Under the pieces are notes generated by a model. The model was given only the letters and a program-made list of their open reading frames with translations, searched no databases and was not told the origin of the DNA. A stretch of DNA of 64,000 bases, taken from contig CBDCTJ010000007.1 in the NCBI GenBank assembly GCA_965222115.1, positions 480,001 to 544,000 of the forward strand. The letters run 5' to 3'. A program made the translations under genes and the position numbers. Source of the DNA: Planctomycetota bacterium (GTDB taxonomy: Bacteria; Planctomycetota; PLA2; JAEUHO01). Within the stretch, counting starts at the first letter, position 1; each line of letters opens with the position of its first letter. Below, piece by piece: positions 1 to 64,000 of this stretch.

Positions 1-1168
1 AGCGGCCTAGTAGTGATTCGCGGGGCCGCGCAAGACCCAGAAAGCGTTCCAACGTGTCTGTCATGCGTTGGGACTCAGCCCGTAACGTTCGCCTGGTTTG
101 CTGCAATACGTTCTCGTCATGCGCGTGTTCCAGCAGACTCAGGGCGAACTGCATGGAGTTGAGTGGGTTGCGAATCTCGTGGGCAACCAGTGCTGCCAGC
201 GCACCCATGTCCGCTAGACGTCGTTCTTCTTCCACGCGATCGCGCAGATCTACTTCTCGGAGCGCGGCCCGCCGCTGCACAACGACGGTCCAGGCCACAC
301 CGAGCAGACCGAGTGCTGCGGCAACGCACGCCCAAAGCAGAATCCACATGCGGGTGCGTGTGACGATGTGATCGGCAAACGCCGTCGCAAGTGCCACGCG
401 AATCTGAATGGGCGTCCGATTCTCCAAAACAAGCGGGACCGTGGTGATCAGCGCGTCTTCGCTTACCCGAAACGACTCTGCTACTGGCGCGTCGTCGTGC
501 GAGGAGGACTGATCGACGTCAACAGCACGAACACCGGGTTGTTGCCGGAGGCGATCCAGGAGCGCACGAATGCCAAAGCGGTCTCGCAGGGCGTGAAGCG
601 CTTCTGCATTTACGCGCAGCAGCAAGGCGGTGCCATCGGCGCGGCCGTACACAACACCAAACCGCTCGCGAGTTCCAAATGCGTTTCTGCGAACGCCCTC
701 AACAGCACAAGATCCGGGAGGGGGCATTGCTTCGGCGACCGACTGGAGAATGTCTCGCACTTCCATGCGACGCGTGTCTTCTGGCCGAATCAACGACGGC
801 CCTCCGGTGGGAACGCGCGCGGGGTATCGTGCGCTTGCAAGTACGCCACGGTTCGGATCTACCAGGTAGAGGCGTGAAATACGATCCACGTGTGCAATCT
901 TTTCCAACACGCGTTCTCGAGGGTGTCGCCAGTGAATCAACGCCTCATCAATCCGGCGCGCGCTGGTCTCAAGGCGCCTGGCCAACTGGTGCTCTGCCTC
1001 TTCAAGGCGCCCAGCAGCTTCCGCCGCAGCGCTGCGGAGCATGCGAGCAACCGTGATCCCCTCATCACGTAGTGAGGCATAACGATCTCGACCGACGCGG
1101 TCCCATGACACCCACGCGACAACCCCGAGACAGAGAAGAAGCAGCAAAGACAATCGCAGGCCACGCAA
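1..1168 (-). CDS. Membrane sensor histidine kinase (truncated by the window edge; absent from the ORF track)
   Basis: Hand translation of the minus strand from TTG at 1168 gives MRGLRLSLLLLLCLGVVAWVSW (TM1), a periplasmic domain, WILLWACVAAALGLLGVAWTVVV (TM2) and the H-box LAALVAHEIRNPLNSM; the frame stays open to the window start. Confidence 0.88.
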   Translation of the reverse strand, partial: MRGLRLSLLLLLCLGVVAWVSWDRVGRDRYASLRDEGITVARMLRSAAAEAAGRLEEAEHQLARRLETSARRIDEALIHWRHPRERVLEKIAHVDRISRLYLVDPNRGVLASARYPARVPTGGPSLIRPEDTRRMEVRDILQSVAEAMPPPGSCAVEGVRRNAFGTRERFGVVYGRADGTALLLRVNAEALHALRDRFGIRALLDRLRQQPGVRAVDVDQSSSHDDAPVAESFRVSEDALITTVPLVLENRTPIQIRVALATAFADHIVTRTRMWILLWACVAAALGLLGVAWTVVVQRRAALREVDLRDRVEEERRLADMGALAALVAHEIRNPLNSMQFALSLLEHAHDENVLQQTRRTLRAESQRMTDTLERFLGLARPRESLLGR

Positions 1169-1422
1169 TGAGGGGAATCCGCCCTACCCTCTGCCGCGCC
1201 CGATGTGAGTCTACGCGGATTCGCACATTCCAAGAGATTCGGCGCAACGACCGAGCACCGGAGGGGCTTTTCACTATCACCTCACGAACGCCTCTCCAAA
1301 ATCACTCACCATCGGGGGACGTAAAGGCCCTTTGTGTCGTCCAAATCTTCGGCAGTAGTATGGAGCGCGGCGCAAACGGTGCATCCGGCACGCACCCAAA
1401 GCGCGAAGCAGGAGGTTGGGCT

Positions 1423-2430
1423 ATGCGAACAAGGGTACGGAATCGCTATTTCCGCGCATGGGCAGTTGGCTGCGCGTTTCTAGTCACGCTCTTCGTGATG
1501 CCGACAAGTGCCAAAGCCGGTGATTGCCACGAGTACCGTTCGTGCGAATCGAATCGCTGCGGATCGAGTCGCTATGAATCGAGTCGTTGCGGCGACAGAC
1601 ATGGACGCGTTCGTGGCCGCGATTGCTACGACACATGCCGCCCGCGCAGCCGGCTCCATGGCTACGGCTCGTCGTGGCGTGTTCTGCGTGCCCACATTCG
1701 AGCCCGCCGCGCTGTGCGCCAGGCTTATTTTCATCACTACTTCATTCGTCGCTTTGCCCGCGGTGCCCATTCGCGTCATGCATTGCGTCCCAATGTTTTG
1801 GTGAAGCCCTCTTCCACCCGCTGGGTTGCGCGGCCCTATCTGGATCGTGGTCTTGCGCGCTTTCACTTTGCCGAGTACCGAGGTGCGCGAGAGGACTTTG
1901 ACGCCATCCTTGTGCGCCAGCCTAAGAACATCGAGGCCCTTTACGGGCGCACCATGAGTTCGCTTTGCCTCAACGAATGGGAACGCGCCGTTGAAGACAT
2001 TCGTCGCTTGGCCAGCTACGACGAGTTGAAGCGCGGCGATCGCCTGGCGGCCGACGAGCTCTTCGCCAAGTCGCGCGCGCTACCGAGCCTCTTACAGGGT
2101 CTTACCTCGTATCGACGCTACAACCCCATGGATGGCGACGCGCGCATCGCAAGCGTGTGGCTCAACTGGATCACCGGGGACCTCGATCGCGCGCGTGAGG
2201 TCCACGCCTTTGCGAGCCAGAAGTCGCCCAAGGACAAGCTACTACAGCATCTCGGCGCGTTACTCAAATCCGAACCGGGCACGCCAAATGCAAAGCCGAC
2301 GCCGGCCGCTGAGCAAACGCCGGTTAAGAAGGGCGAGGAGCGTGCAGCGCCAACGCCCACGGATAAGCCGCTTCAGGCCCCACCCGCGCGCTTGCCGCCA
2401 GTCGCCACGTCCTCGACCAAGCCCGCCTAA
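1423..2430 (+). CDS. Secreted TPR-repeat protein with Cys/Arg-rich N-terminus and Pro/Ala-rich tail
   Basis: GGAGG RBS before ATG 1423 (track ORF starts 1072); signal-peptide-like AWAVGCAFLVTLFVMPTSAKA; TPR-like YLDRGLARFHFAEYRGAREDFD...PKNIEALYGR. Confidence 0.7.
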   Translation: MRTRVRNRYFRAWAVGCAFLVTLFVMPTSAKAGDCHEYRSCESNRCGSSRYESSRCGDRHGRVRGRDCYDTCRPRSRLHGYGSSWRVLRAHIRARRAVRQAYFHHYFIRRFARGAHSRHALRPNVLVKPSSTRWVARPYLDRGLARFHFAEYRGAREDFDAILVRQPKNIEALYGRTMSSLCLNEWERAVEDIRRLASYDELKRGDRLAADELFAKSRALPSLLQGLTSYRRYNPMDGDARIASVWLNWITGDLDRAREVHAFASQKSPKDKLLQHLGALLKSEPGTPNAKPTPAAEQTPVKKGEERAAPTPTDKPLQAPPARLPPVATSSTKPA

Positions 2431-2529
2431 CGCAGCGACAACTCGCAGCGGCAGCCCAACGCGAAGGGCCCCGCACCGCGATTTCGTCGCGGGGATTGCC
2501 TCCACCTCGACTAAGGTTTGCGGCTCGCT

Positions 2530-2587
2530 GGTGCTCGAAGCGCGCGTGTTTCGAGCCACCCGCGGCAGCGCTTTCGAGCGCGGCTGC
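2530..2587 (+). promoter_or_regulatory. Two hairpins in the rpsD 5' leader
   Basis: GGTG-CTCGAAGCGC/GTGTTTCGAG-C-CACC stem followed by a GCAGC-GCT-ttcg-AGC...GCTGC stem, upstream of the AGGAG RBS. Confidence 0.4.
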
Positions 2588-2642
2588 GACGTGCCCGTAG
2601 AGGGATCCAGTCGTTCGGAACCCCGCCGTTAGGAGAAGATCC

Positions 2643-3251
2643 ATGGGCCGTTATACCGGACCGAAGGTTAAGAAGTCCAAGCGCGTGCGCGCGCCCATCG
2701 CTGAAACCACCAAACACATGAAGGCCGATCTCGAACGCGGACCCGGTGTCCACGGCATGAGTCGTCGGCGCAAGACCACCATCTACGGTCAGCGCTTGCG
2801 CGAAAAGCAAAAGCTCGCGTTCTTCTATCACGTGTCCAATGGCCAGTTCGTGCGCTACATGAAGGAGGCCAAGTCAAGCCCGGTTAACACCGCCGACAAG
2901 CTCAATGAGTTGCTCGAACGCCGGCTCGACAATGTCGTTCGCCGCGCCGCATTCACGCGCACCATTTGGCAAGCGCGTCAAGTGGTTGTCCATGGCCACA
3001 TTCAAGTGAACGGCAAGAAAGTTGACCGTCCTTCGTTTCAGGTCAAGGTCGGCGATGAAATCACTGTGCGCGGCAAGAGCAAAAAGGCCATCACCGCCAT
3101 GGCCGAGTCGGTCGACGCCGGCACGATCGTGCCCAACTGGCTAAGCGCCGACAGCGAAAAGCTCACCGCCAAAGTCCAGCGCCTCCCGGAACCCGAAGAG
3201 ACCTTCCGTCCCTTTCAGACCGACATGCAGTTGGTTGTCGAGTTCTACTAG
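2643..3251 (+). CDS. rpsD: 30S ribosomal protein S4
   Basis: MGRYTGPK, YGQRLREKQK, LERRLDNVV, ARQVVVHGHIQVNGKKVDRPSFQV, LVVEFY; AGGAG RBS. Confidence 0.98.
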   Translation: MGRYTGPKVKKSKRVRAPIAETTKHMKADLERGPGVHGMSRRRKTTIYGQRLREKQKLAFFYHVSNGQFVRYMKEAKSSPVNTADKLNELLERRLDNVVRRAAFTRTIWQARQVVVHGHIQVNGKKVDRPSFQVKVGDEITVRGKSKKAITAMAESVDAGTIVPNWLSADSEKLTAKVQRLPEPEETFRPFQTDMQLVVEFY

Positions 3252-3257
3252 GCTGGG

Positions 3258-3776
3258 CTAGACGAACGGCTTGCCCACCACTTCGCCGCCGATGGAGTAG
3301 CGGACACCGCGCGTGACCTTGGTCACGCGGTGCATGATGTAGGACGGGTAGATCAAGAGCGTGCCGCGTCGCGTGCCCGCGGTGTGGGTCTCGTTGGCAA
3401 ACAGCTCGAGATTGCCGCCGCCGTAATCCTTGGGGTTGCTCAGTTGAATGAGCGTGGTGATCTTTCGCTTGGCAATGTCGCCGTCACCGAGATCCATATG
3501 CCAATCGAAGAAATCACCGCGGGTGTATCGGTAGATCTCGCCCGACACGGAGAGTTTGCCGTTGTAGCGCCAATATGCCTTGTTGGCTTTGTCCACCGCG
3601 CGTCGTAGCTTGTCGAAGATCTTCGTCGGCATCGTCACGATGGATGTGCGCTTGGAGATGTACTCCCTGTTCTCTTTGTAGGCGCCGCCGTGACCGTGAT
3701 CCTGGCCCCATAGGGCGATCAATTCATCGCATTCTTTGGCCGTCAATAAGTGCTGTTCGTGAAACGGCTCTTTCAT
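3258..3776 (-). CDS. 2OG-Fe(II) oxygenase (prolyl-4-hydroxylase-like)
   Basis: HxD motif (FFDWHMD), DYGGGNL, HRVTKVTRGVRYS; likely start MKEPF at 3776. Confidence 0.88.
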   Translation of the reverse strand: MKEPFHEQHLLTAKECDELIALWGQDHGHGGAYKENREYISKRTSIVTMPTKIFDKLRRAVDKANKAYWRYNGKLSVSGEIYRYTRGDFFDWHMDLGDGDIAKRKITTLIQLSNPKDYGGGNLELFANETHTAGTRRGTLLIYPSYIMHRVTKVTRGVRYSIGGEVVGKPFV

Positions 3777-3986
3777 GGTCACGCTGAGGCTAGCAACCGC
3801 ACGCTCGATGCCAAGCATGAAATCACTGCCTGTTCAACCGTTGTTGCCACAACAGCACCGCCGAGTGGTTACTTGTTGCAACGAGCCCGGGAACTCCATC
3901 CCGGTGTCGCAAAGCTGTTTCAGTTCACGCAGGAAGATGAGACGTTTCCTAAGTTGGACCGCCATACGTCCGTGGAGATCAATCCA

Positions 3987-4505
3987 ATGCGAAACAGAAC
4001 GAGAAAGACCTCATTGGCGACTCTCGCGATCCTCGGACCATTACTTTGTGTTGCTTCAGCGGAGGAACTACCCGTGAAAAGCGATGTGCCAAACGGGAAG
4101 AAGGTGCTGGCATCCATGACGTGGCTGGCGGGAGCGTGGCAAGGCAAAGCGTGGGGCGGAACCTTTCGCGCCTACTACAGCACGCCCGACGGCGGCAAAG
4201 TGGTCGGACGCAGCCAACTCTTGAAAGACGACAAGATCAGCTTTCACGAGTTTGAAGTCTTCGAAGTCCTGGGCAAATCACTCACTCTTCAGCCCTACCC
4301 GGGTGGGAAGCCTGCGGCATCTCTTGTCTTTAACACCAAGGCGTCGAGCGCGAAACGAGCGGTGTTTGAAAACCCAAAGAACGACTACCCCAAGCGCATT
4401 CAGTACGAACGCGCCGACGACAAGCGGCTTGTGATCAAACTATCCAACCCGGGTCAGAAGGACGGCAAGCAAGAAACATTCGATTTGACGCGTGTGGCGG
4501 AGTGA
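3987..4505 (+). CDS. Secreted beta-barrel protein, DUF6265-like
   Basis: GGAGA RBS before ATG 3987; signal peptide; WLAGAWQG and VFENPKNDYPKRIQY motifs typical of this family. Confidence 0.72.
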   Translation: MRNRTRKTSLATLAILGPLLCVASAEELPVKSDVPNGKKVLASMTWLAGAWQGKAWGGTFRAYYSTPDGGKVVGRSQLLKDDKISFHEFEVFEVLGKSLTLQPYPGGKPAASLVFNTKASSAKRAVFENPKNDYPKRIQYERADDKRLVIKLSNPGQKDGKQETFDLTRVAE

Positions 4506-4591
4506 CGCGACACGATCACTTGGCACAATCTAAGATCTCGCGAGTGTCGGTTTGATGTCGCGTGCAAGTACGTACTCACGCGTGTAGAGGA

Positions 4592-5065
4592 CTAGTCCTT
4601 GTCTTTCGCGATTGGCTTCAACTTCTCCAATAGGTCGGTCAGTCCACACGCTGCAAACTCGAACGCGTACGCGCCGTATTCGGTAAGGACCCGAGACACA
4701 AGCGAACGCGCGGCATCCTCGTCACCCAACTCATAGGCCGCCTGCGCGGAACCAAGTAGCGCACAGACGGTGGATCTCGAGTGCCCCTCAATGATTCGTT
4801 CGTTGAGTTTTGCGGATTGACTGTAGAGGGCGCGAGCCTCTTCGTATTTTGATGCATCAAGCAGAAACATCGCGCGAAAGCCTATTATTTCAACAAGCGA
4901 GTATCCCCAGGCAGCATCGTCATCCGTGCGAGACTCAGCGATCTCCTGCAGGTGCTCAAGTCGCTCGTCCAAGGTTGGATCTACGCCCTCATCTGTAACA
5001 CAAGTCAAAAGTGTGTTCTTAAGCTCTTCGTTCCACTGCGTGTGCTTCATCTTACATCTATCCAT
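4592..5065 (-). CDS. Hypothetical acidic helical (TPR-like) protein
   Basis: 157-aa ORF filling the gap; YEEARALY and AQAAYELGDEDAARSL patterns; appears more AT-rich than its neighbours. Confidence 0.6.
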   Translation of the reverse strand: MDRCKMKHTQWNEELKNTLLTCVTDEGVDPTLDERLEHLQEIAESRTDDDAAWGYSLVEIIGFRAMFLLDASKYEEARALYSQSAKLNERIIEGHSRSTVCALLGSAQAAYELGDEDAARSLVSRVLTEYGAYAFEFAACGLTDLLEKLKPIAKDKD

Positions 5066-5169
5066 CGTGGTGTTCGATCCGAATCAACGACTACAATCTA
5101 GCTCGCACGGCACAGCATCGCGCGACGAATCTACGACTTAACGGCGAGGTGTCGCAATACTAGTACTTC

Positions 5170-6000
5170 ATGACCGCTTCACCGTCTCGCACGCCCACAC
5201 GCCGCCACAAACTTCGACGAATCATGCTCATCGTTCTCGCCACCTACCTCGGCATCTGCGCGCTGGCGTATGTGTTTCAACGCAAGCTGATGTACTTTCC
5301 CGATGCACGCGCAGTCGCACCGCACGCGGGCATGCAACACGTGGATTTGGTGACAAGCGACGGTGTTTCATTGGCTGCTACGTGGTTGCCGGGAACATCC
5401 GATGTGGCGTTTGTTTTGTTCCATGGCAACGCCGGTCATCGTAGGCATCGCTTTGATCTCTACGCGCCCCTGCAACGACGCGGGCACTCGATTCTCTTTC
5501 TCGACTACCGCGGTTATGGCGGCAGTGCGGGCTCACCAACCGAAGCGGGACTCTTGCTCGATGCCGAGGCCGCCGTGACGTGGTTGTCGAAGCACGCGGC
5601 AAACAGTCAAATCGTGTATTTTGGCGAGTCCCTTGGTTGTAGCGTCGCACTTGCGTTAGCGGCGCGTCATCCACCAAACGGCATCGTGCTTCAGAGCGGT
5701 GGGCTCGATCTGGGCGCTGTCGCGCAAGGGCACTACCCATTTCTACCAGTCAAGTGGTTGCTGCGCGATCGCTTCGACAACCGAAAGGCGGCGCCACACG
5801 TCACATGCCCGGCGCTCGTGATTCACGGCGCAAACGACACTATCGTTCCCATGCGCCATGGACGCTCAATCTATGACGCATTACCCGGGACGAAGCAATG
5901 GCTAGAACTCCCCACGGCGGGTCACAACGATGTCGTCACAGAAGGAGGTGCGGCCTACTTCAAGGCGATTGATACGTTTGTTCGCGGGTTGGGGCGCTAA
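5170..6000 (+). CDS. Alpha/beta hydrolase (Bem46/ABHD-like) with N-terminal TM anchor
   Basis: FHGNAG, DYRGYGGS, nucleophile GESLG, HGANDTIVP, GHND. Confidence 0.93.
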   Translation: MTASPSRTPTRRHKLRRIMLIVLATYLGICALAYVFQRKLMYFPDARAVAPHAGMQHVDLVTSDGVSLAATWLPGTSDVAFVLFHGNAGHRRHRFDLYAPLQRRGHSILFLDYRGYGGSAGSPTEAGLLLDAEAAVTWLSKHAANSQIVYFGESLGCSVALALAARHPPNGIVLQSGGLDLGAVAQGHYPFLPVKWLLRDRFDNRKAAPHVTCPALVIHGANDTIVPMRHGRSIYDALPGTKQWLELPTAGHNDVVTEGGAAYFKAIDTFVRGLGR

Positions 6001-6137
6001 CACACACCGAGTGAGGCGACGTCAATCTACAATGCTTACATAATTCCCACATAGCGCACATGCCTGCTCCACACAATGTTTGTAGCCTACCGCCGATCAA
6101 TACCCGCTACCTGGGTGCGTTTTCGGAGGCTCCATTC

Positions 6138-8183
6138 ATGACAACACCGCAAGACACTATGATTGAACGCGATGCGCCTACCGACTTCACGGAACCGAAA
6201 CCATCCCACACCGTACACGATGTCCGTAGCCAGGCAGGATCCGGCGAAACGCTGCAATCCATCGTACAGCGGCGACTTTCACGACGTGACGCGCTGAAGG
6301 GCGGCCTTGGACTCGCCGTGACGACGCTGTTTGCCGGTGCAGGGCTTTCGGGATGCGGCTCCAGTGGCAGTTCCAACAGCGCGGTGCTACCGACCCTTCC
6401 CACGCTGAACTTCGATTCGATTCCTGGTAGCTCGGCAGACGCACTCGCGGTCGCCGCGGGTTACGAAACCGAAGTGTTGATTCCTTGGGGTACGCCCATC
6501 CTCGGAAGCATGCCCGCCTTTGATGACTCGGGCGCTTCGAGCAACTCCGCCGCCCAGCAGGCAGAGCAGATAGGAAGCAATCACGACGGCATGACCTTCT
6601 TCCCCGTAGCAGGTAGCAGCACACATGGAATCCTGGTGCTAAACCACGAATACAGAAACAGCGGCACCCTTTTCGGCAATGCAGGTCGAACGGAAGACGG
6701 TTCGGGGGCGCCGACCGATCCTGATCAGGTGCGCAAGTCGATCAACGCGCACGGCATTAGTGTCGTTGAGATCATGAAGACCGCAAGCGGGTGGACCGTT
6801 GTCAACTCTACACTCAATCGACGCATTACGGCGGCAACGCCAATGCAGTTCTCAGGGCCAGCGGCGGGTGATGACCTGCTAATCACCAAGTACGATGTGG
6901 CAGGCATGTCCACACGTGGCACGGTAAATAACTGCGGCAACGGCGAAACGCCCTGGGGCACGTACCTCACGTGCGAAGAGAATATTCAGGGCTACTTGAT
7001 CGACACGTCGGCAACCGTGGCTCCGGAGAAATCGCGCTACGGCATCAACGATGCGGGCTTTGGCTATTTGTGGTCAAACGTCGCTGGTGATGCAAGCGAA
7101 GTGAATGACGAGTTTGCACGCTGGAACACAACCCCCAGTGGTGCGGACGCGACCACGGACTACCGAAACGAAGCCAACTGTTTCGGATGGGTTGTTGAGA
7201 TCGATCCCAACAACGCATCAAGTACGCCCGTCAAGCGCACCGCGATGGGCCGTTTCCGGCACGAGGGTTGCGCCACAAGCCGACCCATCAATGGACAGCC
7301 CTTGGCCTTCTACATGGGCGACGACGCGCGCTTTGAATACGTATACAAGTTCGTCACCGATGACAACTGGAACGCTGCTTCGCCACCGGCCGATATGCTT
7401 GACCGTGGCACGCTCTACGTGGCCAAACTCAATGACGACGGTACGGGCACGTGGCTACCACTCGACATCACACGGAGTCCGGCCCTAGCGGCACAGTTCT
7501 CCCGCCAGGCCGAAGTGCTTGTTTATACGCGTATGGCTGCGGATACGCTTGGCGCTACGAAAATGGATCGACCCGAATGGGCAACTGTCGATCCGCAAAC
7601 AGGCGAAGTGTATCTCACGCTCACCAACAACTCGCGTCGCGGCGATCCGGGCAATGAAGGCGCAACGTCCCCGAATCCACGCGCCCCCAACTCCCACGGC
7701 CACATCATTCGTATGCGTGAGGACGGCGACCGCGCGGACGCCGAGACGTTTACGTGGGACATCTTCGTTTTCGGTTCCAACGCAAGCGCCGCGGCATCGC
7801 AGAACATCTCGGGGCTCACGCTTGACAACGAGTTTGGTAGTCCCGACGGTCTGTGGATGGATCCGCGCGGTCTCCTGTGGATTCAAACCGACAACGGCGC
7901 CCCGCTTGACTCAAACTCCAATGATCAACTGCTCGCCGTCATCCCAAGCGAACTACCGAACTCGGAGCGCGCCATTGACGGCAGCACGACGGATTATCTA
8001 CGCCGGATGTTTGTTGGCCCCGAAGGCTGCGAAGTAACCGGCATCACCATGACCCCCGACGCACGCACGCTGTTTGTCAACATCCAGCACCCACGCGGCA
8101 CATGGCCTGGCGGTGCCGGCACAATTCCTCGCTCGGCAACGGTTGCGATCTCGCGTACCGACGGTGGGACGATCGGGGTCTAG
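6138..8183 (+). CDS. phoX: PhoX-family alkaline phosphatase (DUF839), Tat-exported lipoprotein
   Basis: GGAGG RBS; twin-arginine SRRDALK and LSGC lipobox; NHDGM, LNHEY, NNCGNGETPWGTYLTCEEN, GRFRHE, MDRPEW, FVNIQHP. Confidence 0.95.
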   Translation: MTTPQDTMIERDAPTDFTEPKPSHTVHDVRSQAGSGETLQSIVQRRLSRRDALKGGLGLAVTTLFAGAGLSGCGSSGSSNSAVLPTLPTLNFDSIPGSSADALAVAAGYETEVLIPWGTPILGSMPAFDDSGASSNSAAQQAEQIGSNHDGMTFFPVAGSSTHGILVLNHEYRNSGTLFGNAGRTEDGSGAPTDPDQVRKSINAHGISVVEIMKTASGWTVVNSTLNRRITAATPMQFSGPAAGDDLLITKYDVAGMSTRGTVNNCGNGETPWGTYLTCEENIQGYLIDTSATVAPEKSRYGINDAGFGYLWSNVAGDASEVNDEFARWNTTPSGADATTDYRNEANCFGWVVEIDPNNASSTPVKRTAMGRFRHEGCATSRPINGQPLAFYMGDDARFEYVYKFVTDDNWNAASPPADMLDRGTLYVAKLNDDGTGTWLPLDITRSPALAAQFSRQAEVLVYTRMAADTLGATKMDRPEWATVDPQTGEVYLTLTNNSRRGDPGNEGATSPNPRAPNSHGHIIRMREDGDRADAETFTWDIFVFGSNASAAASQNISGLTLDNEFGSPDGLWMDPRGLLWIQTDNGAPLDSNSNDQLLAVIPSELPNSERAIDGSTTDYLRRMFVGPEGCEVTGITMTPDARTLFVNIQHPRGTWPGGAGTIPRSATVAISRTDGGTIGV

Positions 8184-8236
8184 CGAATCAACGGCATTTC
8201 GTGATCTATCTCAAGAAGTAGCGAGCTATGCGCTCG

Positions 8237-8746
8237 CTACATATAGCCGGGCTTGCTCCCTTCTAGCGGGACAAAGAACCAGGTACCGACGAGCAGCGCG
8301 GCGACCGCAATCCAGGTAAACGTGCCGAGGTCGGACGCGATCATCGTGCCGTAGGTGTCCTCCGCCCAAGCGGCGATTCGCTCGCGCTTGAGCATCGAGT
8401 CGAGGATGTCCGCGGACTGTAGTTCGTGAGAGACGCGAACGGCTCGTCGTATGAGACGAATGAACAGACTCGCCATGCACACCGGCACAGCGATCAGAAT
8501 CACTCGATCACACAGTAGTCGCCACGATTCGGGCCGGAAATCGACGTCCGGATTCCATGGCTTGACAAGCGTAACCACAACGAGCAGCGCGAATACAGCG
8601 AAGATGATAAGCGAAGGATAGGCGAAGCGCGAACCCAGAGCGATCCAGCCATAGATCAACACACCCACCATGATGACAAGTTGAAGCGCGGCCATCGTCA
8701 ACACGTGACGTTCGATTCGTTCCCGAAGCCAGTCAAGGGTACTCAT
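8237..8746 (-). CDS. Hypothetical membrane protein (~4 TM)
   Basis: Four hydrophobic segments; GGAG upstream of the start. Confidence 0.65.
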   Translation of the reverse strand: MSTLDWLRERIERHVLTMAALQLVIMVGVLIYGWIALGSRFAYPSLIIFAVFALLVVVTLVKPWNPDVDFRPESWRLLCDRVILIAVPVCMASLFIRLIRRAVRVSHELQSADILDSMLKRERIAAWAEDTYGTMIASDLGTFTWIAVAALLVGTWFFVPLEGSKPGYM

Positions 8747-8830
8747 TTGCTCGCCGTGTGCTCCACCTCAGGCTCACAAGATTCACTAGCATACACAGGT
8801 AGGAGCCGCGCGCCGGAGCGCCGCGAATCG

Positions 8831-9085
8831 CTACGTCTTCTTGTTGCCGGCTTCAACGCGCATGGCTGCCCAACGAATGAGGCCAATGAGCACAAGCAGA
8901 AAACCGGCGCCCGAAGTAAGCCCGATAATCATGCCCGCGATCGGAATGTTCGAGTCTGGCGCAAGCCACATGAGCACGCCTGTCCAGAAACCGGCAATGC
9001 CGACGAGCAGCAGACCTAACGATATCGTCTTGCGGGCCGATGGAGCGTCTTGAATCATGTCGTGCTCGCCCATGTGATAGCTCAT
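8831..9085 (-). CDS. Small hypothetical membrane protein (2 TM)
   Basis: Two hydrophobic helices; start uncertain. Confidence 0.55.
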   Translation of the reverse strand: MSYHMGEHDMIQDAPSARKTISLGLLLVGIAGFWTGVLMWLAPDSNIPIAGMIIGLTSGAGFLLVLIGLIRWAAMRVEAGNKKT

Positions 9086-9174
9086 GACTGCAAGGTACGA
9101 AGCGTCCTTCTTGTTGCGGTGCGGCCGAACCGTACGGCCACTGAATGTACCTTTCTAGCGCCACGTCTCAAACA

Positions 9175-9762
9175 TCAATGGTCTCCATACAGAAGCGCAT
9201 CCAACGACACGCGAACCACCTTGCGGCGGGCGCTCTTGGATGTGCCACTTAACGCCAACACGCCAAGACCCTGCAACGCCATATTCAGATACCGCGAAGC
9301 CGTCTTGGGGTCGTCGCAACGGAGCTCACCTCGATCGTTCGCATTCGCAATCGCCCTTTGAAACAACGTCTCGAGGCGCCTCATGTGTGCTCGGGCAATA
9401 CGAATCGCCTCCGCACCGACCTGTCTCCCATTTACGCATGTTTGCGTGACCAAGCAGGGCGCTGCGCTCTCGTCCATGGAGGCCACGATCATCTCAAAGA
9501 ACGCCTCGATGGCTCCGAACGAAGCATCGGGATGAGCGAGTGCATGAAACGCCGCCTGTGTCTCTGCACAGTAGTGTTCCAGCGCTCGTAAATACAACGA
9601 TTCTTTGTTGCCGAATGCGTTGTAGATGCTCTGCTCGCCCATCTGCATGGCGTTGCTGAGTATCTGCATCGACGTCGCTTTGAACCCACATTCGCGAAAC
9701 ACCAGCGCGGCAGCTGAGAGCGCCTGATGCTCGTCGAAATGTCTGGGGCGTCCGACAGTCAT
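9175..9762 (-). CDS. TetR/AcrR family transcriptional regulator
   Basis: GRPRHFD N-terminus; HTH GFKATSMQILSNAMQMGEQSIYNAFGNKESLY; NemR-like C-terminal pattern. Confidence 0.93.
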   Translation of the reverse strand: MTVGRPRHFDEHQALSAAALVFRECGFKATSMQILSNAMQMGEQSIYNAFGNKESLYLRALEHYCAETQAAFHALAHPDASFGAIEAFFEMIVASMDESAAPCLVTQTCVNGRQVGAEAIRIARAHMRRLETLFQRAIANANDRGELRCDDPKTASRYLNMALQGLGVLALSGTSKSARRKVVRVSLDALLYGDH

Positions 9763-9802
9763 AAGGCCCTAGTGTCATACGCGAAACCCACTTGGCAACG
9801 CA

Positions 9803-9824
9803 TTATTGAATATTTGCTCAATAA
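9803..9824. promoter_or_regulatory. Palindromic operator, probably bound by the adjacent TetR
   Basis: TTATTGA-N8-TCAATAA in the AT-rich divergent gap between tetR and the CDGSH-FMN gene. Confidence 0.7.
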
Positions 9825-9897
9825 ATACTTGTTCCAGAGCGAAGCCACTCGAAGATGACGAATCAATCGGATGCCGTGCGCCGTATTTGGAGCAGCC

Positions 9898-11445
9898 ATG
9901 GACGAGCCTGTCGTAGCGGCGCTAAAGCCACAAGCTGTCGAACTTGAGTCCGGCAAGACGTACGCGTGGTGCGCGTGCGGAAGAACAGGCGCTCAGCCCT
10001 TCTGCGATGGCAGTCACGCCGGCACCGGCATGAAGCCCAAGGTCTTCAAGGTCGAAGAAGCAAAGACTGGGTATGTGTGCATGTGTCGGCAAACCGGATC
10101 ACCGCCATTTTGCGACGGGTCTCACGCGCAACTCTCCGAACGTGACATCGGGTCCGAGCGCACACGGGCGGTCGCTGCCGGTGAGGTGCCGCCTGCCAAA
10201 CCTACGCCTGAAGAGCCAACGGTTGCCTATATCCACGAACTGGCGCGCGACGGCCTGACAAAGCTCGGGCATCACGGACCCATGGCGGCAATGGGTGTTC
10301 CGCGAAAGGACCTTCCTCATTGGGATGACATCCAGATCATGGTCGCCCAACTCGCACGCAAACCGTTGCTTGACGATGCTTCAGTTGGCACTGAACTCGT
10401 TGTTGGGCCAGAAGCCAAGAAGCCGCTCACACTTTCCATACCACTCTTCGTGTCGGACATGAGTTTCGGCGCGCTCTCCGAAGAGGCCAAGGTGGCACTA
10501 GCAAAGGGTGCTGACCTAGCAGGTACCGGAATTTGTTCGGGCGAGGGTGGCATGTTGCCCGACGAGCAAGAAGCGAATCGCCGATACTTCTACGAACTTG
10601 CTTCGGCTGGCTTTGGCTACTCCGACGATCTACTTTCGCGCGTTCAGGCATTTCACTTCAAGGGCGGCCAGGGTGCGAAGACGGGAACAGGCGGTCACTT
10701 GCCTGCGGAAAAGAACGTGGGACGAATATCGGAGGTGCGCGGCATTCCCGAGGGCACCGCAGCCATCTCGCCAGCCACCTTCAAGAATCTCACAACCGTT
10801 TCAGACTTTCGCGCGTTCGGAGACCGTGTTCGCGCGCTCACGGGCGGCATTCCCATTGGCTTTAAGTTGTCCGCCAACCACATTGAACACGACATAGACT
10901 TCGCACTGGACGCCGGTGCCGACTACATCATTCTCGATGGGCGCGGAGGCGGCACAGGCGCAGCCCCCTTGTTGTTTCGTAACAACATCTCAGTACCAAC
11001 GATTCCTGCCCTGGCCCGTGCAAGGCGACATCTCGACGCACGCGGCACTAGTGGACGCGTCACATTGATCATCACCGGCGGTCTTCGCGTGCCCGCTGAC
11101 TTCGTAAAGGCCCTGGCGCTCGGTGCCGACGGAATCGCACTTGCCAACTCGGCGATGCAAGCAGTCGGCTGCATTGGTGCGCGTATATGCAACACGAATA
11201 CCTGCCCCGCCGGCATTGCAACGCAAGATCCAGAACTTCGCAAGCGAATGAATGTGGACGAAGGTGCCCGGAAACTAAGCAACTTCTTCCACGCTGCAAC
11301 CGAACTCATGCAAGTTCTTGCCCGTGCTTGTGGACACAACCACTTGCGCGAGTTCAATCCCAATGATCTCGCCACGTGGGATCGTGCTATGGCCGATCTC
11401 AGCGGGATTCGTTTCGCAGGCGTGTCGCCTACGACTTCCTTGTAA
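9898..11445 (+). CDS. Glutamate-synthase-like FMN protein with two N-terminal CDGSH Fe-S domains
   Basis: WCACGRTGAQPFCDGSH and CMCRQTGSPPFCDGSH; SDMSFGALS, KGGQGAK, DGRGGGTGAAP, 3Fe-4S motif CIGARICNTNTCPAGIATQ; GGAG RBS before ATG 9898. Confidence 0.92.
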   Translation: MDEPVVAALKPQAVELESGKTYAWCACGRTGAQPFCDGSHAGTGMKPKVFKVEEAKTGYVCMCRQTGSPPFCDGSHAQLSERDIGSERTRAVAAGEVPPAKPTPEEPTVAYIHELARDGLTKLGHHGPMAAMGVPRKDLPHWDDIQIMVAQLARKPLLDDASVGTELVVGPEAKKPLTLSIPLFVSDMSFGALSEEAKVALAKGADLAGTGICSGEGGMLPDEQEANRRYFYELASAGFGYSDDLLSRVQAFHFKGGQGAKTGTGGHLPAEKNVGRISEVRGIPEGTAAISPATFKNLTTVSDFRAFGDRVRALTGGIPIGFKLSANHIEHDIDFALDAGADYIILDGRGGGTGAAPLLFRNNISVPTIPALARARRHLDARGTSGRVTLIITGGLRVPADFVKALALGADGIALANSAMQAVGCIGARICNTNTCPAGIATQDPELRKRMNVDEGARKLSNFFHAATELMQVLARACGHNHLREFNPNDLATWDRAMADLSGIRFAGVSPTTSL

Positions 11446-11548
11446 CCACTCGTTGCTACGCTTGCGCCTTGCAGGCGCAAGCGCGCATCGCTCAACGCCC
11501 GTACATGCAAGACAAACATCCATACCAAACCCAAAGAATGGAATAGAC

Positions 11549-11944
11549 ATGCTCAACAAGAACTGTGATGACTGCGGCAAACTACTGCTTCGGCTGACCG
11601 TCGGTGGCCTCATGCTCTTTCACGGCGTCGCCAAAGTGCAACATGGCCTGGCACCCATCGAAGGCATGCTGGATGCCAAAGGGCTACCAACGTTCTTGGC
11701 GTACGGTGCGTACGTGGGGGAACTGGTAGCGCCGCTGCTCATCATCGTTGGACTGTTTTCGCGATTCGCCTCGCTCGCCCTCATTGGCAACATGATCATG
11801 GCTATCGTACTCGCGCACACAAGCCACTTCTTTGCGTTAGATGGGCACGGCGGCTGGTCCGTTGAACTCCCCATGTTCTTCTTGCTGGGTGCTGCATGCA
11901 TTACGTTACTGGGATCGGGGCGCTACGCCATAAAGCCCGACTAA
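11549..11944 (+). CDS. DoxX family membrane protein
   Basis: LLLRLTVGGLMLFHGVAK, GELVAPLLIIVGLFSR, GGWSVEL, GSGRYA. Confidence 0.9.
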   Translation: MLNKNCDDCGKLLLRLTVGGLMLFHGVAKVQHGLAPIEGMLDAKGLPTFLAYGAYVGELVAPLLIIVGLFSRFASLALIGNMIMAIVLAHTSHFFALDGHGGWSVELPMFFLLGAACITLLGSGRYAIKPD

Positions 11945-12052
11945 GCGCACCTCACGCATGCTGGAACGCATCCGGTGATTACGTATCACGCGATTCCTCT
12001 TCGCTGGGTTCTTCGAATCGATGAAAAGCAAATTTTGTTTCTTATCTCACGC

Positions 12053-12634
12053 CTAAACATCGGAATCGTCGTCAAACAGCGCAATGAGCACCCTTGCCGC
12101 CGCGCGATAGATCGGACTGGTCGAGAGGCTGCGAGTCTTTTCGGCAAACGATGGCGCCCAGTCCTCTAGAAGGGCGCGAGCCCTAGCATGGAGATCACCC
12201 GACGCGTCGATCTGACCCGCGGCCGCGCAGAGTGAAAGCAGCATACCCACGTGGTCGGATGGCGCGTTGCCCATGCCGGCGTCGATAGGTTCCAATCGCA
12301 ATGCAGCGTATAGCGAGGAGATCTCGTGGTTGAGCGCGGCGCGTACCGCACCGTCATCGCCCGATTTCCATGCAGCGGCGTAAGGCGAGGCGCCCCCCGG
12401 CAACAGAAACAAGCGCGCATACTCCGCCGCATGGTCATCGAATGTGGCTTCGTCCCACGATGCGGGGTCAATAAAACGTTCAAACTCAAGTTCTAGCGTC
12501 TCAAAGACTTCAACAACGCGTGGCTCTGCCAAGGCGCGTAGCAGCGCGGCATCGACTTCTTTCAAGAAAATGCGCGCAAGCAACGCTTCGACGGCGTTCA
12601 ACGAGGTCGATGGTTCCATGTCAAAGCCGGTCAA
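12053..12634 (-). CDS. TorD/DmsD family redox-enzyme maturation chaperone
   Basis: EYARLFL, SPYAAAW, PSDHVG; overlaps the molybdoenzyme stop codon. Confidence 0.88.
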   Translation of the reverse strand: MTGFDMEPSTSLNAVEALLARIFLKEVDAALLRALAEPRVVEVFETLELEFERFIDPASWDEATFDDHAAEYARLFLLPGGASPYAAAWKSGDDGAVRAALNHEISSLYAALRLEPIDAGMGNAPSDHVGMLLSLCAAAGQIDASGDLHARARALLEDWAPSFAEKTRSLSTSPIYRAAARVLIALFDDDSDV

Positions 12635-15336
12635 ACCTTTCGAATCGTGGCCACGTTGTCGTACCAGTTTTGGCCACCCACCAACGGTGCGGGGTTAATG
12701 GGCAAGACGTCGTTGATGTGAACGCCGTGACCGGGGCCGTCCTGTTCCGTTGCCCACCAAACGTTCTTTGGTAGATCACGATCGGCGAGGACCTTATGGT
12801 CGGCCCCGGGATCGCTTGCACCGGACTTGCCGCGACCCACGGACCCATGTTCCCAATGCCCCAGATGGTGCGAGCAACATATAACGCGCGGATGAACGCC
12901 TTCTAGCAGCCGCACGGCTTGCTTAAAGGTGCCAACGGGTTTGGCTTCGTTGGCGCGATAGGTATTGCCCTGCGGCCGCTTCACCGTAACCTCGATCATG
13001 TCGCCGTTCTTAATGCCCAAGCGCTTACCCGTACTGGGATGCATGTAAATGGGGTTGGCGTGAACGATCTCGGTTTGATGCTTCCAGTATCCGCTGCGCC
13101 CTTGCGTGTGCACATTCCACTTAAAGGTCGTAAAGACCAGCTCGTTGTCTTTCAAGGTATCGAGTTCGGGTACGGGGAACCACGTAGGCAACGCGGCGCC
13201 ATGGGGATCGCCGTCGGGTAGTCCTACCGCCTTAGCCGCCACCTCAAAGATTGGATCAAACACGTTGATCTTCCGCGTGGGTGTGGGGAAACCCTGCACC
13301 GCTTTGCCATCTTGCATAATGCCAATCGCGGACCGCTTTCCCTTTACCTCCTTGTAGATGATGCCACTCGCTTGATCGACGGTGGAGCCTTCAAGGGCAC
13401 TCTTCGCGACAGGCCGCTCGTAGAGCTCGTAGTCCTTTTGGCGCTTGGGGTCATGCCAAATGCCGCGGGCCTTGAAGGCGTCCCAGCCCCCGTCCACACG
13501 TGCCCAGACGTTCTTGTACCACTCCTTGTAAAAGCCCTCGAGCCCTGCCGCCGTTGGCTCGAAGTCAAAGTACTTGGCCATGTCGTCACCGATCATGTGC
13601 GCCCAGTCACGCAACATACGCTGAACGCTGCGCGCCTCACCGAGGGGCTTGCTGAGGGGCTGGCGAATGCCCGTATACGGAATCAGTTCGTGACAGTTTT
13701 GCGAGTGGGCATCCCAGCGCTCAAGACTCGTGGCATCGGGCAAAATCAAGTCGGCCAGCTTGGCCTGTTCGCTGTAGTTGATGTCGATACACACGTGGTA
13801 GGGAATGAGCGACTCGTCGAGCAGCACCTCGCGCGCAAGACTCGCTTCTGGGTACCCGTAGGCCGCCCCGTAGGTGAAGCTCATGTAGAGGCCGACTTTG
13901 GCGCGTCCCTCTTTGATGTAGTGATGGATGAGTTGTCCTACGCGCATGGCGTACCAATGCCAAGCGAGCGGATACTCCGAGGGTGTGTTGAGTTCGCCTG
14001 TGTACTTCTTGCGCCACATAGCAGGCAAGCGCTTAACGCGCTCTTTGATGGCCGACGGCAACTCCTCGAACTGTGGCGTGCCATCGGCGTAGGCCTTCGG
14101 CGAGGGCGGCTTGGGGCCCGGAATCTTGATCGCGGGAAGTCCATCCTGACCGTACTTGCCGCCCCACATCCGCAGGGAACTCAGGCAGAATCCGCCCGGC
14201 TTGCCTACATTGCCTACCAACACATCAAGCAGTCGAATGCCGCGGTCGGCTTGTACGCCGTTGTAATGTTTGGCCGACCCACGGTTGGACATCGTGCAGC
14301 AACGAGGTGCCGCTTTGGCAAACTCGCGTGCGATGCGCCGAATGTCGTCGGCGGGCACCCCCGACTTTTTGGCAGCCCATTCCGGCGTGTACTTGTGAGT
14401 GTCAACGATGTGCTTCTTGACGTCTTCAATCGGGATGTTGACCCACCGTTTCCAGAACCGGGGATTGTAGAGGCCCTCGCTAAGAACCACGTAGCACATG
14501 GCAAAGGCAATGCACCCGTCGGTCCCGGGCATGACGGGGAAATACTCGTCAGACACCGACGCCGTGGCGCTAGGCCGGACTTCAAACGTCACCATGCGCG
14601 CGCCGTGATCGACGCGGGCGTCTTGAACGCGCCCCGCCAGGAACATGCCGCCTTGGTAGGCCTCCATGGGATTGGCGCCAAAGTTCACGATGTACTTCGT
14701 GTTGGCAACGTCCTGCGTTTCCCATTCAAAGTCGCGCCCGTAGAAGCTCATCAGCGGGGCGCGTCGGTTGGAGGAACAGATGGAGCGCCGATTCACACGG
14801 TTCGGTGTGCCATAGGCTTTGCAAAAGTGTGAGGTAAAGCCCTTGGTCTTGTCGCGGCCGTAGTGAAAGACAAAGCGCTCCGGATGGCCGCTCTCGCGAA
14901 TCGTCTTGAGGCGCGTGGCGACTTCCTTGTTGGCTTCGTCCCACGAAACTCGCTTCCACTTGCCTTCGCCACGCTTGCCTACGCGCTTCATGGGATAGAG
15001 CACGCGATCGGGGTAATAGGTGTAGGAGATCATGGCGTTGGCCTTGCCACAGATCTTGCCACGCGCATTGATGTCGAGGGGGTTGCCTTCAATGCGACGC
15101 ACAACACCGTCTTGTACCCAACCAATCACGCCGCAGTGTGTCGTACACCCAAAACAGATCGTGGGCGTGGCTTTGGCCTTCCTGTAGTCGAGCGGGCGCT
15201 TGCGGTCGGGGCCAGCGTCCGGCTGTTCTTCCGCATGAGCGATGCGAAACACGGGCAGCGCCGCGCCGGCAGCCATGGCGGCAGACGCACCCAGTGCAAG
15301 CTTCATAAGATCACGTCGAGAAACAGAGCGCGCCAT
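12631..15336 (-). CDS. Tat-exported DMSO-reductase-family molybdopterin oxidoreductase (Psr/Ttr/Arr-like catalytic subunit)
   Basis: SRRDLMK Tat signal; FS0 motif CFGCTTHC...CGK; YPMKRVGKRGEGKWKRVSWDEA; candidate Cys ligand in RRSICSS; ADLILPDATSLERW; molydop-binding C-terminus. Confidence 0.93.
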   Translation of the reverse strand: MARSVSRRDLMKLALGASAAMAAGAALPVFRIAHAEEQPDAGPDRKRPLDYRKAKATPTICFGCTTHCGVIGWVQDGVVRRIEGNPLDINARGKICGKANAMISYTYYPDRVLYPMKRVGKRGEGKWKRVSWDEANKEVATRLKTIRESGHPERFVFHYGRDKTKGFTSHFCKAYGTPNRVNRRSICSSNRRAPLMSFYGRDFEWETQDVANTKYIVNFGANPMEAYQGGMFLAGRVQDARVDHGARMVTFEVRPSATASVSDEYFPVMPGTDGCIAFAMCYVVLSEGLYNPRFWKRWVNIPIEDVKKHIVDTHKYTPEWAAKKSGVPADDIRRIAREFAKAAPRCCTMSNRGSAKHYNGVQADRGIRLLDVLVGNVGKPGGFCLSSLRMWGGKYGQDGLPAIKIPGPKPPSPKAYADGTPQFEELPSAIKERVKRLPAMWRKKYTGELNTPSEYPLAWHWYAMRVGQLIHHYIKEGRAKVGLYMSFTYGAAYGYPEASLAREVLLDESLIPYHVCIDINYSEQAKLADLILPDATSLERWDAHSQNCHELIPYTGIRQPLSKPLGEARSVQRMLRDWAHMIGDDMAKYFDFEPTAAGLEGFYKEWYKNVWARVDGGWDAFKARGIWHDPKRQKDYELYERPVAKSALEGSTVDQASGIIYKEVKGKRSAIGIMQDGKAVQGFPTPTRKINVFDPIFEVAAKAVGLPDGDPHGAALPTWFPVPELDTLKDNELVFTTFKWNVHTQGRSGYWKHQTEIVHANPIYMHPSTGKRLGIKNGDMIEVTVKRPQGNTYRANEAKPVGTFKQAVRLLEGVHPRVICCSHHLGHWEHGSVGRGKSGASDPGADHKVLADRDLPKNVWWATEQDGPGHGVHINDVLPINPAPLVGGQNWYDNVATIRKV

Positions 15337-15338
15337 CG

Positions 15339-16007
15339 TTAGTCTGCCCTCTTTTGCACATAGATGAGTTCGTCTTCGTCCGGATGCAGTTGGACGCCAC
15401 CTTGAATGCCCTTCTCAACCGAGGGCTGTAGACCGATGTAACGCACCGTGGGTTTGGCGCCAGATTCTTCGCGAAATCCGCGCGCACCGTTGGCTTTAGC
15501 GACCTTGGCAAGTTTGCTTTCGGGATCGCCGAGATCACCGAAACGCAACGTGCCCGATGGGCAGGAAGCCACACACGCGGGATCCAAACCAACCTCAGTG
15601 CGGTGCTGACATAAATCACACTTATCCGCGATGCCTGCAGCGGGATCGAGCTGAATCGCGTCGTACGGGCAGGCCGCAATGCAGTCCATATTGCCGTCGC
15701 ACTTGTCATGCTCAACGACAACGCGTCCGTCGGGCTTCCTCGTCATCGCATCGGTGGGACACGCCGGAATGCACGGGGCATCTTCACAGTGCATGCAGAG
15801 CATAGGAACAAAGGCCAGTTGGGCCGACCCCGGTCGCTCGACGTATCGCACGCGCGTGCGAAACACACCAAGCGCCACATCGTGCTCGGTCTTGCACGAG
15901 ACGCTGCACGCATGGCACCCGATGCATCGCCTCAGATCAATAACCATGCCTGCACGTTTCATGGTGCGAGGTTTCCCGGGCGGTTCCCACGGAAGGGGTT
16001 CAGACAT
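15339..16007 (-). CDS. Four-cluster Fe-S subunit (PsrB/TtrB/DmsB-like)
   Basis: CIGCHACSVSC, CMHCEDAPCIPACP, CDGNMDCIAACPY, CDLC...PACVASCP. Confidence 0.94.
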   Translation of the reverse strand: MSEPLPWEPPGKPRTMKRAGMVIDLRRCIGCHACSVSCKTEHDVALGVFRTRVRYVERPGSAQLAFVPMLCMHCEDAPCIPACPTDAMTRKPDGRVVVEHDKCDGNMDCIAACPYDAIQLDPAAGIADKCDLCQHRTEVGLDPACVASCPSGTLRFGDLGDPESKLAKVAKANGARGFREESGAKPTVRYIGLQPSVEKGIQGGVQLHPDEDELIYVQKRAD

Positions 16008-16196
16008 GCGGGCTCCTCACCGAGTGGTAGGACCCCATCATGCGCGCCAACGAAGCAAAACGAAAACCACGTCCAGCACGCCCTTTGGGCCTAAGGCCTG
16101 AGTATTGGTAGATATGATGCAACACCGAACGATCAACGGATTGTTCGATGGGTGCCACAATGCGACGCGGTATCTCATTCGGGTGGCTGTGCGTCA

Positions 16197-18141
16197 CTAC
16201 TTTGCCGACCGCTCCTTCAACTCCACCGTGGAAGGACCGGGTACAGAGAACCTGGCGCTCCTCGTCCCACTGTGTGCCATGTAGTCCCCCGGCGGAATCC
16301 AACGAATGACGGCCGCACCATCCGATACGATCGCTGACCGATGAAAGCTTCTAGCGGAAGAGCGATCTCGATGGCTCACCCAAACATTGCTCGTGGCGTT
16401 GGTAATCGTTACGTCTTGCAATGGAGGAACTGTCAAGCGTATCGCGTTCTTTCCCGATGTTACGGTCGCCCGTTCGCTATGTACTTGTGCCTGCCTCATC
16501 ATTCTACGTCCTGAGCCCATGGAGACGCCCAGCGTGACTTCCCCTGGCTGGAGTCCGCGAATGATGGCCTGACGTTCTTCGTTGCATGATGCCGACTTGG
16601 AATCTAGGTCTCCGGCACGCGCAGAGATGGAAATCGTCTCGCCGTCAAGCTCGGGAATCCCTTCTACCGTGACTATGAGTTCAGCTGTTTCGGCGAATGT
16701 GATTGTGAGATCTTGTCCCTCAAGTCGATCCAACTCGACCCGCTTCTCGCCATACTTCCTGGACGAAGCCTGGATCCACACCTTCGTGTCCTTGTCCGTC
16801 GGAACATCCATGGAGGGCACCACGACTTGCTTGTCACCCACGGGGGCACAGGCGATCGCGCCCCCAGAGCGACCTACAGTGCTGCTCTTGTACCCGGCTC
16901 GAAACGAAACCTTCGGGAGCGGCCTCCCATCGGGGCCCAATGGACACGTATCTATGGGGAGCGAGCTTGGGCACATGGATCGTGTGCCTCGTCACGCCTG
17001 CGTCGAGCTCAATAAGTTCAATAGCTTCAACGACTTGGTGCCCGGGATGGAAATGCCCACCGCGCACAACGCCGATCGCTACGGTTCCCTCCGGCAAATC
17101 GGAAAGCACCGTTTCACGCGACCCTGACCCGCGCCCAAAAGAACGCACATGGCGTGGAGACGTTGCGCGCGCCTGCATCGTTGCCTCGCTCGGCGGCGTT
17201 GACTTCTTCCAGGGGATTGCGATTGGCACGGCCGTACTCTCTTGCCCGTCTGGAAACTTGATGTCGACGATAAGTGTGGGCCTGGCTTCAAGCACGATGC
17301 GAGCGTTTGCTTCTTTCCCCTCTTCGACCACAAACGAGTCGAGTTGACCAACCAACTCCTGATACTCGCCGGCCGTCACCTTGACAGAAAACGTACCTGG
17401 CTTGAGGGTCAACGGAACATTCGCCGAACGCCACTCCAGGTGATGGGTGCTTTCGCCCTTGAGACGTATGGAGGCACGCGTGGGCACTTCGCCCGACGGC
17501 CTTACAAGATCAAATTTGACCTTGGTGACTCGCGCGGCGAGAAACTCAACGTGAGCGCCCACTTCAACGTTGTGCATCATTTGGGATGAAATTCTCCAAC
17601 CCTCAGCAAACGCGCGAAGCGTATGTTTCGCATCGGTCACTCCACGAAGCACAAACGTCCCCGCAGCATCCGTCGTTGCCGACAACTCATGCGATCGCCT
17701 CCTCCGCTCACTTTCCACCAGGGATTCGAACTGCGTCAGTAGCCGCTCTTCCGCGCTCATTTGCTCCCAGTTTTTCCAACGTGCCCGCATGTCATGCGCA
17801 GGATTGGCCGTCACCACGACACCAGGCACCGGATCTCCCGAACTCGTTTTAACAATGCCTGTAATTTCCCCATCGCCTCGTACCGGCTCGTCGGTAGGAA
17901 TCGAACGAATGAGTCCCCGAATGGTACTTGTGTCACCACTGCTGCCCTTGAGTTGCGGTTGATGCAATAAGGGCGCGTCTGTCTTGTCCTCGCCAGACGA
18001 ATCTGAGGGCTCGGTCGTGGACACCAGCTCATCATTCGGAGACGGTGTACGGGTATCGGATGATTGTGAACCAATAAGATAGCCACCGCCAAAGGCAGCA
18101 CCGGCTACAAGCGCCATGACCAGGAGGACGTTGCTTCGCAT
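16197..18141 (-). pseudogene. Membrane-anchored carboxypeptidase-regulatory-like domain protein split by a frameshift near 16940
   Basis: ORF 16834-18141 (TM, GEITGIV...PVPGVVV...TTDAAGTFVLRGV) loses coding-like character after RYVSI; ORF 16197-16976 resumes the repeat pattern at LGPDGRPL. Confidence 0.7.
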
Positions 18142-18225
18142 TCGACTAGCTCCTTCAGGGCAGTTTATCGAGATACCGAGCCAGCGAGAACCGCGCGATT
18201 CACCTTGGTTCGTGCAACATCCGGG

Positions 18226-19095
18226 CTAGAGCCCTCGCGCCCAATCGGGGCGCAGTGGGATGTCGCCTTCGAGCGCCGCGTCGATGACATCTACCAGTTG
18301 ATCACGGTCACGGGGTAAGCGTCCCGATAGGGGAAGCCAGTTGCTGGCGTGGTTGGTACGAAAGATCGCGTCGGTTGTATCGGTGTAGCGAATCATGGTT
18401 CGCAACTCGGTCAGCAAGCCTCGGACATCGGGTAACACAAACTGACCACGCTCTTGTAGCGTGGCGATGGGCGTTCCCGGCACCACTGTGAGCGTGAGTG
18501 CAGAAAGAAAGCGCGGATCCATGGCGGTGGCAAGCTCGGCCGACGCACGTGCGTGTTCCTCGGTGCGCTCCACACCGCCGGCCCCCAGCAAAAAGATGCA
18601 TGAGAGTTTCATGCCCGCTTTGTGAGCCTTGGTCGCGGCTTCGGCGTGTTGCGCATGCGTTGCACCCTTGGCAATGCGTTTCATGGTGACATCGTCACCC
18701 GACTCGGGACCCACGTAGAGCAGGGATAAACCCAACTCACGCAAGCGCTGCAGTTCTTCCTGCGACTTCGCCAGGAGATTTCGGGCGGTCGCATAGGCGC
18801 TCACGCGACGAAGCAAGGGAAATGACGCATAAAGTGCCTTCAGTACGGTTTCCCAAGACGCCCAATCCATCACCAGTGCATCGCCGTCGGCCACGAAGAC
18901 TTTGGTCGTGCGCGGCGCCTGCGCCGCCGCCATACGAATATCATCCAGCACATCCGCCATGTCGCGCACGCGGTACGACTTGTCGCGGTACATGTCGCAG
19001 TACGTACAGTGATTCCACGAGCAGCCAATGGTGGCCTGCAAGATGTAGGAGTGGGCCTCACTCGGCGGGCGGTAGATCGTTCCTTCGTAACGCAC
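18226..19095 (-). CDS. Radical SAM protein (short Fe-S oxidoreductase family)
   Basis: GTG start after GGAGG; YEGTIYRPPSEA; CxxxCxxC = CSWNHCTYC; VFVADGDAL; FRTNHASN. Confidence 0.92.
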   Translation of the reverse strand: MRYEGTIYRPPSEAHSYILQATIGCSWNHCTYCDMYRDKSYRVRDMADVLDDIRMAAAQAPRTTKVFVADGDALVMDWASWETVLKALYASFPLLRRVSAYATARNLLAKSQEELQRLRELGLSLLYVGPESGDDVTMKRIAKGATHAQHAEAATKAHKAGMKLSCIFLLGAGGVERTEEHARASAELATAMDPRFLSALTLTVVPGTPIATLQERGQFVLPDVRGLLTELRTMIRYTDTTDAIFRTNHASNWLPLSGRLPRDRDQLVDVIDAALEGDIPLRPDWARGL

Positions 19096-19353
19096 CCCTC
19101 CAAGCTTACTCGCCAATCGATGGGTCGCTTCAAGGACAGCGTGCGGAATGCGGTTGTGGGAACCACTGCGGATCAGCAATTCGCGAAAACGCGAGGCACG
19201 GCGACCCCGCTCCAACGCCTCATTGTTCGACCTCCGTTGCACACGGGTCGTTGTCGCTGGGGCGTGGGCCAGAAATCTTGAGAATTCCAGTCCTCGATCA
19301 CCAGCGCGGGGAGTCCTTGCTTCAGAACCCAGTCCCTTTCTCGGAGCAGAACA

Positions 19354-21201
19354 ATGTACCCCTCCTACGTTTCCTCGCGGCTCGTGGCCGCATTGACACT
19401 CACGCTATTCTTCGCTGGCTGCGGCGGCGGTGGTGGTGGCGGTGGCGACGGCGGTGACCCGGTAGTCGTCAATCCGTTTGAAAAGCCCGCCATCGTTTCG
19501 ACGTCGCCCGCACAGGACGAACAAGATGTTGCCATCGATCGCATCATCGAAATCGTCTTTGACGCGCCCATCGACGGATCGCAAAATCTAGACGACTACT
19601 TCACGATCACGGTGGACGGCAGTTCATTCGCTGCCGTTGCAGCGTTGGGACCCAACGAGACCGTGCGTCTTGAGTCGCCGGCGACGTTTCCTCGAGACGC
19701 AGACGTTGATGTTCGCATCATGCCTGGACTTCGAGACACCAATGGCAATGCGCGCGAAACAGAGCATGCGTTTCAGTTTCGCACGGAGCCCGAGACGGTT
19801 ATCGGCTCGATCCCACACGAAGACGTGAACGACCCGGTCGAGTTGATGGCCATGAAGATGGACAACAACGGTGACGGTATGTCGATTCTGCGTCAATCCG
19901 GCGGTTCGCCGCGGATCCTCTATCGCGAAATGCGTGCTGGGCGATCCTTTGGTCCCGTCAAGGTTGCCTTCAGCGGCATCTCTCCCTTTATCTCAGAAGA
20001 GAACGTCCATCTCGCATCCAACGGCGATGTGCAGCTTACCTACGAGCGCTCCCTATCGGGCCGCCCCAACTTGTTTGCCGTTCGCTACGATCGTTCCACC
20101 GATACGTGGCTTCCCGAACTAAACCTCACGCCAAACGGATCAAGCGTTGTTGCAGAGTTCGCCTCGGCATTTACACAGTCCACCGGCATCATTGCTTGGA
20201 CCGAACAGTCCATTACGGACAACGACCGGCAGGCCGTGAGCATTGGCTTCCCCAACGCGGACGGAACCATGGGCGCCCCGTTCATCGCTCGCCTCGCCGA
20301 CACGAAGCGTACATCACTTCGCGTGCACAAACAGGACGAGCTCTCCTTGATCGCATGGAGTGAAGCCACGGCATCGGGCACCATCGCAACCGTGATCGAG
20401 CACCGCGAGTCGACAGGCTTTAGCAGCATCATGCCGCTTAGCCACCCCGTTCGACACTCAAGCGTGCGTCAGGTCATCGCGTCGCAAAACGGAAATCGAT
20501 ACGTGCTCTTTGAGCAGCAGGACCCCAGCAACACCGCTCAGGGTCAGCTATACGTAACGCACGGTGCACCCGGCTCGCTCTACACCGCGCCCGCTCCGTT
20601 GCACGGCGTATATGCTCGCGTTCACTCCGCTCGCATGGTGGTCACGCCCTCCGGAACGATGACGGTCGTGTATGGCATCGACGGCGCCGAGTCGGGAACG
20701 TGGATGCGCCGGTTCGTCCCCGGACAAGCGCCCACCGCGCCTCTGGAGATCTCGGGTGCCGACGCGCCGGTGCAACAGAGCGATCTCGCGCTCACCATCG
20801 ACACGCAGAACAATGCGTATGCGTTGTGGACCAGGAACAGTGCGCTGTATCAACAGCTTGTTCGTGCCTCGATCTTCCCGGCCGTTGGCAACCCAATGGT
20901 CAATATCCCGGTTGATACGAACGTGCGAAAGCCAGCGCGTAGCGGCTTGCGGTTGACTCCCTTGTCGACGGGCGAGATGCTCCTCACATGGATCTACCGT
21001 GTCGATGCTGCGGCCATCAACGACGACGTGCGAGCGCGTACATTGAGCCCCTCCGGTCAACTTGGCACGGTAGAGACCTACGGCATTGAGCGAGAGGTCT
21101 TGATCACGCGAACAGCCGTGGGCGTAGCTCAAACCGGCACCGGCACGCTCTTGTATGCCGAACAGCTCCCCTTTGATGTCTACGAGATCGAACTTGAGTA
21201 G
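19354..21201 (+). CDS. Lipoprotein with Ig-like (Big_5-type) domain and beta-rich C-terminal region
   Basis: GGAG RBS; lipobox FAGC plus poly-Gly linker; IVSTSPAQDEQDVAIDRIIEIVFDAPI...GLRDTNGN. Confidence 0.8.
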   Translation: MYPSYVSSRLVAALTLTLFFAGCGGGGGGGGDGGDPVVVNPFEKPAIVSTSPAQDEQDVAIDRIIEIVFDAPIDGSQNLDDYFTITVDGSSFAAVAALGPNETVRLESPATFPRDADVDVRIMPGLRDTNGNARETEHAFQFRTEPETVIGSIPHEDVNDPVELMAMKMDNNGDGMSILRQSGGSPRILYREMRAGRSFGPVKVAFSGISPFISEENVHLASNGDVQLTYERSLSGRPNLFAVRYDRSTDTWLPELNLTPNGSSVVAEFASAFTQSTGIIAWTEQSITDNDRQAVSIGFPNADGTMGAPFIARLADTKRTSLRVHKQDELSLIAWSEATASGTIATVIEHRESTGFSSIMPLSHPVRHSSVRQVIASQNGNRYVLFEQQDPSNTAQGQLYVTHGAPGSLYTAPAPLHGVYARVHSARMVVTPSGTMTVVYGIDGAESGTWMRRFVPGQAPTAPLEISGADAPVQQSDLALTIDTQNNAYALWTRNSALYQQLVRASIFPAVGNPMVNIPVDTNVRKPARSGLRLTPLSTGEMLLTWIYRVDAAAINDDVRARTLSPSGQLGTVETYGIEREVLITRTAVGVAQTGTGTLLYAEQLPFDVYEIELE

Positions 21202-21235
21202 GGCCACATGCACTCCTCAACTCACCGATCTCCTT

Positions 21236-21265
21236 GGAGGCGCCGTTCGCGGCGCCTCCTTTTTT
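21236..21265 (+). terminator. Rho-independent terminator
   Basis: GGAGGCGCCG-TTCG-CGGCGCCTCC followed by TTTTTT. Confidence 0.9.
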
Positions 21266-21291
21266 CGTGCGTATTCGGTATGATGCATGGA

Positions 21292-21915
21292 ATGGAATCG
21301 GAACGCCCACTGGAAGATGACGTACGTTCCCTGCTAGGCGCAGGCGAAGCGCGTCAACACCGACTGGGCGAACTGCTCGAAGATCATCGGCGCAAACTGC
21401 TTCGCATGGTGCACCTACGCATGCATCCGGCAATCCGTCAACGCGTAGGCGCCAGCGATGTCTTGCAGGAGTCGTGGCTCGAAATTTCGCGCCGCATCAA
21501 CGACTACCTTGCCAATCCGCAAATGCCTTTCCACCTATGGATTCGTTTTATTACTCAGCAGCGACTGCAGAAGTTTCATCGATTCCATATCGGTGCTCAA
21601 AAACGGGATGTCCGACGACAGGTATCGGGCGACGGCGCCGCCCGTCCGATGGCTACATCCTTTGGCATCGTGAATCAGATGGAAGCGTCGGGCCTCACAC
21701 CCAGCGGCATTGCACTCAAAGACGAAGCACGCAAGCGCCTTATGGCCGCACTCGATCAGATGAACGAAATGGACCGTGAGGTCTTGGTGTTGCGCCACTT
21801 TGAAGACTTGAGCAATGCCGACACCGCGACCGAGCTTGGCATCCAACCTTCGGCGGCATCCAAGCGTTACCTTCGCGCCGTCACGAGACTTCGAGGCATG
21901 CTCGCAAAGGGCTAA
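21292..21915 (+). CDS. ECF sigma-70 factor, planctomycete-type (TIGR02984-like)
   Basis: LRMVHLRMHPAIRQRVGASDVLQE, HRFHIGAQKRDVRR, TPSGIA, DREVLVLRHFEDLSNADTA...ASKRYLRAV. The start must lie after the terminator; TATGAT at 21279. Confidence 0.92.
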   Translation: MESERPLEDDVRSLLGAGEARQHRLGELLEDHRRKLLRMVHLRMHPAIRQRVGASDVLQESWLEISRRINDYLANPQMPFHLWIRFITQQRLQKFHRFHIGAQKRDVRRQVSGDGAARPMATSFGIVNQMEASGLTPSGIALKDEARKRLMAALDQMNEMDREVLVLRHFEDLSNADTATELGIQPSAASKRYLRAVTRLRGMLAKG

Positions 21916-21937
21916 GGACGCGACACATTGCGGGGCG

Positions 21938-24900
21938 TCATGGCGCGTCGGAAAGAACGCGAGCATGGAGAGGAACGCGTGTGCGCATATCGTGTTGCCA
22001 CGGTGCCGGCGCCCGTTGGACGATACGTTCAAGCTCGTGCCTTGCCCTTCGCAAATCCTCGATCCGTCCACTTCGCTCACCCAGCGCAGTCCATGCCCGA
22101 ACGCGACCGTGGGCTGAAATATGTTCATCCCACGTTTCCAACTCTGTACGTGCCTTCAAGACGCTGGCCTCGGGGAGCATGGCAAGCCAGGCACGCATCA
22201 ACGCGGCATGCCCAACGAGTCCATAGGTTTCTGCCACGTGTCGCGACGCCTCGAGTGGCTCGCGCGCCTTGTCGGGCTGATCAAGCAGCGCATAGGTCAC
22301 GCCGAGCCGGCCATAGATCTGCGCCTGATCGAGACTCACCTCGCCCTCGCCGAAATGCTCAAGGACGCCGCGTAGTCGTGAGGCAAGCGCCTCCCATTGC
22401 TCCCGAACGTCCAAGAGCCCCGACTCAACCATGCGCATGAGCAGCGTTTCGCGCGGCGCCTCCGCATCGCGGGCAGCCTTAAACCCACGCGCCACCAAGC
22501 GCTCAGCCTCCTCAAACTGACCGCACCACGCGAGGAGCAGTGCGGGTGATGTACTGAGTCGTGCCTCAAGCAGCGGTGTCTTGTTGGCCACGAGTTCGCG
22601 TCCGGCCTCAAGCAGTTGCATGGCCTCGTCCCAATACCCCATAGCAATTCGCGTCTGCCCCTCCGAGAGAAGAGCATGCGAAACAATGTCGGTGTACCCC
22701 AAACGTCCACCCATGCGTTTCGCTGCTCGTGCATGGGTAAGCGACGTTTCGAACTCGCCCAATTGCAAGTACGTTGCCGCCAACGTGGTCTGGGTCCGGG
22801 TAGCGAGGCGGGCATCGCCCGTGCGCTGAGCGATTTCCAGTACGCGTTCGGTCAACGCCACGCTATGCGGCATGTCGGCGCGCATGAATGCCAGCGTGCC
22901 GAGTTGCTCGAGCGCGTCGGTCTCGATTGCGGATTCGCCGTACAAGTGGGAGACGGCCACGGATTGTTCGAGCGCCACTTGCGCTTCTTCCATGCGTCCG
23001 AGCGCCAACTGAATGCGACCCAACGTCCACATCGCTCTCGTCGTCAAGGATCCATCGCCCACGGCACGGGCCTCTGTTACGCCGCGCTCCGCCAGCGCCA
23101 CGGCCTTGTCCTTACGGCCGAAGTATTCATAGCAAAGCGCCACCTCGGACGCCGCGCGTGAACGCAACCGCGCGTCCCCAAGCGTTTCTGCCATCTCGAG
23201 GGCCAGTCGACCACTCGCCTCGGCGCGCTGGTAGTCACCGCTTCGCCGCTGATGCTTGGCAAGCTCAAGTTGCACACGACACGCAAGCGATTGATCGCGA
23301 TGCGATTCTTCGAGTTCACGCGCGGCATCAAGCGATGCAAGCACGTCGTCGGCCGGTGCATACATGGAGAGGCACATGCCGCGCAATAACTGCAATGAAG
23401 CGAGCAAGTACGAGCTACGGGGCACGGCACCGCCCTCATGAGAATCGCGCTGCTCAAGGACATCAATGAAAGCAGACGCAAGGCGAACCCCTTGTCGATA
23501 CTCAGACATCGCCCGTGCATGTTCCACCGCCGCTTCGGCAAAGGGCAACGCGGGCCGAGCATCTCCGCCAAGCACATAGTGCCTCGAGATTGCATACGCA
23601 TCGGCCGACCCGCGCGATCGAACCATCGCACCCAATTCCAAGTGTGTCGCCTCGCGTAGCCGTTGCGGAAGTTCGCGATGGAGTACGTCTTGTACAAGAT
23701 GATGCGAAAACACGTAGGCATCGCCCTCGGGATACACCAACTGATGGTCTCGGTCAGCCGCGTGCACCATGCGCAATCCCGCCAGTTTGGAGACGCCCGC
23801 AACTTCACACACCATCTCAGGATCGAACCGGTGGCCGCAGCACGCCGCCACGTTGAGGACGCTGCGAATCGCAGAAGGCACCGCCGCGAGGCGCAGCTCA
23901 ACAAGATCCTGAATTGACGCCGGCAAGGGCACGGGGCCTTCGCGTGGAACGTTACGTTTCCCTTTGAGTTCGCGCGCAAACTCAATCAGGCAATAGGGAT
24001 TGCCCTCGGCGCTCCCGATGAGTTGGCGCACATCGGAATCTCGCGCCGCGTCGTCGGGCAATGCACACTCAACCAACGCCAACGAATCGTTGTACGTGAG
24101 TCCCGTGAGCTCATGCGCCGAGAATCGATCCAGTGCATTGAGGGCGCTCGATACGTCGTTTGGCAGTGCGCCCCTGGAAGAAACGACCATCAAGATGGGG
24201 TCGGTGGCAATCGCATACGCCAAACCGTGCACGAGTTGACGTGACGCGACGCTCGCGAAGTGAAGATCTTCAGCAATGAACACAAGTGGTCCATCGGCCG
24301 CAATTGCACGCAAGACATGCGCCCATGCCGACAGGCGAGCGGACTCGGACATGGGCTGTTTGAATGACGCTGCATGCCCAAGGAGATCGTGTGCAAATGC
24401 GGGAGCCATCGCGGCATGTTCACCCAGGAGTCGCGCGAGTCTCTGTTCGAGATCCACGGAGCCCACATGTTCGCAGAGCGCGCGATTGAGCGGCGTCAAC
24501 CCTGCCAGTTCTTCGAGGGGCTCGAAGGTGGCCGCCAACACGTGTGCATCGCCCCGTTCGTGGATCTGTCGCGTCCACTCACGAAGGAGACGGCTTTTTC
24601 CGATCCCGGCCTCGCCATAAACACATCGAATGGGACCTGCATACGCGCGCGCTTCGCGGAGTGCATCATCTAGCATGGACCGTTCAGCTTCACGGCCAAC
24701 AAAGGGCGTCGACTCGCGGGCGGTTAGCTGACGAAATGAAGCCGACACGCCCGACTGGCACTCCGTCCACCAAGGCGACGACTCACGTAGATCGAGCGTT
24801 GTTGCCACGAGCGAAGCACGATCGGGACGCGCCTGCGGATCACGCGCAAGCAAAGCACCTACAAATTTGTCGAGAAAGGACGACACATGGGGCAGCGCCG

Positions 24901-25837
24901 CGCGGAGCGACGGCGCACGCGCTCGCGACAATACTTCACGTTCGGCGAATGCATGTCGGCCCACGACAAGCTGGTAGAGCACCAATCCAAGCGCGTAGAG
25001 ATCGGTTGCAGGGGTGGCCGTCTCGCCATGCATCTGCTCGGGCGCCGCATAGAGCAAGGTGCCCACAAACTCGCCGGCCTGCGTCATCCGTTGCTGCGTA
25101 TCCAGGATGAGGGCGACACCCAAATCCGTGAGCTTTATGGCTTCATCGGGCGCAATGACGATGTTCTCAGGCTTCACGTCGCGATGCACCATGCCTGCGT
25201 CATGAATGGCTTGCAACGCCTCCGCTACACGGGCACCAATCTCACACGCCATGCGTTCAGACACGGAACCCACTTGCTGCAAGAACTCGTTGAGATTGAG
25301 ACCCTCAAGATACTCAAGCACGATGTAGGGCGTCTCACCGCCTGCATGCGCCCACGAGCCTGCACCAAGCGTTCGCACAACACCTGGGTGTGTTACGCGC
25401 ATACCCGCCTCGATTTCTTGAGCAAAACGCTCTCGCAAACTGGGTCGAGCGAGAAGGTGTGGGTGGATGACCTTCACGGCAACGCGTTCATCCATTGAGT
25501 CACGCGCTTCATACACCGTCCCCATGCCTCCCTCGCCAATCACACGAACGATGCGCAGATCATCGATGGTTGTGGGCATCGTGATGCTGGCATGGGTATC
25601 TTTCGCGGCGGCCTCACCGGGGAGTGTGTTTGAGGGCTTTAGCTCTTCCAACATCAACAGTGTTGGAAACAACTCGTGGATTCGGTCCGCCAGGTGCGGA
25701 TGCGAATGGACATACGCCTCTACGGTTGCATCCTCACCTGCCCGAACGCGCTCGATGAACTCTTCAGCCAAGGCCTCAAGCGGATCTGGCTCAGGAGGAG
25801 GGTTGGATCCAGACGGCACAGTGAGAGATCCCTCCAA
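21938..25837 (-). CDS. Ser/Thr protein kinase - AAA/STAND-like ATPase - TPR protein
   Basis: GEGGMGTVY, VAVK, HRDVKPEN, DLG, YAAPE; FVGREAE, Walker A GEAGIGKS, Walker B FIAEDLH; long TPR array; N-terminal LAEEFIERVRAGE...HPHLADRI domain. Confidence 0.93.
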   Translation of the reverse strand: MEGSLTVPSGSNPPPEPDPLEALAEEFIERVRAGEDATVEAYVHSHPHLADRIHELFPTLLMLEELKPSNTLPGEAAAKDTHASITMPTTIDDLRIVRVIGEGGMGTVYEARDSMDERVAVKVIHPHLLARPSLRERFAQEIEAGMRVTHPGVVRTLGAGSWAHAGGETPYIVLEYLEGLNLNEFLQQVGSVSERMACEIGARVAEALQAIHDAGMVHRDVKPENIVIAPDEAIKLTDLGVALILDTQQRMTQAGEFVGTLLYAAPEQMHGETATPATDLYALGLVLYQLVVGRHAFAEREVLSRARAPSLRAALPHVSSFLDKFVGALLARDPQARPDRASLVATTLDLRESSPWWTECQSGVSASFRQLTARESTPFVGREAERSMLDDALREARAYAGPIRCVYGEAGIGKSRLLREWTRQIHERGDAHVLAATFEPLEELAGLTPLNRALCEHVGSVDLEQRLARLLGEHAAMAPAFAHDLLGHAASFKQPMSESARLSAWAHVLRAIAADGPLVFIAEDLHFASVASRQLVHGLAYAIATDPILMVVSSRGALPNDVSSALNALDRFSAHELTGLTYNDSLALVECALPDDAARDSDVRQLIGSAEGNPYCLIEFARELKGKRNVPREGPVPLPASIQDLVELRLAAVPSAIRSVLNVAACCGHRFDPEMVCEVAGVSKLAGLRMVHAADRDHQLVYPEGDAYVFSHHLVQDVLHRELPQRLREATHLELGAMVRSRGSADAYAISRHYVLGGDARPALPFAEAAVEHARAMSEYRQGVRLASAFIDVLEQRDSHEGGAVPRSSYLLASLQLLRGMCLSMYAPADDVLASLDAARELEESHRDQSLACRVQLELAKHQRRSGDYQRAEASGRLALEMAETLGDARLRSRAASEVALCYEYFGRKDKAVALAERGVTEARAVGDGSLTTRAMWTLGRIQLALGRMEEAQVALEQSVAVSHLYGESAIETDALEQLGTLAFMRADMPHSVALTERVLEIAQRTGDARLATRTQTTLAATYLQLGEFETSLTHARAAKRMGGRLGYTDIVSHALLSEGQTRIAMGYWDEAMQLLEAGRELVANKTPLLEARLSTSPALLLAWCGQFEEAERLVARGFKAARDAEAPRETLLMRMVESGLLDVREQWEALASRLRGVLEHFGEGEVSLDQAQIYGRLGVTYALLDQPDKAREPLEASRHVAETYGLVGHAALMRAWLAMLPEASVLKARTELETWDEHISAHGRVRAWTALGERSGRIEDLRRARHELERIVQRAPAPWQHDMRTRVPLHARVLSDAP

Positions 25838-25980
25838 CGTCGGAAACGCGCAATTGCGAAGATAGCGATTCTGGGCGCGGCGTCGTTTCCCTCCTAGCTA
25901 ACAGGCGCATACTGCGTGCTGTCGTGCTCGCGGAATATCGAGACAAACGAGGTCGCACTACGCTTTGCTTGTGTCGATAT

Positions 25981-26009
25981 TTGACAATATTGGCCACGAG
26001 TGCTACGAT
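25981..26009 (+). promoter_or_regulatory. Sigma70 promoter of the parDE operon with an overlapping palindrome
   Basis: TTGACA, 17-bp spacer, TACGAT with extended TG; ATATT-tgac-AATAT inverted repeat (25977-25990) over the -35. Confidence 0.78.
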
Positions 26010-26043
26010 GCCCTAGCAGCACCCCTTGGAGGCCGACTCTATA

Positions 26044-26307
26044 GTGACTCGTTCAATTAACTTATCGCTTACAGACGAACTACGTGCGTTCCTGGATAAG
26101 AACTCAGGCGACGGAACGCTCTACTCAACGCCAAGCGAGTTCGTCCGTGACTTGATTCGTAGACAGAAGGATCGCATGGACGCCGCAGCGCTCCGAACAG
26201 CGGTGCTCGAAGGTTACGCTGCTGTTCGAGATGGTCGCACGCACGAGTACACAGGCGACCTTCGATCCTTGCTTGAGGAGCATCGTGCCGGTCGCGACGC
26301 ATCATGA
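26044..26307 (+). CDS. parD: ParD-family RHH antitoxin
   Basis: SINLSLTDELRAFL...GTLYSTPSEFVRDLIR...LRTAVLEG; GGAGG RBS; ATGA overlap with the toxin. Confidence 0.88.
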   Translation: MTRSINLSLTDELRAFLDKNSGDGTLYSTPSEFVRDLIRRQKDRMDAAALRTAVLEGYAAVRDGRTHEYTGDLRSLLEEHRAGRDAS

Positions 26308-26669
26308 CCAAACTAGTTCTTTCCGAGCGGGCGCTAGCTGATATTGACGCGATTGAACGTTACTCCGTCGAGCGTTGGGGAGAACGAGTTGCAAGCCAGT
26401 ACTTAGCAGATTTGGATGCAGCATTGGCTCGCCTAGCAAGCGACATCTCGCTATTCAGGGAGCGGTACGACTACACGGGTCGTCTTCGTTTCTACAACGT
26501 GCGCGAGCACGTGCTCGTCGGCGATATCATCGAAGGAACTGTGTTCATTCTGACGGTGTGGCACGGAAGCATGGATTTTATCGAACGATTACCGAGTATC
26601 GAGCCAGACCTCGTACGAGAGGCAGAGACACTGACATGCCAGATCGAAGTTCAAACAGATCGTGAATAA
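26304..26669 (+). CDS. parE: ParE/RelE-family toxin
   Basis: LSERALADIDAIERYSVERWGERVASQY...ILTVWHGSMD. Confidence 0.88.
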   Translation: MTKLVLSERALADIDAIERYSVERWGERVASQYLADLDAALARLASDISLFRERYDYTGRLRFYNVREHVLVGDIIEGTVFILTVWHGSMDFIERLPSIEPDLVREAETLTCQIEVQTDRE

Positions 26670-27009
26670 TTATACCCGTTCTGGCACCGCGCCTACCTCC
26701 GGTTCTGTGTGCGTCGCGTGATGCGGGCCAAGGTTTTGCGTCGACTTGCACAGGTGCAAATGGCGAGGGTGCAACTATGTAGTTAACGTTGGGTACATGT
26801 TCTACACACGCCATGTTGCGCGCGTTGCGACACTCAACACAAGCACTTCGTTTGGTGCGTGAAATGTGTGGATTTTGCCCTTCTATGAAAAGGCCTGGCA
26901 TGTCAAGTGCGAAGCCGCGTCGGCGAGCGCATTTACCGCGTTGTGCATGTGTAGTTCGGCCCCTTGAGTGCGCAACTTACCCTTACCGCCCTTGCCTTTT
27001 TGGCAGCGG

Positions 27010-27200
27010 ATCGGGGCGAATCAGATTGCCAGTCATCGTCTCTGGCGCCAGAAAACACGTCCCATTCAGGCTTCTATGCGCACTCGTGTTGGATCGAAGT
27101 TGATGCGACCCGGTGCAAGGTGGGGTCCGAGAACGAGTCTGGGTGCTGCATACTCAGTAGCGACGTCGCTATACGTCGGTCAGGGCACCGCAGTCACCCG
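27010..27200 (-). ncRNA. Bridge/seek RNA of the IS1111-type element (target- and donor-binding loops)
   Basis: Stem-internal loop-stem at 27141-27199 with guides TGCCCT and TACTGAG matching the flanks; a second loop with CATAGAAG and ATCT matching the predicted circle junction. Transcript ends unknown. Confidence 0.75.
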
Positions 27201-27265
27201 GACTCGAATTGGGGTACGTGGAAACTGACCTTATCTAATGCTTGCCTAAAGCTGTTGCGCGAGGT

Positions 27266-28315
27266 TCAGGCGGCCACTGGGCATCGAACCGGTATGTACT
27301 CTTCGCCTGTTCGCCACAGCGCAAGCATGAGCACGGAGAGCTTGCGTGCCACGGCGATGACTGCCTTGCGTTTCGCAACTGCGCCTCCACGCGCAATGAT
27401 CCGCTCACCGTGGGACTTTAGATCGCATGGCGGGCCCAGTCGCCCGAGGATGTGATGCGCGCACTGAACGAGCAACGACCGAACCATACGGTCCCCAGCC
27501 TTCGTTATGCGTAGCTGCTTGTCCATTTGGCCCGATTGATCACGCCGTGGAACCATCCCGAGAAACGCCCCGACATCTCGGCGGTCTTCAAACCGCGCCC
27601 AATCTTGAACGGTCAACATGAATGCGAGTGCCGTGAGATTGCCCACGCCTGGAATCTGAGTGAGCAACTGTGTATCTGGATATCGCTCCTTCGCCAACTC
27701 ATCGATCTTTGCGTCGTAGATCTTTACCAACTCAGTGATTCGCTCGATTGCACTGAGAATGGGATTGAGCACATCGCAGAGCTCCTCCGGAATCTCGGCC
27801 CGCGTCTTCGATCCGATGCATTTTGATGCCTGCTTACGCAACCGCCCGCCCATGCTCTTAATGACACCTCGTAGCGAGTTCACCAACTTGGTTCGTGACG
27901 ACACAAGCGCGGCTCGTGCACGAATCAGCGCAAGGTCTCGTTGTGCGGACTCCGGTCGATGCCGAATTGGGGCAAGTAGTTGGGGATCGAAGCGACCGAT
28001 TTCAGCCAACTTCTTGGCATCCGTTCGATCGGACTTGCGAGTGTTCCTGTAAATAAAGCTTAGCTCTCGCGGATTCGCGACTAGCGACTGAGCACATCGA
28101 CCTTCGACGACCCGACTCGCCCAAGGCGAATGCGTTCCCGCCTCCATCACAACTCGAGCGGTTCGGTGCTTCGAGAGAAACTCGTGAAAAGACTCGCGCG
28201 TTGTCGCGATCTCGCCTTCTTCCTTTTGAACCCCCGTGTCTTGATCCAATACGCAATACCAAGAGAACCGGTCGCCTAGGTCGATGCCAATCGTTTCGGT
28301 GATACGCTTATTCAT
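27266..28315 (-). CDS. IS110-family DEDD recombinase/transposase
   Basis: IGIDLG, VMEAG, KSDRTDA; C-terminal IPGVG...FLGMVPRRDQSG...ITKAGD, AVARKL; AGGAGG RBS before ATG 28315. Confidence 0.97.
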   Translation of the reverse strand: MNKRITETIGIDLGDRFSWYCVLDQDTGVQKEEGEIATTRESFHEFLSKHRTARVVMEAGTHSPWASRVVEGRCAQSLVANPRELSFIYRNTRKSDRTDAKKLAEIGRFDPQLLAPIRHRPESAQRDLALIRARAALVSSRTKLVNSLRGVIKSMGGRLRKQASKCIGSKTRAEIPEELCDVLNPILSAIERITELVKIYDAKIDELAKERYPDTQLLTQIPGVGNLTALAFMLTVQDWARFEDRRDVGAFLGMVPRRDQSGQMDKQLRITKAGDRMVRSLLVQCAHHILGRLGPPCDLKSHGERIIARGGAVAKRKAVIAVARKLSVLMLALWRTGEEYIPVRCPVAA

Positions 28316-28435
28316 GCTGGTAGCTCCTCCTGGGCCGTAGAGCCCGTTTTCTGTTTGCAGCACGGTTTACCGTGACTGCGCGACAGAGGAGCTACCGGCC
28401 TTTTCATCCCATCTCGGTATCTCACTTCGTATCGC

Positions 28436-30106
28436 CTACTTGATCTGCACGGGCACGTTCGTGCGCTGCCCTGTTACGACTATTATTTCCTTCACCTCGA
28501 TGGCATCGGCGTCTCCGACCCCCACGTACAATGTGTACCGGCCGGGACGCAGCGAGTCGATTAAGATATCCTCGCCGTCGGCAATTTGCTCCAGGCTTAC
28601 GTACCAAGTCTTGCCATCCGCCTCTGCCGCTTCCTCGTACCCGATCCTAACTTGTTCATCGACAATACGCTTTCCTCCACGCGAAAGCTGCATGGCGATG
28701 GCGCCAGCACGCGCTAACCGCACCACGAGACTCGGAGCGTCGCCCTCGCTAAGCATGCCGACCGTATCCTCGGTTGGAAGATACCCTGGCATTGATGTCG
28801 TTACCGTGCAGACACCCGCGGGTACGTAGAATCGGGTCGAGCGCCTTTGGCCCTCAACGCTGCAGTTTCCAAATGCGCGCCAGTCACCAGCTACATCCCG
28901 CACGTGCCAGGAGACGTTCGAATCCGGAGGAATCACCTCTCCGGGCGCAGTGACCAGCGAGACTGAAACAGCGATTGATGGAGGTAGTCTAAGATCTAGC
29001 TCCTCGTAGTCCCTCTCAAGCCTGATATCCTTGCTGATGACGTACTTCTCGAGACTAATTGAAAGGCGATAATTGCCCTTGGGGACCTCTGTCTTCACCT
29101 GGGCGGCGTCTTCGAAATCTCGCCCCAGAAGCAGTTTCCTCGACGTTGCCTCAGTTTGGGCGCTCGCGCCCCTGAATTTTACTTCGTCCACATGCGGCAA
29201 GGTGCCGTTTTGCTCAGATACTCGCAGCTTCAACCGGCAAACTTCCTGGAGTGTGCTGTCAACCTGAAGGAAAACGCTACTTGTAACTCCCCGGGCAATG
29301 GTCACTTCTTGACGAACAACTGGCGGAGGTCCATCGAGCCGGTCCTCCCAGTGGTGCCCGTATCGAATCACGATTTCTGCCTCTCCCACCGGAATCCCCT
29401 CCAGAGTGGCAGCGCCGTCTTGACCAATAGTCACATGGTCAATACCTGTTGCTGCCACAAGGTACGCTGACAACCCCAATTTGTCACTCCAACCGTTTAC
29501 GGAAATGCGCAGTGTACCTCCAGGACCAAGTGCAACTGTGCGGGCGTCTCGCGGGCCCGAAGCGCGTCCAGATGTAAGCACAGCCTTACCTGCATACCCG
29601 GGAGCGGCAATCCAGAGGCGCCGTACTTCCGACCGCAAGCCGACCGTACCTCGCGCATCAGAAGCGCCTATGAGACTTGTGTCTGCGCTCACGGGGCGAA
29701 GAATGCGCTCCAAGTAATCCATCTCCGACGAATCCCGGGACTTGACGACATAGACTTGAGCACCCTCAATTGGATGACCATCACGCGTGACGATTCGGAG
29801 CCAATCATTCGGTTGAGGTCCCTTGATACTTTCGAGACCAGCATCTTTAGCGGTATGCCCTCCAGACGACTCCCTGACGGAGGACCCACTGTTAGACGTT
29901 GGATTCGCGTTCCGTGTGACATGAGGCGTCTCGCGGTCCCCATATGGACGTAGTCCCGGTAGATCAGGATTCATAGAACGCGCGTGCTCGCCTAGCACTG
30001 CGACTGGAACCTCTTCACGGGGGGAGATCAGCATCAAGAACATACCGACCATAATGCAAGCCAGTACACCCACGGCGACCTTCTTGCCTCTACTCGGTTT
30101 TGACAT
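28436..30106 (-). CDS. Single-pass membrane protein with carboxypeptidase-regulatory-like beta-sandwich repeats, directly downstream of the RHS gene
   Basis: N-terminal TM VAVGVLACIMVGMFLMLI; DGHPIEGAQV...SDARG; APGYA; LRPGRYTL; 6 bp from the RHS stop. Confidence 0.8.
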   Translation of the reverse strand: MSKPSRGKKVAVGVLACIMVGMFLMLISPREEVPVAVLGEHARSMNPDLPGLRPYGDRETPHVTRNANPTSNSGSSVRESSGGHTAKDAGLESIKGPQPNDWLRIVTRDGHPIEGAQVYVVKSRDSSEMDYLERILRPVSADTSLIGASDARGTVGLRSEVRRLWIAAPGYAGKAVLTSGRASGPRDARTVALGPGGTLRISVNGWSDKLGLSAYLVAATGIDHVTIGQDGAATLEGIPVGEAEIVIRYGHHWEDRLDGPPPVVRQEVTIARGVTSSVFLQVDSTLQEVCRLKLRVSEQNGTLPHVDEVKFRGASAQTEATSRKLLLGRDFEDAAQVKTEVPKGNYRLSISLEKYVISKDIRLERDYEELDLRLPPSIAVSVSLVTAPGEVIPPDSNVSWHVRDVAGDWRAFGNCSVEGQRRSTRFYVPAGVCTVTTSMPGYLPTEDTVGMLSEGDAPSLVVRLARAGAIAMQLSRGGKRIVDEQVRIGYEEAAEADGKTWYVSLEQIADGEDILIDSLRPGRYTLYVGVGDADAIEVKEIIVVTGQRTNVPVQIK

Positions 30107-30112
30107 GGACTG

Positions 30113-33100
30113 CTACTTTCGGGCGCACTTTCGGTTCTTGAAGTACACAGTACACTTAATCGTGAGTGTCCATCCTCCGTATTCGTCGTTTCGTGAGTCC
30201 TGACATGTGCAGATCTTGCTTTTCACTTCAATCTGACACTCGCAGCCGTCACCCAGCGCCTGGCACTTCTTTTTGCCCTTCGATTGCGCAGAGCTAAGGG
30301 CTGACTGTTCCAAGCGCTTCTCGGCCTCCGCCGCCTTCCCTTTGGCCCGCTTGCCGTGCGACTTACAGCGACTAGTGGAAGATATGATTTCGGGGCCGAC
30401 CTCCATCCTTACTGGACCACACTGTCCGCGGCACTTATCGCGCGCTGGTTTTCCCCAGCAAGAAAGTACTTCGACTCTCGGCTTCCAATCAAAAACTCCG
30501 AAGTTCACGACGTAAGAGCGCTGCCGCTCCCAATTCACGCCGTAGGCGACATCGAGACGGCGGATGCGGTCATACGATTCACTTGTCGTCCCGAATGGAT
30601 CGCGAAATTGCACGGGATTGGCATCCGCGTACAAATAGAGAGTCACGCCTGCGTCATGCCCCAGGGGATCTCTTCCTAGGAATCTCCCGTCCTCGTGAGA
30701 GTAGTACCTTGCTCGATACTGCCAAAGCCCCGACTCCTCATCAAACCACCGCCCCGTATAGCCAACATCTTGCCCAAGCGGATCACTCCCTTGAGTCACA
30801 CCACCACGTGTAATCGTCCACTCCCCATACGGCGTATACCGATACTCCGCCGCCTCAGTTTCATCCTCCTCGCTGATGTACATGACCGAACCGAGAGCAT
30901 TTCGGTGATAGAAGTTCCGCGTCAGCTCCGTGGTGTTGCTATCCCCATCAAAGTCAAGCACATCGGCCTGCTCGAGCATGACGACCTTGTCAATACCCTG
31001 ACCATAGACAAAGCGCTGCTTCCACGTCGTCTGCCCATTGCACGCCTCGATGACCTCGACGCCAGAGAGAATGTGACGCTCGACCACCGAATCTACCGTC
31101 TTCTCCACGCGCCTACCCGCCGCATCGTACTTGTAAGACGCAATCAACAGGCCCACATTGTCGCGCACCTCAACAAGCTGATTGCGGTAATCGTAGACGT
31201 ACTCCTGATTCCCGTCGTCGGTGAGATTGCCGTTGTCGTCGTAGAGGTAGGTGGTTCCGCCAACAGCCGTGTACTGATTGAGATTGTTGGTCGTGTAGCT
31301 CGTTGACGACGCGCTTCCGCCATAAGGCGTTACGTCCTTCGTGTTTCGATTTCCATCGTCGTCCATGTCGAACTCGATAAGATCGTCATACGCATTCCCT
31401 ACAGGACTGTCGGGCGTCGTTGAGCCCATGTAGGCCTTTTCAAGTCGACGAATGTTGTCGTACACAAACGCGTCGCCCGAACTACCAGACGCACCAAAGC
31501 GCTCATACGTTCGGTCATGAACATCGTTGTAGCCATAGTCCATGCGCACCAACGTGTTGCCCACCGAATCCTTGTGATGAATGCTCGACACCTCGTTTCG
31601 AAAGCCCGAATACGAATTTTCCTGCGTGGTGTCGTTCTCGAACGTGGCCTTCTTTTCGCGCATACCGATGTAAGTATAGCTTGCAATCGTGTTTGTGCCG
31701 TCGCTGATCGTGCTGAGTGCGCCAATGTCGTTGTAGGTGTAGGTGAGATCGAGCCCGCTGGGGTACTCCTCAGTCGTTTTGCGACCCAGCGCATCGTAGA
31801 TGTTCTTGACCGTCTTGGCATGGGCCGTTCCGGTGGCGTACTCCTGCTTCTCGCTGTAGAGCAGCGAGCGCATGCCGAGTACGGCGTGCTCGAAGGTTAG
31901 CTTGTAATCGTTATCGTTGTTGGTGAGCATGCGACCCAAAGCGTCGAAGGTTCGCGTCTCACTCGTGGTACCCACAAATCCCGTCGCGCGAGTCACCGTA
32001 CGCGCTGTGTTTCGCCCAAGCGCGTCAAAGGTATCTGCGATGACATTCCCTGCCGCGTCGGTAATCTGCGTGACGTTGTCCTCTTTGTCATAGACCCAAG
32101 AGACCGTCTTGAGGTTGGGGTAGGTCATGGTCGTCTTGCGATTGAGCGCATCGTAGGCCCACGTGGTGTTGTTCCCACCGTCGTCTTTGTGGCTATCGAG
32201 GCGACTATTCTTGTCGAAACCCCACTCGGTCACTTGTGCCGCAGTGAAGTCGTCAATCGTTGTCCCGGTTGAGATCGCACGCTCACGCTTGGTCATGCGC
32301 CCCAAACCATCGAAGGTCCAGCGCGTGGGATTGCCCTCGGCGTTTACCAGGAACGTACGATTTCCACGGCTGTCGTAGTAAAGATCCGTGGTCAGCGAGT
32401 TGGTGCCGACAAGCCGGTCTTTCTCAGTAACCGAGGTCTTGCGACCCAGCTCGTCATACGTAGCCGAGTATTCGTGCGTTACGCTGCTCGCGCCGTCGAT
32501 TTCCTCAATCGACGTGGCCGTCACATTGCCGTTTTTGTCAAGCGTGCTGGTCACGACATTGCCCATCGCGTCTTCCACTTCGATTCTTCGCCCCGCGGCA
32601 TCGTAATCGAAGAGCGTGTCATTACTGAGCGCGTCCGTGATCTTGCTGACTTGGCCGGTCTTGAGGCGCGTCATGGTCGTGACCGCATCCGAGTAGGTGG
32701 TGCCCGGCTGCTTTCGAAGGTCTGACGTCTTCCAGTGGCGACCACGCTCGTCAAAGTAGCGCGTCGAACGTTGCAGCTCGGTGTTCGAAGAATCGTAGCG
32801 CTGGATCTTCGTCACATTGCCCGCGTCGTCCAGCGTGTACTTCGTGTAGTGATTCAGCTCATCCGTCACCTTCGTGCGGCGATCAAAGAGATCGTACGTG
32901 TAGGTCGTGTCGTTGTTGCGTCCATCCGTCACGGTTGTGAGATTGCCATTGTCATCGTAAGCATTGGTGCGCGTAGAGGCTTCCGTTGCGCCGTAGCCAC
33001 GAACATGCGTCGCCACGAGATCGCGCTCGTTGTAAGTCCACGCGATCTTGTTGCCCTCGGGCAAAGTCGTTTGGGTGCGATTTCCATTGGCATCGTAGGT

Positions 33101-34960
33101 GTGCGACGTCGTTCGCGTGGTTGTGGAGTCAATGTCTTCAACCTGCGTGGCGAGTTGATCGCGATCGGTATAAGTGTAGGACGTGGTGATCCAAGGATGA
33201 CTCGTGCTGCGCGTGCCGTCCTTGTCGATATTCTCGACTTCGCGCTTGGTGAGGTTGCTGTTTCCGTCGTAGGAAAACTTCACCTTGTAGTTGAGCGGCG
33301 CGGGCGCTTGCGTTTCCGTGACCCGGCGAAGATTGTCGAACGTACGCGTCGTCACATTGCTTAGGGGGTCGGTCACTGTGGTGACATTCAGCGCACTGTC
33401 ATATCCGTAAATCGTCGTGATCGCCAAGCCAGTCGGATCCACGGTGGTCTTCTCAAGCAAATCCTCATTAGGGCCAGAGGAAAAGTAGGTGTAGGTCGTC
33501 TCCGTACCTTCCTCGTCCGTGAATTTTGTAATCTGCCCGTAGGAGTTGAACGTGGTGGTGGTGCTTGCGGATTGGCTCGCGGGATTCGTGACCGTGGGGT
33601 GCGTCACGCCGGTTCGATTACCGCTGCTGTCGACCGTGTAGGTCCAGGCATTGCCGTTTTTGTCCGTGTAGCCCGTCATGTAGTTGCCGGAGTTGTAGGT
33701 CCAGCTCTCCACAATATCGGAACTTCCATTCGTGCTCGTGTCCGTTGTCTTCTGGCGACGTTCGGTCAAGTTGTTCTCGCTGTCCCAGGTGAAGTCCACG
33801 CGGTTGTCCCGTGGATAGACGATGGTATCCAACTGATCGCCCGTGTAGCGATACTCCGTCACGTACTTGGCCGTGCCGCCAACGAGCATGTCCGTTTTAT
33901 CTACGAGCGAGCCAGTAAAGTGATAGCGATGAACGTTCCCCTCGCCGTCCGTGCGCGTGGTGAGTCCCGAGGAATAGGAATAGTCCACGTCGTCGCCGTC
34001 AATCGTGACCGTCGAGATCTTCTTTGTTGAGCCGTCGTAGGCATACTCGTAAACCGTGTTGCCGCGGCCATCAACGATACTCGTGAGACGATCCGAACCG
34101 TCATAATGCCATGTCGTGGTGATGCCCGACGTCTGGTCAGCCGTCGTCGGCGTTTTGATGGTTTTGAGGTTGTTGTTGGCGTCGTACGTGAACGTCCACT
34201 CACGACCGGCGGGATCTTCAATCTCGGTGATGTAGCCGTCGGTGTTTGACGTGATGGTAAAGGACTTGCCCCGCGTATCAGTAATGTCGGTCAGCTGAAG
34301 ATTCGAATCGTAATCAAAATCAATGATGTTTCCGTTGCGATCACCGAATTCATTGGGCATTCCATTGGAATCGAACAAAATCGTCTCGCCCGTCTTGCTG
34401 GTCAGAAGATAGTCGCCGTTGGTGTCTGTCGTGAGCGTATCGGTTACCAAGCAGGTCTCGGGAGAATAAGAAACGGCATCCCAGCCAAAGACGTTGATCT
34501 CGCCGGATGAGTGGCGAATCCGAACCTCGTGCCCACCGTCGCCATCAGGATCGTTCTCGTCGAGGATGACTTTCTCGGCGGTTGTCTCCCAGCTTCCAAT
34601 CGCACCCGCGCCCATCTGCGTGACACCATCAATCATGCTGCGCCAGCGAACTGACAAGTTCAACGAGGACACACGCCCGGGGAACGTGAGGATCGCGTGA
34701 TCGACAAACAACTCACCGCTACGCACATCCACACCTTCCGGAGAACTGGTCGGCGCTGACGGGCAGCCGCACCCACCACATGCAGAACATGCGCTAACCG
34801 TGGATGTGTTGTCCCAGAACGGGTCGGCATACGGACTTCCGCTACCCTCTGCGCCATGCCTCGTAAGCGCGAATAGGGCCACTAGGGCGCAAGTAGCCAA
34901 GATTAGAACAAGTGCGCGACCCGCGGATGAGTTGGAAATGCGGCGGATAATCTGCGTCAT
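30113..34960 (-). CDS. RHS/YD-repeat protein with N-terminal signal/TM segment and Cys-rich C-terminal cargo
   Basis: Many YDxxGR/N repeats; GVDVRSGEL plug-like motif; core YTGRWFDEESGLWQYRARYY...RDPLG...NPVQFRDPFG; GAGGGG RBS before ATG 34960. Confidence 0.95.
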   Translation of the reverse strand: MTQIIRRISNSSAGRALVLILATCALVALFALTRHGAEGSGSPYADPFWDNTSTVSACSACGGCGCPSAPTSSPEGVDVRSGELFVDHAILTFPGRVSSLNLSVRWRSMIDGVTQMGAGAIGSWETTAEKVILDENDPDGDGGHEVRIRHSSGEINVFGWDAVSYSPETCLVTDTLTTDTNGDYLLTSKTGETILFDSNGMPNEFGDRNGNIIDFDYDSNLQLTDITDTRGKSFTITSNTDGYITEIEDPAGREWTFTYDANNNLKTIKTPTTADQTSGITTTWHYDGSDRLTSIVDGRGNTVYEYAYDGSTKKISTVTIDGDDVDYSYSSGLTTRTDGEGNVHRYHFTGSLVDKTDMLVGGTAKYVTEYRYTGDQLDTIVYPRDNRVDFTWDSENNLTERRQKTTDTSTNGSSDIVESWTYNSGNYMTGYTDKNGNAWTYTVDSSGNRTGVTHPTVTNPASQSASTTTTFNSYGQITKFTDEEGTETTYTYFSSGPNEDLLEKTTVDPTGLAITTIYGYDSALNVTTVTDPLSNVTTRTFDNLRRVTETQAPAPLNYKVKFSYDGNSNLTKREVENIDKDGTRSTSHPWITTSYTYTDRDQLATQVEDIDSTTTRTTSHTYDANGNRTQTTLPEGNKIAWTYNERDLVATHVRGYGATEASTRTNAYDDNGNLTTVTDGRNNDTTYTYDLFDRRTKVTDELNHYTKYTLDDAGNVTKIQRYDSSNTELQRSTRYFDERGRHWKTSDLRKQPGTTYSDAVTTMTRLKTGQVSKITDALSNDTLFDYDAAGRRIEVEDAMGNVVTSTLDKNGNVTATSIEEIDGASSVTHEYSATYDELGRKTSVTEKDRLVGTNSLTTDLYYDSRGNRTFLVNAEGNPTRWTFDGLGRMTKRERAISTGTTIDDFTAAQVTEWGFDKNSRLDSHKDDGGNNTTWAYDALNRKTTMTYPNLKTVSWVYDKEDNVTQITDAAGNVIADTFDALGRNTARTVTRATGFVGTTSETRTFDALGRMLTNNDNDYKLTFEHAVLGMRSLLYSEKQEYATGTAHAKTVKNIYDALGRKTTEEYPSGLDLTYTYNDIGALSTISDGTNTIASYTYIGMREKKATFENDTTQENSYSGFRNEVSSIHHKDSVGNTLVRMDYGYNDVHDRTYERFGASGSSGDAFVYDNIRRLEKAYMGSTTPDSPVGNAYDDLIEFDMDDDGNRNTKDVTPYGGSASSTSYTTNNLNQYTAVGGTTYLYDDNGNLTDDGNQEYVYDYRNQLVEVRDNVGLLIASYKYDAAGRRVEKTVDSVVERHILSGVEVIEACNGQTTWKQRFVYGQGIDKVVMLEQADVLDFDGDSNTTELTRNFYHRNALGSVMYISEEDETEAAEYRYTPYGEWTITRGGVTQGSDPLGQDVGYTGRWFDEESGLWQYRARYYSHEDGRFLGRDPLGHDAGVTLYLYADANPVQFRDPFGTTSESYDRIRRLDVAYGVNWERQRSYVVNFGVFDWKPRVEVLSCWGKPARDKCRGQCGPVRMEVGPEIISSTSRCKSHGKRAKGKAAEAEKRLEQSALSSAQSKGKKKCQALGDGCECQIEVKSKICTCQDSRNDEYGGWTLTIKCTVYFKNRKCARK

Positions 34961-35263
34961 AATGAATCCCCTCAGACTCAAGATTACGTACTCAAAGCGA
35001 AAGCTCCTTCACGTGGCAGATACCGAGCCGTCCACCACGACTTCTCCCGACTCTACACCCGCGCAGGGGGCCGAATTGCAAAACCTCGTTTTTTTGCCCT
35101 GTGTGGGTAGCTACGGCAATTTTAAGGAACCTGACAATTGTCACCGCGCGCGCACGCGCGAGCGCAAATGCAGTGCCGTGTTCACTATCGACGGTGGGAT
35201 CGGCACTTACGTCGAATTCTCGTTCGTATAAGCATGCTTTCGTTTGTCGTTCTAAAAACTAGA

Positions 35264-35283
35264 TTGGGAAATCAATTTCCCAA
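35264..35283. promoter_or_regulatory. Perfect palindrome upstream of the RHS operon
   Basis: TTGGGAAAT-CA-ATTTCCCAA in an AT-rich stretch. Confidence 0.55.
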
Positions 35284-35344
35284 CCACGCATGACCAATCG
35301 ATGGCTTGTTCATGACATCTGTTTCACTGGGCCTGCGCTATCAC

Positions 35345-35394
35345 AGGGTTCGCTTCGCTCACCCTTAGCTATCAGCTTTGGCTCCTTCGGAGCC
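35345..35394. repeat. REP-like double-hairpin element
   Basis: AGGGT-tcgcttcgctc-ACCCT followed by GGCTCC-ttc-GGAGCC; single copy in the window. Confidence 0.45.
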
Positions 35395-35537
35395 TCTCTC
35401 TCCTGAACCATTCCCATTGACCGCCGTAACCGAACATCGGGCTGCGCTTGGTGATCTTAGTGTCCTTTGTGAGAGCCTTCTATTCCCAAGAAGCCGCTCC
35501 GCAATCAATGCACGCCCGCACCCCCCAACAGCTCCCC

Positions 35538-37841
35538 TCAACGACGCCCCTCAAGCAAATGCTTCTCAAAGAACCGCAGCATCCGTCGCTGCACATCGTT
35601 TCCGGTGTTTCCTATACCGTGGCCACGTCGCGGATAGAGCATGACTTCGTAGTCTTTGTTGCGTGCGCGCAGCAACGACTCGACAAGCTCGACGGTGTTC
35701 TGCGCGTGGACGTTGTTGTCGTGCAGTCCATGGAGTAACAGCAAGGGGCGCGTGCTTCCATCTGCGTGCTTTACCGCGGATGTGGCGTCGTATGCCTTTT
35801 TGTTCTGGTCCAAGAGGCCCATGTAGCGTTCGGTGTAGGCCGTGTCGTAAAACCGCCAGTCGGTTACGGGCGCTACGGCGACGCCCGCGGCGAATACATT
35901 ACGGTGATGAATAACGCCTTGGCACGCCATGGTGCCGCCATAGGACCAGCCCCAAATGCCAATGCGATTTGCATCTACGTAGGGGCGCTTCGCGATGTGC
36001 TTGGCGATGCGGGCTTGATCGGCGACCTCAACCAAGCTGAGTTTGCCGCGTGTTGCTTTGAGCCAGCTCATGCCTTGACCGGCCGTGCCGCGGCCATCGG
36101 CATGCAACACGAGGTAGCCCTGTTGCGTTAAGAACGTCTGCCAACCAATGCGACGCTCCCACGCGTCGCGCACCATCTGTGAGTCGGGGCCCGCGTAGGT
36201 ATGTACGAGCAGGGGATAGACCTTGGACGAATCAAAGTCGTGGGGCTTGAAGAGGCGGTAGCGAATCTCACCCTTGACGCCATCTTCGTTGATGGGCAGC
36301 TCGCCTTCCTCAAACGTAGCCCAAGGATAGTTGTCGGTCTTCGCGACCCTTGCGTCGTCTAGCAGTTGGTAGGTCGGCGCGTCGCCCTCGCCAAAGGTCA
36401 CCAGTGCGCGGCGCTTGGGGCTGGTTGTTGACGAATGAGAAAGCAAGCCGCGCGTGCCAGCGTCATTCACCGTGAAGCGATGCGTACCGGGAGTCTCTCC
36501 ACGCTGCCATGCGTCGGGGAACTTGATTTCGGTGGGTTCTACGCCCGCTTCGATGCGTTGCATGTAGACGCCGTCGCCCCACCGTTCTCTTGTGCGTGCT
36601 GCATAGACGATGCGCGGCGGGTCGGCGCGAACATGCAACAGGCGTCCCGCAGTCAATGAACGGGGCGTGATGGCCTCGCTAGCCCAGCCACCCTTGGCGC
36701 CTCTAGCGGCTCGCATCCAACGACGATCATCGTCACGCTCGGCGAGATAGAGAAACGCGTTGTTGGTAATCCAACGTGGCGTGGGCGTATCTTCAATCCA
36801 TGTGTCGCTCGTTTCGGTGACCGCAACAGCCAACTGCCGTGAACGTCGATCAAAAACGTGGATGCGCATGACCTGTTGCGCTCGATCGAGCGAAAGAATC
36901 GCCGCGTGCCTTGAATCGGGCGACCATGAAATGCGAATGATGTAGTGTGCATCCTTTAGAGGCAGTGCATACGAGACCGGCATGGTGTCGTTTTTGATAG
37001 GCGACGTGATTCGTTTGTAGAAGAGCGTTGCCTTCGGATTGGGATCCCCCACTTTGGGATAACGAATCACCTTGGGCGCTCCACGCGCGTGCAGCATGTC
37101 GGGCATCGAGAACGTGGGCACGTTTGTCTGATCCAGACGCAGCCAGAGCAACCCCTGATCCCCCGGCGCCCACCACACGCCGTGACGCAGCCCAAACTCT
37201 TCGGGGTAGAGCCAATCCAAGGATCCGTTGCGGTAGAGATCGGACCCGCCGCTCGACATGAGCATGGAAGGACCGCCGCGTGTTTCGACCACATGGACAT
37301 CGTGATCCTTGCAATAGGAGACAAAGTCGCCCTTGGGGCTCACTTGAACATCGGAAATCGGTTTGTCGGATGACGCGAGGGGGCGTGTTTCGCCGGTCGA
37401 AAGATCGTGCCAAAGCAACTGGCTGCGCACGCGCACGCACACATGCTTACCATCCTTCGCCCACACGAGCTCAGGCGCCCCCGATCGACCGATGCCCCGC
37501 GCACTTGGGCCACCTGCTTTGGCATGTGCCTTAATGGCGGCCAAGTCGGCGATGTCTTTGTGCTTATCGGTGAGTGGATCCCAGGTTTCGATCACACGCT
37601 TTGCGCGCCGGCCGGGCCCTTTGCGGCGCACGCGCATGAGGGTGTTGTGGCCGGGTCGCCATGACCATTTGGGTAGTGACTTTGTGGCGCGGCCGGAACG
37701 ACGTGCGTTTTCTAAGGTAAGTGGCTTGTGCTTCTTGGTCGCTTTCTCTTTGGCGTGAAGCGGCACACCTAGCGTCAAGCACACAGCAAAGGACAATACG
37801 GCCACGCAGAGATTCACTTGCTTCAGCCGTGTGTCCTGCAT
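35538..37841 (-). CDS. S9B dipeptidyl-peptidase IV family protein, secreted
   Basis: Signal peptide; DWLYPEEF, YPKVGDPNP, GIWGWSYGG, DNNVH, YPRRGHGI; start overlaps the metG stop. Confidence 0.95.
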   Translation of the reverse strand: MQDTRLKQVNLCVAVLSFAVCLTLGVPLHAKEKATKKHKPLTLENARRSGRATKSLPKWSWRPGHNTLMRVRRKGPGRRAKRVIETWDPLTDKHKDIADLAAIKAHAKAGGPSARGIGRSGAPELVWAKDGKHVCVRVRSQLLWHDLSTGETRPLASSDKPISDVQVSPKGDFVSYCKDHDVHVVETRGGPSMLMSSGGSDLYRNGSLDWLYPEEFGLRHGVWWAPGDQGLLWLRLDQTNVPTFSMPDMLHARGAPKVIRYPKVGDPNPKATLFYKRITSPIKNDTMPVSYALPLKDAHYIIRISWSPDSRHAAILSLDRAQQVMRIHVFDRRSRQLAVAVTETSDTWIEDTPTPRWITNNAFLYLAERDDDRRWMRAARGAKGGWASEAITPRSLTAGRLLHVRADPPRIVYAARTRERWGDGVYMQRIEAGVEPTEIKFPDAWQRGETPGTHRFTVNDAGTRGLLSHSSTTSPKRRALVTFGEGDAPTYQLLDDARVAKTDNYPWATFEEGELPINEDGVKGEIRYRLFKPHDFDSSKVYPLLVHTYAGPDSQMVRDAWERRIGWQTFLTQQGYLVLHADGRGTAGQGMSWLKATRGKLSLVEVADQARIAKHIAKRPYVDANRIGIWGWSYGGTMACQGVIHHRNVFAAGVAVAPVTDWRFYDTAYTERYMGLLDQNKKAYDATSAVKHADGSTRPLLLLHGLHDNNVHAQNTVELVESLLRARNKDYEVMLYPRRGHGIGNTGNDVQRRMLRFFEKHLLEGRR

Positions 37842-39868
37842 TAGCGCACTCGCTGTCCCGGCGTGGCGCCTGAGTCAACGCCAAGCACGTAGATGTCGCT
37901 TCCGCCCGGTCCCGCCGCCAGCACCATGCCTTCGCTCACGCCGAACTTCATTTTGCGCGACGCCAAGTTGGCCACGCACACCACCAAACGTCCCTCAAGG
38001 TCCTTCAGTTCATATGCTTTCTTGATTCCGGCAAATACCGTGCGCTCCCCAAGCGGTCCAAGATCGAGCTTGAGCTGCAATAGGGCGTTGGCCTTGGGCA
38101 CATGGGCTGCTTCAATCACGCGCGCCACGCGAAGATCGGTCTTGAGAAACGTATCGATGTTGATCTCGTCTTCGAGCGGATCTTCGGCCTCGCTCTTGGC
38201 GACCGCGGCCGGGGAAGGCGGCGCCACAACGCTGGCGGCCACCACACGATCCAAGTCGGCGCGATCCATGCGCGCAAGCAGGTGTTTGAAGGGACGGAGC
38301 TTCACACCAAGCAAGGGCATGAGCGCTTGATTCCAGTCGGTAGTTGCCTCGCCGAAGAGTTCGTCGCTCTTTGCAGTGAGCCGGGGCGTAATGGGCGTGA
38401 GATAGGTGATAATCTGACGGAACAAGTTGAGCGCAACGGTACACACGTCTTGGAGCTCGCGCGCTTTGCTTTCGTCTTTGCGCAACGCCCACGGCTCCCG
38501 CGCCTCCACGAACTCATTGGCACGATCCGCAAGCGCCATGACCAATTTCACGGCCTTTTGGTAGTCGCACGCCTCGTAGGCATCCGCAATCTCACTGGCG
38601 GCAAGCGCGCCCTTCGCGAATAACCCACCGTCTTCGGGATAGCTCTCGCTAAGTCCCACGTCTTTGATGAACTTGGCAGTGCGGCTGGCAATGTTGACGA
38701 CTTTGCCCACCAAATCGCTGTTGACTTTGGCCACAAACTCATCAAGCCCCAAGTCAAAGTCGTCGGCCCCCACACCCAACTTGGACGCATAGAAGTAGCG
38801 CAAGTACGTGGGATCGAGATGCTCGGCGTAGGTTGCGGCGGGGATCGACGTGCCCTTCGTTTTGCTCATCTTGCCACCATCCACGGTAAGCATGCCGTGA
38901 ATCTGAACGCGCGTGGGCAGATTGAATCCGGCGGTCTTAAGCACGGCGGGCCAGAAAAGGCAATGGAAGTAAACGATGTCTTTGCCAATGAAGTGATAAA
39001 TCTCGGCGGAATCGTCCTTCCACCAACGTTCCAGTGGTTGACCGTGTTTGTCGCACCAAATCTTGGTGTTGGCAATGTAGCCATTGGGCGCCGTAAACCA
39101 CACGTACCAGTAGTTGCCGGGCGCAGTGGGAATCTCAAAGCCAAAGTAGGGCGCAGGACGCGACACGTCCCAATCGCGTAACGGACCCGATAGAAACTGC
39201 CCGCGCAAGTAGTTCTTTTGCTCGCCCCCTACGTGGGGCTCGGTGGCCACCCACTCGTCGAGGAACGAACGCAAGTGTTCAATTTTCACGAATACATGAG
39301 GATGCGTACGCGTTTCCGGCGTGGCATCGGTCATGGTGCTGCGCGGATTTTTCAAATCGGTTGCCGCATAGGTACTGCCGCAGGAGTCGCAACTATCGCC
39401 ATACTGATCCGGCGTTTCGCACTTGGGACAGGTACCGCGAACGAAACGATCGGCGAGGAAGAGTCCGGCCTTGGGGTCATAGAGCTGCGTGACATCGCGC
39501 GTTTCCACCATGCCGGCATCGCAGATCTTCTCCCAGATCTCGTGGCAGACGGCGCGATTCTCGGGCACGTTGGTATCGCCGTACTGATCAAACGAAATAT
39601 CAAACGCTTGGAAGTCGCGTAAGTGCGCGTCGCGCATGGCGTGGACGAGGTCTTCCGGCGACGTCTTCTCATGCTCGGCACGAATCATGATCGCCGTGCC
39701 GTGGGAGTCGTCTCCGCATATGAAGATGCATTCGTGTCCGCGCAGCCGTTGAAAGCGCGCCCACACGTCAGCCTGCACCGCTTCCACCATGTGGCCGATG
39801 TGAATCGGGCCACTCGCATAGGGCAGGGCACCGGTAACAAGGATTCGACGTTTCGACACAGGGTTCAT
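37841..39868 (-). CDS. metG: Methionine--tRNA ligase with C-terminal tRNA-binding domain
   Basis: [13 protein letters not shown], Zn knuckles [20 protein letters not shown]...SEGMVLAA. Confidence 0.98.
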
Positions 39869-39874
39869 CCTTAC

Positions 39875-40867
39875 TTACCGCAGCCCGCAAGCTGTTTGCA
39901 CACGACCCAACACGCGGTGCGCCGTCTCGCGCGCTTTGCGAGCGCCGGACTTCAAGACATCGTCCACGTAGCCGACGTCGGCCTCGAGCGTCTTGCGACG
40001 TGCTCGCGCGTCGTCAAACGTCTGATGCAAGCGCTCAAGCAAGAGCTTCTTAAAGTCGCCGTAGCCCGTGCCGCCCTTGGTGTAGCGATCGCGTACCTCG
40101 GCCAGCTCGTCCTCGGTCGATACCAACGTAAGCAACGCGTACACATTGCATGTGTTGGGATCCTTCGGTGCCTCAACCGATACCGAATCGGTCACAATGG
40201 ACATCACGCGCTTCTTGAGTGCCTTGTCGGTATCAAATAGCGGAATGAAGTTGCCATAGCTCGACGACATTTTGCGCCCGTCTACACCGGGCACTACCGC
40301 CACCTCATCCAAAATGAAGCCTTCGGGCAGCTTGAGCGCACCGCCTTCGCCCGTCTTGGGATCAAAGTCGGCGCAGTAGGTGCGATTGAACTTCACGGCG
40401 ATGTCGCGAGTCATTTCAATGTGTTGGGTTTGGTCTTTGCCGACGGGGACTGTATCGCTGTCGTAGAGCAGGATGTCGGCGGCCATCAGCACCGGATAGG
40501 CAAAGAGTCCGAAGTCAACATCTTCGCCCTTGGCAAGCGCGTCTTTGTAGGCATGGGCGCGTTGCAAGAGGCCCATGGGTGACACGGTGCCCAAGATCCA
40601 TTGCAGCTCGCTCACTTCGGGCACGTCGGTTTGTGAAAAGATCACGGACTGCTCGGGATCGAGCCCCAATGCAAGAAAATCAAGTGCCACATCGCGTCGA
40701 AGGGGACGTAGCAACGAGGCATCACGCACTTGATTGAGTGCATGCAAATCGGCAATGAAATAAAACGCCTCGCCCTTGCTCTGCAGCGCGATCCACTGCC
40801 GGACCGCACCAAAGTAGTTGCCAAGATGCGGGCGGCTGGTGGGCTTGAGTCCACTGAGAATACGCAT
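39875..40867 (-). CDS. trpS: Tryptophan--tRNA ligase
   Basis: HLGNYFGA, YPVLMAADILLY, VPVGKDQTQHIE, KMSSS. Confidence 0.98.
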   Translation of the reverse strand: MRILSGLKPTSRPHLGNYFGAVRQWIALQSKGEAFYFIADLHALNQVRDASLLRPLRRDVALDFLALGLDPEQSVIFSQTDVPEVSELQWILGTVSPMGLLQRAHAYKDALAKGEDVDFGLFAYPVLMAADILLYDSDTVPVGKDQTQHIEMTRDIAVKFNRTYCADFDPKTGEGGALKLPEGFILDEVAVVPGVDGRKMSSSYGNFIPLFDTDKALKKRVMSIVTDSVSVEAPKDPNTCNVYALLTLVSTEDELAEVRDRYTKGGTGYGDFKKLLLERLHQTFDDARARRKTLEADVGYVDDVLKSGARKARETAHRVLGRVQTACGLR

Positions 40868-41266
40868 GGGAAGGTCCAGGGTTGGAGAGAGTCATGGGTT
40901 GGGCACGGTTCGAGCGTTCCCGGAACGTGGGTCAGCGCGCACCGAGCGCACCTACTCGATAAGCGTCACGGCAACACGAAAGCAGTGCAACCCCTCGCGG
41001 GAGACACCCACAGGAGAATTTAGGACGTCGAACCGAGATCGAAGGTCTGTTTCGTGCCGAGGTTCTGATTGAAAAGCCTCGTTACGAGCCCATGTCCCAA
41101 AGAGACGGCTCGGGAGACCGATGCGAGAGTCGATGGACCGAGACGCCGCTGTCGAAAAGCCAGACCCGCAGGCGTGGTCTGTCCACGTCGAGGATGGCAA
41201 TTTCGAAGGGACGCGACTCGCAGCGAGAGGATCGGAGCGCGCAGTAGAGGAGTTTTCTAGCAGAGC

Positions 41267-42913
41267 CTAATCGCCCGGCCACATCGCGCGGGAGCTCTCG
41301 AGCACTGTGAGGTTCAACGCGTTCGTGTCGCGGGTCATGCCCCGCACGAACAGGCCGCCAAGGGGCGTGACCAAGATGCCGACGCGGGTCACGGGTGGGC
41401 CCACGGTGTCGGTGGGATCTTCGCGATAGATGGTGCCGTCGGGTGACCAATCCACGCGCGTAAAGGCCGGCACAACAATCGTATCAAGTACGTACTCGGT
41501 GCCCCCCGGCGTAAACAGGCGCATGGGCACGTCGATATCGGAGCCCGTGGTGTTGGTCAGTTGCAGCCAAGTGCGTGTGCCAATCGTCGTGGTGGTCTGA
41601 ATCGGCAAATCGACAACGAATCCGGCCTTGGTGCGCAACTGCGCACCCACGCGGCGGTGGTAGGTATCGAAACTGGAGTCGAATGCGCGCGCGGAGATGT
41701 CGACCGAACGCGGTACTTGGAAGAAGAGCGACACGCGGGTGCGTGCCGGCGAGGCCGTGGGATCGCCAAAGATGTCGGCAAAGATACTCGACTCTCCCAC
41801 CACCAAGCCGCGCGACTCGATGTCGGTCGTGCTCATATACACCGTGCGACCCGCAGGCAGCAACACCGCGCGATTGTCGGCAACAACGGGCACGCCACCG
41901 CTCGTAAATACAGCGGCAAGCACCACCGCTTGATCCGTGGTTGTGGGATTGGACATCACCACACCAAAGTCACTCACATTGCCATAAACATCGGTGCCAA
42001 AGTCGACTTCAAAGCCCGCGTCGTATTGACCGGGCAGATCCGTGTCGCTCGCCTCTTGAAAGCGGCGCTCGGTATGAACATGAAAGCTGTCTTCGCGAGC
42101 CCCAGCCGCGTAGGCAATCACGCGTGCGGCTGGGACGCCGGTGAGATCGGGTTCAATACGCACATGGCCCGTGGTGACGGCCGGTGCAAGCGACACGCTG
42201 CCCTGCGGAGGAATGGTCAGGGGCGTGGTAGTGACAACATCCCCATCAACGTCATAAAATGTCGCAATCACATCGAGAGGCATGGGGTCGACGGGGCCGC
42301 CGGGAACGGGATCGTGTGTGTCATTCAAGATCTGGATACCGGTGGTGTCCTCCAAAAGGGTCACCGCCACGCCCCCGGCACGTGTCCCTATGCCGGTAGA
42401 CACATCGTGGCGCGGCGTCACGCCCGAACGCACACGCTCAATGGATGGAAACACATGACCGGTGGTTGCCAGCCCCACGGGCTCGCCCGATACCGCGTCA
42501 AACACGGTGGCGCTGCGGCTATCCACCGCCAACCAACCGCCAAGAAGCGGGCCGCCGCCCGTTAACGTCGTGAGTGCGCGGCGCACCTGTCCCGCCGCTG
42601 GAACCACAATGACCTCCGGAGCTGCATAGGGTGCACCGCCCGGCAGAGCCCCAGCATTGGGGGCAAAGGCCTGCACCGTTACCGGAGCGGGATCGCTGGA
42701 GGTGTTGGCGAGCACAAGCGTTGCGCTCTCTCCGCTGCCCGCCGTGCCAATAAAGGGTAGGACGTAACGTGCCAACCCCGGGGCAAAGCTCCCGAGAGTG
42801 CCGTCGTCGCTCTTGCCGCCGCCGCATGAGGTCGTCAGGGCCAGCGCGCAAAACGAAATCAGTGCCATCTGCATGAGACGATGGGCAAAACTGCCAGCGC
42901 GGCCTGTTGACAT
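41267..42913 (-). CDS. Hypothetical beta-rich lipoprotein
   Basis: AGGAG RBS; lipobox-like LTTSC-GGG; four repeats of an (L/M)xNx(T/S) ...xP(A)x(G/T) Ig-like pattern. Confidence 0.72.
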   Translation of the reverse strand: MSTGRAGSFAHRLMQMALISFCALALTTSCGGGKSDDGTLGSFAPGLARYVLPFIGTAGSGESATLVLANTSSDPAPVTVQAFAPNAGALPGGAPYAAPEVIVVPAAGQVRRALTTLTGGGPLLGGWLAVDSRSATVFDAVSGEPVGLATTGHVFPSIERVRSGVTPRHDVSTGIGTRAGGVAVTLLEDTTGIQILNDTHDPVPGGPVDPMPLDVIATFYDVDGDVVTTTPLTIPPQGSVSLAPAVTTGHVRIEPDLTGVPAARVIAYAAGAREDSFHVHTERRFQEASDTDLPGQYDAGFEVDFGTDVYGNVSDFGVVMSNPTTTDQAVVLAAVFTSGGVPVVADNRAVLLPAGRTVYMSTTDIESRGLVVGESSIFADIFGDPTASPARTRVSLFFQVPRSVDISARAFDSSFDTYHRRVGAQLRTKAGFVVDLPIQTTTTIGTRTWLQLTNTTGSDIDVPMRLFTPGGTEYVLDTIVVPAFTRVDWSPDGTIYREDPTDTVGPPVTRVGILVTPLGGLFVRGMTRDTNALNLTVLESSRAMWPGD

Positions 42914-43057
42914 AACGGTGCTCCTACCTACGCATCACGCAAAAAGTGTGCGCGTCCCTCAGTAGGAGAGATCGGTTCCAAAGCGAGCCCTATTCGTTGC
43001 GAAGCGAAGAACTCGACACGTGGGCCCGAACGAAATACTGACGGGTAGCCGTGTGGA

Positions 43058-43984
43058 CTACTCCTCGTGAACGACCGAGATGTGGTTGGAGACGCCCTCG
43101 GCCTCGGCCAACGCTTCTTCGGCCACGCGGAAGAGATCTTCGAGAATCTCTACACCTTCGGATTTGTGGGTGGCGGCGCCGATTCGAACGGAAACGTTGA
43201 TCTCGCGCGGGCTCAGCGCCAGGGGAGTATCGACGATCGCCACGCGAAGGCGATCACACAGCGAACGCACGCCCTTGAAGTCGCTCTGTACACCGATGAT
43301 TACAAAGGTGTCGTCGTTGTAGCGACCCACGATGTCGTGATCGCGACAAGTCGATTTCACGCGGCGCGCCACGGCCTTGAGCATCTGGTCGGTGAGCTCA
43401 TTTCCATCGGTCGTCCGAATCACGCGTAGGTCTTCGACTTGGACCAAGACGCAGGCGATGGGTGTACCGTAGCGCTCGGCACGACTCCATTCGGTGGTGA
43501 GCCGCTCAAGGACCTGCAATCGATTCCAAACACCGGTCACCGGATCGATGAATGGGACTTGCGTGAGTTCGAGCTGAATCTCGTCGAGCATGCGGGACTT
43601 GGCGCGCAACTCGGCTTGCACGCGTTGCAAGGTGCTGCGCTCAACCGGGCGATCGCCGCGGACGCGTCCAAGAGCAGCAACAAGACCGCCCTCAACGGGG
43701 AAGAACCGATACTCGACGACAATCGGCGAACCGTCGGCGCTTCGATGCGGCACGTCGATGGTGATTTCTTCACCGCCCGCGGCACGCACGAGATCGGCAG
43801 AAATCGACGCGCGCGCATGTTCAAGAATCAGCTCGACGAAGTCAACGCCCTTGCTGGCGCCGCCGACGCACTTTTCAAATGCCGGATTGAACTCGCACAC
43901 GCTGCGATCCGACGCGAGGACGACCAAGAGGTCACCCGCGTCGCCGATGGCGCGTTCAAGAAGGCTCGGATCGTGATTCGACAT
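43058..43984 (-). CDS. PAS + degenerate GGDEF domain protein
   Basis: PAS-like N-terminus, coiled coil, DPVTGVWNR, I-site RDHD, active site GRYNDDTF instead of GG(D/E)EF. Confidence 0.85.
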   Translation of the reverse strand: MSNHDPSLLERAIGDAGDLLVVLASDRSVCEFNPAFEKCVGGASKGVDFVELILEHARASISADLVRAAGGEEITIDVPHRSADGSPIVVEYRFFPVEGGLVAALGRVRGDRPVERSTLQRVQAELRAKSRMLDEIQLELTQVPFIDPVTGVWNRLQVLERLTTEWSRAERYGTPIACVLVQVEDLRVIRTTDGNELTDQMLKAVARRVKSTCRDHDIVGRYNDDTFVIIGVQSDFKGVRSLCDRLRVAIVDTPLALSPREINVSVRIGAATHKSEGVEILEDLFRVAEEALAEAEGVSNHISVVHEE

Positions 43985-44145
43985 GCAGGTTCTCGGCCTT
44001 CCAGCGCCCGGGGGTGGAGCTGCCACCGCAGCCATATCCCTCATCGAACCTGAGCGTTCAAACCTTTAGAACAGAGGCAAAACGCCGAGGTCCGCGGGGG
44101 CGGGCATCATAACGCCGTAACCTCTGTTTCTAAAGAGCCTTATGC

Positions 44146-47100
44146 CTACTCTTTGGGATCACTGGCCGTCGCATATCGATCGTCCAGGCTCACGACCACG
44201 AAGGCCTTCTTAAGCGCTCCCGTGGCTTCCAAGATGCCGCGGCCATCGGTGCGTCCGCGGGTGCGAATGGCGACACCGTCACTAGCGGCGACATAGGCCC
44301 CGCGCACACCGCGCCCCTTGGCATCGGTGACATAGACACGGATCTTCTTATCACCGATGCGCTGAAGTTCCACGGCGAGGTCGGTGCGCGAAACCAGGCC
44401 GCTGGTTTCGAGCTTGCCCGACTTTGCAATCACGAGCCACACACCGGGGCCCTTCTCTTTGGTGGGAATCGTCACCGTGGAGGTGGTGTGATCCTTACCG
44501 CCGGTCTTATGTTCCCACGCGTGCGCGGGCACCAATCCGGAGAGATCGATTCGGTGAAGTCCGTCCAAGGTCTTGCGAATGGCAAAGAGCACTTGCAGGT
44601 CTACGGGATAGGCCTGAATCGACACCGACTCCACGCCGCGATGATTCAACGCGAACGTGAGCGGCTGGTTCAGGGCATGCACATGACGGCTGTCCATGCT
44701 GAGCGACGTGCGGGTAAGGAACGCCACGGCCTCGGCAGCATCCTCAACACCTTTGGCCTTCTTGTAGAGCGCCAACGCTTCATCGACGCGGCCTTGAATA
44801 TGGCGTACACGCGCAAGGTAGTGATAGGCGCGAGTGCGGAACGGACTCCACACGTCGCGACCGCGGTTATCCTTGAAGCGTCGTTCCACTAGCGGCTTGG
44901 CTGCAGCTTCCACGCTCGCGGCTTTGGCCTTGTCATCGGGCGCCAGCTCAAACTCGCGGTAACGCACGTCACTCAAGAAGTAGTAGGCGTCATCCACAAA
45001 GCGACTGTCGGGGAAGCGACGCAGGAACGCTTCCGCCTCATTGGCGGCGGTATCGAGTTCGCCCACACGGCGATGCGCGGGCACCAACAGGTAATTGATG
45101 GGCGCCGTGACGCCACGCGAACCAAAAAGCTTCTCATCGGACGCGTGCGCCGCCAAATCACGCAGCGCTTCAATGCTCTCGTGATCCATGGGCTTGCCCT
45201 TGCTGCCGAACGCCGAATCTTCGGGACGCTGCAATGCTTCCATGCGTTGCGCACGCGCGAGCATGGCCTGCACGACCGGACCCGCCAATGGATATGCCCG
45301 TTGGCGCGAATTGAGCGCGGTGAGTCCCTTGAGTTCTTCACCACGCGCCGTGAGCGTTTGCGCCCACTGTGTTTCATGGCCAAAAGCGCGGTAAACGAGC
45401 GCCTCCATCAACGGACGCGCGGGATCAAACTCGCCCAACTCGTGATACGCGAACGCGATTGCGCGTTGGTCGTCGAGTTCGTTTGGAATGAGCCCAGTGT
45501 TGCGGCGCACAAGCTCTTCGCGCGCGCGAACAATCTCTTTGGCGTCCTTCATTTCAATCGCGCAACGCAATAGGTGACTCTCGGCCGCTTCCACGATCTC
45601 GTCGCGAAGGGGAAGCTGCTTGAGGCTCGTAAGGGTTTCGCGCGCTTCCTTGTAGCGCTTTTCTTCGACGAGCTTCTGTGCACGCGCCCAACGTTCGTCG
45701 GGCGTGGCCTCGGCCTCCACGTCGGTGGTGGGATCGTTACTTTCCTTCTTGACCAACAGACCCGTGCCCGCGGCACGCGCGTTGAACTCGGGCCGATACA
45801 TAGCGTAAGCATGCGTGCCAAGCGCAGTGGAGCGACCCCAGTGCGTGGCCTGAATCACATAGTCAATGGTGGTCGTTCCTTCCGGCACCTTGCTAAGGAA
45901 GAACACCTGGCGATCGTCGCGGCGCTCTTGCCAATCAAAGGGCCCGGACGTGGTGTCTTCCAACACTTCGAATGCGGAGGGAAGCGGATCTTCCACCAAT
46001 ACGTAGCGCAACGTGCGAGACGTCTTGATGGTAAGACGCACCAAGAGTTTGTCGCTATCGACAACTTCGGTTACGTCCTTGGCCTCAATGGTGGGACGCG
46101 CCGCGGGACGCAACACGCTGTAGCCAGGTTTCTGCTTGGGCGGTGAGCCGGGGTCGGCAGCCTCTTCCTTGCGGAGGTAGGAGCGCGACAACGTGAACCC
46201 ATGCGTGTCGCCGGGCAGGTCATCGGACTTCTGAACCGCCGACAGACGCACGGCGTAACACAGTTCGCCCTGCCCCTTGATTTTGAAACCCAAACGGTGG
46301 CGGCCCGCAGACAAGCTGTTGGCTTCGCCAATGCGGAAACGACGATCGGAGGGATCAAGTATGCGGTCACCGGTTTCAATGGACTTGACGACGTTTCCAT
46401 CCAGCAACACGTCAATCGTGCCGCCAAAGCGCTGCGCACGGCCACCTTCTAGCCATGCACATGCTGCGTGAACGAAGGCACTCATGTCTTTTGTGTGCAG
46501 GCCACGCCGCTGCATGCGTCCTAGGCGCATCCAATTCATGGCGCGCTCCACATGCAGCGATGCCTTCTTGGTACGCACCAAGGCAGTGACGGCCCACGCC
46601 GTGGCTTCAAAGTCGCTGCCGGTAAAGCAGTCGTCTTTGCGCGCCGTCCACCAACTCACATCGTCTTTCTGCTGCACACGTTCGATGAGCAAGCGCGCGA
46701 GTTCGTCGGCCTCAAAGCCGCGCCCCTCTTCGTGAGCGGCCAAGCAGAGCCATGCGAGGCCGGTGGTGCTCAACGCTTCGTTGCGATTGCGAAACGACGC
46801 GGCAAAGGCTTCGGCATTACGACGCCGAACTTCGGCCAAAGCGAGATGCCCCAGCGCACGATCGTCTTCAGGACCGCCAACCACCATCTTACGCAGTGCT
46901 TGTGTGGCCTTATCGATCGCGCGGTCAAGACCCTTGACGCCAGCCTTGCGCGCACCCACGAGTCCACGCAAGGCGTAGGCCGTCATGGCCACATTGCCGT
47001 TGCCGCCGGCGAACCAACCAAAGCTGCCGTCTTTGTGTTGGAAGTTACGAATCTGGCGTGCGCCGCGCTCCGCCGCGGCGAGCACACTCTTGCGCACGTC

Positions 47101-50100
47101 GGCGGCAGGCGAACCCGATGCCGATAGTGCCCGCTGGGCTTCAATCAACGGCAAGAAACGATGTACATTTTGCTCGAGACAGCCATAGGGGAACGTCTCA
47201 AGTACCAACAACGCGTCGCGAATGGCGTCGTGAAGCTGAGGCGCGAGCAACACCTGCAAGCGCAGCGTACCCGGAACCAAGTTTTCAGGTACGTCGAGGA
47301 AGGTCTCGGCGCTATCGGACTTGGAGCTATCCAAGAAACCACTGCGACCGTCAATCGTTAGAGGTATGCCGCGCGCCTTGGTGCTGAGCGACACTTCTAC
47401 AGCATCCGATGCACCGCCCGCCGACACTTTGGCCGTGAGCTTCACGCGGCCTGGCTCCGTAGCCGAGACGTCGCGATCGGACACGCCGCGACCGCGCGCG
47501 CCTATTTTGAGGGTTTCGTCGTTTCCGGAGAGCGTTACGCCTTCGGCCTTGATTTCAACCTTGGCATCGACTTCGGCACCGCTGTTGTTGTGAACTGCGG
47601 TGGGTACGGTGATCTCGTCGCCCTGGGTAAGGAAACGAGGTGTGTCCATGCGTACCAAGAGATCGCGCCGTGCGCGACACGATGCCTTGCCGGACCCCAC
47701 CAGTGCTTTTGCAGAAACTCCGCGCACATCGGCACGCCACGATGTCAAGTTGTCGGGCAGTTTGACCCGCACCGTCGCTTTGCCGTCGTCTCCGGTTTCA
47801 AGCGCCGGATTCCAATAGGCGCTGTCTTCAAAATGACGACGCACCTCCATAGATTCCATACCCGGCTCATCTTGGAGGTCGAGCAAGATCGACTTCCACC
47901 GGCGATCGAAGTTGCCTTGAGTACCCGAAAGAACGAGTGCTCGTTGGTGTCGCTCAAGCAGTTCTGCCTGCCTGCCAACTAGATTCGCGGACTGGCTCTT
48001 GAGCACTTCGCGGCGGCTGCGGCCGCGTTTCTTGGATTTGCGTCCTTCACGGCCACGACGCATGCCTTTTGAGTCGGCGCCATCGAAGGGCGCGTCGTCG
48101 AGACCCTCGGATTCCCCAAACGAATCCTCGAAATCAAGGTTGTTGTCGCTCTCCACTTCCTCCGCCATCGATGCCGCCGGTCTCGCCGCGCTGCGCCGCG
48201 TTTCGAAACGCGCACCGCCGCTACCGCCAGCGATCCCGATTGCTCCTGGAGGTGCAGACTTTGCCGCGGGCATCGCCGCGGTCATCGGGGGCGCCGGCGC
48301 CTTGTCAGCGGCATATTGTTGTAGCGCGGCCTGCGCCGCCTGATTTCGAGCAAGTTCACGCATCAAAACGCGAGCGTCCCAGGACTGTGGATTCTTCTCT
48401 ATCGCATCCACGGCATTCTTGACGGCCAAGACGGTGTTGCCTTCGCGCAAGGCTTCCCGCGCGTCAGCAAGTAGCGCCATGGCGATCGCTGCATTGCCGT
48501 CGTCGCTCCGGGCCGCAGCTTCTGCAAGGAGGTCCTTACTCGTCTCTCGCGTGGTTCCGTAAAAGCGCGTGCCCATCGACGACGCGGTCATGACACCCAA
48601 CGTGCGGCGTCGGTCGTAGAAATAGGGGCGAATGGATGGCGAGGTATCGGGCGCAATCGCAAAGACCGCCTCATCGATTAGCGACAATCCAACCTCGGCC
48701 GTCACGGGCTTGCCCTGCGCATCGCGTGTAACAACCGCGATCTCAACTTCGTCACCGGGCTTGGCGGTCTTGGGTGCAATCGAAACGTCGATGTCCAAAT
48801 GACGCAGCACGACAACTTCGGTATCGGCTTCGAGCAGTTTCTCATCGCCGGGCGTAGCCACAGGAATGGCGACTTTGAAAAACACGTTGGGCGCGTGGTG
48901 GCCCTTGAGCGGCGCTTCCACCATGGTGCTTGTGCCCGTAAGCGGCACGAGCATGTAGTCGAGTACCTTTTCGCCTTCATACGTCAAGAGCGCCACGCCC
49001 TCGGTCATCGGCGAACGAATCATCAGCCCCGCCGCTTCGCCTTCGCGGTAAAGCGTCTTGGCCGCTACAAGTCGCGCATCTTTGGCGGGATCTTCCTCCT
49101 CACCACTGACTTCGATATCGACATAGGCAGTAACCAAGCGATCGCGCGCGTCTTTGCCACGCCAACGCAAGCGCCATCGACCGGGTTTCTCCAACGACAG
49201 CTTCATTTCGGCTTCGCCGGATTCTCCTACGGCGAGTGGGTGGCGCGCCTCTTCGATCTCCTCGTCGCGCACAACGGTCGGCACGCGTTTGCCGCGCTGC
49301 TTGGGGTTTAGCGGTGTACGTACTTGCCGCAACCGGAGGAGTACGAGTTCACCAGAACGCGCCACCGCACGCTCCAGCGCATCCACGGTGCGGACCGTGG
49401 CGTTGAAATCTTGCTTAGGGCGAATGACCTTGCGATCGGTCTTCACAAGCGCCATGTAATCGCGCTGTGTAACGGGAATGCGCCCTTCATCCATGACCCA
49501 GCGACGGGTAATGTCTTGCGCCATGGCGCGCACGACATACTCAGCGTCTTCATCGCGTTCTTGCGTGGGAAATACGATCTCCGCCTCCCCCGCTTCATCG
49601 GTGGTCACGCGTCCGCGTGCGACGCGTTCGCGTCCCGCCGTTTTTATGCGCGCTTCCTTCTTACGACGTTCGTCTTTGAAGTACCACGAATAGTCTTCGG
49701 CGACGCTCGGCGTAAAGGTGCGCGGCATACGCCACACTTCATAGGCCACCGGCGCATCGGCGACCGGACCACCAAAGGAATAGGTCAACGCGATCTTGGC
49801 CTTCACGTCGTCGCCGGTGCGCACCACGGCTTGCTCGGGCTCGACGGCAATTACAAACTCAGGCTTGCGGTATTCCTGAACTTGGAAGGTCCCTTCCCAC
49901 GTGCCGGCGTGGTCGACGTCGAGCCGCACGCGGTAGGTGCCCAGCGGACTCTCCGTACCCAGCGCGTAGGTGCCTTGGAATGTGCCAAACGCGGTGGACT
50001 TCACGCGCGCACTCAGCGCAACGTCGCCGCGAGCATCCAAGATTTGAACGCTGCCCTTGTGTTTGCCCACCGGCAGGTAGTTGCCGCCGTTGGCCTTCAT

Positions 50101-52371
50101 AAAGAGGCCGCGCCAGCGCACTTGTTGGCCGGGTCGATACACCGGTCGATCCGCATACACGTACGCTTTGCTATGAAAGCCGGCTTGCACCTGCTTACCT
50201 GGCTCAATCTCGGTGGACGCGGCGCCTGCATCGGAAAGCACTAAGACATTGCCGGCGTGAGTTCCCTTGTTGCCCTGCCAAATACCATCCTTTCCTGTTA
50301 CGCCGACTTCCTTGCGGTCGGTTGCCAAGACGCGGGCACCGGCCACAGGCTTCTTGGTGGTCCGGTCAAAAGCCCACACGAACAGTTGGCGGCCTGGGGA
50401 CTGCTTTACAACGCAAGCGATATCACTAATGAGCACAAGCGTGGTACTTGTGAGATCGTCGTCACCGGCAACGACCACAAACGCGCCGGGGCCTTCAATC
50501 GGAAGCGGGCGATCGGCTTCAATCTTGTGAAAGTCTTTGTAGTCCCCCAGTTCCCATGTGCTTTCAAAGTCAGGCTTGACGATTTCAAGTTGCAAGCCTT
50601 CAACGCCCTTGAGCGTGCCCTTCTTTTGGAAGTACGCCTCGAGCCCCAGGCGATAGACACGCACCTTGAGGGACTTAATATTGCGCGTGGTGACGCGCAC
50701 GGTGGCGGGATCCTTGGTGCCCAGCACGCGTTCGGCATGGACCTCCAAGTGCTTTTCTTTGAGCTCACTCAGGCGACCGCCTGCTTCTGCTGCTTGCGGG
50801 GTTCCCGCGAAGTCCTTTTTGACGCGTTCGTAGCCTTCCATGGCCTTTTCGAGATCCACGGGGTCATGATCTTGCCAAAGTTTGGCCAACAGGAGTGCCG
50901 CAGCAGGACCGGATGGCGTTTTCGCATAGCGGCCCGCCACCTCGCGCAACAAACCGCGCGCTTCATCAAGCTTCCCCGAGTCAATCAATAATGCCTGCGC
51001 AGCATACGAAAGTGCGATGGGCGCGCGTGCATCGTCTTGCTGCTCGGCGGCAAAGGTGCGCCACGCGGCGATGGCGCCGTCGATGTCGTCCTGCGCTTTA
51101 AGTGATTCCCCCTTTTGAAAACTCGCCGTCACAATCTTGCCGCGCACTTCCGACCAACGGTCGTGCGACGGGTTGTTGCGCAGAAAGTCGTTCCATGCAG
51201 ATATCGCGTCGTCGTGACGACCGGCGTTTAGCAAGGCATCGCCTGCGCGCACACGTGCGTCGCCCGCGTAGTCGTGCTTGGGGTAGCGCTCAGCAAAGGC
51301 GCGCCATTCGGCGGCGGCCTGCGCAGGCTTGGACCACTGCTCGTAGGCTTCGGCGAGGAATCGATGCGCATCGGCCGCTTCTTTGTGCTCACCGTGGGCG
51401 CGCAGGGCCTTACGCAAGTAGTCCACGCCTTCCTCAAAAGCGGAACTGCCATCCTTGACAGCGCGCGCCGCCGTGAATCGTTCTTTGGCAAGCAACACCA
51501 ACACGGGAAAGGGCGCGTCGCCGCCAGTGGCCTCTGCGAGTCGCAGCGCGACACGCAACGCTTGCCGTGCCGAGACCGACTGGTTGGTGTTCAAGTAGGC
51601 GTGACCCAGACCGGTGTAGGCCGCCAACAGATGCGCGCGCGTCTTGGGGTCGGTGGGCAGCTCCGTGAGTGCTTCACGCTCAAGCGGTTTTTTGATGTCA
51701 AGTTGTTCGAGTTGCGTGGTCCACAACACCACGGCATCGTTATGCAGTCCGGTTTCCTTCAGAATCGTACCGATGCGTTCGCGAATGCGCAGACCTTCGG
51801 CGTCGTCCACACCGATGGTGAGTGCCTGACGATAGCTCTGCAGTGCGCGCTGGAGGTTTTTCACCTTCTTTGTGCGACCCAAGTCGTCGGTGGTGTCTAT
51901 GCCGTCAAAGTCAAGATCGGCAAGCGCAACATGAAGTGCGGCGGTGGCGTGTCGTGCCTTACTCGACGTTGAATTGTCGGCCAACTCACGCAGGAGGTTG
52001 GACGCGTTCTTGGGACTGCCCGCCAGCCGATGGGCATGTACCGCCAAGTGCTGCACGCGGCCTTTCCATACGTCGTCGGCGTGGGCCTTGAGAAACGCCT
52101 CGGTGCCTTCTAACGCTGCCTTCCCTTTGCCGGCCGACAGCAAGGCTTGGATTTCTAGAACCCAAGCTTCTTTGGCTTCCTCGGTGCCGGGATGTGCGTT
52201 GCGAAACTTCTGAAGCGCGGCGACGGCGTCGTCCCACCGTTGATCGCGTAGGGGCTCTTGGGCTTCGCGGAACGCGGCGCGTCGATTGGGGTCGTCCCCG
52301 GCATCAGCGGTGAGGTGAAATACAGAAACGGCCAACATGGCGGCTGACAAAATGGCAATGGTTGGATTCAT
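44146..52371 (-). CDS. Giant bacterial alpha-2-macroglobulin with N- and C-terminal TPR arrays
   Basis: Signal peptide at MNPTIAIL; MG2 DRPVYRPGQ; EYRKPEF; LPDNLTSWR; PRFLTQGD; thioester PYGCLEQ; EDPLPSAFE. Confidence 0.93.
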   Translation of the reverse strand: MNPTIAILSAAMLAVSVFHLTADAGDDPNRRAAFREAQEPLRDQRWDDAVAALQKFRNAHPGTEEAKEAWVLEIQALLSAGKGKAALEGTEAFLKAHADDVWKGRVQHLAVHAHRLAGSPKNASNLLRELADNSTSSKARHATAALHVALADLDFDGIDTTDDLGRTKKVKNLQRALQSYRQALTIGVDDAEGLRIRERIGTILKETGLHNDAVVLWTTQLEQLDIKKPLEREALTELPTDPKTRAHLLAAYTGLGHAYLNTNQSVSARQALRVALRLAEATGGDAPFPVLVLLAKERFTAARAVKDGSSAFEEGVDYLRKALRAHGEHKEAADAHRFLAEAYEQWSKPAQAAAEWRAFAERYPKHDYAGDARVRAGDALLNAGRHDDAISAWNDFLRNNPSHDRWSEVRGKIVTASFQKGESLKAQDDIDGAIAAWRTFAAEQQDDARAPIALSYAAQALLIDSGKLDEARGLLREVAGRYAKTPSGPAAALLLAKLWQDHDPVDLEKAMEGYERVKKDFAGTPQAAEAGGRLSELKEKHLEVHAERVLGTKDPATVRVTTRNIKSLKVRVYRLGLEAYFQKKGTLKGVEGLQLEIVKPDFESTWELGDYKDFHKIEADRPLPIEGPGAFVVVAGDDDLTSTTLVLISDIACVVKQSPGRQLFVWAFDRTTKKPVAGARVLATDRKEVGVTGKDGIWQGNKGTHAGNVLVLSDAGAASTEIEPGKQVQAGFHSKAYVYADRPVYRPGQQVRWRGLFMKANGGNYLPVGKHKGSVQILDARGDVALSARVKSTAFGTFQGTYALGTESPLGTYRVRLDVDHAGTWEGTFQVQEYRKPEFVIAVEPEQAVVRTGDDVKAKIALTYSFGGPVADAPVAYEVWRMPRTFTPSVAEDYSWYFKDERRKKEARIKTAGRERVARGRVTTDEAGEAEIVFPTQERDEDAEYVVRAMAQDITRRWVMDEGRIPVTQRDYMALVKTDRKVIRPKQDFNATVRTVDALERAVARSGELVLLRLRQVRTPLNPKQRGKRVPTVVRDEEIEEARHPLAVGESGEAEMKLSLEKPGRWRLRWRGKDARDRLVTAYVDIEVSGEEEDPAKDARLVAAKTLYREGEAAGLMIRSPMTEGVALLTYEGEKVLDYMLVPLTGTSTMVEAPLKGHHAPNVFFKVAIPVATPGDEKLLEADTEVVVLRHLDIDVSIAPKTAKPGDEVEIAVVTRDAQGKPVTAEVGLSLIDEAVFAIAPDTSPSIRPYFYDRRRTLGVMTASSMGTRFYGTTRETSKDLLAEAAARSDDGNAAIAMALLADAREALREGNTVLAVKNAVDAIEKNPQSWDARVLMRELARNQAAQAALQQYAADKAPAPPMTAAMPAAKSAPPGAIGIAGGSGGARFETRRSAARPAASMAEEVESDNNLDFEDSFGESEGLDDAPFDGADSKGMRRGREGRKSKKRGRSRREVLKSQSANLVGRQAELLERHQRALVLSGTQGNFDRRWKSILLDLQDEPGMESMEVRRHFEDSAYWNPALETGDDGKATVRVKLPDNLTSWRADVRGVSAKALVGSGKASCRARRDLLVRMDTPRFLTQGDEITVPTAVHNNSGAEVDAKVEIKAEGVTLSGNDETLKIGARGRGVSDRDVSATEPGRVKLTAKVSAGGASDAVEVSLSTKARGIPLTIDGRSGFLDSSKSDSAETFLDVPENLVPGTLRLQVLLAPQLHDAIRDALLVLETFPYGCLEQNVHRFLPLIEAQRALSASGSPAADVRKSVLAAAERGARQIRNFQHKDGSFGWFAGGNGNVAMTAYALRGLVGARKAGVKGLDRAIDKATQALRKMVVGGPEDDRALGHLALAEVRRRNAEAFAASFRNRNEALSTTGLAWLCLAAHEEGRGFEADELARLLIERVQQKDDVSWWTARKDDCFTGSDFEATAWAVTALVRTKKASLHVERAMNWMRLGRMQRRGLHTKDMSAFVHAACAWLEGGRAQRFGGTIDVLLDGNVVKSIETGDRILDPSDRRFRIGEANSLSAGRHRLGFKIKGQGELCYAVRLSAVQKSDDLPGDTHGFTLSRSYLRKEEAADPGSPPKQKPGYSVLRPAARPTIEAKDVTEVVDSDKLLVRLTIKTSRTLRYVLVEDPLPSAFEVLEDTTSGPFDWQERRDDRQVFFLSKVPEGTTTIDYVIQATHWGRSTALGTHAYAMYRPEFNARAAGTGLLVKKESNDPTTDVEAEATPDERWARAQKLVEEKRYKEARETLTSLKQLPLRDEIVEAAESHLLRCAIEMKDAKEIVRAREELVRRNTGLIPNELDDQRAIAFAYHELGEFDPARPLMEALVYRAFGHETQWAQTLTARGEELKGLTALNSRQRAYPLAGPVVQAMLARAQRMEALQRPEDSAFGSKGKPMDHESIEALRDLAAHASDEKLFGSRGVTAPINYLLVPAHRRVGELDTAANEAEAFLRRFPDSRFVDDAYYFLSDVRYREFELAPDDKAKAASVEAAAKPLVERRFKDNRGRDVWSPFRTRAYHYLARVRHIQGRVDEALALYKKAKGVEDAAEAVAFLTRTSLSMDSRHVHALNQPLTFALNHRGVESVSIQAYPVDLQVLFAIRKTLDGLHRIDLSGLVPAHAWEHKTGGKDHTTSTVTIPTKEKGPGVWLVIAKSGKLETSGLVSRTDLAVELQRIGDKKIRVYVTDAKGRGVRGAYVAASDGVAIRTRGRTDGRGILEATGALKKAFVVVSLDDRYATASDPKE

Positions 52372-52573
52372 AGGTCGCCCTCGTAGTAGGGAAAAAAGAG
52401 GCACGGCGTGCCGTGGAAGGAAACGCTGCCGGTGGATCAAGGGCAAGGGCAAGAAATCGACCCTCCCCAATGGCACAACGTCTACCCAAATCATCCCATA
52501 GAGGCTGGGGCGGTGGCGAGTCAAGCCTCGCTGCTCCGCCCCGCGCCTCACGTACAGACGCCGTGCATCCCAC

Positions 52574-54256
52574 TTGGACACCAAGACGCTGCGATGGTTC
52601 CATGCGTTCGTGACTTCTCGTGCCCACATACCGCGTCGACTGATTCACGTGCTGGTGGCCGCGCTGGCACTGCGCTGCGTCGCGCTTTCGGCGTGGTCAC
52701 TGAGCACGGCCGAGGGCGACATCTGGTGGCGCAGCACGCAAGGCTCGCTCGCTGAGATATGGGGTGGTCCCAATACGTATGCACCGTTGTGGCAGAGTTT
52801 CCTACGCGTGTGGACGGCGCTGATTGGTGATGGCGAGGCGGCGCTGCGCATGCCGTCGGCCATCGCGGGCGTGCTGGCGGTTTGGTTGACGTGGCGGTTG
52901 TGCTTGCGTCTTTTGCACGAGCAATACACGCCGGGGCACGGTGGCTTTGGACAGGATGTCGAACCTGAAGCGGCCGTTTCGATTGGATTGTGGACGGCAG
53001 GCCTCGTGGCATGCGCCGCGTTCACGACTGAGCGCGCGCAAGATGTGTTGCCGCACTCGACACTGCTGGCGTGTGCACTTGGACTGCACCTTTGCTATTT
53101 GCGTTGGATGGATACGCCGACTCGACGGCACGCCGTTACCTATGCAGCGCTGGCGTGTTGCGCGTTGTTGATTCATGAGGCGGTTGGCGTCGTCATCGTG
53201 GCGCATGCGATTCACGCGATGTTCTTGAAACGAAGCGCAGGACCTGGCCGATCGCGCAAGGCCTTTGTGCTAGCCGTTGTCATTTCGCTGGTGCCCTACG
53301 TGCTTTGGCTTGTTCTCGCAGACACCCCTGCCGTGCCCGTGCATGGCATTGTGCTGACTACGCTGCCCGCCGAACAGGCCCACACGTTGCTACAAATGGG
53401 CACCGGGCCGGGGCTGCTTGTTGTCGATGGCGAAAACGAAGCAAACGGGCTGATTTCGGTGCTGATGGCAGAGCCGCTTTCGCTCGTGCTTGTACTTGTT
53501 CTCTTTGGGATACCGCTAGCGCTGGGTATCGCCACCCTAAAGCAACTCCCGGGCGTCAATCGCTTTCTGATTGTGACCGTGTTGACGGTGTTGATCTTGA
53601 GCTTGGTGTCGAAGCGCCACGCCGATGGAATCGCGACATTGACGCCGCTCTTGTTGTTTCTCGCGGTGGTCGGGCCGTTTGCGTCACGGTCCATGTGGGT
53701 GCGCCGTGCGGGGTTGATCATGTTGGTGATTCTCACGGCCATCGGTATGGCGGCCTATCACGGCGCACCGTTGTCATCGATCTCCGAGGACGAAACGATC
53801 ACGATGGACGATGAACACTTCGCACCCGAGTATCGAAGTGCCCCGGGATCCGTCGTACGCGGCTTGCATCACGATCGTAGTTACGCCAAGACACCGTGGC
53901 GCGAAGTCCACAAACGCGTGGCCAAACTCATCAACGCGCAGCCGCACAATGATCTCGTCGTTCTTTCGCCGGCCTCAGCCATGGGTGTGTGGACCTACTA
54001 CGATCGCCCCAAACGAATCGTCTATACGCGCGATGCCGCGGAACCGCTGATAGACACGTGCCGCACGGCAGATCGGATTGCATTGATTGATCAGGGTGCC
54101 GAGGCGCCTTCGAAGGATGACAACGAACTCTGGCGGGCGCTCCTTCAACATCGGGCGTCGGGCGCCGTAGGCACCGTGCGCGCCATTGTGCGCATACCAT
54201 CAATTCGGTGGCGACGCGGCGCCGGCATTCATATTGGGATCATGAGCTTTCGCTAG
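52574..54256 (+). CDS. GT-C fold membrane glycosyltransferase (PMT/GT39-like)
   Basis: Multiple TMs; SLSTAE loop; APLW; GEAALRMPSAIAG; start uncertain. Confidence 0.7.
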   Translation: MDTKTLRWFHAFVTSRAHIPRRLIHVLVAALALRCVALSAWSLSTAEGDIWWRSTQGSLAEIWGGPNTYAPLWQSFLRVWTALIGDGEAALRMPSAIAGVLAVWLTWRLCLRLLHEQYTPGHGGFGQDVEPEAAVSIGLWTAGLVACAAFTTERAQDVLPHSTLLACALGLHLCYLRWMDTPTRRHAVTYAALACCALLIHEAVGVVIVAHAIHAMFLKRSAGPGRSRKAFVLAVVISLVPYVLWLVLADTPAVPVHGIVLTTLPAEQAHTLLQMGTGPGLLVVDGENEANGLISVLMAEPLSLVLVLVLFGIPLALGIATLKQLPGVNRFLIVTVLTVLILSLVSKRHADGIATLTPLLLFLAVVGPFASRSMWVRRAGLIMLVILTAIGMAAYHGAPLSSISEDETITMDDEHFAPEYRSAPGSVVRGLHHDRSYAKTPWREVHKRVAKLINAQPHNDLVVLSPASAMGVWTYYDRPKRIVYTRDAAEPLIDTCRTADRIALIDQGAEAPSKDDNELWRALLQHRASGAVGTVRAIVRIPSIRWRRGAGIHIGIMSFR

Positions 54257-54271
54257 TCGCGCTATTGTGTA

Positions 54272-55453
54272 ATGGACAAGGAGGCGTCCGTGGCAAAGTC
54301 GAAATCAACACGTAGGGCGCGTAAGACTCGTATCGCCATTCTCACCGGCGGAGGCGATTGCCCGGGGCTCAATGCCGTCATTCGTGCCGTGGTGAAGACG
54401 TCGCAGAATGTCTATGGCTGGGAGGTCTTTGGCGTTCGAAACGGTTTCGAGGGCTTTACAGAACCGCGCGATCAAGGCGTTCAGCTCATCACCCGCGGGG
54501 AGATCGCGGGCATCTTGCCGCGGGGCGGCACGATTCTGGGCGCCAACAATCGATTCAATATCTTTGCGGTGCCGCGCGAGAAAGGCGATCCGCACGATTT
54601 ATCCACGCGCGTGTTGTCAGTAGTCAAACGCAAACGCATTCGCGCAGTCGTTACGGTGGGTGGTGACGGCACACAGACCATCGCCACGCGACTATCGGAC
54701 ATGGGCGTGCCGGTGGTGGGCGTTCCCAAGACGATCGACAACGACTTGCGCGGCACCGACCGCACGTTTGGTTTTGATTCCGCCGTGCGCGTGGTGGCGC
54801 AGGCCATTGATCGACTCTACACCACCGCGGCCAGTCATCATCGCGTGATGTGTGTGGAAGTCATGGGCCGCCATAGCGGCTGGATTGCTCTTCATGGTGG
54901 TCTTGCCGGCGGCGCCGAAGTCATCTTGATTCCTGAGATCCCCTACGATCCGGATGCGATTGCGCGCAAGATTGAAGGCCGCGTGAAACACGGACGTCGA
55001 TTTTCCGTAATCGTCATTTCCGAAGGGGCCACGCGCAAGGACGGCGCGTTGGTCTATCGACAAGGCAGCGAAGAAGATGGCACGCGGCTGGGCGGTGTGT
55101 CGTTTCAAGTGGCCGAAGAACTGCGCGCACGCACCAGCTTGGAGGTGCGCAACATCGTGCTAGGCCATACGCAACGCGGAGGCTCGCCAACGGCCTTTGA
55201 TCGCGTGTTGGCCACACGTATGGGCGAACACGCAGTTATCTTGATCGACAAAGAGCGCTACGGCCACATGGTGGCACTGCGCGGAACCAAAATGACCTCC
55301 GTACCGTTGGAACGCGCCACGCGCGCCATCAAACGGGTGCGTCCGAAGGGGCAGTTGGTTGCCTCCGCCCGTAGCCTGGGGATCTCGTTTGGCGCCGCGG
55401 ATGGCAGTGACGATTCGTATTTCGAGGCCCGACAGAATCACGGAGTTCCATGA
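54272..55453 (+). CDS. pfkA: 6-phosphofructokinase (group III type)
   Basis: TGGGDCPGLNAVIR, GGDGT, PKTIDND, EVMGR, LGHTQRGG. Confidence 0.96.
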   Translation: MDKEASVAKSKSTRRARKTRIAILTGGGDCPGLNAVIRAVVKTSQNVYGWEVFGVRNGFEGFTEPRDQGVQLITRGEIAGILPRGGTILGANNRFNIFAVPREKGDPHDLSTRVLSVVKRKRIRAVVTVGGDGTQTIATRLSDMGVPVVGVPKTIDNDLRGTDRTFGFDSAVRVVAQAIDRLYTTAASHHRVMCVEVMGRHSGWIALHGGLAGGAEVILIPEIPYDPDAIARKIEGRVKHGRRFSVIVISEGATRKDGALVYRQGSEEDGTRLGGVSFQVAEELRARTSLEVRNIVLGHTQRGGSPTAFDRVLATRMGEHAVILIDKERYGHMVALRGTKMTSVPLERATRAIKRVRPKGQLVASARSLGISFGAADGSDDSYFEARQNHGVP

Positions 55454-56298
55454 AGCGAATCGACCTCCACGCGCACACGACGCATTCAGACGGCACGTGT
55501 TCGCCGGAGGCGTTGGCCGACGAAGCCAAGCGCGTGGGACTTGCGGCGTTGGCCGTCACCGATCACGACACGACCACAGCTATAGAACCGGTTCGTCGTG
55601 CGGCGGCCGCCCACGGCATCGAAGTCTTCGACGGATGCGAAATCTCAACGCGCTTGCCTTCGGGCATTGTGCACGTGTTGGCCTATGGATTTGATCCAAC
55701 ACACGAACGCCTGCAAGCGTTCCTGGCCAAAGTGCGTGCGGCGCGAGACGCGCGTAACGTGATCATTCTCGAAAAACTCAATGGGCTCGGGCTCACACTC
55801 ACCATGGACGAGGTGCTCAAACACGTCGTGGGCACGGTGGTGGCGCGCCCGCACTTTGCCAAAGCGCTCGTTGAACGCGGTCATGCCGATTCCATATCGG
55901 AAGTCTTTGAACGCTGGCTGCATGATCGTGGACCGGCCTACGTCATTGCCGACATGCCCGATCCGGTGGATGCGATTTCCATGGTGCGTGCTGCCGGGGG
56001 TGTCACGGTGATTGCGCACCCCAAACAGATGCGGCTCGGCGGCCTCAACACCTATCGCTGCACCTTCGAACGCTTTCGCGATGCCGGGCTTAGCGGGATC
56101 GAAGTCGATCACCCCAGCCACGACGCCTCGCACCGGAAGAACTTTCGTCTAATTGCCGATACGCTGGATCTCGTGCCCACGGGCGGCAGCGACTTTCATG
56201 GCGACGCCAAGCCCCACATTCGATTGGGAGAAGGCGACGGTTCGATTGAAGTGTATTACGACACATGGCATGCGTTGATGGAGCGACGTCCCGCGTGA
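55450..56298 (+). CDS. PHP-domain metal-dependent phosphoesterase (TrpH/YciV-like)
   Basis: DLHAHTTHSDG, TDHD, RPHFA, AHP, GGSDFHG. Confidence 0.93.
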   Translation: MKRIDLHAHTTHSDGTCSPEALADEAKRVGLAALAVTDHDTTTAIEPVRRAAAAHGIEVFDGCEISTRLPSGIVHVLAYGFDPTHERLQAFLAKVRAARDARNVIILEKLNGLGLTLTMDEVLKHVVGTVVARPHFAKALVERGHADSISEVFERWLHDRGPAYVIADMPDPVDAISMVRAAGGVTVIAHPKQMRLGGLNTYRCTFERFRDAGLSGIEVDHPSHDASHRKNFRLIADTLDLVPTGGSDFHGDAKPHIRLGEGDGSIEVYYDTWHALMERRPA

Positions 56299-57149
56299 TG
56301 GGCGAGCGACCGCCGGCTTGGATGCGACTGCTCCCTCGGCGACTTGTGTCGCGCTTTCTTGGGGGCGTGGGCGCGGCCCCGGTGCCCGGCGCGTTGTTGC
56401 GCGCTGTGCTTCGCGCCTACTGCAAAGCGTATGGCGTCAACATGAGCGAAAGCAGGGCAGCGCTTTCGTCATTCCCTACGTTTCGTGCGTTCTTCTCACG
56501 TGAGCTCAACGCGGATGCGCGAATCATCGACAAGACGCCGGATGTGCTTGTCTCGCCGTGCGACGGGCGCGTTGCCCAGTGTGGGCGGATACGGGCCGGC
56601 ACATTGGTGCAGGCCAAAGGACTCGACTACACAACGGCTGCGCTGCTTCGTTCTCGCCCCTATGCTGAGTGCTTTGAGGGCGGCTCCTATCTTGTGATCT
56701 ACTTGGCGCCTGGGGATTACCACCGCTTTCATTGGCCGGTAGACGGCACGCTCAACTCGGTGTGGCATTTGCCGGGCGACTTATGGCCGGTGAACCCGAG
56801 CGCCGTGCGAACGGTGCGTCATCTCTTTGCTGTCAATGAACGCGTGGTGCTGGACCTAACCGCATCGAACAGCATGCGCGTGGCGATGGTGCCGGTGGGC
56901 GCCCTCAATGTAGGCAGTATTCATATTGACGGCGTGGTACTTCGCACCAACACAGGCGCCCCTGCATGGCCGCGCGTGGTGTTTCCCCGTTACGCGAACC
57001 AACAGCGACACGGACGGCGCGGCGACTTGATGGGATGGTTTGGTTTCGGCTCCTCCATTGTGCTCTTGACCGAATCGGCGAACGACAACATCGAGCAACT
57101 CACGCCGGGCGCCGTCTTGCGGATGGGCACTGCGTTTGGTGAAACATAG
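56298..57149 (+). CDS. psd: Phosphatidylserine decarboxylase proenzyme
   Basis: FFSREL, SPCDG, YLAPGDYHRFHWP, NERV, VGALNVGSI, cleavage motif FGSS; TGATG coupling to the PHP gene. Confidence 0.93.
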   Translation: MGERPPAWMRLLPRRLVSRFLGGVGAAPVPGALLRAVLRAYCKAYGVNMSESRAALSSFPTFRAFFSRELNADARIIDKTPDVLVSPCDGRVAQCGRIRAGTLVQAKGLDYTTAALLRSRPYAECFEGGSYLVIYLAPGDYHRFHWPVDGTLNSVWHLPGDLWPVNPSAVRTVRHLFAVNERVVLDLTASNSMRVAMVPVGALNVGSIHIDGVVLRTNTGAPAWPRVVFPRYANQQRHGRRGDLMGWFGFGSSIVLLTESANDNIEQLTPGAVLRMGTAFGET

Positions 57150-57218
57150 CGTTTCAAATCAAGGGCCTTTGATCCGCGTGGGTGCCCAACTACGAGGGCG
57201 TTACACTCCCTGCCGCCG

Positions 57219-58232
57219 TTGGGAGCCGTTTTGTCGTCGTCCGCGCCCGTCATCAGTGTTGTTGTGCCGCTGTTTCAAGAAGAAACGCGTTTGCACCGGT
57301 TGCTAGACGAACTCGGGTCACGGCTTGCCGAGATCGGCGAGCCGTACGAAATCGTGCTAATCGATGACGGCTCGAGCGACAAGACATGGGAGGTGGTGGA
57401 GGCAGCCGCCGCAAAGAACCCGGTAATTGTTGGACGTCGCCTCAGTCGAAACTTTGGCAAAGAAGCGGCCCTATGTGCGGGGCTCGAAGTCGCGCGCGGC
57501 GAAGCCACAATTGTGATGGACGGCGACCTGCAACACCCGCCCGCCCTGATCCCCGACATGGTCAAGCGTTGGCGCGACACCGACTGCGATGTGGTGGAAG
57601 CCGTCAAGACGGGTCACAAACGCGACGCCGCCGCGGGGCGTTTTTTCGGGCGCTTCTTCTATTGGTCCATGAAAAAGTTCTCGGGCATCGATCTCAAACA
57701 TGCGAGCGACTTCAAACTGATCACGCGCCGTGTGCTGGATGCCTGGTTGCGGCTCGGGGAACGCGGCCTGTTCTTCCGCGGCATGATTGCGTGGCTTGGG
57801 TTTCGCCGGGAACAAATCGAGTTTGAGGTGCCTGGGGAACACGCGCGCAAGTCACGTTGGTCCACGCGAAGATTGTTTGAGCTGGGCACGACCGGCATTA
57901 CGGCCTTCTCCTCGGCGCCTCTGCGTGCCGCAAGCCTCTTGGGTGTCGTCTTCTTCCTCTTCGCGGTCATTTTGGGCGCACACTCCCTGTGGATGAAGTT
58001 TAGCGGCAAAGCGGTTGAGGGCTTTACGACGGTTATCATCTTGCAACTCTTGATTGGCAGCATGATCGCCATGTTGTTGGGTGTGATTGGCGAGTACTTG
58101 GCGCGTATCTATGAAGAGGTCAAAGGCCGCCCGCGATTCTTGATCGCCGATGAAACGAACGCAGCATCTCGTAGCGCGACGACGGACGAATCATCAGCGG
58201 GCGAATCATCAGCGGACGATGCATCATCTTGA
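57219..58232 (+). CDS. GT2 polyprenyl-phosphate glycosyltransferase (GtrB/ArnC-like)
   Basis: IDDGSSD, SRNFGKEAA, MDGDLQHPP, two C-terminal TMs, GEYLARIYEEVKGRP. Confidence 0.93.
   Translation: MGAVLSSSAPVISVVVPLFQEETRLHRLLDELGSRLAEIGEPYEIVLIDDGSSDKTWEVVEAAAAKNPVIVGRRLSRNFGKEAALCAGLEVARGEATIVMDGDLQHPPALIPDMVKRWRDTDCDVVEAVKTGHKRDAAAGRFFGRFFYWSMKKFSGIDLKHASDFKLITRRVLDAWLRLGERGLFFRGMIAWLGFRREQIEFEVPGEHARKSRWSTRRLFELGTTGITAFSSAPLRAASLLGVVFFLFAVILGAHSLWMKFSGKAVEGFTTVIILQLLIGSMIAMLLGVIGEYLARIYEEVKGRPRFLIADETNAASRSATTDESSAGESSADDASS

Positions 58233-64000: not shown

Follow-up and report, generated by a model that had tools for sequence, protein, structure and literature searches.

A probable two-loop bridge RNA in a planctomycete IS1111-group element, with a dispersed repeat as its likely target

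The minus strand of the window (the whole stretch analyzed here, 64,000 nt of contig CBDCTJ010000007.1 from a Planctomycetota bacterium) carries an insertion sequence whose recombinase gene is followed by a 59-nt hairpin (27199-27141). The best explanation, which we regard as probable when taken as a whole, is that this hairpin is the target loop of a ∼140-nt, two-loop bridge RNA of an intact IS1111-group element, which has a dispersed repeat for a target and a 4-nt gap at the right junction of its window copy. Among the parts of this explanation, the identity of the hairpin as the target loop of a bridge RNA (or seekRNA) is very likely, while the guide register shared by the family, together with the repeat as cognate target, is likely. 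Apart from the anatomy of the sequence and the copies of the element with their flanks, the main interpretation is supported by (i) covariation between guides and flanks, (ii) covariation between guides and the element's ends, which the RNA copies, and (iii) stems that are kept by covarying helices. The element is an intact member of a class known since 2024, and its target is a new dispersed repeat.

Extent, ends, and recombinase of the element

On its strand, the element starts at 28412 (ATGG...) and stops at 26880 (...AGAAG), reading ATGG-GATGAAAAGGCCGG ... GGCCTTTTCAT-AGAAG (Table 1). The host genome (seven contigs, 4.55 Mb) holds three full copies that are 98–100% identical, namely the window copy c1, c2 (C3:484749-486280), and c3 (C7, near 2.36 Mb), and their flanks are GATACCGAG / GGCAAAATCCACAC, AATACGGAG / TACGGGAAAAATCCACAC, and CACACTTGAG / TCCGGGTAACGGG, respectively (a slash between flanks marks the insertion point). 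Both junctions carry AG in all three copies, as well as in the 59 relatives of the guide-flank comparison. Moreover, relatives keep the termini ATGG+GATGA(A/G)AAGGCCGG and CCGGCCTT(C/T)TCAT+(A/G)(G/C)AAG, and the near invariance of these ends (...AG/ATGG GATGAGAAGGCCGG ... CCGGCCTTCTCAT GGAAG/...) confirms AG as the core. Removal of 28412-26880 yields GATACCG-AG-GGCAAAA, which is the empty site that an initial annotation of this DNA had reconstructed. The insertions of c1 and c2 occupy the same position in the repeat, and c3 lies off it.

The element displays the traits of the IS1111 group, namely (i) subterminal inverted repeats, which are 11 bp long, perfect, and set 5 nt inside each end (group range, 7–17 bp), with short terminal extensions (ATGGG on the left and AGAAG on the right); (ii) a non-coding sequence that is longer downstream of the gene (386 nt) than upstream (97 nt); and (iii) site- and orientation-specific insertion, with nothing duplicated beyond the core. 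Its recombinase gene is intact, as had been claimed, with a 349-aa open reading frame whose product matches PF01548, PF02371, and NF033542 ("IS110 family RNA-guided transposase"; 219.8 bits, cut-off 140), and the protein combines an N-terminal DEDD (RuvC-like) domain with a C-terminal PF02371 domain that bears the G(L)-P----S/T-G motif, as expected in the IS1111 group of the IS110 family. In our alignment A1, D12, E58, D96, D99, G253, P256, and G262 are invariant; S261 lies within the G..P....SG motif, but is absent from the list of invariant columns. The C-terminal part also aligns with the ISCro4 and IS621 transposases (PDB), including ...PRR..SG, so that GMVPRRDQSG of the recombinase stands opposite PRRYESG of ISCro4, and the match to IS621 is confined to the C-terminal domain (E 2.4e-5).

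Relatives of the recombinase at E≤1e-40 occur in 11 of the 40 species genomes of the host order (its own included), with the best being 64–49% identical, and the host genus comprises this genome alone. A scan of 185,579 species genomes confirmed 509 relatives among 594 candidates, and the 80 that we kept, which are 45–51% identical, come from Acidobacteriota, Actinomycetota, Gemmatimonadota, Planctomycetota, and other MAGs. Of the 8000 candidates scored in a large protein collection, 7699 reach E≤1e-30, and the closest of those scored outside the own-genome cluster is 66% identical. The description of this lineage as poorly sampled is therefore apt for the host, but not for the element family.

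Upstream of the gene, the leader folds with an MFE of −46.7 kcal/mol (z = −4.87; 0/200 shuffles as good), and its shape recurs with altered letters in the relatives L012 and L013. The leader stem pairs the Shine-Dalgarno region with the sequence adjoining the left repeat. Near the right end, TTGACA (26906-26901) stands 17 nt from a hexamer that would span the circle junction; we infer from this spacing only a putative junction promoter, which was judged by eye and for which we make no claim, and a sigma-70 promoter scan of 26800-28500 returned 0 sites.

Table 1. Features of the element and of its predicted guide RNA (positions in the window)
Feature	Position	Strand	Evidence
Left flank GATACCG + core AG (left half of target repeat)	28413..28421	-	GATACCGAG also beside two degraded left-end stubs on contig C1
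Whole insertion sequence, copy c1 (window copy)	26880..28412	-	1533 bp; ends set by three genomic copies and by termini of relatives
Left subterminal inverted repeat ATGAAAAGGCC	28397..28407	-	Reverse complement of 26895-26885; conserved family-wide
Leader structure: long stem GGUAGCUCCUC with Shine-Dalgarno region GAGGAGCUACC, two small hairpins inside	28316..28399	-	Fold and relatives
Recombinase gene, 349 aa + stop	27266..28315	-	PF01548 66.9 bits (cut-off 29), PF02371 78.8 bits
Predicted bridge/seekRNA gene, ∼140 nt, two loops	27067..27206	-	Covariance model R1: 122 bits, E 3e-26
Target loop, outer stem 5' strand GGGUG-A-CUGC	27190..27199	-	Helix 2: 99% paired, 7/9 pairs change on both sides
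Target loop, top-strand-pairing arm GUGCCCUGAC	27179..27188	-	C27179 faces core G; 27187-27180 specify right flank TCAGGGCA
Target loop, inner hairpin CGACGU with ACGUCG	27161..27178	-	Helix 3: 90% paired, 3/4 pairs compensatory
Target loop, bottom-strand-pairing arm UACUGAG (left flank + core AG)	27153..27159	-	c1 flank TACCGAG 6/7 with U.G
Target loop, outer stem 3' strand GCAG-CACCC	27141..27149	-	Alignment pairing, helix 2
Donor loop, 5' arm GGACCCCA	27121..27128	-	CCCA complementary to left-end tip TGGG
Donor loop, stem GCAC with GUGC and inner hairpin (27110-27092)	27080..27116	-	Helix 4 100% paired, nearly invariant; helix 5 95%, 4/4 compensatory
Donor loop, 3' arm CAUAGAAG (copy of the element's right-end tip)	27071..27078	-	66/68 elements
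Outward-facing -35-like TTGACA near right end	26901..26906	-	Conserved as CTTGA(C) in family alignment
Right subterminal inverted repeat GGCCTTTTCAT	26885..26895	-	Sequence and termini of relatives
Right flank GGCAAAATCCACACATTTC (right half of target repeat without its first 4 nt)	26861..26879	-	Compared with 36 repeat copies

A candidate RNA gene with covarying helices

The 59-nt hairpin begins 66 nt beyond the recombinase stop codon, in the 3' non-coding region. Its minus-strand letters are those initially annotated, and the fold, made with the 7-nt feet included (27206-27134, 73 nt), returns the outer stem, the internal loop, and the inner hairpin (6 bp) described there. This fold has an MFE of −35.6 kcal/mol, while shuffles average −22.07 ± 3.03 (z = −4.47; 0/200 shuffles equal), whereas the whole 396-nt non-coding region folds no better than its shuffles (z = −0.70). 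The donor loop folded alone is likewise no better than shuffles (z = +0.47). A search of 26500-28700 with Rfam 15 gave 0 matches at E≤1, a result that shows nothing beyond the lack of a fitting curated model. All three copies (c1, c2, and c3) carry the hairpin without a single letter of difference, despite their differing flanks, so that the copies themselves provide no covariation.

An alignment of the downstream non-coding sequences revealed a shared plan, consisting of (i) a basal stem followed by the outer stem GGGUG-A-CUGC / GCAG-CACCC; (ii) two variable arms, the 3' one ending in (G/C)AG, on either side of an inner hairpin that also varies; and (iii) a second module, GGACCCCA..U-GCAC-[hairpin]-GUGC-G-(C/G/A)AU(A/G)(G/C)AAG. 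Among the 17 aligned sequences, 87.6% of the cells are paired, as compared with 32–40% when the partners are slid by 1–3 columns, and 17 pairs change on both sides (0/500 shuffles equal); RNAalifold independently recovered the outer stem and both stems of the second module. A covariance model built from this alignment found 85 full-length matches in 81 sources, with one downstream of the gene in almost every locus, and exactly five in the host genome, which correspond to c1, c2, c3, and two tandem extras at c3. The 82 distinct matches show 87.5% paired cells (25–41% when slid) and 21 compensatory pairs (0/500 shuffles equal), although this alignment (A3) was fitted to the model and therefore leans toward the structure. 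Helices 2–5 are 90–100% paired, whereas the basal helix reaches just 54%. G-U pairs are frequent, which is consistent with an RNA read from the gene strand. A structured RNA with helices kept by compensatory change, as found here, is a trait of seekRNAs.

The second loop carries copies of the element's own ends. The 7-mer that follows GUGC-G equals the right tip of its own element in 66 of 68 cases, with the two misses being extraction errors, and it covaries with that tip, reading ATGGAAG in 59 elements, ATAGAAG in six (c1–c3, L013, L014, and L073), and ATACAAG in one (L012). The donor 5' arm contains the complement of left-tip bases 2–5 in all eight elements with variant tips and in 33 of the 53 with an ATGG tip, and it shifts to CUCA for the tip ATGA (5/5), to CUCAA for TTGA (1/1), and to UUCCU or CUCCU for TAGG (2/2). 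Complementarity of a second loop to the element's ends is another seekRNA trait, and because both arms of the donor loop track the tips, the RNA is a two-loop bridge RNA in the sense of the available part of PMC11208160. When the 2 nt that follow the core in the donor 3' arm were examined for a "handshake", the signal was weak (0.98 vs 0.60 of 2).

Guide arms, target repeat, and register

We sampled 88 elements, 80 of which had both ends located and 76 both stem anchors; 59 were usable and comprised 49 distinct guide pairs. Of the 76, 17 were dropped, namely c2 and c3 as duplicates, five because their flanks were truncated, and ten because their ends were misassigned, and in some of these the left flank does not end in AG. 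Across the 49 guide pairs, the 5' arm agrees with the right flank of its own element at 6.29/8 positions on average (cross pairs, 4.22; sd 0.92), and for the 3' arm and the left flank of its own element the mean is 3.80/5 non-core positions (cross pairs, 1.57). None of 2000 permutations of the flank assignment reached the observed mean for either arm, a count that overstates the significance and is not a true probability, since related elements are not independent. Individual matches include AAUUGGAC of L036 to G/TCCAATT, CAUUCAUCGC of L029 to G/CGATGAATG, and UAAUCAG of L058 to TAATCAG. Arms that covary with the target flanks, one per strand, and that meet at the core are a third seekRNA trait. 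The covariation that had been called for in homologues is thus present, and with it several earlier proposals hold up, namely a target-binding loop of an IS110/IS1111-type guide RNA; a readable specificity, which has been re-aimed naturally many times; and two arms that pair with opposite strands, in the order given for IS1111 seekRNAs in the available part of PMC11187229.

The same data bear on two readings in which the region does not act as a guide RNA. The hairpin could be a mere structural 3'-UTR element (a terminator, a stabilizer, or a protein-binding scaffold) that resembles the flanks by chance, and a strong stem-loop shortly past a stop codon would suit this, as would the finding that none of the public runs holding the stretch is recorded as RNA; however, the stems are conserved while the loop arms vary, the arms track their own flanks beyond every permutation, and no T-run lies behind the stem, which makes this reading highly improbable. 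Alternatively, the conserved region could act as DNA, as a recombinase binding site like the subterminal repeats. The DNA for the donor 3' arm does literally copy the right-end tip and is apparently used as a cryptic end, with 194-bp tails on contig C1 that begin exactly there. Against this stand the helices kept by compensatory changes and the frequent G-U pairs, in place of which the other strand would have A-C, as well as the RNA that co-purifies with the enzyme in published relatives, according to the part of PMC11187229 at hand, and we give the DNA reading very little credence.

The guides had been said to spell the insertion site of the element itself, because the arm TGCCCT is the reverse complement of AGGGCA, and because TACTGAG equals TACCGAG at 6/7 positions, with the mismatch setting a guide U opposite a bottom-strand G. 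Both comparisons are accurate, and the claim stands for the left arm. For the right arm, the family indicates another register. Nearly every one of the 49 guide pairs sets a C at loop index 8–11 opposite the core G, and in three of the four closest relatives (L013, L014, and L015) this C lies 2 nt before the conserved GACG inner stem, with L012 offset by one. When this register is applied, C27179 is the base opposite the core G, and the right flank read by 27187-27180 (UGCCCUGA) is TCAGGGCA, so that the guide expects G/TCAGGGCA, four bases away from the annotated AG/GGCA. The right flank of c1 as found, GGCAAAAT, scores 0/8 (total, 4/13) and ranks last among the 49 whichever register is scanned (3/8); the right arm of c1 thus agrees with the repeat, but not with its own flank. 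In the family register, c2 scores 5/8 on the right flank (total, 9/13) and c3 scores 6/8 (total, 8/13). AG sites that score at least as well as the copy amount to ∼42% of 445,534 for c1, 277 sites for c2, and 1820 sites for c3. The flanks of c2 (TACGGAG/TACGGG) and c3 (ACTTGAG/TCCGGG) are literally unrelated to TACYGAGGGCA, the site by which other copies were to be judged, but both are related to the corrected target.

All 36 copies of the repeat contain four extra bases, of the type T(A/C)(C/A)G, before GGCAAAATCC, and these are absent at the right junction of c1. The missing 4 nt account for the score of 0/8, and the 6/6 match to AGGGCA arises because the gap brings the distal six bases of an eight-base match to the junction. 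With TCAG restored, the c1 site would score 12/13, with U.G as the sole mismatch, which would be better than any site now present in the genome. The contigs of three runs (X1–X3) reproduce the junction, and it is therefore not an assembly slip. Conservative recombination cannot remove bases. From comparison with the paralogous repeats, we lean toward a loss of the 4 nt after insertion, which could have occurred, for instance, by slippage between the two AGs of AG-TC-AG. A search of 28 family genomes with the right flank turned up no empty orthologous site, and contigs of four runs from one study contained neither a joint across the element nor a circle junction.

In the register of the initial annotation, the core AG would instead be read in mid-arm by C27183-U27182 (index 6; the family register lies 4 nt further 3' in the arm), and the element would have inserted cleanly into a naturally shorter repeat variant, GATACCGAGGGCAAAA, with nothing lost. 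This would explain the 6/6 and 6/7 matches at c1 and the recurrence of the junction in independent contig sets, and the family does show a variable spacing between the core-facing base and the inner stem, which are separated by 3 nt in L033. However, index 6 lies outside the 7–13 covered by all 49 guide pairs and departs from the spacing in L013–L015 and L012, just four flank bases would be read rather than the usual 7–9, the extra 4 nt are present in 36/36 repeat copies, and TACGGG at c2 and TCCGGG at c3 fit the family register (5/8 and 6/8) and not AG/GGCA. The ideal site in that register, TACTGAGGGCA, has no exact match in the genome, and none of its 34 one-mismatch sites is in the target repeat. 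We consider a mid-arm register unlikely. The two registers differ in what they predict, as the family register would rank an AG-core repeat with TCAGGGCA above the TACGGGCA form and far above the as-found junction that is 4 nt shorter, whereas the mid-arm register would make this shorter junction the best target.

The repeat to which the flanks of c1 and c2 belong is dispersed and ∼30 bp long, with 36 genome copies at ≤4 mismatches, and reads (G)ATACGG(T/A/C)G-T(A/C)(C/A)GGGCAAAATCCACAC(T)TTTC; as the cognate target it is written (G)ATAC(G/C)G-(T/A)G-T(A/C)(C/A)GGGCAAAATCCACAC. The AG-core consensus scores 10/13 against the guides, which is equaled or surpassed at 33 AG sites genome-wide, while 11/13 or better is reached by just five of the 445,534 AG sites, one being the repeat member GATACCGAG/TCAGGGCG. 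The exact form G/TCAGGG occurs in four repeat copies. No site in the genome scores 12–13/13, none of c1, c2, and c3 lies at a site that matches both guides well, and only the AG-core minority of repeat copies should be usable. The repeat tends to sit just downstream of gene ends (13/36 copies vs 281/3000 random positions). We rejected two identities for it. Pfam scans of the genes beside it in two regions returned a pPIWI-associated nuclease, a DACNV domain, an ABC ATPase, and DUFs, and no transposase, which leaves the idea that it is the end of another transposon unsupported; integron attC identity was dropped because inverted-repeat core sites are not visible.

Proposed insertion route, known systems, and extra RNA modules

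By analogy with published relatives, the element would leave as a circle with the joint ...CATAGA-AG-ATGGGATG..., from which a junction promoter could act, and the 3' part of the recombinase mRNA would be processed into the guide RNA. In loop 1, the 5' arm (UGCCCUGA, then C) would pair with the top strand of the right half-site G/TCAGGGCA, and the 3' arm (UACUG-AG) with the bottom strand of the left half-site TACYG-AG; in loop 2, CCCA of the 5' arm would pair with the left-end tip, and the 3' arm CAUAGAAG with the right-end tip. Target and donor would thereby be synapsed on the two loops, and a DEDD/Ser recombinase tetramer would swap strands at the AG core by serine exchange, without duplication. 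The window copy would have been inserted into the repeat in this manner, with the 4 nt immediately after its right junction lost later and the flank thus shifted out of register. RNA production and binding, the reaction chemistry, the junction promoter, and the succession of events at the gap are what we infer here.

Among known IS1111 members that home to repeats, IS4321/IS5075 insert in Tn21 inverted repeats, ISPa11 in REP, and ISKpn4/ISPst6 in attC. Like these, the present element inserts into a short sequence with many occurrences in the genome, at a fixed position and in a fixed orientation, but its repeat is non-palindromic and often lies just past gene ends. While the core of IS621 is CT, the core here is AG on the gene strand. 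Moreover, IS621 encodes its RNA 5' of the gene in the left end, whereas here it is the right end, 3' of the gene, that encodes the RNA and the arm order is reversed, and the present element differs further by its long subterminal repeats and by a protein match that covers the C-terminal domain only. The bridge RNA of IS621 and the IS110 group is reportedly the subject of a further study by Hiraizumi et al. in 2024. Shared with the IS621/IS110 bridge RNA, as set out in the available part of Durrant et al. (2024; PMC11208160), are a target loop and a loop for the joined ends, one arm per strand, and a 2-nt core; the same part of that paper predicts that 93% of IS1111 elements have a bridge RNA in their right end. 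A close likeness is to the IS1111 seekRNA elements ISEc11, ISKpn4, ISPa11, and ISPst6, for which the part of Siddiquee et al. (2024; PMC11187229) at our disposal describes (i) a recombinase of 330–350 aa with DEDD and G..P....SG; (ii) subterminal inverted repeats and a long non-coding region 3' of the gene, where the seekRNA lies; (iii) a top-strand match 5' of the bottom-strand match, with overlap at the insertion point; and (iv) close relatives that are naturally re-aimed while the stems are retained. In contrast to those elements, the present one has no detectable match to a curated RNA family, its nearest outside protein is 66% identical (among the scored candidates), its target is a new dispersed repeat, and its second loop copies both tips, whereas that part of the paper describes only target matches, in RNAs of 82–96 nt.

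RNA-guided recombinases of this family are under development for genome writing, where their value depends on guides being readable and rewritable. The element itself adds little in kind, and the surrounding clade is the useful part, as it joins one near-invariant scaffold (the ends, the stems, and the GACUGCG...GCAGC frame) with at least 49 natural guide pairs and matching targets from many phyla, mostly of uncultured bacteria, and so forms a ready table of the positions that tolerate reprogramming and of where the register lies. It also carries a caution, in that a perfect-looking match between guide and flank in a single copy can be out of register, which only the family and the other copies reveal.

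Additional copies of the RNA module occur apart from the gene. At c3, three tandem 323-bp units of "bridge RNA + right end" are present, and the unit joint, preceded by an internal ...TTCGAG/ from the foot of the target loop, is also found in contigs of runs X1 and X4. The unrelated locus L076 contains three such units as well, and there the joint and the internal site share only AG. On contig C1, the two 194-bp right-end tails start precisely where the DNA for the donor 3' arm, a copy of the right tip, ends. ISPpu9 likewise has a small-RNA module downstream of its gene with extra copies apart from the gene, according to the available part of Pares-Guillen et al. (2025; PMC12288879), where this small RNA is reported to be unnecessary for transposition; the extra copies here differ in being tandem and in containing the guide RNA. 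It is conceivable, though rather doubtful, that the guide-RNA gene is itself a substrate of its recombinase, with the donor 3' arm DNA serving as a cryptic end, which would explain the two tails on C1, and with the true right end being joined to AG sites that lie inside the element, where the target loop has its foot, which would produce the tandem arrays at c3 and in L076. If so, the RNA module could be amplified, and perhaps mobilized, separately, and the dosage of the guide RNA could vary independently of the enzyme gene.

Tandem units of bridge RNA and right end

The full element copy c3, on contig C7 of the element's own genome (G000), carries at its end three tandem 323-bp units, each of which comprises (i) the entire bridge RNA and (ii) the right end. 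The sequence after its unit joint starts with TCCGGGT, as does the true right flank of this copy, and the same joint was also found in contigs of sequencing runs X1 and X4. Likewise, three tandem units of bridge RNA plus right end are present in an unrelated family member (locus L076), where a partial target loop comes first. The unit joint in L076 reads GGAAG/CACCCC, after internal GCAG/, with AG as the sole shared sequence. Because AG alone is shared, this joint suggests that the L076 tandem units arose by the action of the recombinase and not through homology.

Both right-end tails on contig C1 start directly past an internal CATAGAAG, which encodes the 3' arm of the donor loop, and both are flanked by GATACCAAG on the left and by CCGCGTTTTTTC on the right. 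Three left-end stubs lie near these tails, two with the left flank GATACCGAG and one with GATACCAAA.

Locations of element-derived features, target repeats, and neighbouring ORFs
Feature	Location	Strand	Remarks
Right-end tail (L006)	G000 C1:603929-604122		194 bp; 93% like element
Right-end tail (L007)	G000 C1:602195-602388		194 bp; 93% like element
Copy c3 (L003)	G000 C7:2359821-2362002
Unit joint of c3	window-equivalent 27204/27203		...CATAGAAG/TCCGGGTGAC, after internal ...TTCGAG/
L076 tandem units	L076:1177-2250
Target repeat	window 28421-28413 and 26879-26861
Left-end leader	window 28399-28316	-
Two small overlapping ORFs	window 26026-26669	+
Gene adjoining c2	L109:3081-4223 (G000 C3)
1622-aa ORF	window 30113-34981	-	many YD/RHS-type repeats; judged from translation alone
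1299-aa ORF	window 21938-25837	-	Ser/Thr kinase-like with long helical-repeat tail; judged from translation alone

Target repeat and bases past the core

The target repeat, (G)ATACGGTGTACGGGCAAAATCCACACTTTTC, is a dispersed sequence of ~30 bp that occurs at 36 places in G000, with additional GATACGG units in front of some copies. Frequently, a copy shares the orientation of a long ORF and lies ≤120 nt downstream of the ORF end (13 of the 36 copies, versus 281 of 3000 random positions). On contig C3, the repeat also forms three inverted pairs with a spacing of 320-505 bp. Next to the repeat, no transposase was found in either of the two regions examined.

Within the 3' arm of the donor loop, the dinucleotide past the core (27070-27069 of the window, and the equivalent place in relatives) agrees with the dinucleotide that opens the right flank more often than in permuted pairs (0.98 versus 0.60 of 2; 0/5000). 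The window element has CC here, in line with the C1 tails, whose right flank reads CCGCG, but not with the present target repeat.

Left-end leader

The left-end leader adopts a three-way fold (z -4.87), the closing stem of which is predicted to sequester the Shine-Dalgarno sequence. This stem is retained with different letters in the loci of two close relatives (L012 and L013).

Neighbouring genes

Two small overlapping ORFs adjoin the insertion site. The first matches a ParD antitoxin model below threshold (28 bits; cut-off 46.2), and the second, without a family match, resembles a ParE/RelE-type toxin in size and position. The surroundings of copy c2 look like a variable, defence-type region: a pPIWI-associated nuclease domain (PF18165, 72.9 bits) is predicted in the adjoining gene, and a DACNV sensor-domain protein is encoded on the other side. 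In the window, the element region is flanked by the 1622-aa and 1299-aa ORFs.

What the first reader, a model, noticed from the sequence alone, without database searches (positions are those of the whole stretch)
27016..27081. Donor-binding loop matching the predicted circle junction, with guide order opposite to the target loop
Seen: the minus strand has GCG-CATAGAAG-CC...GG-CA-ATCT-GATT-CGC. Joining the IS ends predicts the junction TTTTCATAGA-AG-ATGGGATG. CATAGAAG is an exact 8-nt copy of the junction's left half plus core, and ATCT is the reverse complement of core plus AT. This independently supports the AG core and the boundaries 26880/28414. The first donor guide ends in AG while the first target guide ends in CT, so the two loops read their DNAs in opposite order, unlike IS621 where both left guides end in the same core. 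The 4-nt match alone is weak.
Basis: partly seen in the sequence, partly recalled or inferred. Interest (0 to 1): 0.7.

Follow-up and report, generated by a model that had tools for sequence, protein, structure and literature searches.

The report
Donor guides of an IS1111-type bridge RNA
The flagged 8-letter match is a genuine guide in the small RNA that a jumping gene of the IS110/IS1111 family uses to recognise its own ends, but its partner guide lies elsewhere than proposed, and the supposed unusual layout is the one already published for this family.

Summary
Window 26880-28414 (minus strand) is an IS1111-type IS110-family element, with three copies in the genome, all flanked by AG. It has subterminal inverted repeats and a long non-coding region downstream of the transposase gene.

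It sits after a motif, GAGUGCG, conserved across the family. Its last 7 nt equal the right-end terminus plus core in 59 of 64 non-redundant homologues, and they changed together with that end in about 7 lineages. It is the left donor guide.

- It lies in a poorly conserved insert.
- It is ATTT in a sister copy.
- It is absent from the two closest relatives.
- Such a 4-mer occurs in 7 of 57 homologues against 9.8 expected.
- The proposed hairpin folds no better than shuffled sequence.

The covarying right donor guide lies 5' of the left one: CCCAC(CU), 27124-27118. It is separated from it by a conserved GCAC/GUGC stem-loop.

Both loops therefore have the same order: the top-strand-complementary guide is 5' and the bottom-strand-complementary guide is 3'. 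This is reversed relative to IS621. For target matches in IS1111 seekRNAs this reversal is already published. This is a new member of a known kind, of modest interest.

The parts
26880..28414 (-). Complete IS1111-type (IS110-family) insertion sequence, 1535 bp counting one AG core copy at each end (28414-28413 and 26881-26880)
   Evidence: 3 full copies at 98-100% identity with identical termini and different flanks. Contig loose ends occur at 26880 and about 28415-28424 in 4 runs.
27266..28363 (-). Transposase/recombinase ORF. The listed GTG start is at 28363; an ATG at 28315 begins MNKRITETIGIDLGD.
   Evidence: Pfam DEDD_Tnp_IS110 2.5e-18 and Transposase_20 4.5e-22. D28, E74, D112, D115 and S277 are conserved in >=97% of 80 aligned homologues.
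28397..28407 (-). Left subterminal inverted repeat ATGAAAAGGCC, 7 nt (AG + ATGGG) from the left terminus
   Evidence: The family equivalent is ATGAGAAGGC.
26885..26895 (-). Right subterminal inverted repeat GGCCTTTTCAT, followed by AGA + AG
27056..27220 (-). Predicted bridge/long-seek RNA body: closing stem P0 (27220-27206 with 27067-27056), target-binding arm and donor-binding arm
   Evidence: The MFE of 27222-27050 contains P0 and the target arm; z = -2.27, 6 of 200 shuffles as good. The cognate P0 duplex averages -20.4 kcal/mol against -12.8 +/- 0.4 for permuted partners in 54 homologues. No substitution among the 3 copies in 27042-27232.
27182..27188 (-). 5' target guide G-UGCCCU, complementary to the top strand core + right target (AGGGCA of this copy)
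   Evidence: In 58 homologous loci the longest shared stretch with the reverse complement of core + right flank averages 6.8 nt, against 3.4 (maximum 4.0) in 2000 permutations.
27153..27160 (-). 3' target guide CUACUGAG, same sense as left target + core (ATACCGAG here, 7 of 8), followed by UAU
   Evidence: mean 5.9 nt against 3.4 (maximum 3.95) permuted. Flanks.
27118..27124 (-). Right donor guide CCCAC-CU, complementary to 6 of 7 nt of the left-end start AGATGGG. The family-supported part is CCCA, 27124-27121.
   Evidence: The guide matches the reverse complement of the left-end spacer at positions 2-5 in 47, 46, 39 and 40 of 50 rows. That is 153 of 176 cells against 107.9 +/- 4.8 permuted; 0 of 10000 permutations reach it.
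27080..27116 (-). Donor-arm stem GCAC (27116-27113) / GUGC (27083-27080) enclosing hairpin GGGUCG-loop-CGAUCC (27111-27091)
   Evidence: RNAalifold consensus on 39 sequences: 4 pairs, 3 invariant and 1 with a compensatory change in L090.
27071..27078 (-). Left donor guide (C)AUAGAAG, equal to the last 8 nt of the right end including the AG core. It directly follows the conserved GAGUGCG (27085-27079).
   Evidence: the 7-mer equals the right-end 7-mer in 59 of 64 non-redundant loci (permuted 35.5 +/- 2.4, maximum 46). 15 of 19 loci with a non-majority end carry the matching variant. Tree.
27023..27026 (-).
26901..26906 (-). TTGACA, a -35-like hexamer in the right end, conserved as TTGAC in homologues. 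It is the candidate half of a junction promoter (inference).
   Evidence: Sequence. No complete promoter is found in the linear element.

Best explanation
The non-coding region downstream of the transposase gene of this IS1111-type element encodes a bridge (long seek) RNA of about 165 nt (about 27220-27056, minus strand). It has a closing stem, a target-binding arm and a donor-binding arm.

In the donor arm two single-stranded stretches flank a conserved GCAC/GUGC stem-loop:
- The 5' stretch carries the right donor guide CCCAC(CU) (27124-27118). [quoted passage not shown]
- The 3' stretch carries the left donor guide (C)AUAGAAG (27078-27071). [quoted passage not shown]

The target arm has the same layout. 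UGCCCU (5') is complementary to core + right target. CUACUGAG (3') has the same sense as left target + core.

By analogy with IS621, a recombinase tetramer holding this RNA would align the abutted ends (or the two ends in place) with the target and exchange strands at the AG core.

Shown here: the sequence matches, their covariation with the element ends across homologues, and the stems. Inferred: transcription and processing, RNA-protein binding, the circle junction and strand exchange.
For: Family and element:
- Pfam places the protein in the IS110 family.
- Subterminal repeats, a short left end and a 386-nt downstream non-coding region are present.
- Three copies share their termini and an AG on both sides.
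- Uninterrupted paralogous target repeats read GATACGG-AG-TACGGGC with a single AG.

Left donor guide:
- GAGUGCG-N-[AU + 3-nt spacer + core] is present in the non-coding region of nearly all of about 100 fetched homologues at 33-58% protein identity.
- The 7-mer equals the right-end 7-mer in 59 of 64 non-redundant loci.
- Matched variants are GGAAG, AGAAG, AAGAG, AGGAG and GGAGG.
- L043 and L044, sister elements whose bridge-RNA region differs at only a few other positions, differ G/A at both sites.
- On the transposase tree I read 7 lineages in which end and guide changed to the same letters. These include this element against its sisters L031 and L032.

Right donor guide:
- It covaries with the left-end spacer: 153 of 176 cells, with 0 of 10000 permutations as high.

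Structure:
- The target-arm stems carry many compensatory changes, and the GCAC/GUGC stem is conserved.
- P0 is supported by cognate against permuted duplex energies.
- The RNA body is invariant among the 3 copies, while the 72 nt downstream of it carry 7 substitutions.

Literature:
- IS621 loop rules (PMC11208160, passages).
- IS1111 order of target matches (PMC11187229, sections 9 and 12).
- Donor-binding nucleotides of many IS1111 members lie in a multi-loop (PMC11208160).
Against: - There is no RNA evidence: no RNA run was listed, and no circle junction was seen in contigs, which cannot show rare forms.
- 5 of 64 loci have a 1-nt disagreement between guide and end: L020, L026, L041, L068, L087.
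- The formal independent-pairs test on well-supported branches has only 4 pairs (about 3 go the same way, usually none the other way; median p = 0.25), so it is not significant by itself.
- The right donor guide does not cover the core in most homologues, and the position next to the core matches in only 9 of 50. How the core is read on that side is open.
- Two left-end spacer positions vary little.
- 5 of 55 loci were left out because the anchor was not found.
- For ISEc11 a short 82-nt seekRNA carrying the target-matching regions sufficed for transposition, and the role of the long form is stated to be unknown (PMC11187229, sections 10 and 14). A donor loop may therefore not be essential in IS1111 elements.
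- Copies B and C sit in sites that match the 5' target guide poorly.
Confidence: 0.78

Rival explanations
1. The donor loop is the stretch 27081-27016, closed by GCG/CGC and CC/GG, with CAUAGAAG as first guide and AUCU as second. The donor loop then keeps the IS621 order while the target loop is reversed.
For: The letters are present. ATCT is the reverse complement of AGAT. A U at the changed position in copy B could still wobble-pair with G.
Against: - A 4-mer is expected by chance: it is found in 7 of 57 homologues against 9.8 expected.
- It is absent in L031 and L032, which have the same left end.
- It lies in an insert with 7 substitutions in 72 nt between copies.
- In 28 of 57 homologues fewer than 70 nt separate the left donor guide from the right subterminal repeat.
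- The fold is no better than shuffles.
- G27081 and C27080 of the proposed closing GCG belong to the conserved GUGC strand that pairs with GCAC upstream.
- A covarying guide exists on the other side.
Confidence: 0.06
2. The internal CATAGAAG is a DNA-level feature, not an RNA guide: a second, internal copy of the right end used as an alternative recombination site.
For: Two 194-nt fragments on contig C1 begin exactly at the AG of this site (loose end at 27073). ISPpu9 uses duplicated end boxes for modular circles (PMC12288879, passages).
Against: - Only 7-8 nt are shared with the right end. The neighbouring subterminal repeat is not duplicated.
- The site sits at a fixed place in a conserved RNA structure next to the near-invariant GAGUGCG in about 60 diverged elements.
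- Use as a pseudo-site is what a guide-encoding DNA would be expected to suffer, so the fragments fit the guide reading as well.
Confidence: 0.05
3. The donor arm is dispensable or serves another role, such as processing, stability or regulation of the long transcript. A short target-only seekRNA does the recombination, as reported for ISEc11.
For: [quoted passage not shown]
Against: Covariation of both donor guides with the two ends in many lineages is hard to explain without pairing to the ends. Durrant et al. report donor-complementary loop nucleotides in IS1111 members.
Confidence: 0.1

Closest known systems
IS621 bridge RNA (IS110 group; Durrant et al. 2024, PMC11208160; Hiraizumi et al. 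2024)
   Same: - DEDD + Tnp_20 recombinase.
- One RNA with a target loop followed by a donor loop.
[quoted passage not shown]
- A 2-nt core.
- The left guides include the core.
   Different: - The RNA is encoded downstream of the gene, in the right end, not upstream.
- In both loops the top-strand guide is 5' and the bottom-strand guide 3', the reverse of IS621.
- The core is AG here. IS621's CT core is recalled, not checked.
- The donor strands belong to a multi-branch junction closed by P0.
- The subterminal repeats are long (11 bp).
IS1111-family seekRNAs of ISEc11, ISPa11, ISKpn4, ISPst6 (Siddiquee et al. 2024, PMC11187229)
   Same: - Downstream non-coding region and subterminal repeats.
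- A 7-bp left extension.
- The target match to the top strand lies 5' of the match to the bottom strand.
- A long form of 145-170 nt, similar to the about 165 nt predicted here.
   Different: That paper describes target matches only, and found the short form sufficient. Here the extra 3' part carries guides that covary with the element ends. Protein identity to those elements was not measured here.
Predicted IS1111-group bridge RNAs (ISCARN28, ISAzs32, ISPa11; Durrant et al. 2024, Extended Data Fig. 10c)
   Same: The bridge RNA is in the right end, and the donor-binding nucleotides are in a multi-loop rather than a simple internal loop (text read).
   Different: The figure and supplementary tables could not be seen. 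I cannot say whether the guide order found here is already drawn there.
ISPpu9 modular circles (Pares-Guillen et al. 2025, PMC12288879)
   Same: Recombination at an invariant AG. Sub-modules carrying only the small-RNA part are duplicated in the genome.
   Different: ISPpu9 is placed in the IS110 group by its authors and has duplicated end boxes. Here the sub-modules start at internal AG sites without a duplicated end box.

Membership tests
IS110 family (DEDD recombinase elements) | N-terminal DEDD/RuvC-like domain plus C-terminal Transposase_20 domain | tested here: met
   PF01548 2.5e-18 (residues 25-170) and PF02371 4.5e-22 (232-309). D28, E74, D112, D115 and S277 are conserved in >=97% of 80 homologues. 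Their assignment as catalytic residues is by recalled analogy with IS621.
IS1111 group | Subterminal inverted repeats (7-17 bp) set in from the termini | tested here: met
   11-bp ATGAAAAGGCC / GGCCTTTTCAT, 7 nt from the left terminus and 3 nt + core from the right. The same layout is seen in homologues.
IS1111 group | Short left end and long non-coding right end downstream of the transposase gene | tested here: met
   51-99 nt upstream, depending on the start codon, against 386 nt downstream.
IS1111 group | Site-specific insertion without a conventional target duplication, with a shared core dinucleotide | tested here: met
   AG is present on both sides in 3 of 3 copies. Paralogous uninterrupted repeats carry one AG. 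No orthologous empty site was found in 30 related genomes.
Bridge/seek RNA | [quoted passage not shown] | tested here: met
   58 loci: 6.8 and 5.9 nt shared against 3.4 permuted. This copy has UGCCCU / CUACUGAG.
Bridge/seek RNA | Donor loop whose two sides match the element ends on opposite strands | tested here: met
   Left donor guide 59 of 64. Right donor guide 153 of 176 cells against 107.9 permuted.
Bridge/seek RNA | RNA is transcribed, processed and bound by the recombinase | not testable with these tools
   No RNA run was listed. There is no Rfam family for it.
IS110 family | Circular intermediate with abutted ends and a junction promoter | tested here: inconclusive
   No joint appeared in the contigs of 4 runs, which cannot show rare forms. 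TTGACA is present in the right end. No full promoter exists in the linear form.

The most novel reading that the evidence does not exclude
In this IS1111 subfamily the part of the long seekRNA whose role was left open in print is a selected donor-binding module with its own rules. The right guide reads only the 4-5-nt spacer between the core and the left subterminal repeat, and usually not the core. The left guide reads AU + the 3-nt spacer + the core. The DNA that encodes the left guide is itself a donor half-site, and it has been used in this genome to create truncated 194-nt right-end fragments.
Probability: 0.35. Interest if true: 0.45.

Novelty: new member of a known kind. Interest (0 to 1): 0.3.

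Why it matters
This finding gives a clean, covariation-backed map of both guide pairs in an uncharacterised IS1111-type element from an environmental genome. It also corrects a tempting misreading. The reversed guide order applies to both loops and does not differ between them, so no new pairing geometry is needed within one complex.

For people engineering IS1111-type recombinases, the family alignment shows which 7 + 4-5 nt must be co-changed with the donor ends. It also suggests that the long seekRNA form carries donor recognition. The basic biology is already established for IS621 and for IS1111 seekRNAs.

Tried and rejected
- Rfam scan of 26500-28700 at E <= 1: no family.
- Whole 386-nt non-coding region folded alone: z = -0.63, uninformative.
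- Promoter scan of the linear element: 0 sites.
- Sequencing runs: no RNA holder listed.
- Contigs of 4 runs (1 study) laid on 26700-28600: no joint, so nothing on the circle junction. Only loose ends at the element ends and at 27073 and 27204.
- Orthologous empty site: the left flank was searched in 30 related genomes. Only a 73% match to the ParE region in one genome, and no empty site.
- Earlier notes of the scan: nothing returned.
- AUGGGA just 3' of the left donor guide was considered as a second same-sense copy of the left end. Rejected: it is the 3' strand of the closing stem P0, pairing with 27220-27206, and the corresponding stretch shows no evident relation to the left end in the homologues inspected by eye.
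- CGCACUC at about 26975 was considered as a long-range partner of GAGUGCG. Rejected: it lies in the variable insert, and the family-wide partner of GUGC is the upstream GCAC.
- The independent-pairs sign test was not significant: 4 pairs.
- The figure and supplements of PMC11208160 that may show IS1111 donor guides could not be seen.

Full report
**What is there**

The minus strand of 26880-28414 carries a 365-codon ORF (27266-28363) with the two Pfam domains of IS110-family recombinases. Residues D28, E74, D112, D115 and S277 are conserved in at least 97% of 80 aligned homologues. Reading them as the DEDD + Ser catalytic set is by recalled analogy with IS621.

The genome holds three full copies at 98-100% identity. 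All begin AG|ATGGGATGAAAAGGCC and end GGCCTTTTCATAGA|AG, and their flanks differ.

The 11-bp inverted repeats are subterminal. The left end is short and the non-coding region downstream of the gene is 386 nt. This is the IS1111-group layout described in PMC11208160 (passages) and PMC11187229 (abstract).

The target is a repeat that occurs many times in the genome, GATACGG-[TG or AG]-TACGGGCAAAATCCACAC. I saw more than 20 by eye and did not count them by script. Uninterrupted AG variants carry a single AG. Copy B is a simple insertion at that AG.

**The observation**

The letters are as stated.
- CATAGAAG occurs 4 times in the window against 0.63 expected. Two of these are the right end and the flagged site.
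- The proposed 66-nt hairpin is no more stable than shuffled sequence: z = +0.77, with 161 of 200 shuffles at least as good.

**Relatives**

Scans with the transposase gave 20 genome-contig loci and 80 metagenome-contig loci at 33-58% identity.

Their ends are strikingly uniform:
- Left end: core (AG, rarely GG) + a 5-6-nt spacer + ATGAGAAGG.
- Right end: CCTTCTCAT + a 3-nt spacer + core.

**Left donor guide**

In nearly all homologues the non-coding region contains GAGUGCG-N-AU-NNN-(A/G)G.
- After removing redundant rows, and correcting one false anchor (L045), the 7-mer equals the right-end 7-mer in 59 of 64 loci. Permuted pairings give 35.5 +/- 2.4, with a maximum of 46.
- Of 19 loci whose end is not the majority ATGGAAG, 15 carry the same variant in the RNA: AGAAG in 9, AAGAG in 3, GGAGG in 2 and AGGAG in 1.
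- The five disagreements are single-nucleotide: L020, L026, L041, L068 and L087.
- On a FastTree of 58 transposases the end changes at least 9 times and the guide at least 8 times. Six rows were dropped from the tree for stops or short length.
- On that tree I read 7 lineages where both changed to the same letters. These include this element against its sisters L031 and L032, and L044 against its near-identical sister L043.
- The formal independent-pairs test on well-supported branches has only 4 pairs (about 3 go the same way, usually none the other way; median p = 0.25) and is not significant alone.
- The first letter, C27078, is not conserved in the family. The supported guide is therefore 7 nt, and the eighth match here may be a bonus or chance.

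**Right donor guide**

- The reverse complement of the first 4 nt of the left end occurs 3' of the left guide in 7 of 57 loci, against 9.8 +/- 2.8 expected.
- 28 of 57 loci have fewer than 70 nt there.
- L031 and L032, which have the same left end, have none.
- Copy B reads ATTT.
- The surrounding 72 nt (26970-27041) carry 7 of the substitutions between copies, whereas 27042-27232 carries none.

A stretch 5' of the left guide behaves differently. It reads GGA-N-[guide]-NN-UGCAC, and it tracks the reverse complement of the left-end spacer.
- Matches at spacer positions 2 to 5 are 47, 46, 39 and 40 of 50.
- Over the 44 loci with 5-nt spacers this is 153 of 176 cells, against 107.9 +/- 4.8 permuted. 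None of 10000 permutations reaches it.
- Five of 55 loci were left out for lack of the anchor.
- The position next to the core matches in only 9 of 50, and most homologues have no core complement there.
- In this element the stretch is CCCAC-CU (27124-27118), which is 6 of 7 complementary to AGATGGG.

**Structure**

MAFFT + RNAalifold on 39 sequences gave the following:
- The target-arm outer stem and inner hairpin, with many compensatory pairs. For example, columns 55/105 have 22 double changes.
- A 4-bp GCAC/GUGC stem between the two donor guides, invariant except for one compensatory change.

A closing stem P0 joins 27220-27206 to 27067-27056. It is in the MFE of 27222-27050 (z = -2.27). 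Across 54 homologues the cognate strands pair at -20.4 kcal/mol, against -12.8 +/- 0.4 for permuted partners. This explains the AUGGGA that follows the left donor guide.

**Target arm**

In 58 loci the 5' side matches the reverse complement of core + right flank, and the 3' side matches left flank + core. The means are 6.8 and 5.9 nt, against 3.4 permuted.

Here the guides are UGCCCU (27187-27182, AGGGCA in this copy) and CUACUGAG (27160-27153, against ATACCGAG). Copies B and C fit the 5' guide poorly. This may reflect off-target or half-match insertion, and it is unexplained.

**Order of guides**

Both loops run [guide complementary to the top strand] - stem-loop - [same-sense guide ending in the core].

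IS621 has the opposite order in both loops: the 5' side pairs with the bottom strand and the 3' side with the top strand (PMC11208160, passages).

For target matches the reversal in IS1111 elements is stated in PMC11187229 (abstract, sections 9, 12 and 14). It is the second.

**Known or new**

- Durrant et al. predict bridge RNAs in the right end of 93% of IS1111 elements. [quoted passage not shown]
- Siddiquee et al. found the short target-only RNA sufficient for ISEc11, and left the role of the long form open.
- This element is a new member of that kind.
- The covariation of both donor guides is comparative support that the long form carries donor recognition.
- I could not see Extended Data Fig. 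10c or the supplements, which may already show this order.

**Not settled**

No evidence was obtained on transcription, RNA ends, protein binding or the circle junction.

Noticed in passing
window 27204..26880 (unit); L003:855-1502 (G000:C7:2359821-2360468): Genomic copy C of the element is followed by two tandem 323/325-bp units. Each runs from an internal AG (27204-27203, at the 5' foot of the target-arm stem) to the right end, joined CATAGA-AG-TCCGGGTGAC. The last unit abuts a flank TCCGGGTAAC that resembles the internal site. This looks like recombination at a pseudo-site, reminiscent of ISPpu9 modular circles.
   Followed up: partly
L008:2707-2900 and L007:1501-1694 (G000:C1 about 602.2 and 603.9 kb); window 27073-27071: Two 194-nt right-end fragments (93% identity) start exactly at the AG of the DNA encoding the left donor guide. 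Their left flank, GATACC(A), resembles the normal left target. The guide-coding DNA may act as a donor half-site. Nearby on C1 are left-end fragments of 159, 83 and 39 nt.
   Followed up: partly
window 26866-26879 and genome-wide: The insertion target is a multi-copy genomic repeat, GATACGG-[TG/AG]-TACGGGCAAAATCCACAC(T)TTTC. This window's copy sits in a variant lacking TACG, which is the variant that best fits the 5' target guide.
   Followed up: partly
window 27152-27150: In 41 of 54 homologues the 2 nt after the core in the 3' target guide equal the first 2 nt of the left end, which is handshake-guide-like. This element has UA, which matches the uncut target repeat (AG-TA) instead.
   Followed up: partly
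window 26026-26669: A ParE-toxin-domain ORF (26304-26669, Pfam 2.1e-13) overlaps by 4 nt a 93-codon upstream ORF with no Pfam hit. This is probably a type II toxin-antitoxin pair directly beside the insertion. A 73% DNA match exists in one genome of the same order.
   Followed up: partly
G000 contig C6 (48116 bp): GC content is 39.7%, against 55-59% for the other six contigs. It is possibly a plasmid, a phage or a binning contaminant.
   Followed up: no
window 27097-27180 (run X4): A diverged copy of the RNA region in one run carries 6 substitutions. They fall in hairpin loops, stems and linkers, and none lies in the four guide stretches that it covers.
   Followed up: no
G000:C7:2979268-2980347: A second, distant IS110-family transposase gene (26% identity to this one) lies elsewhere in the genome.
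   Followed up: no
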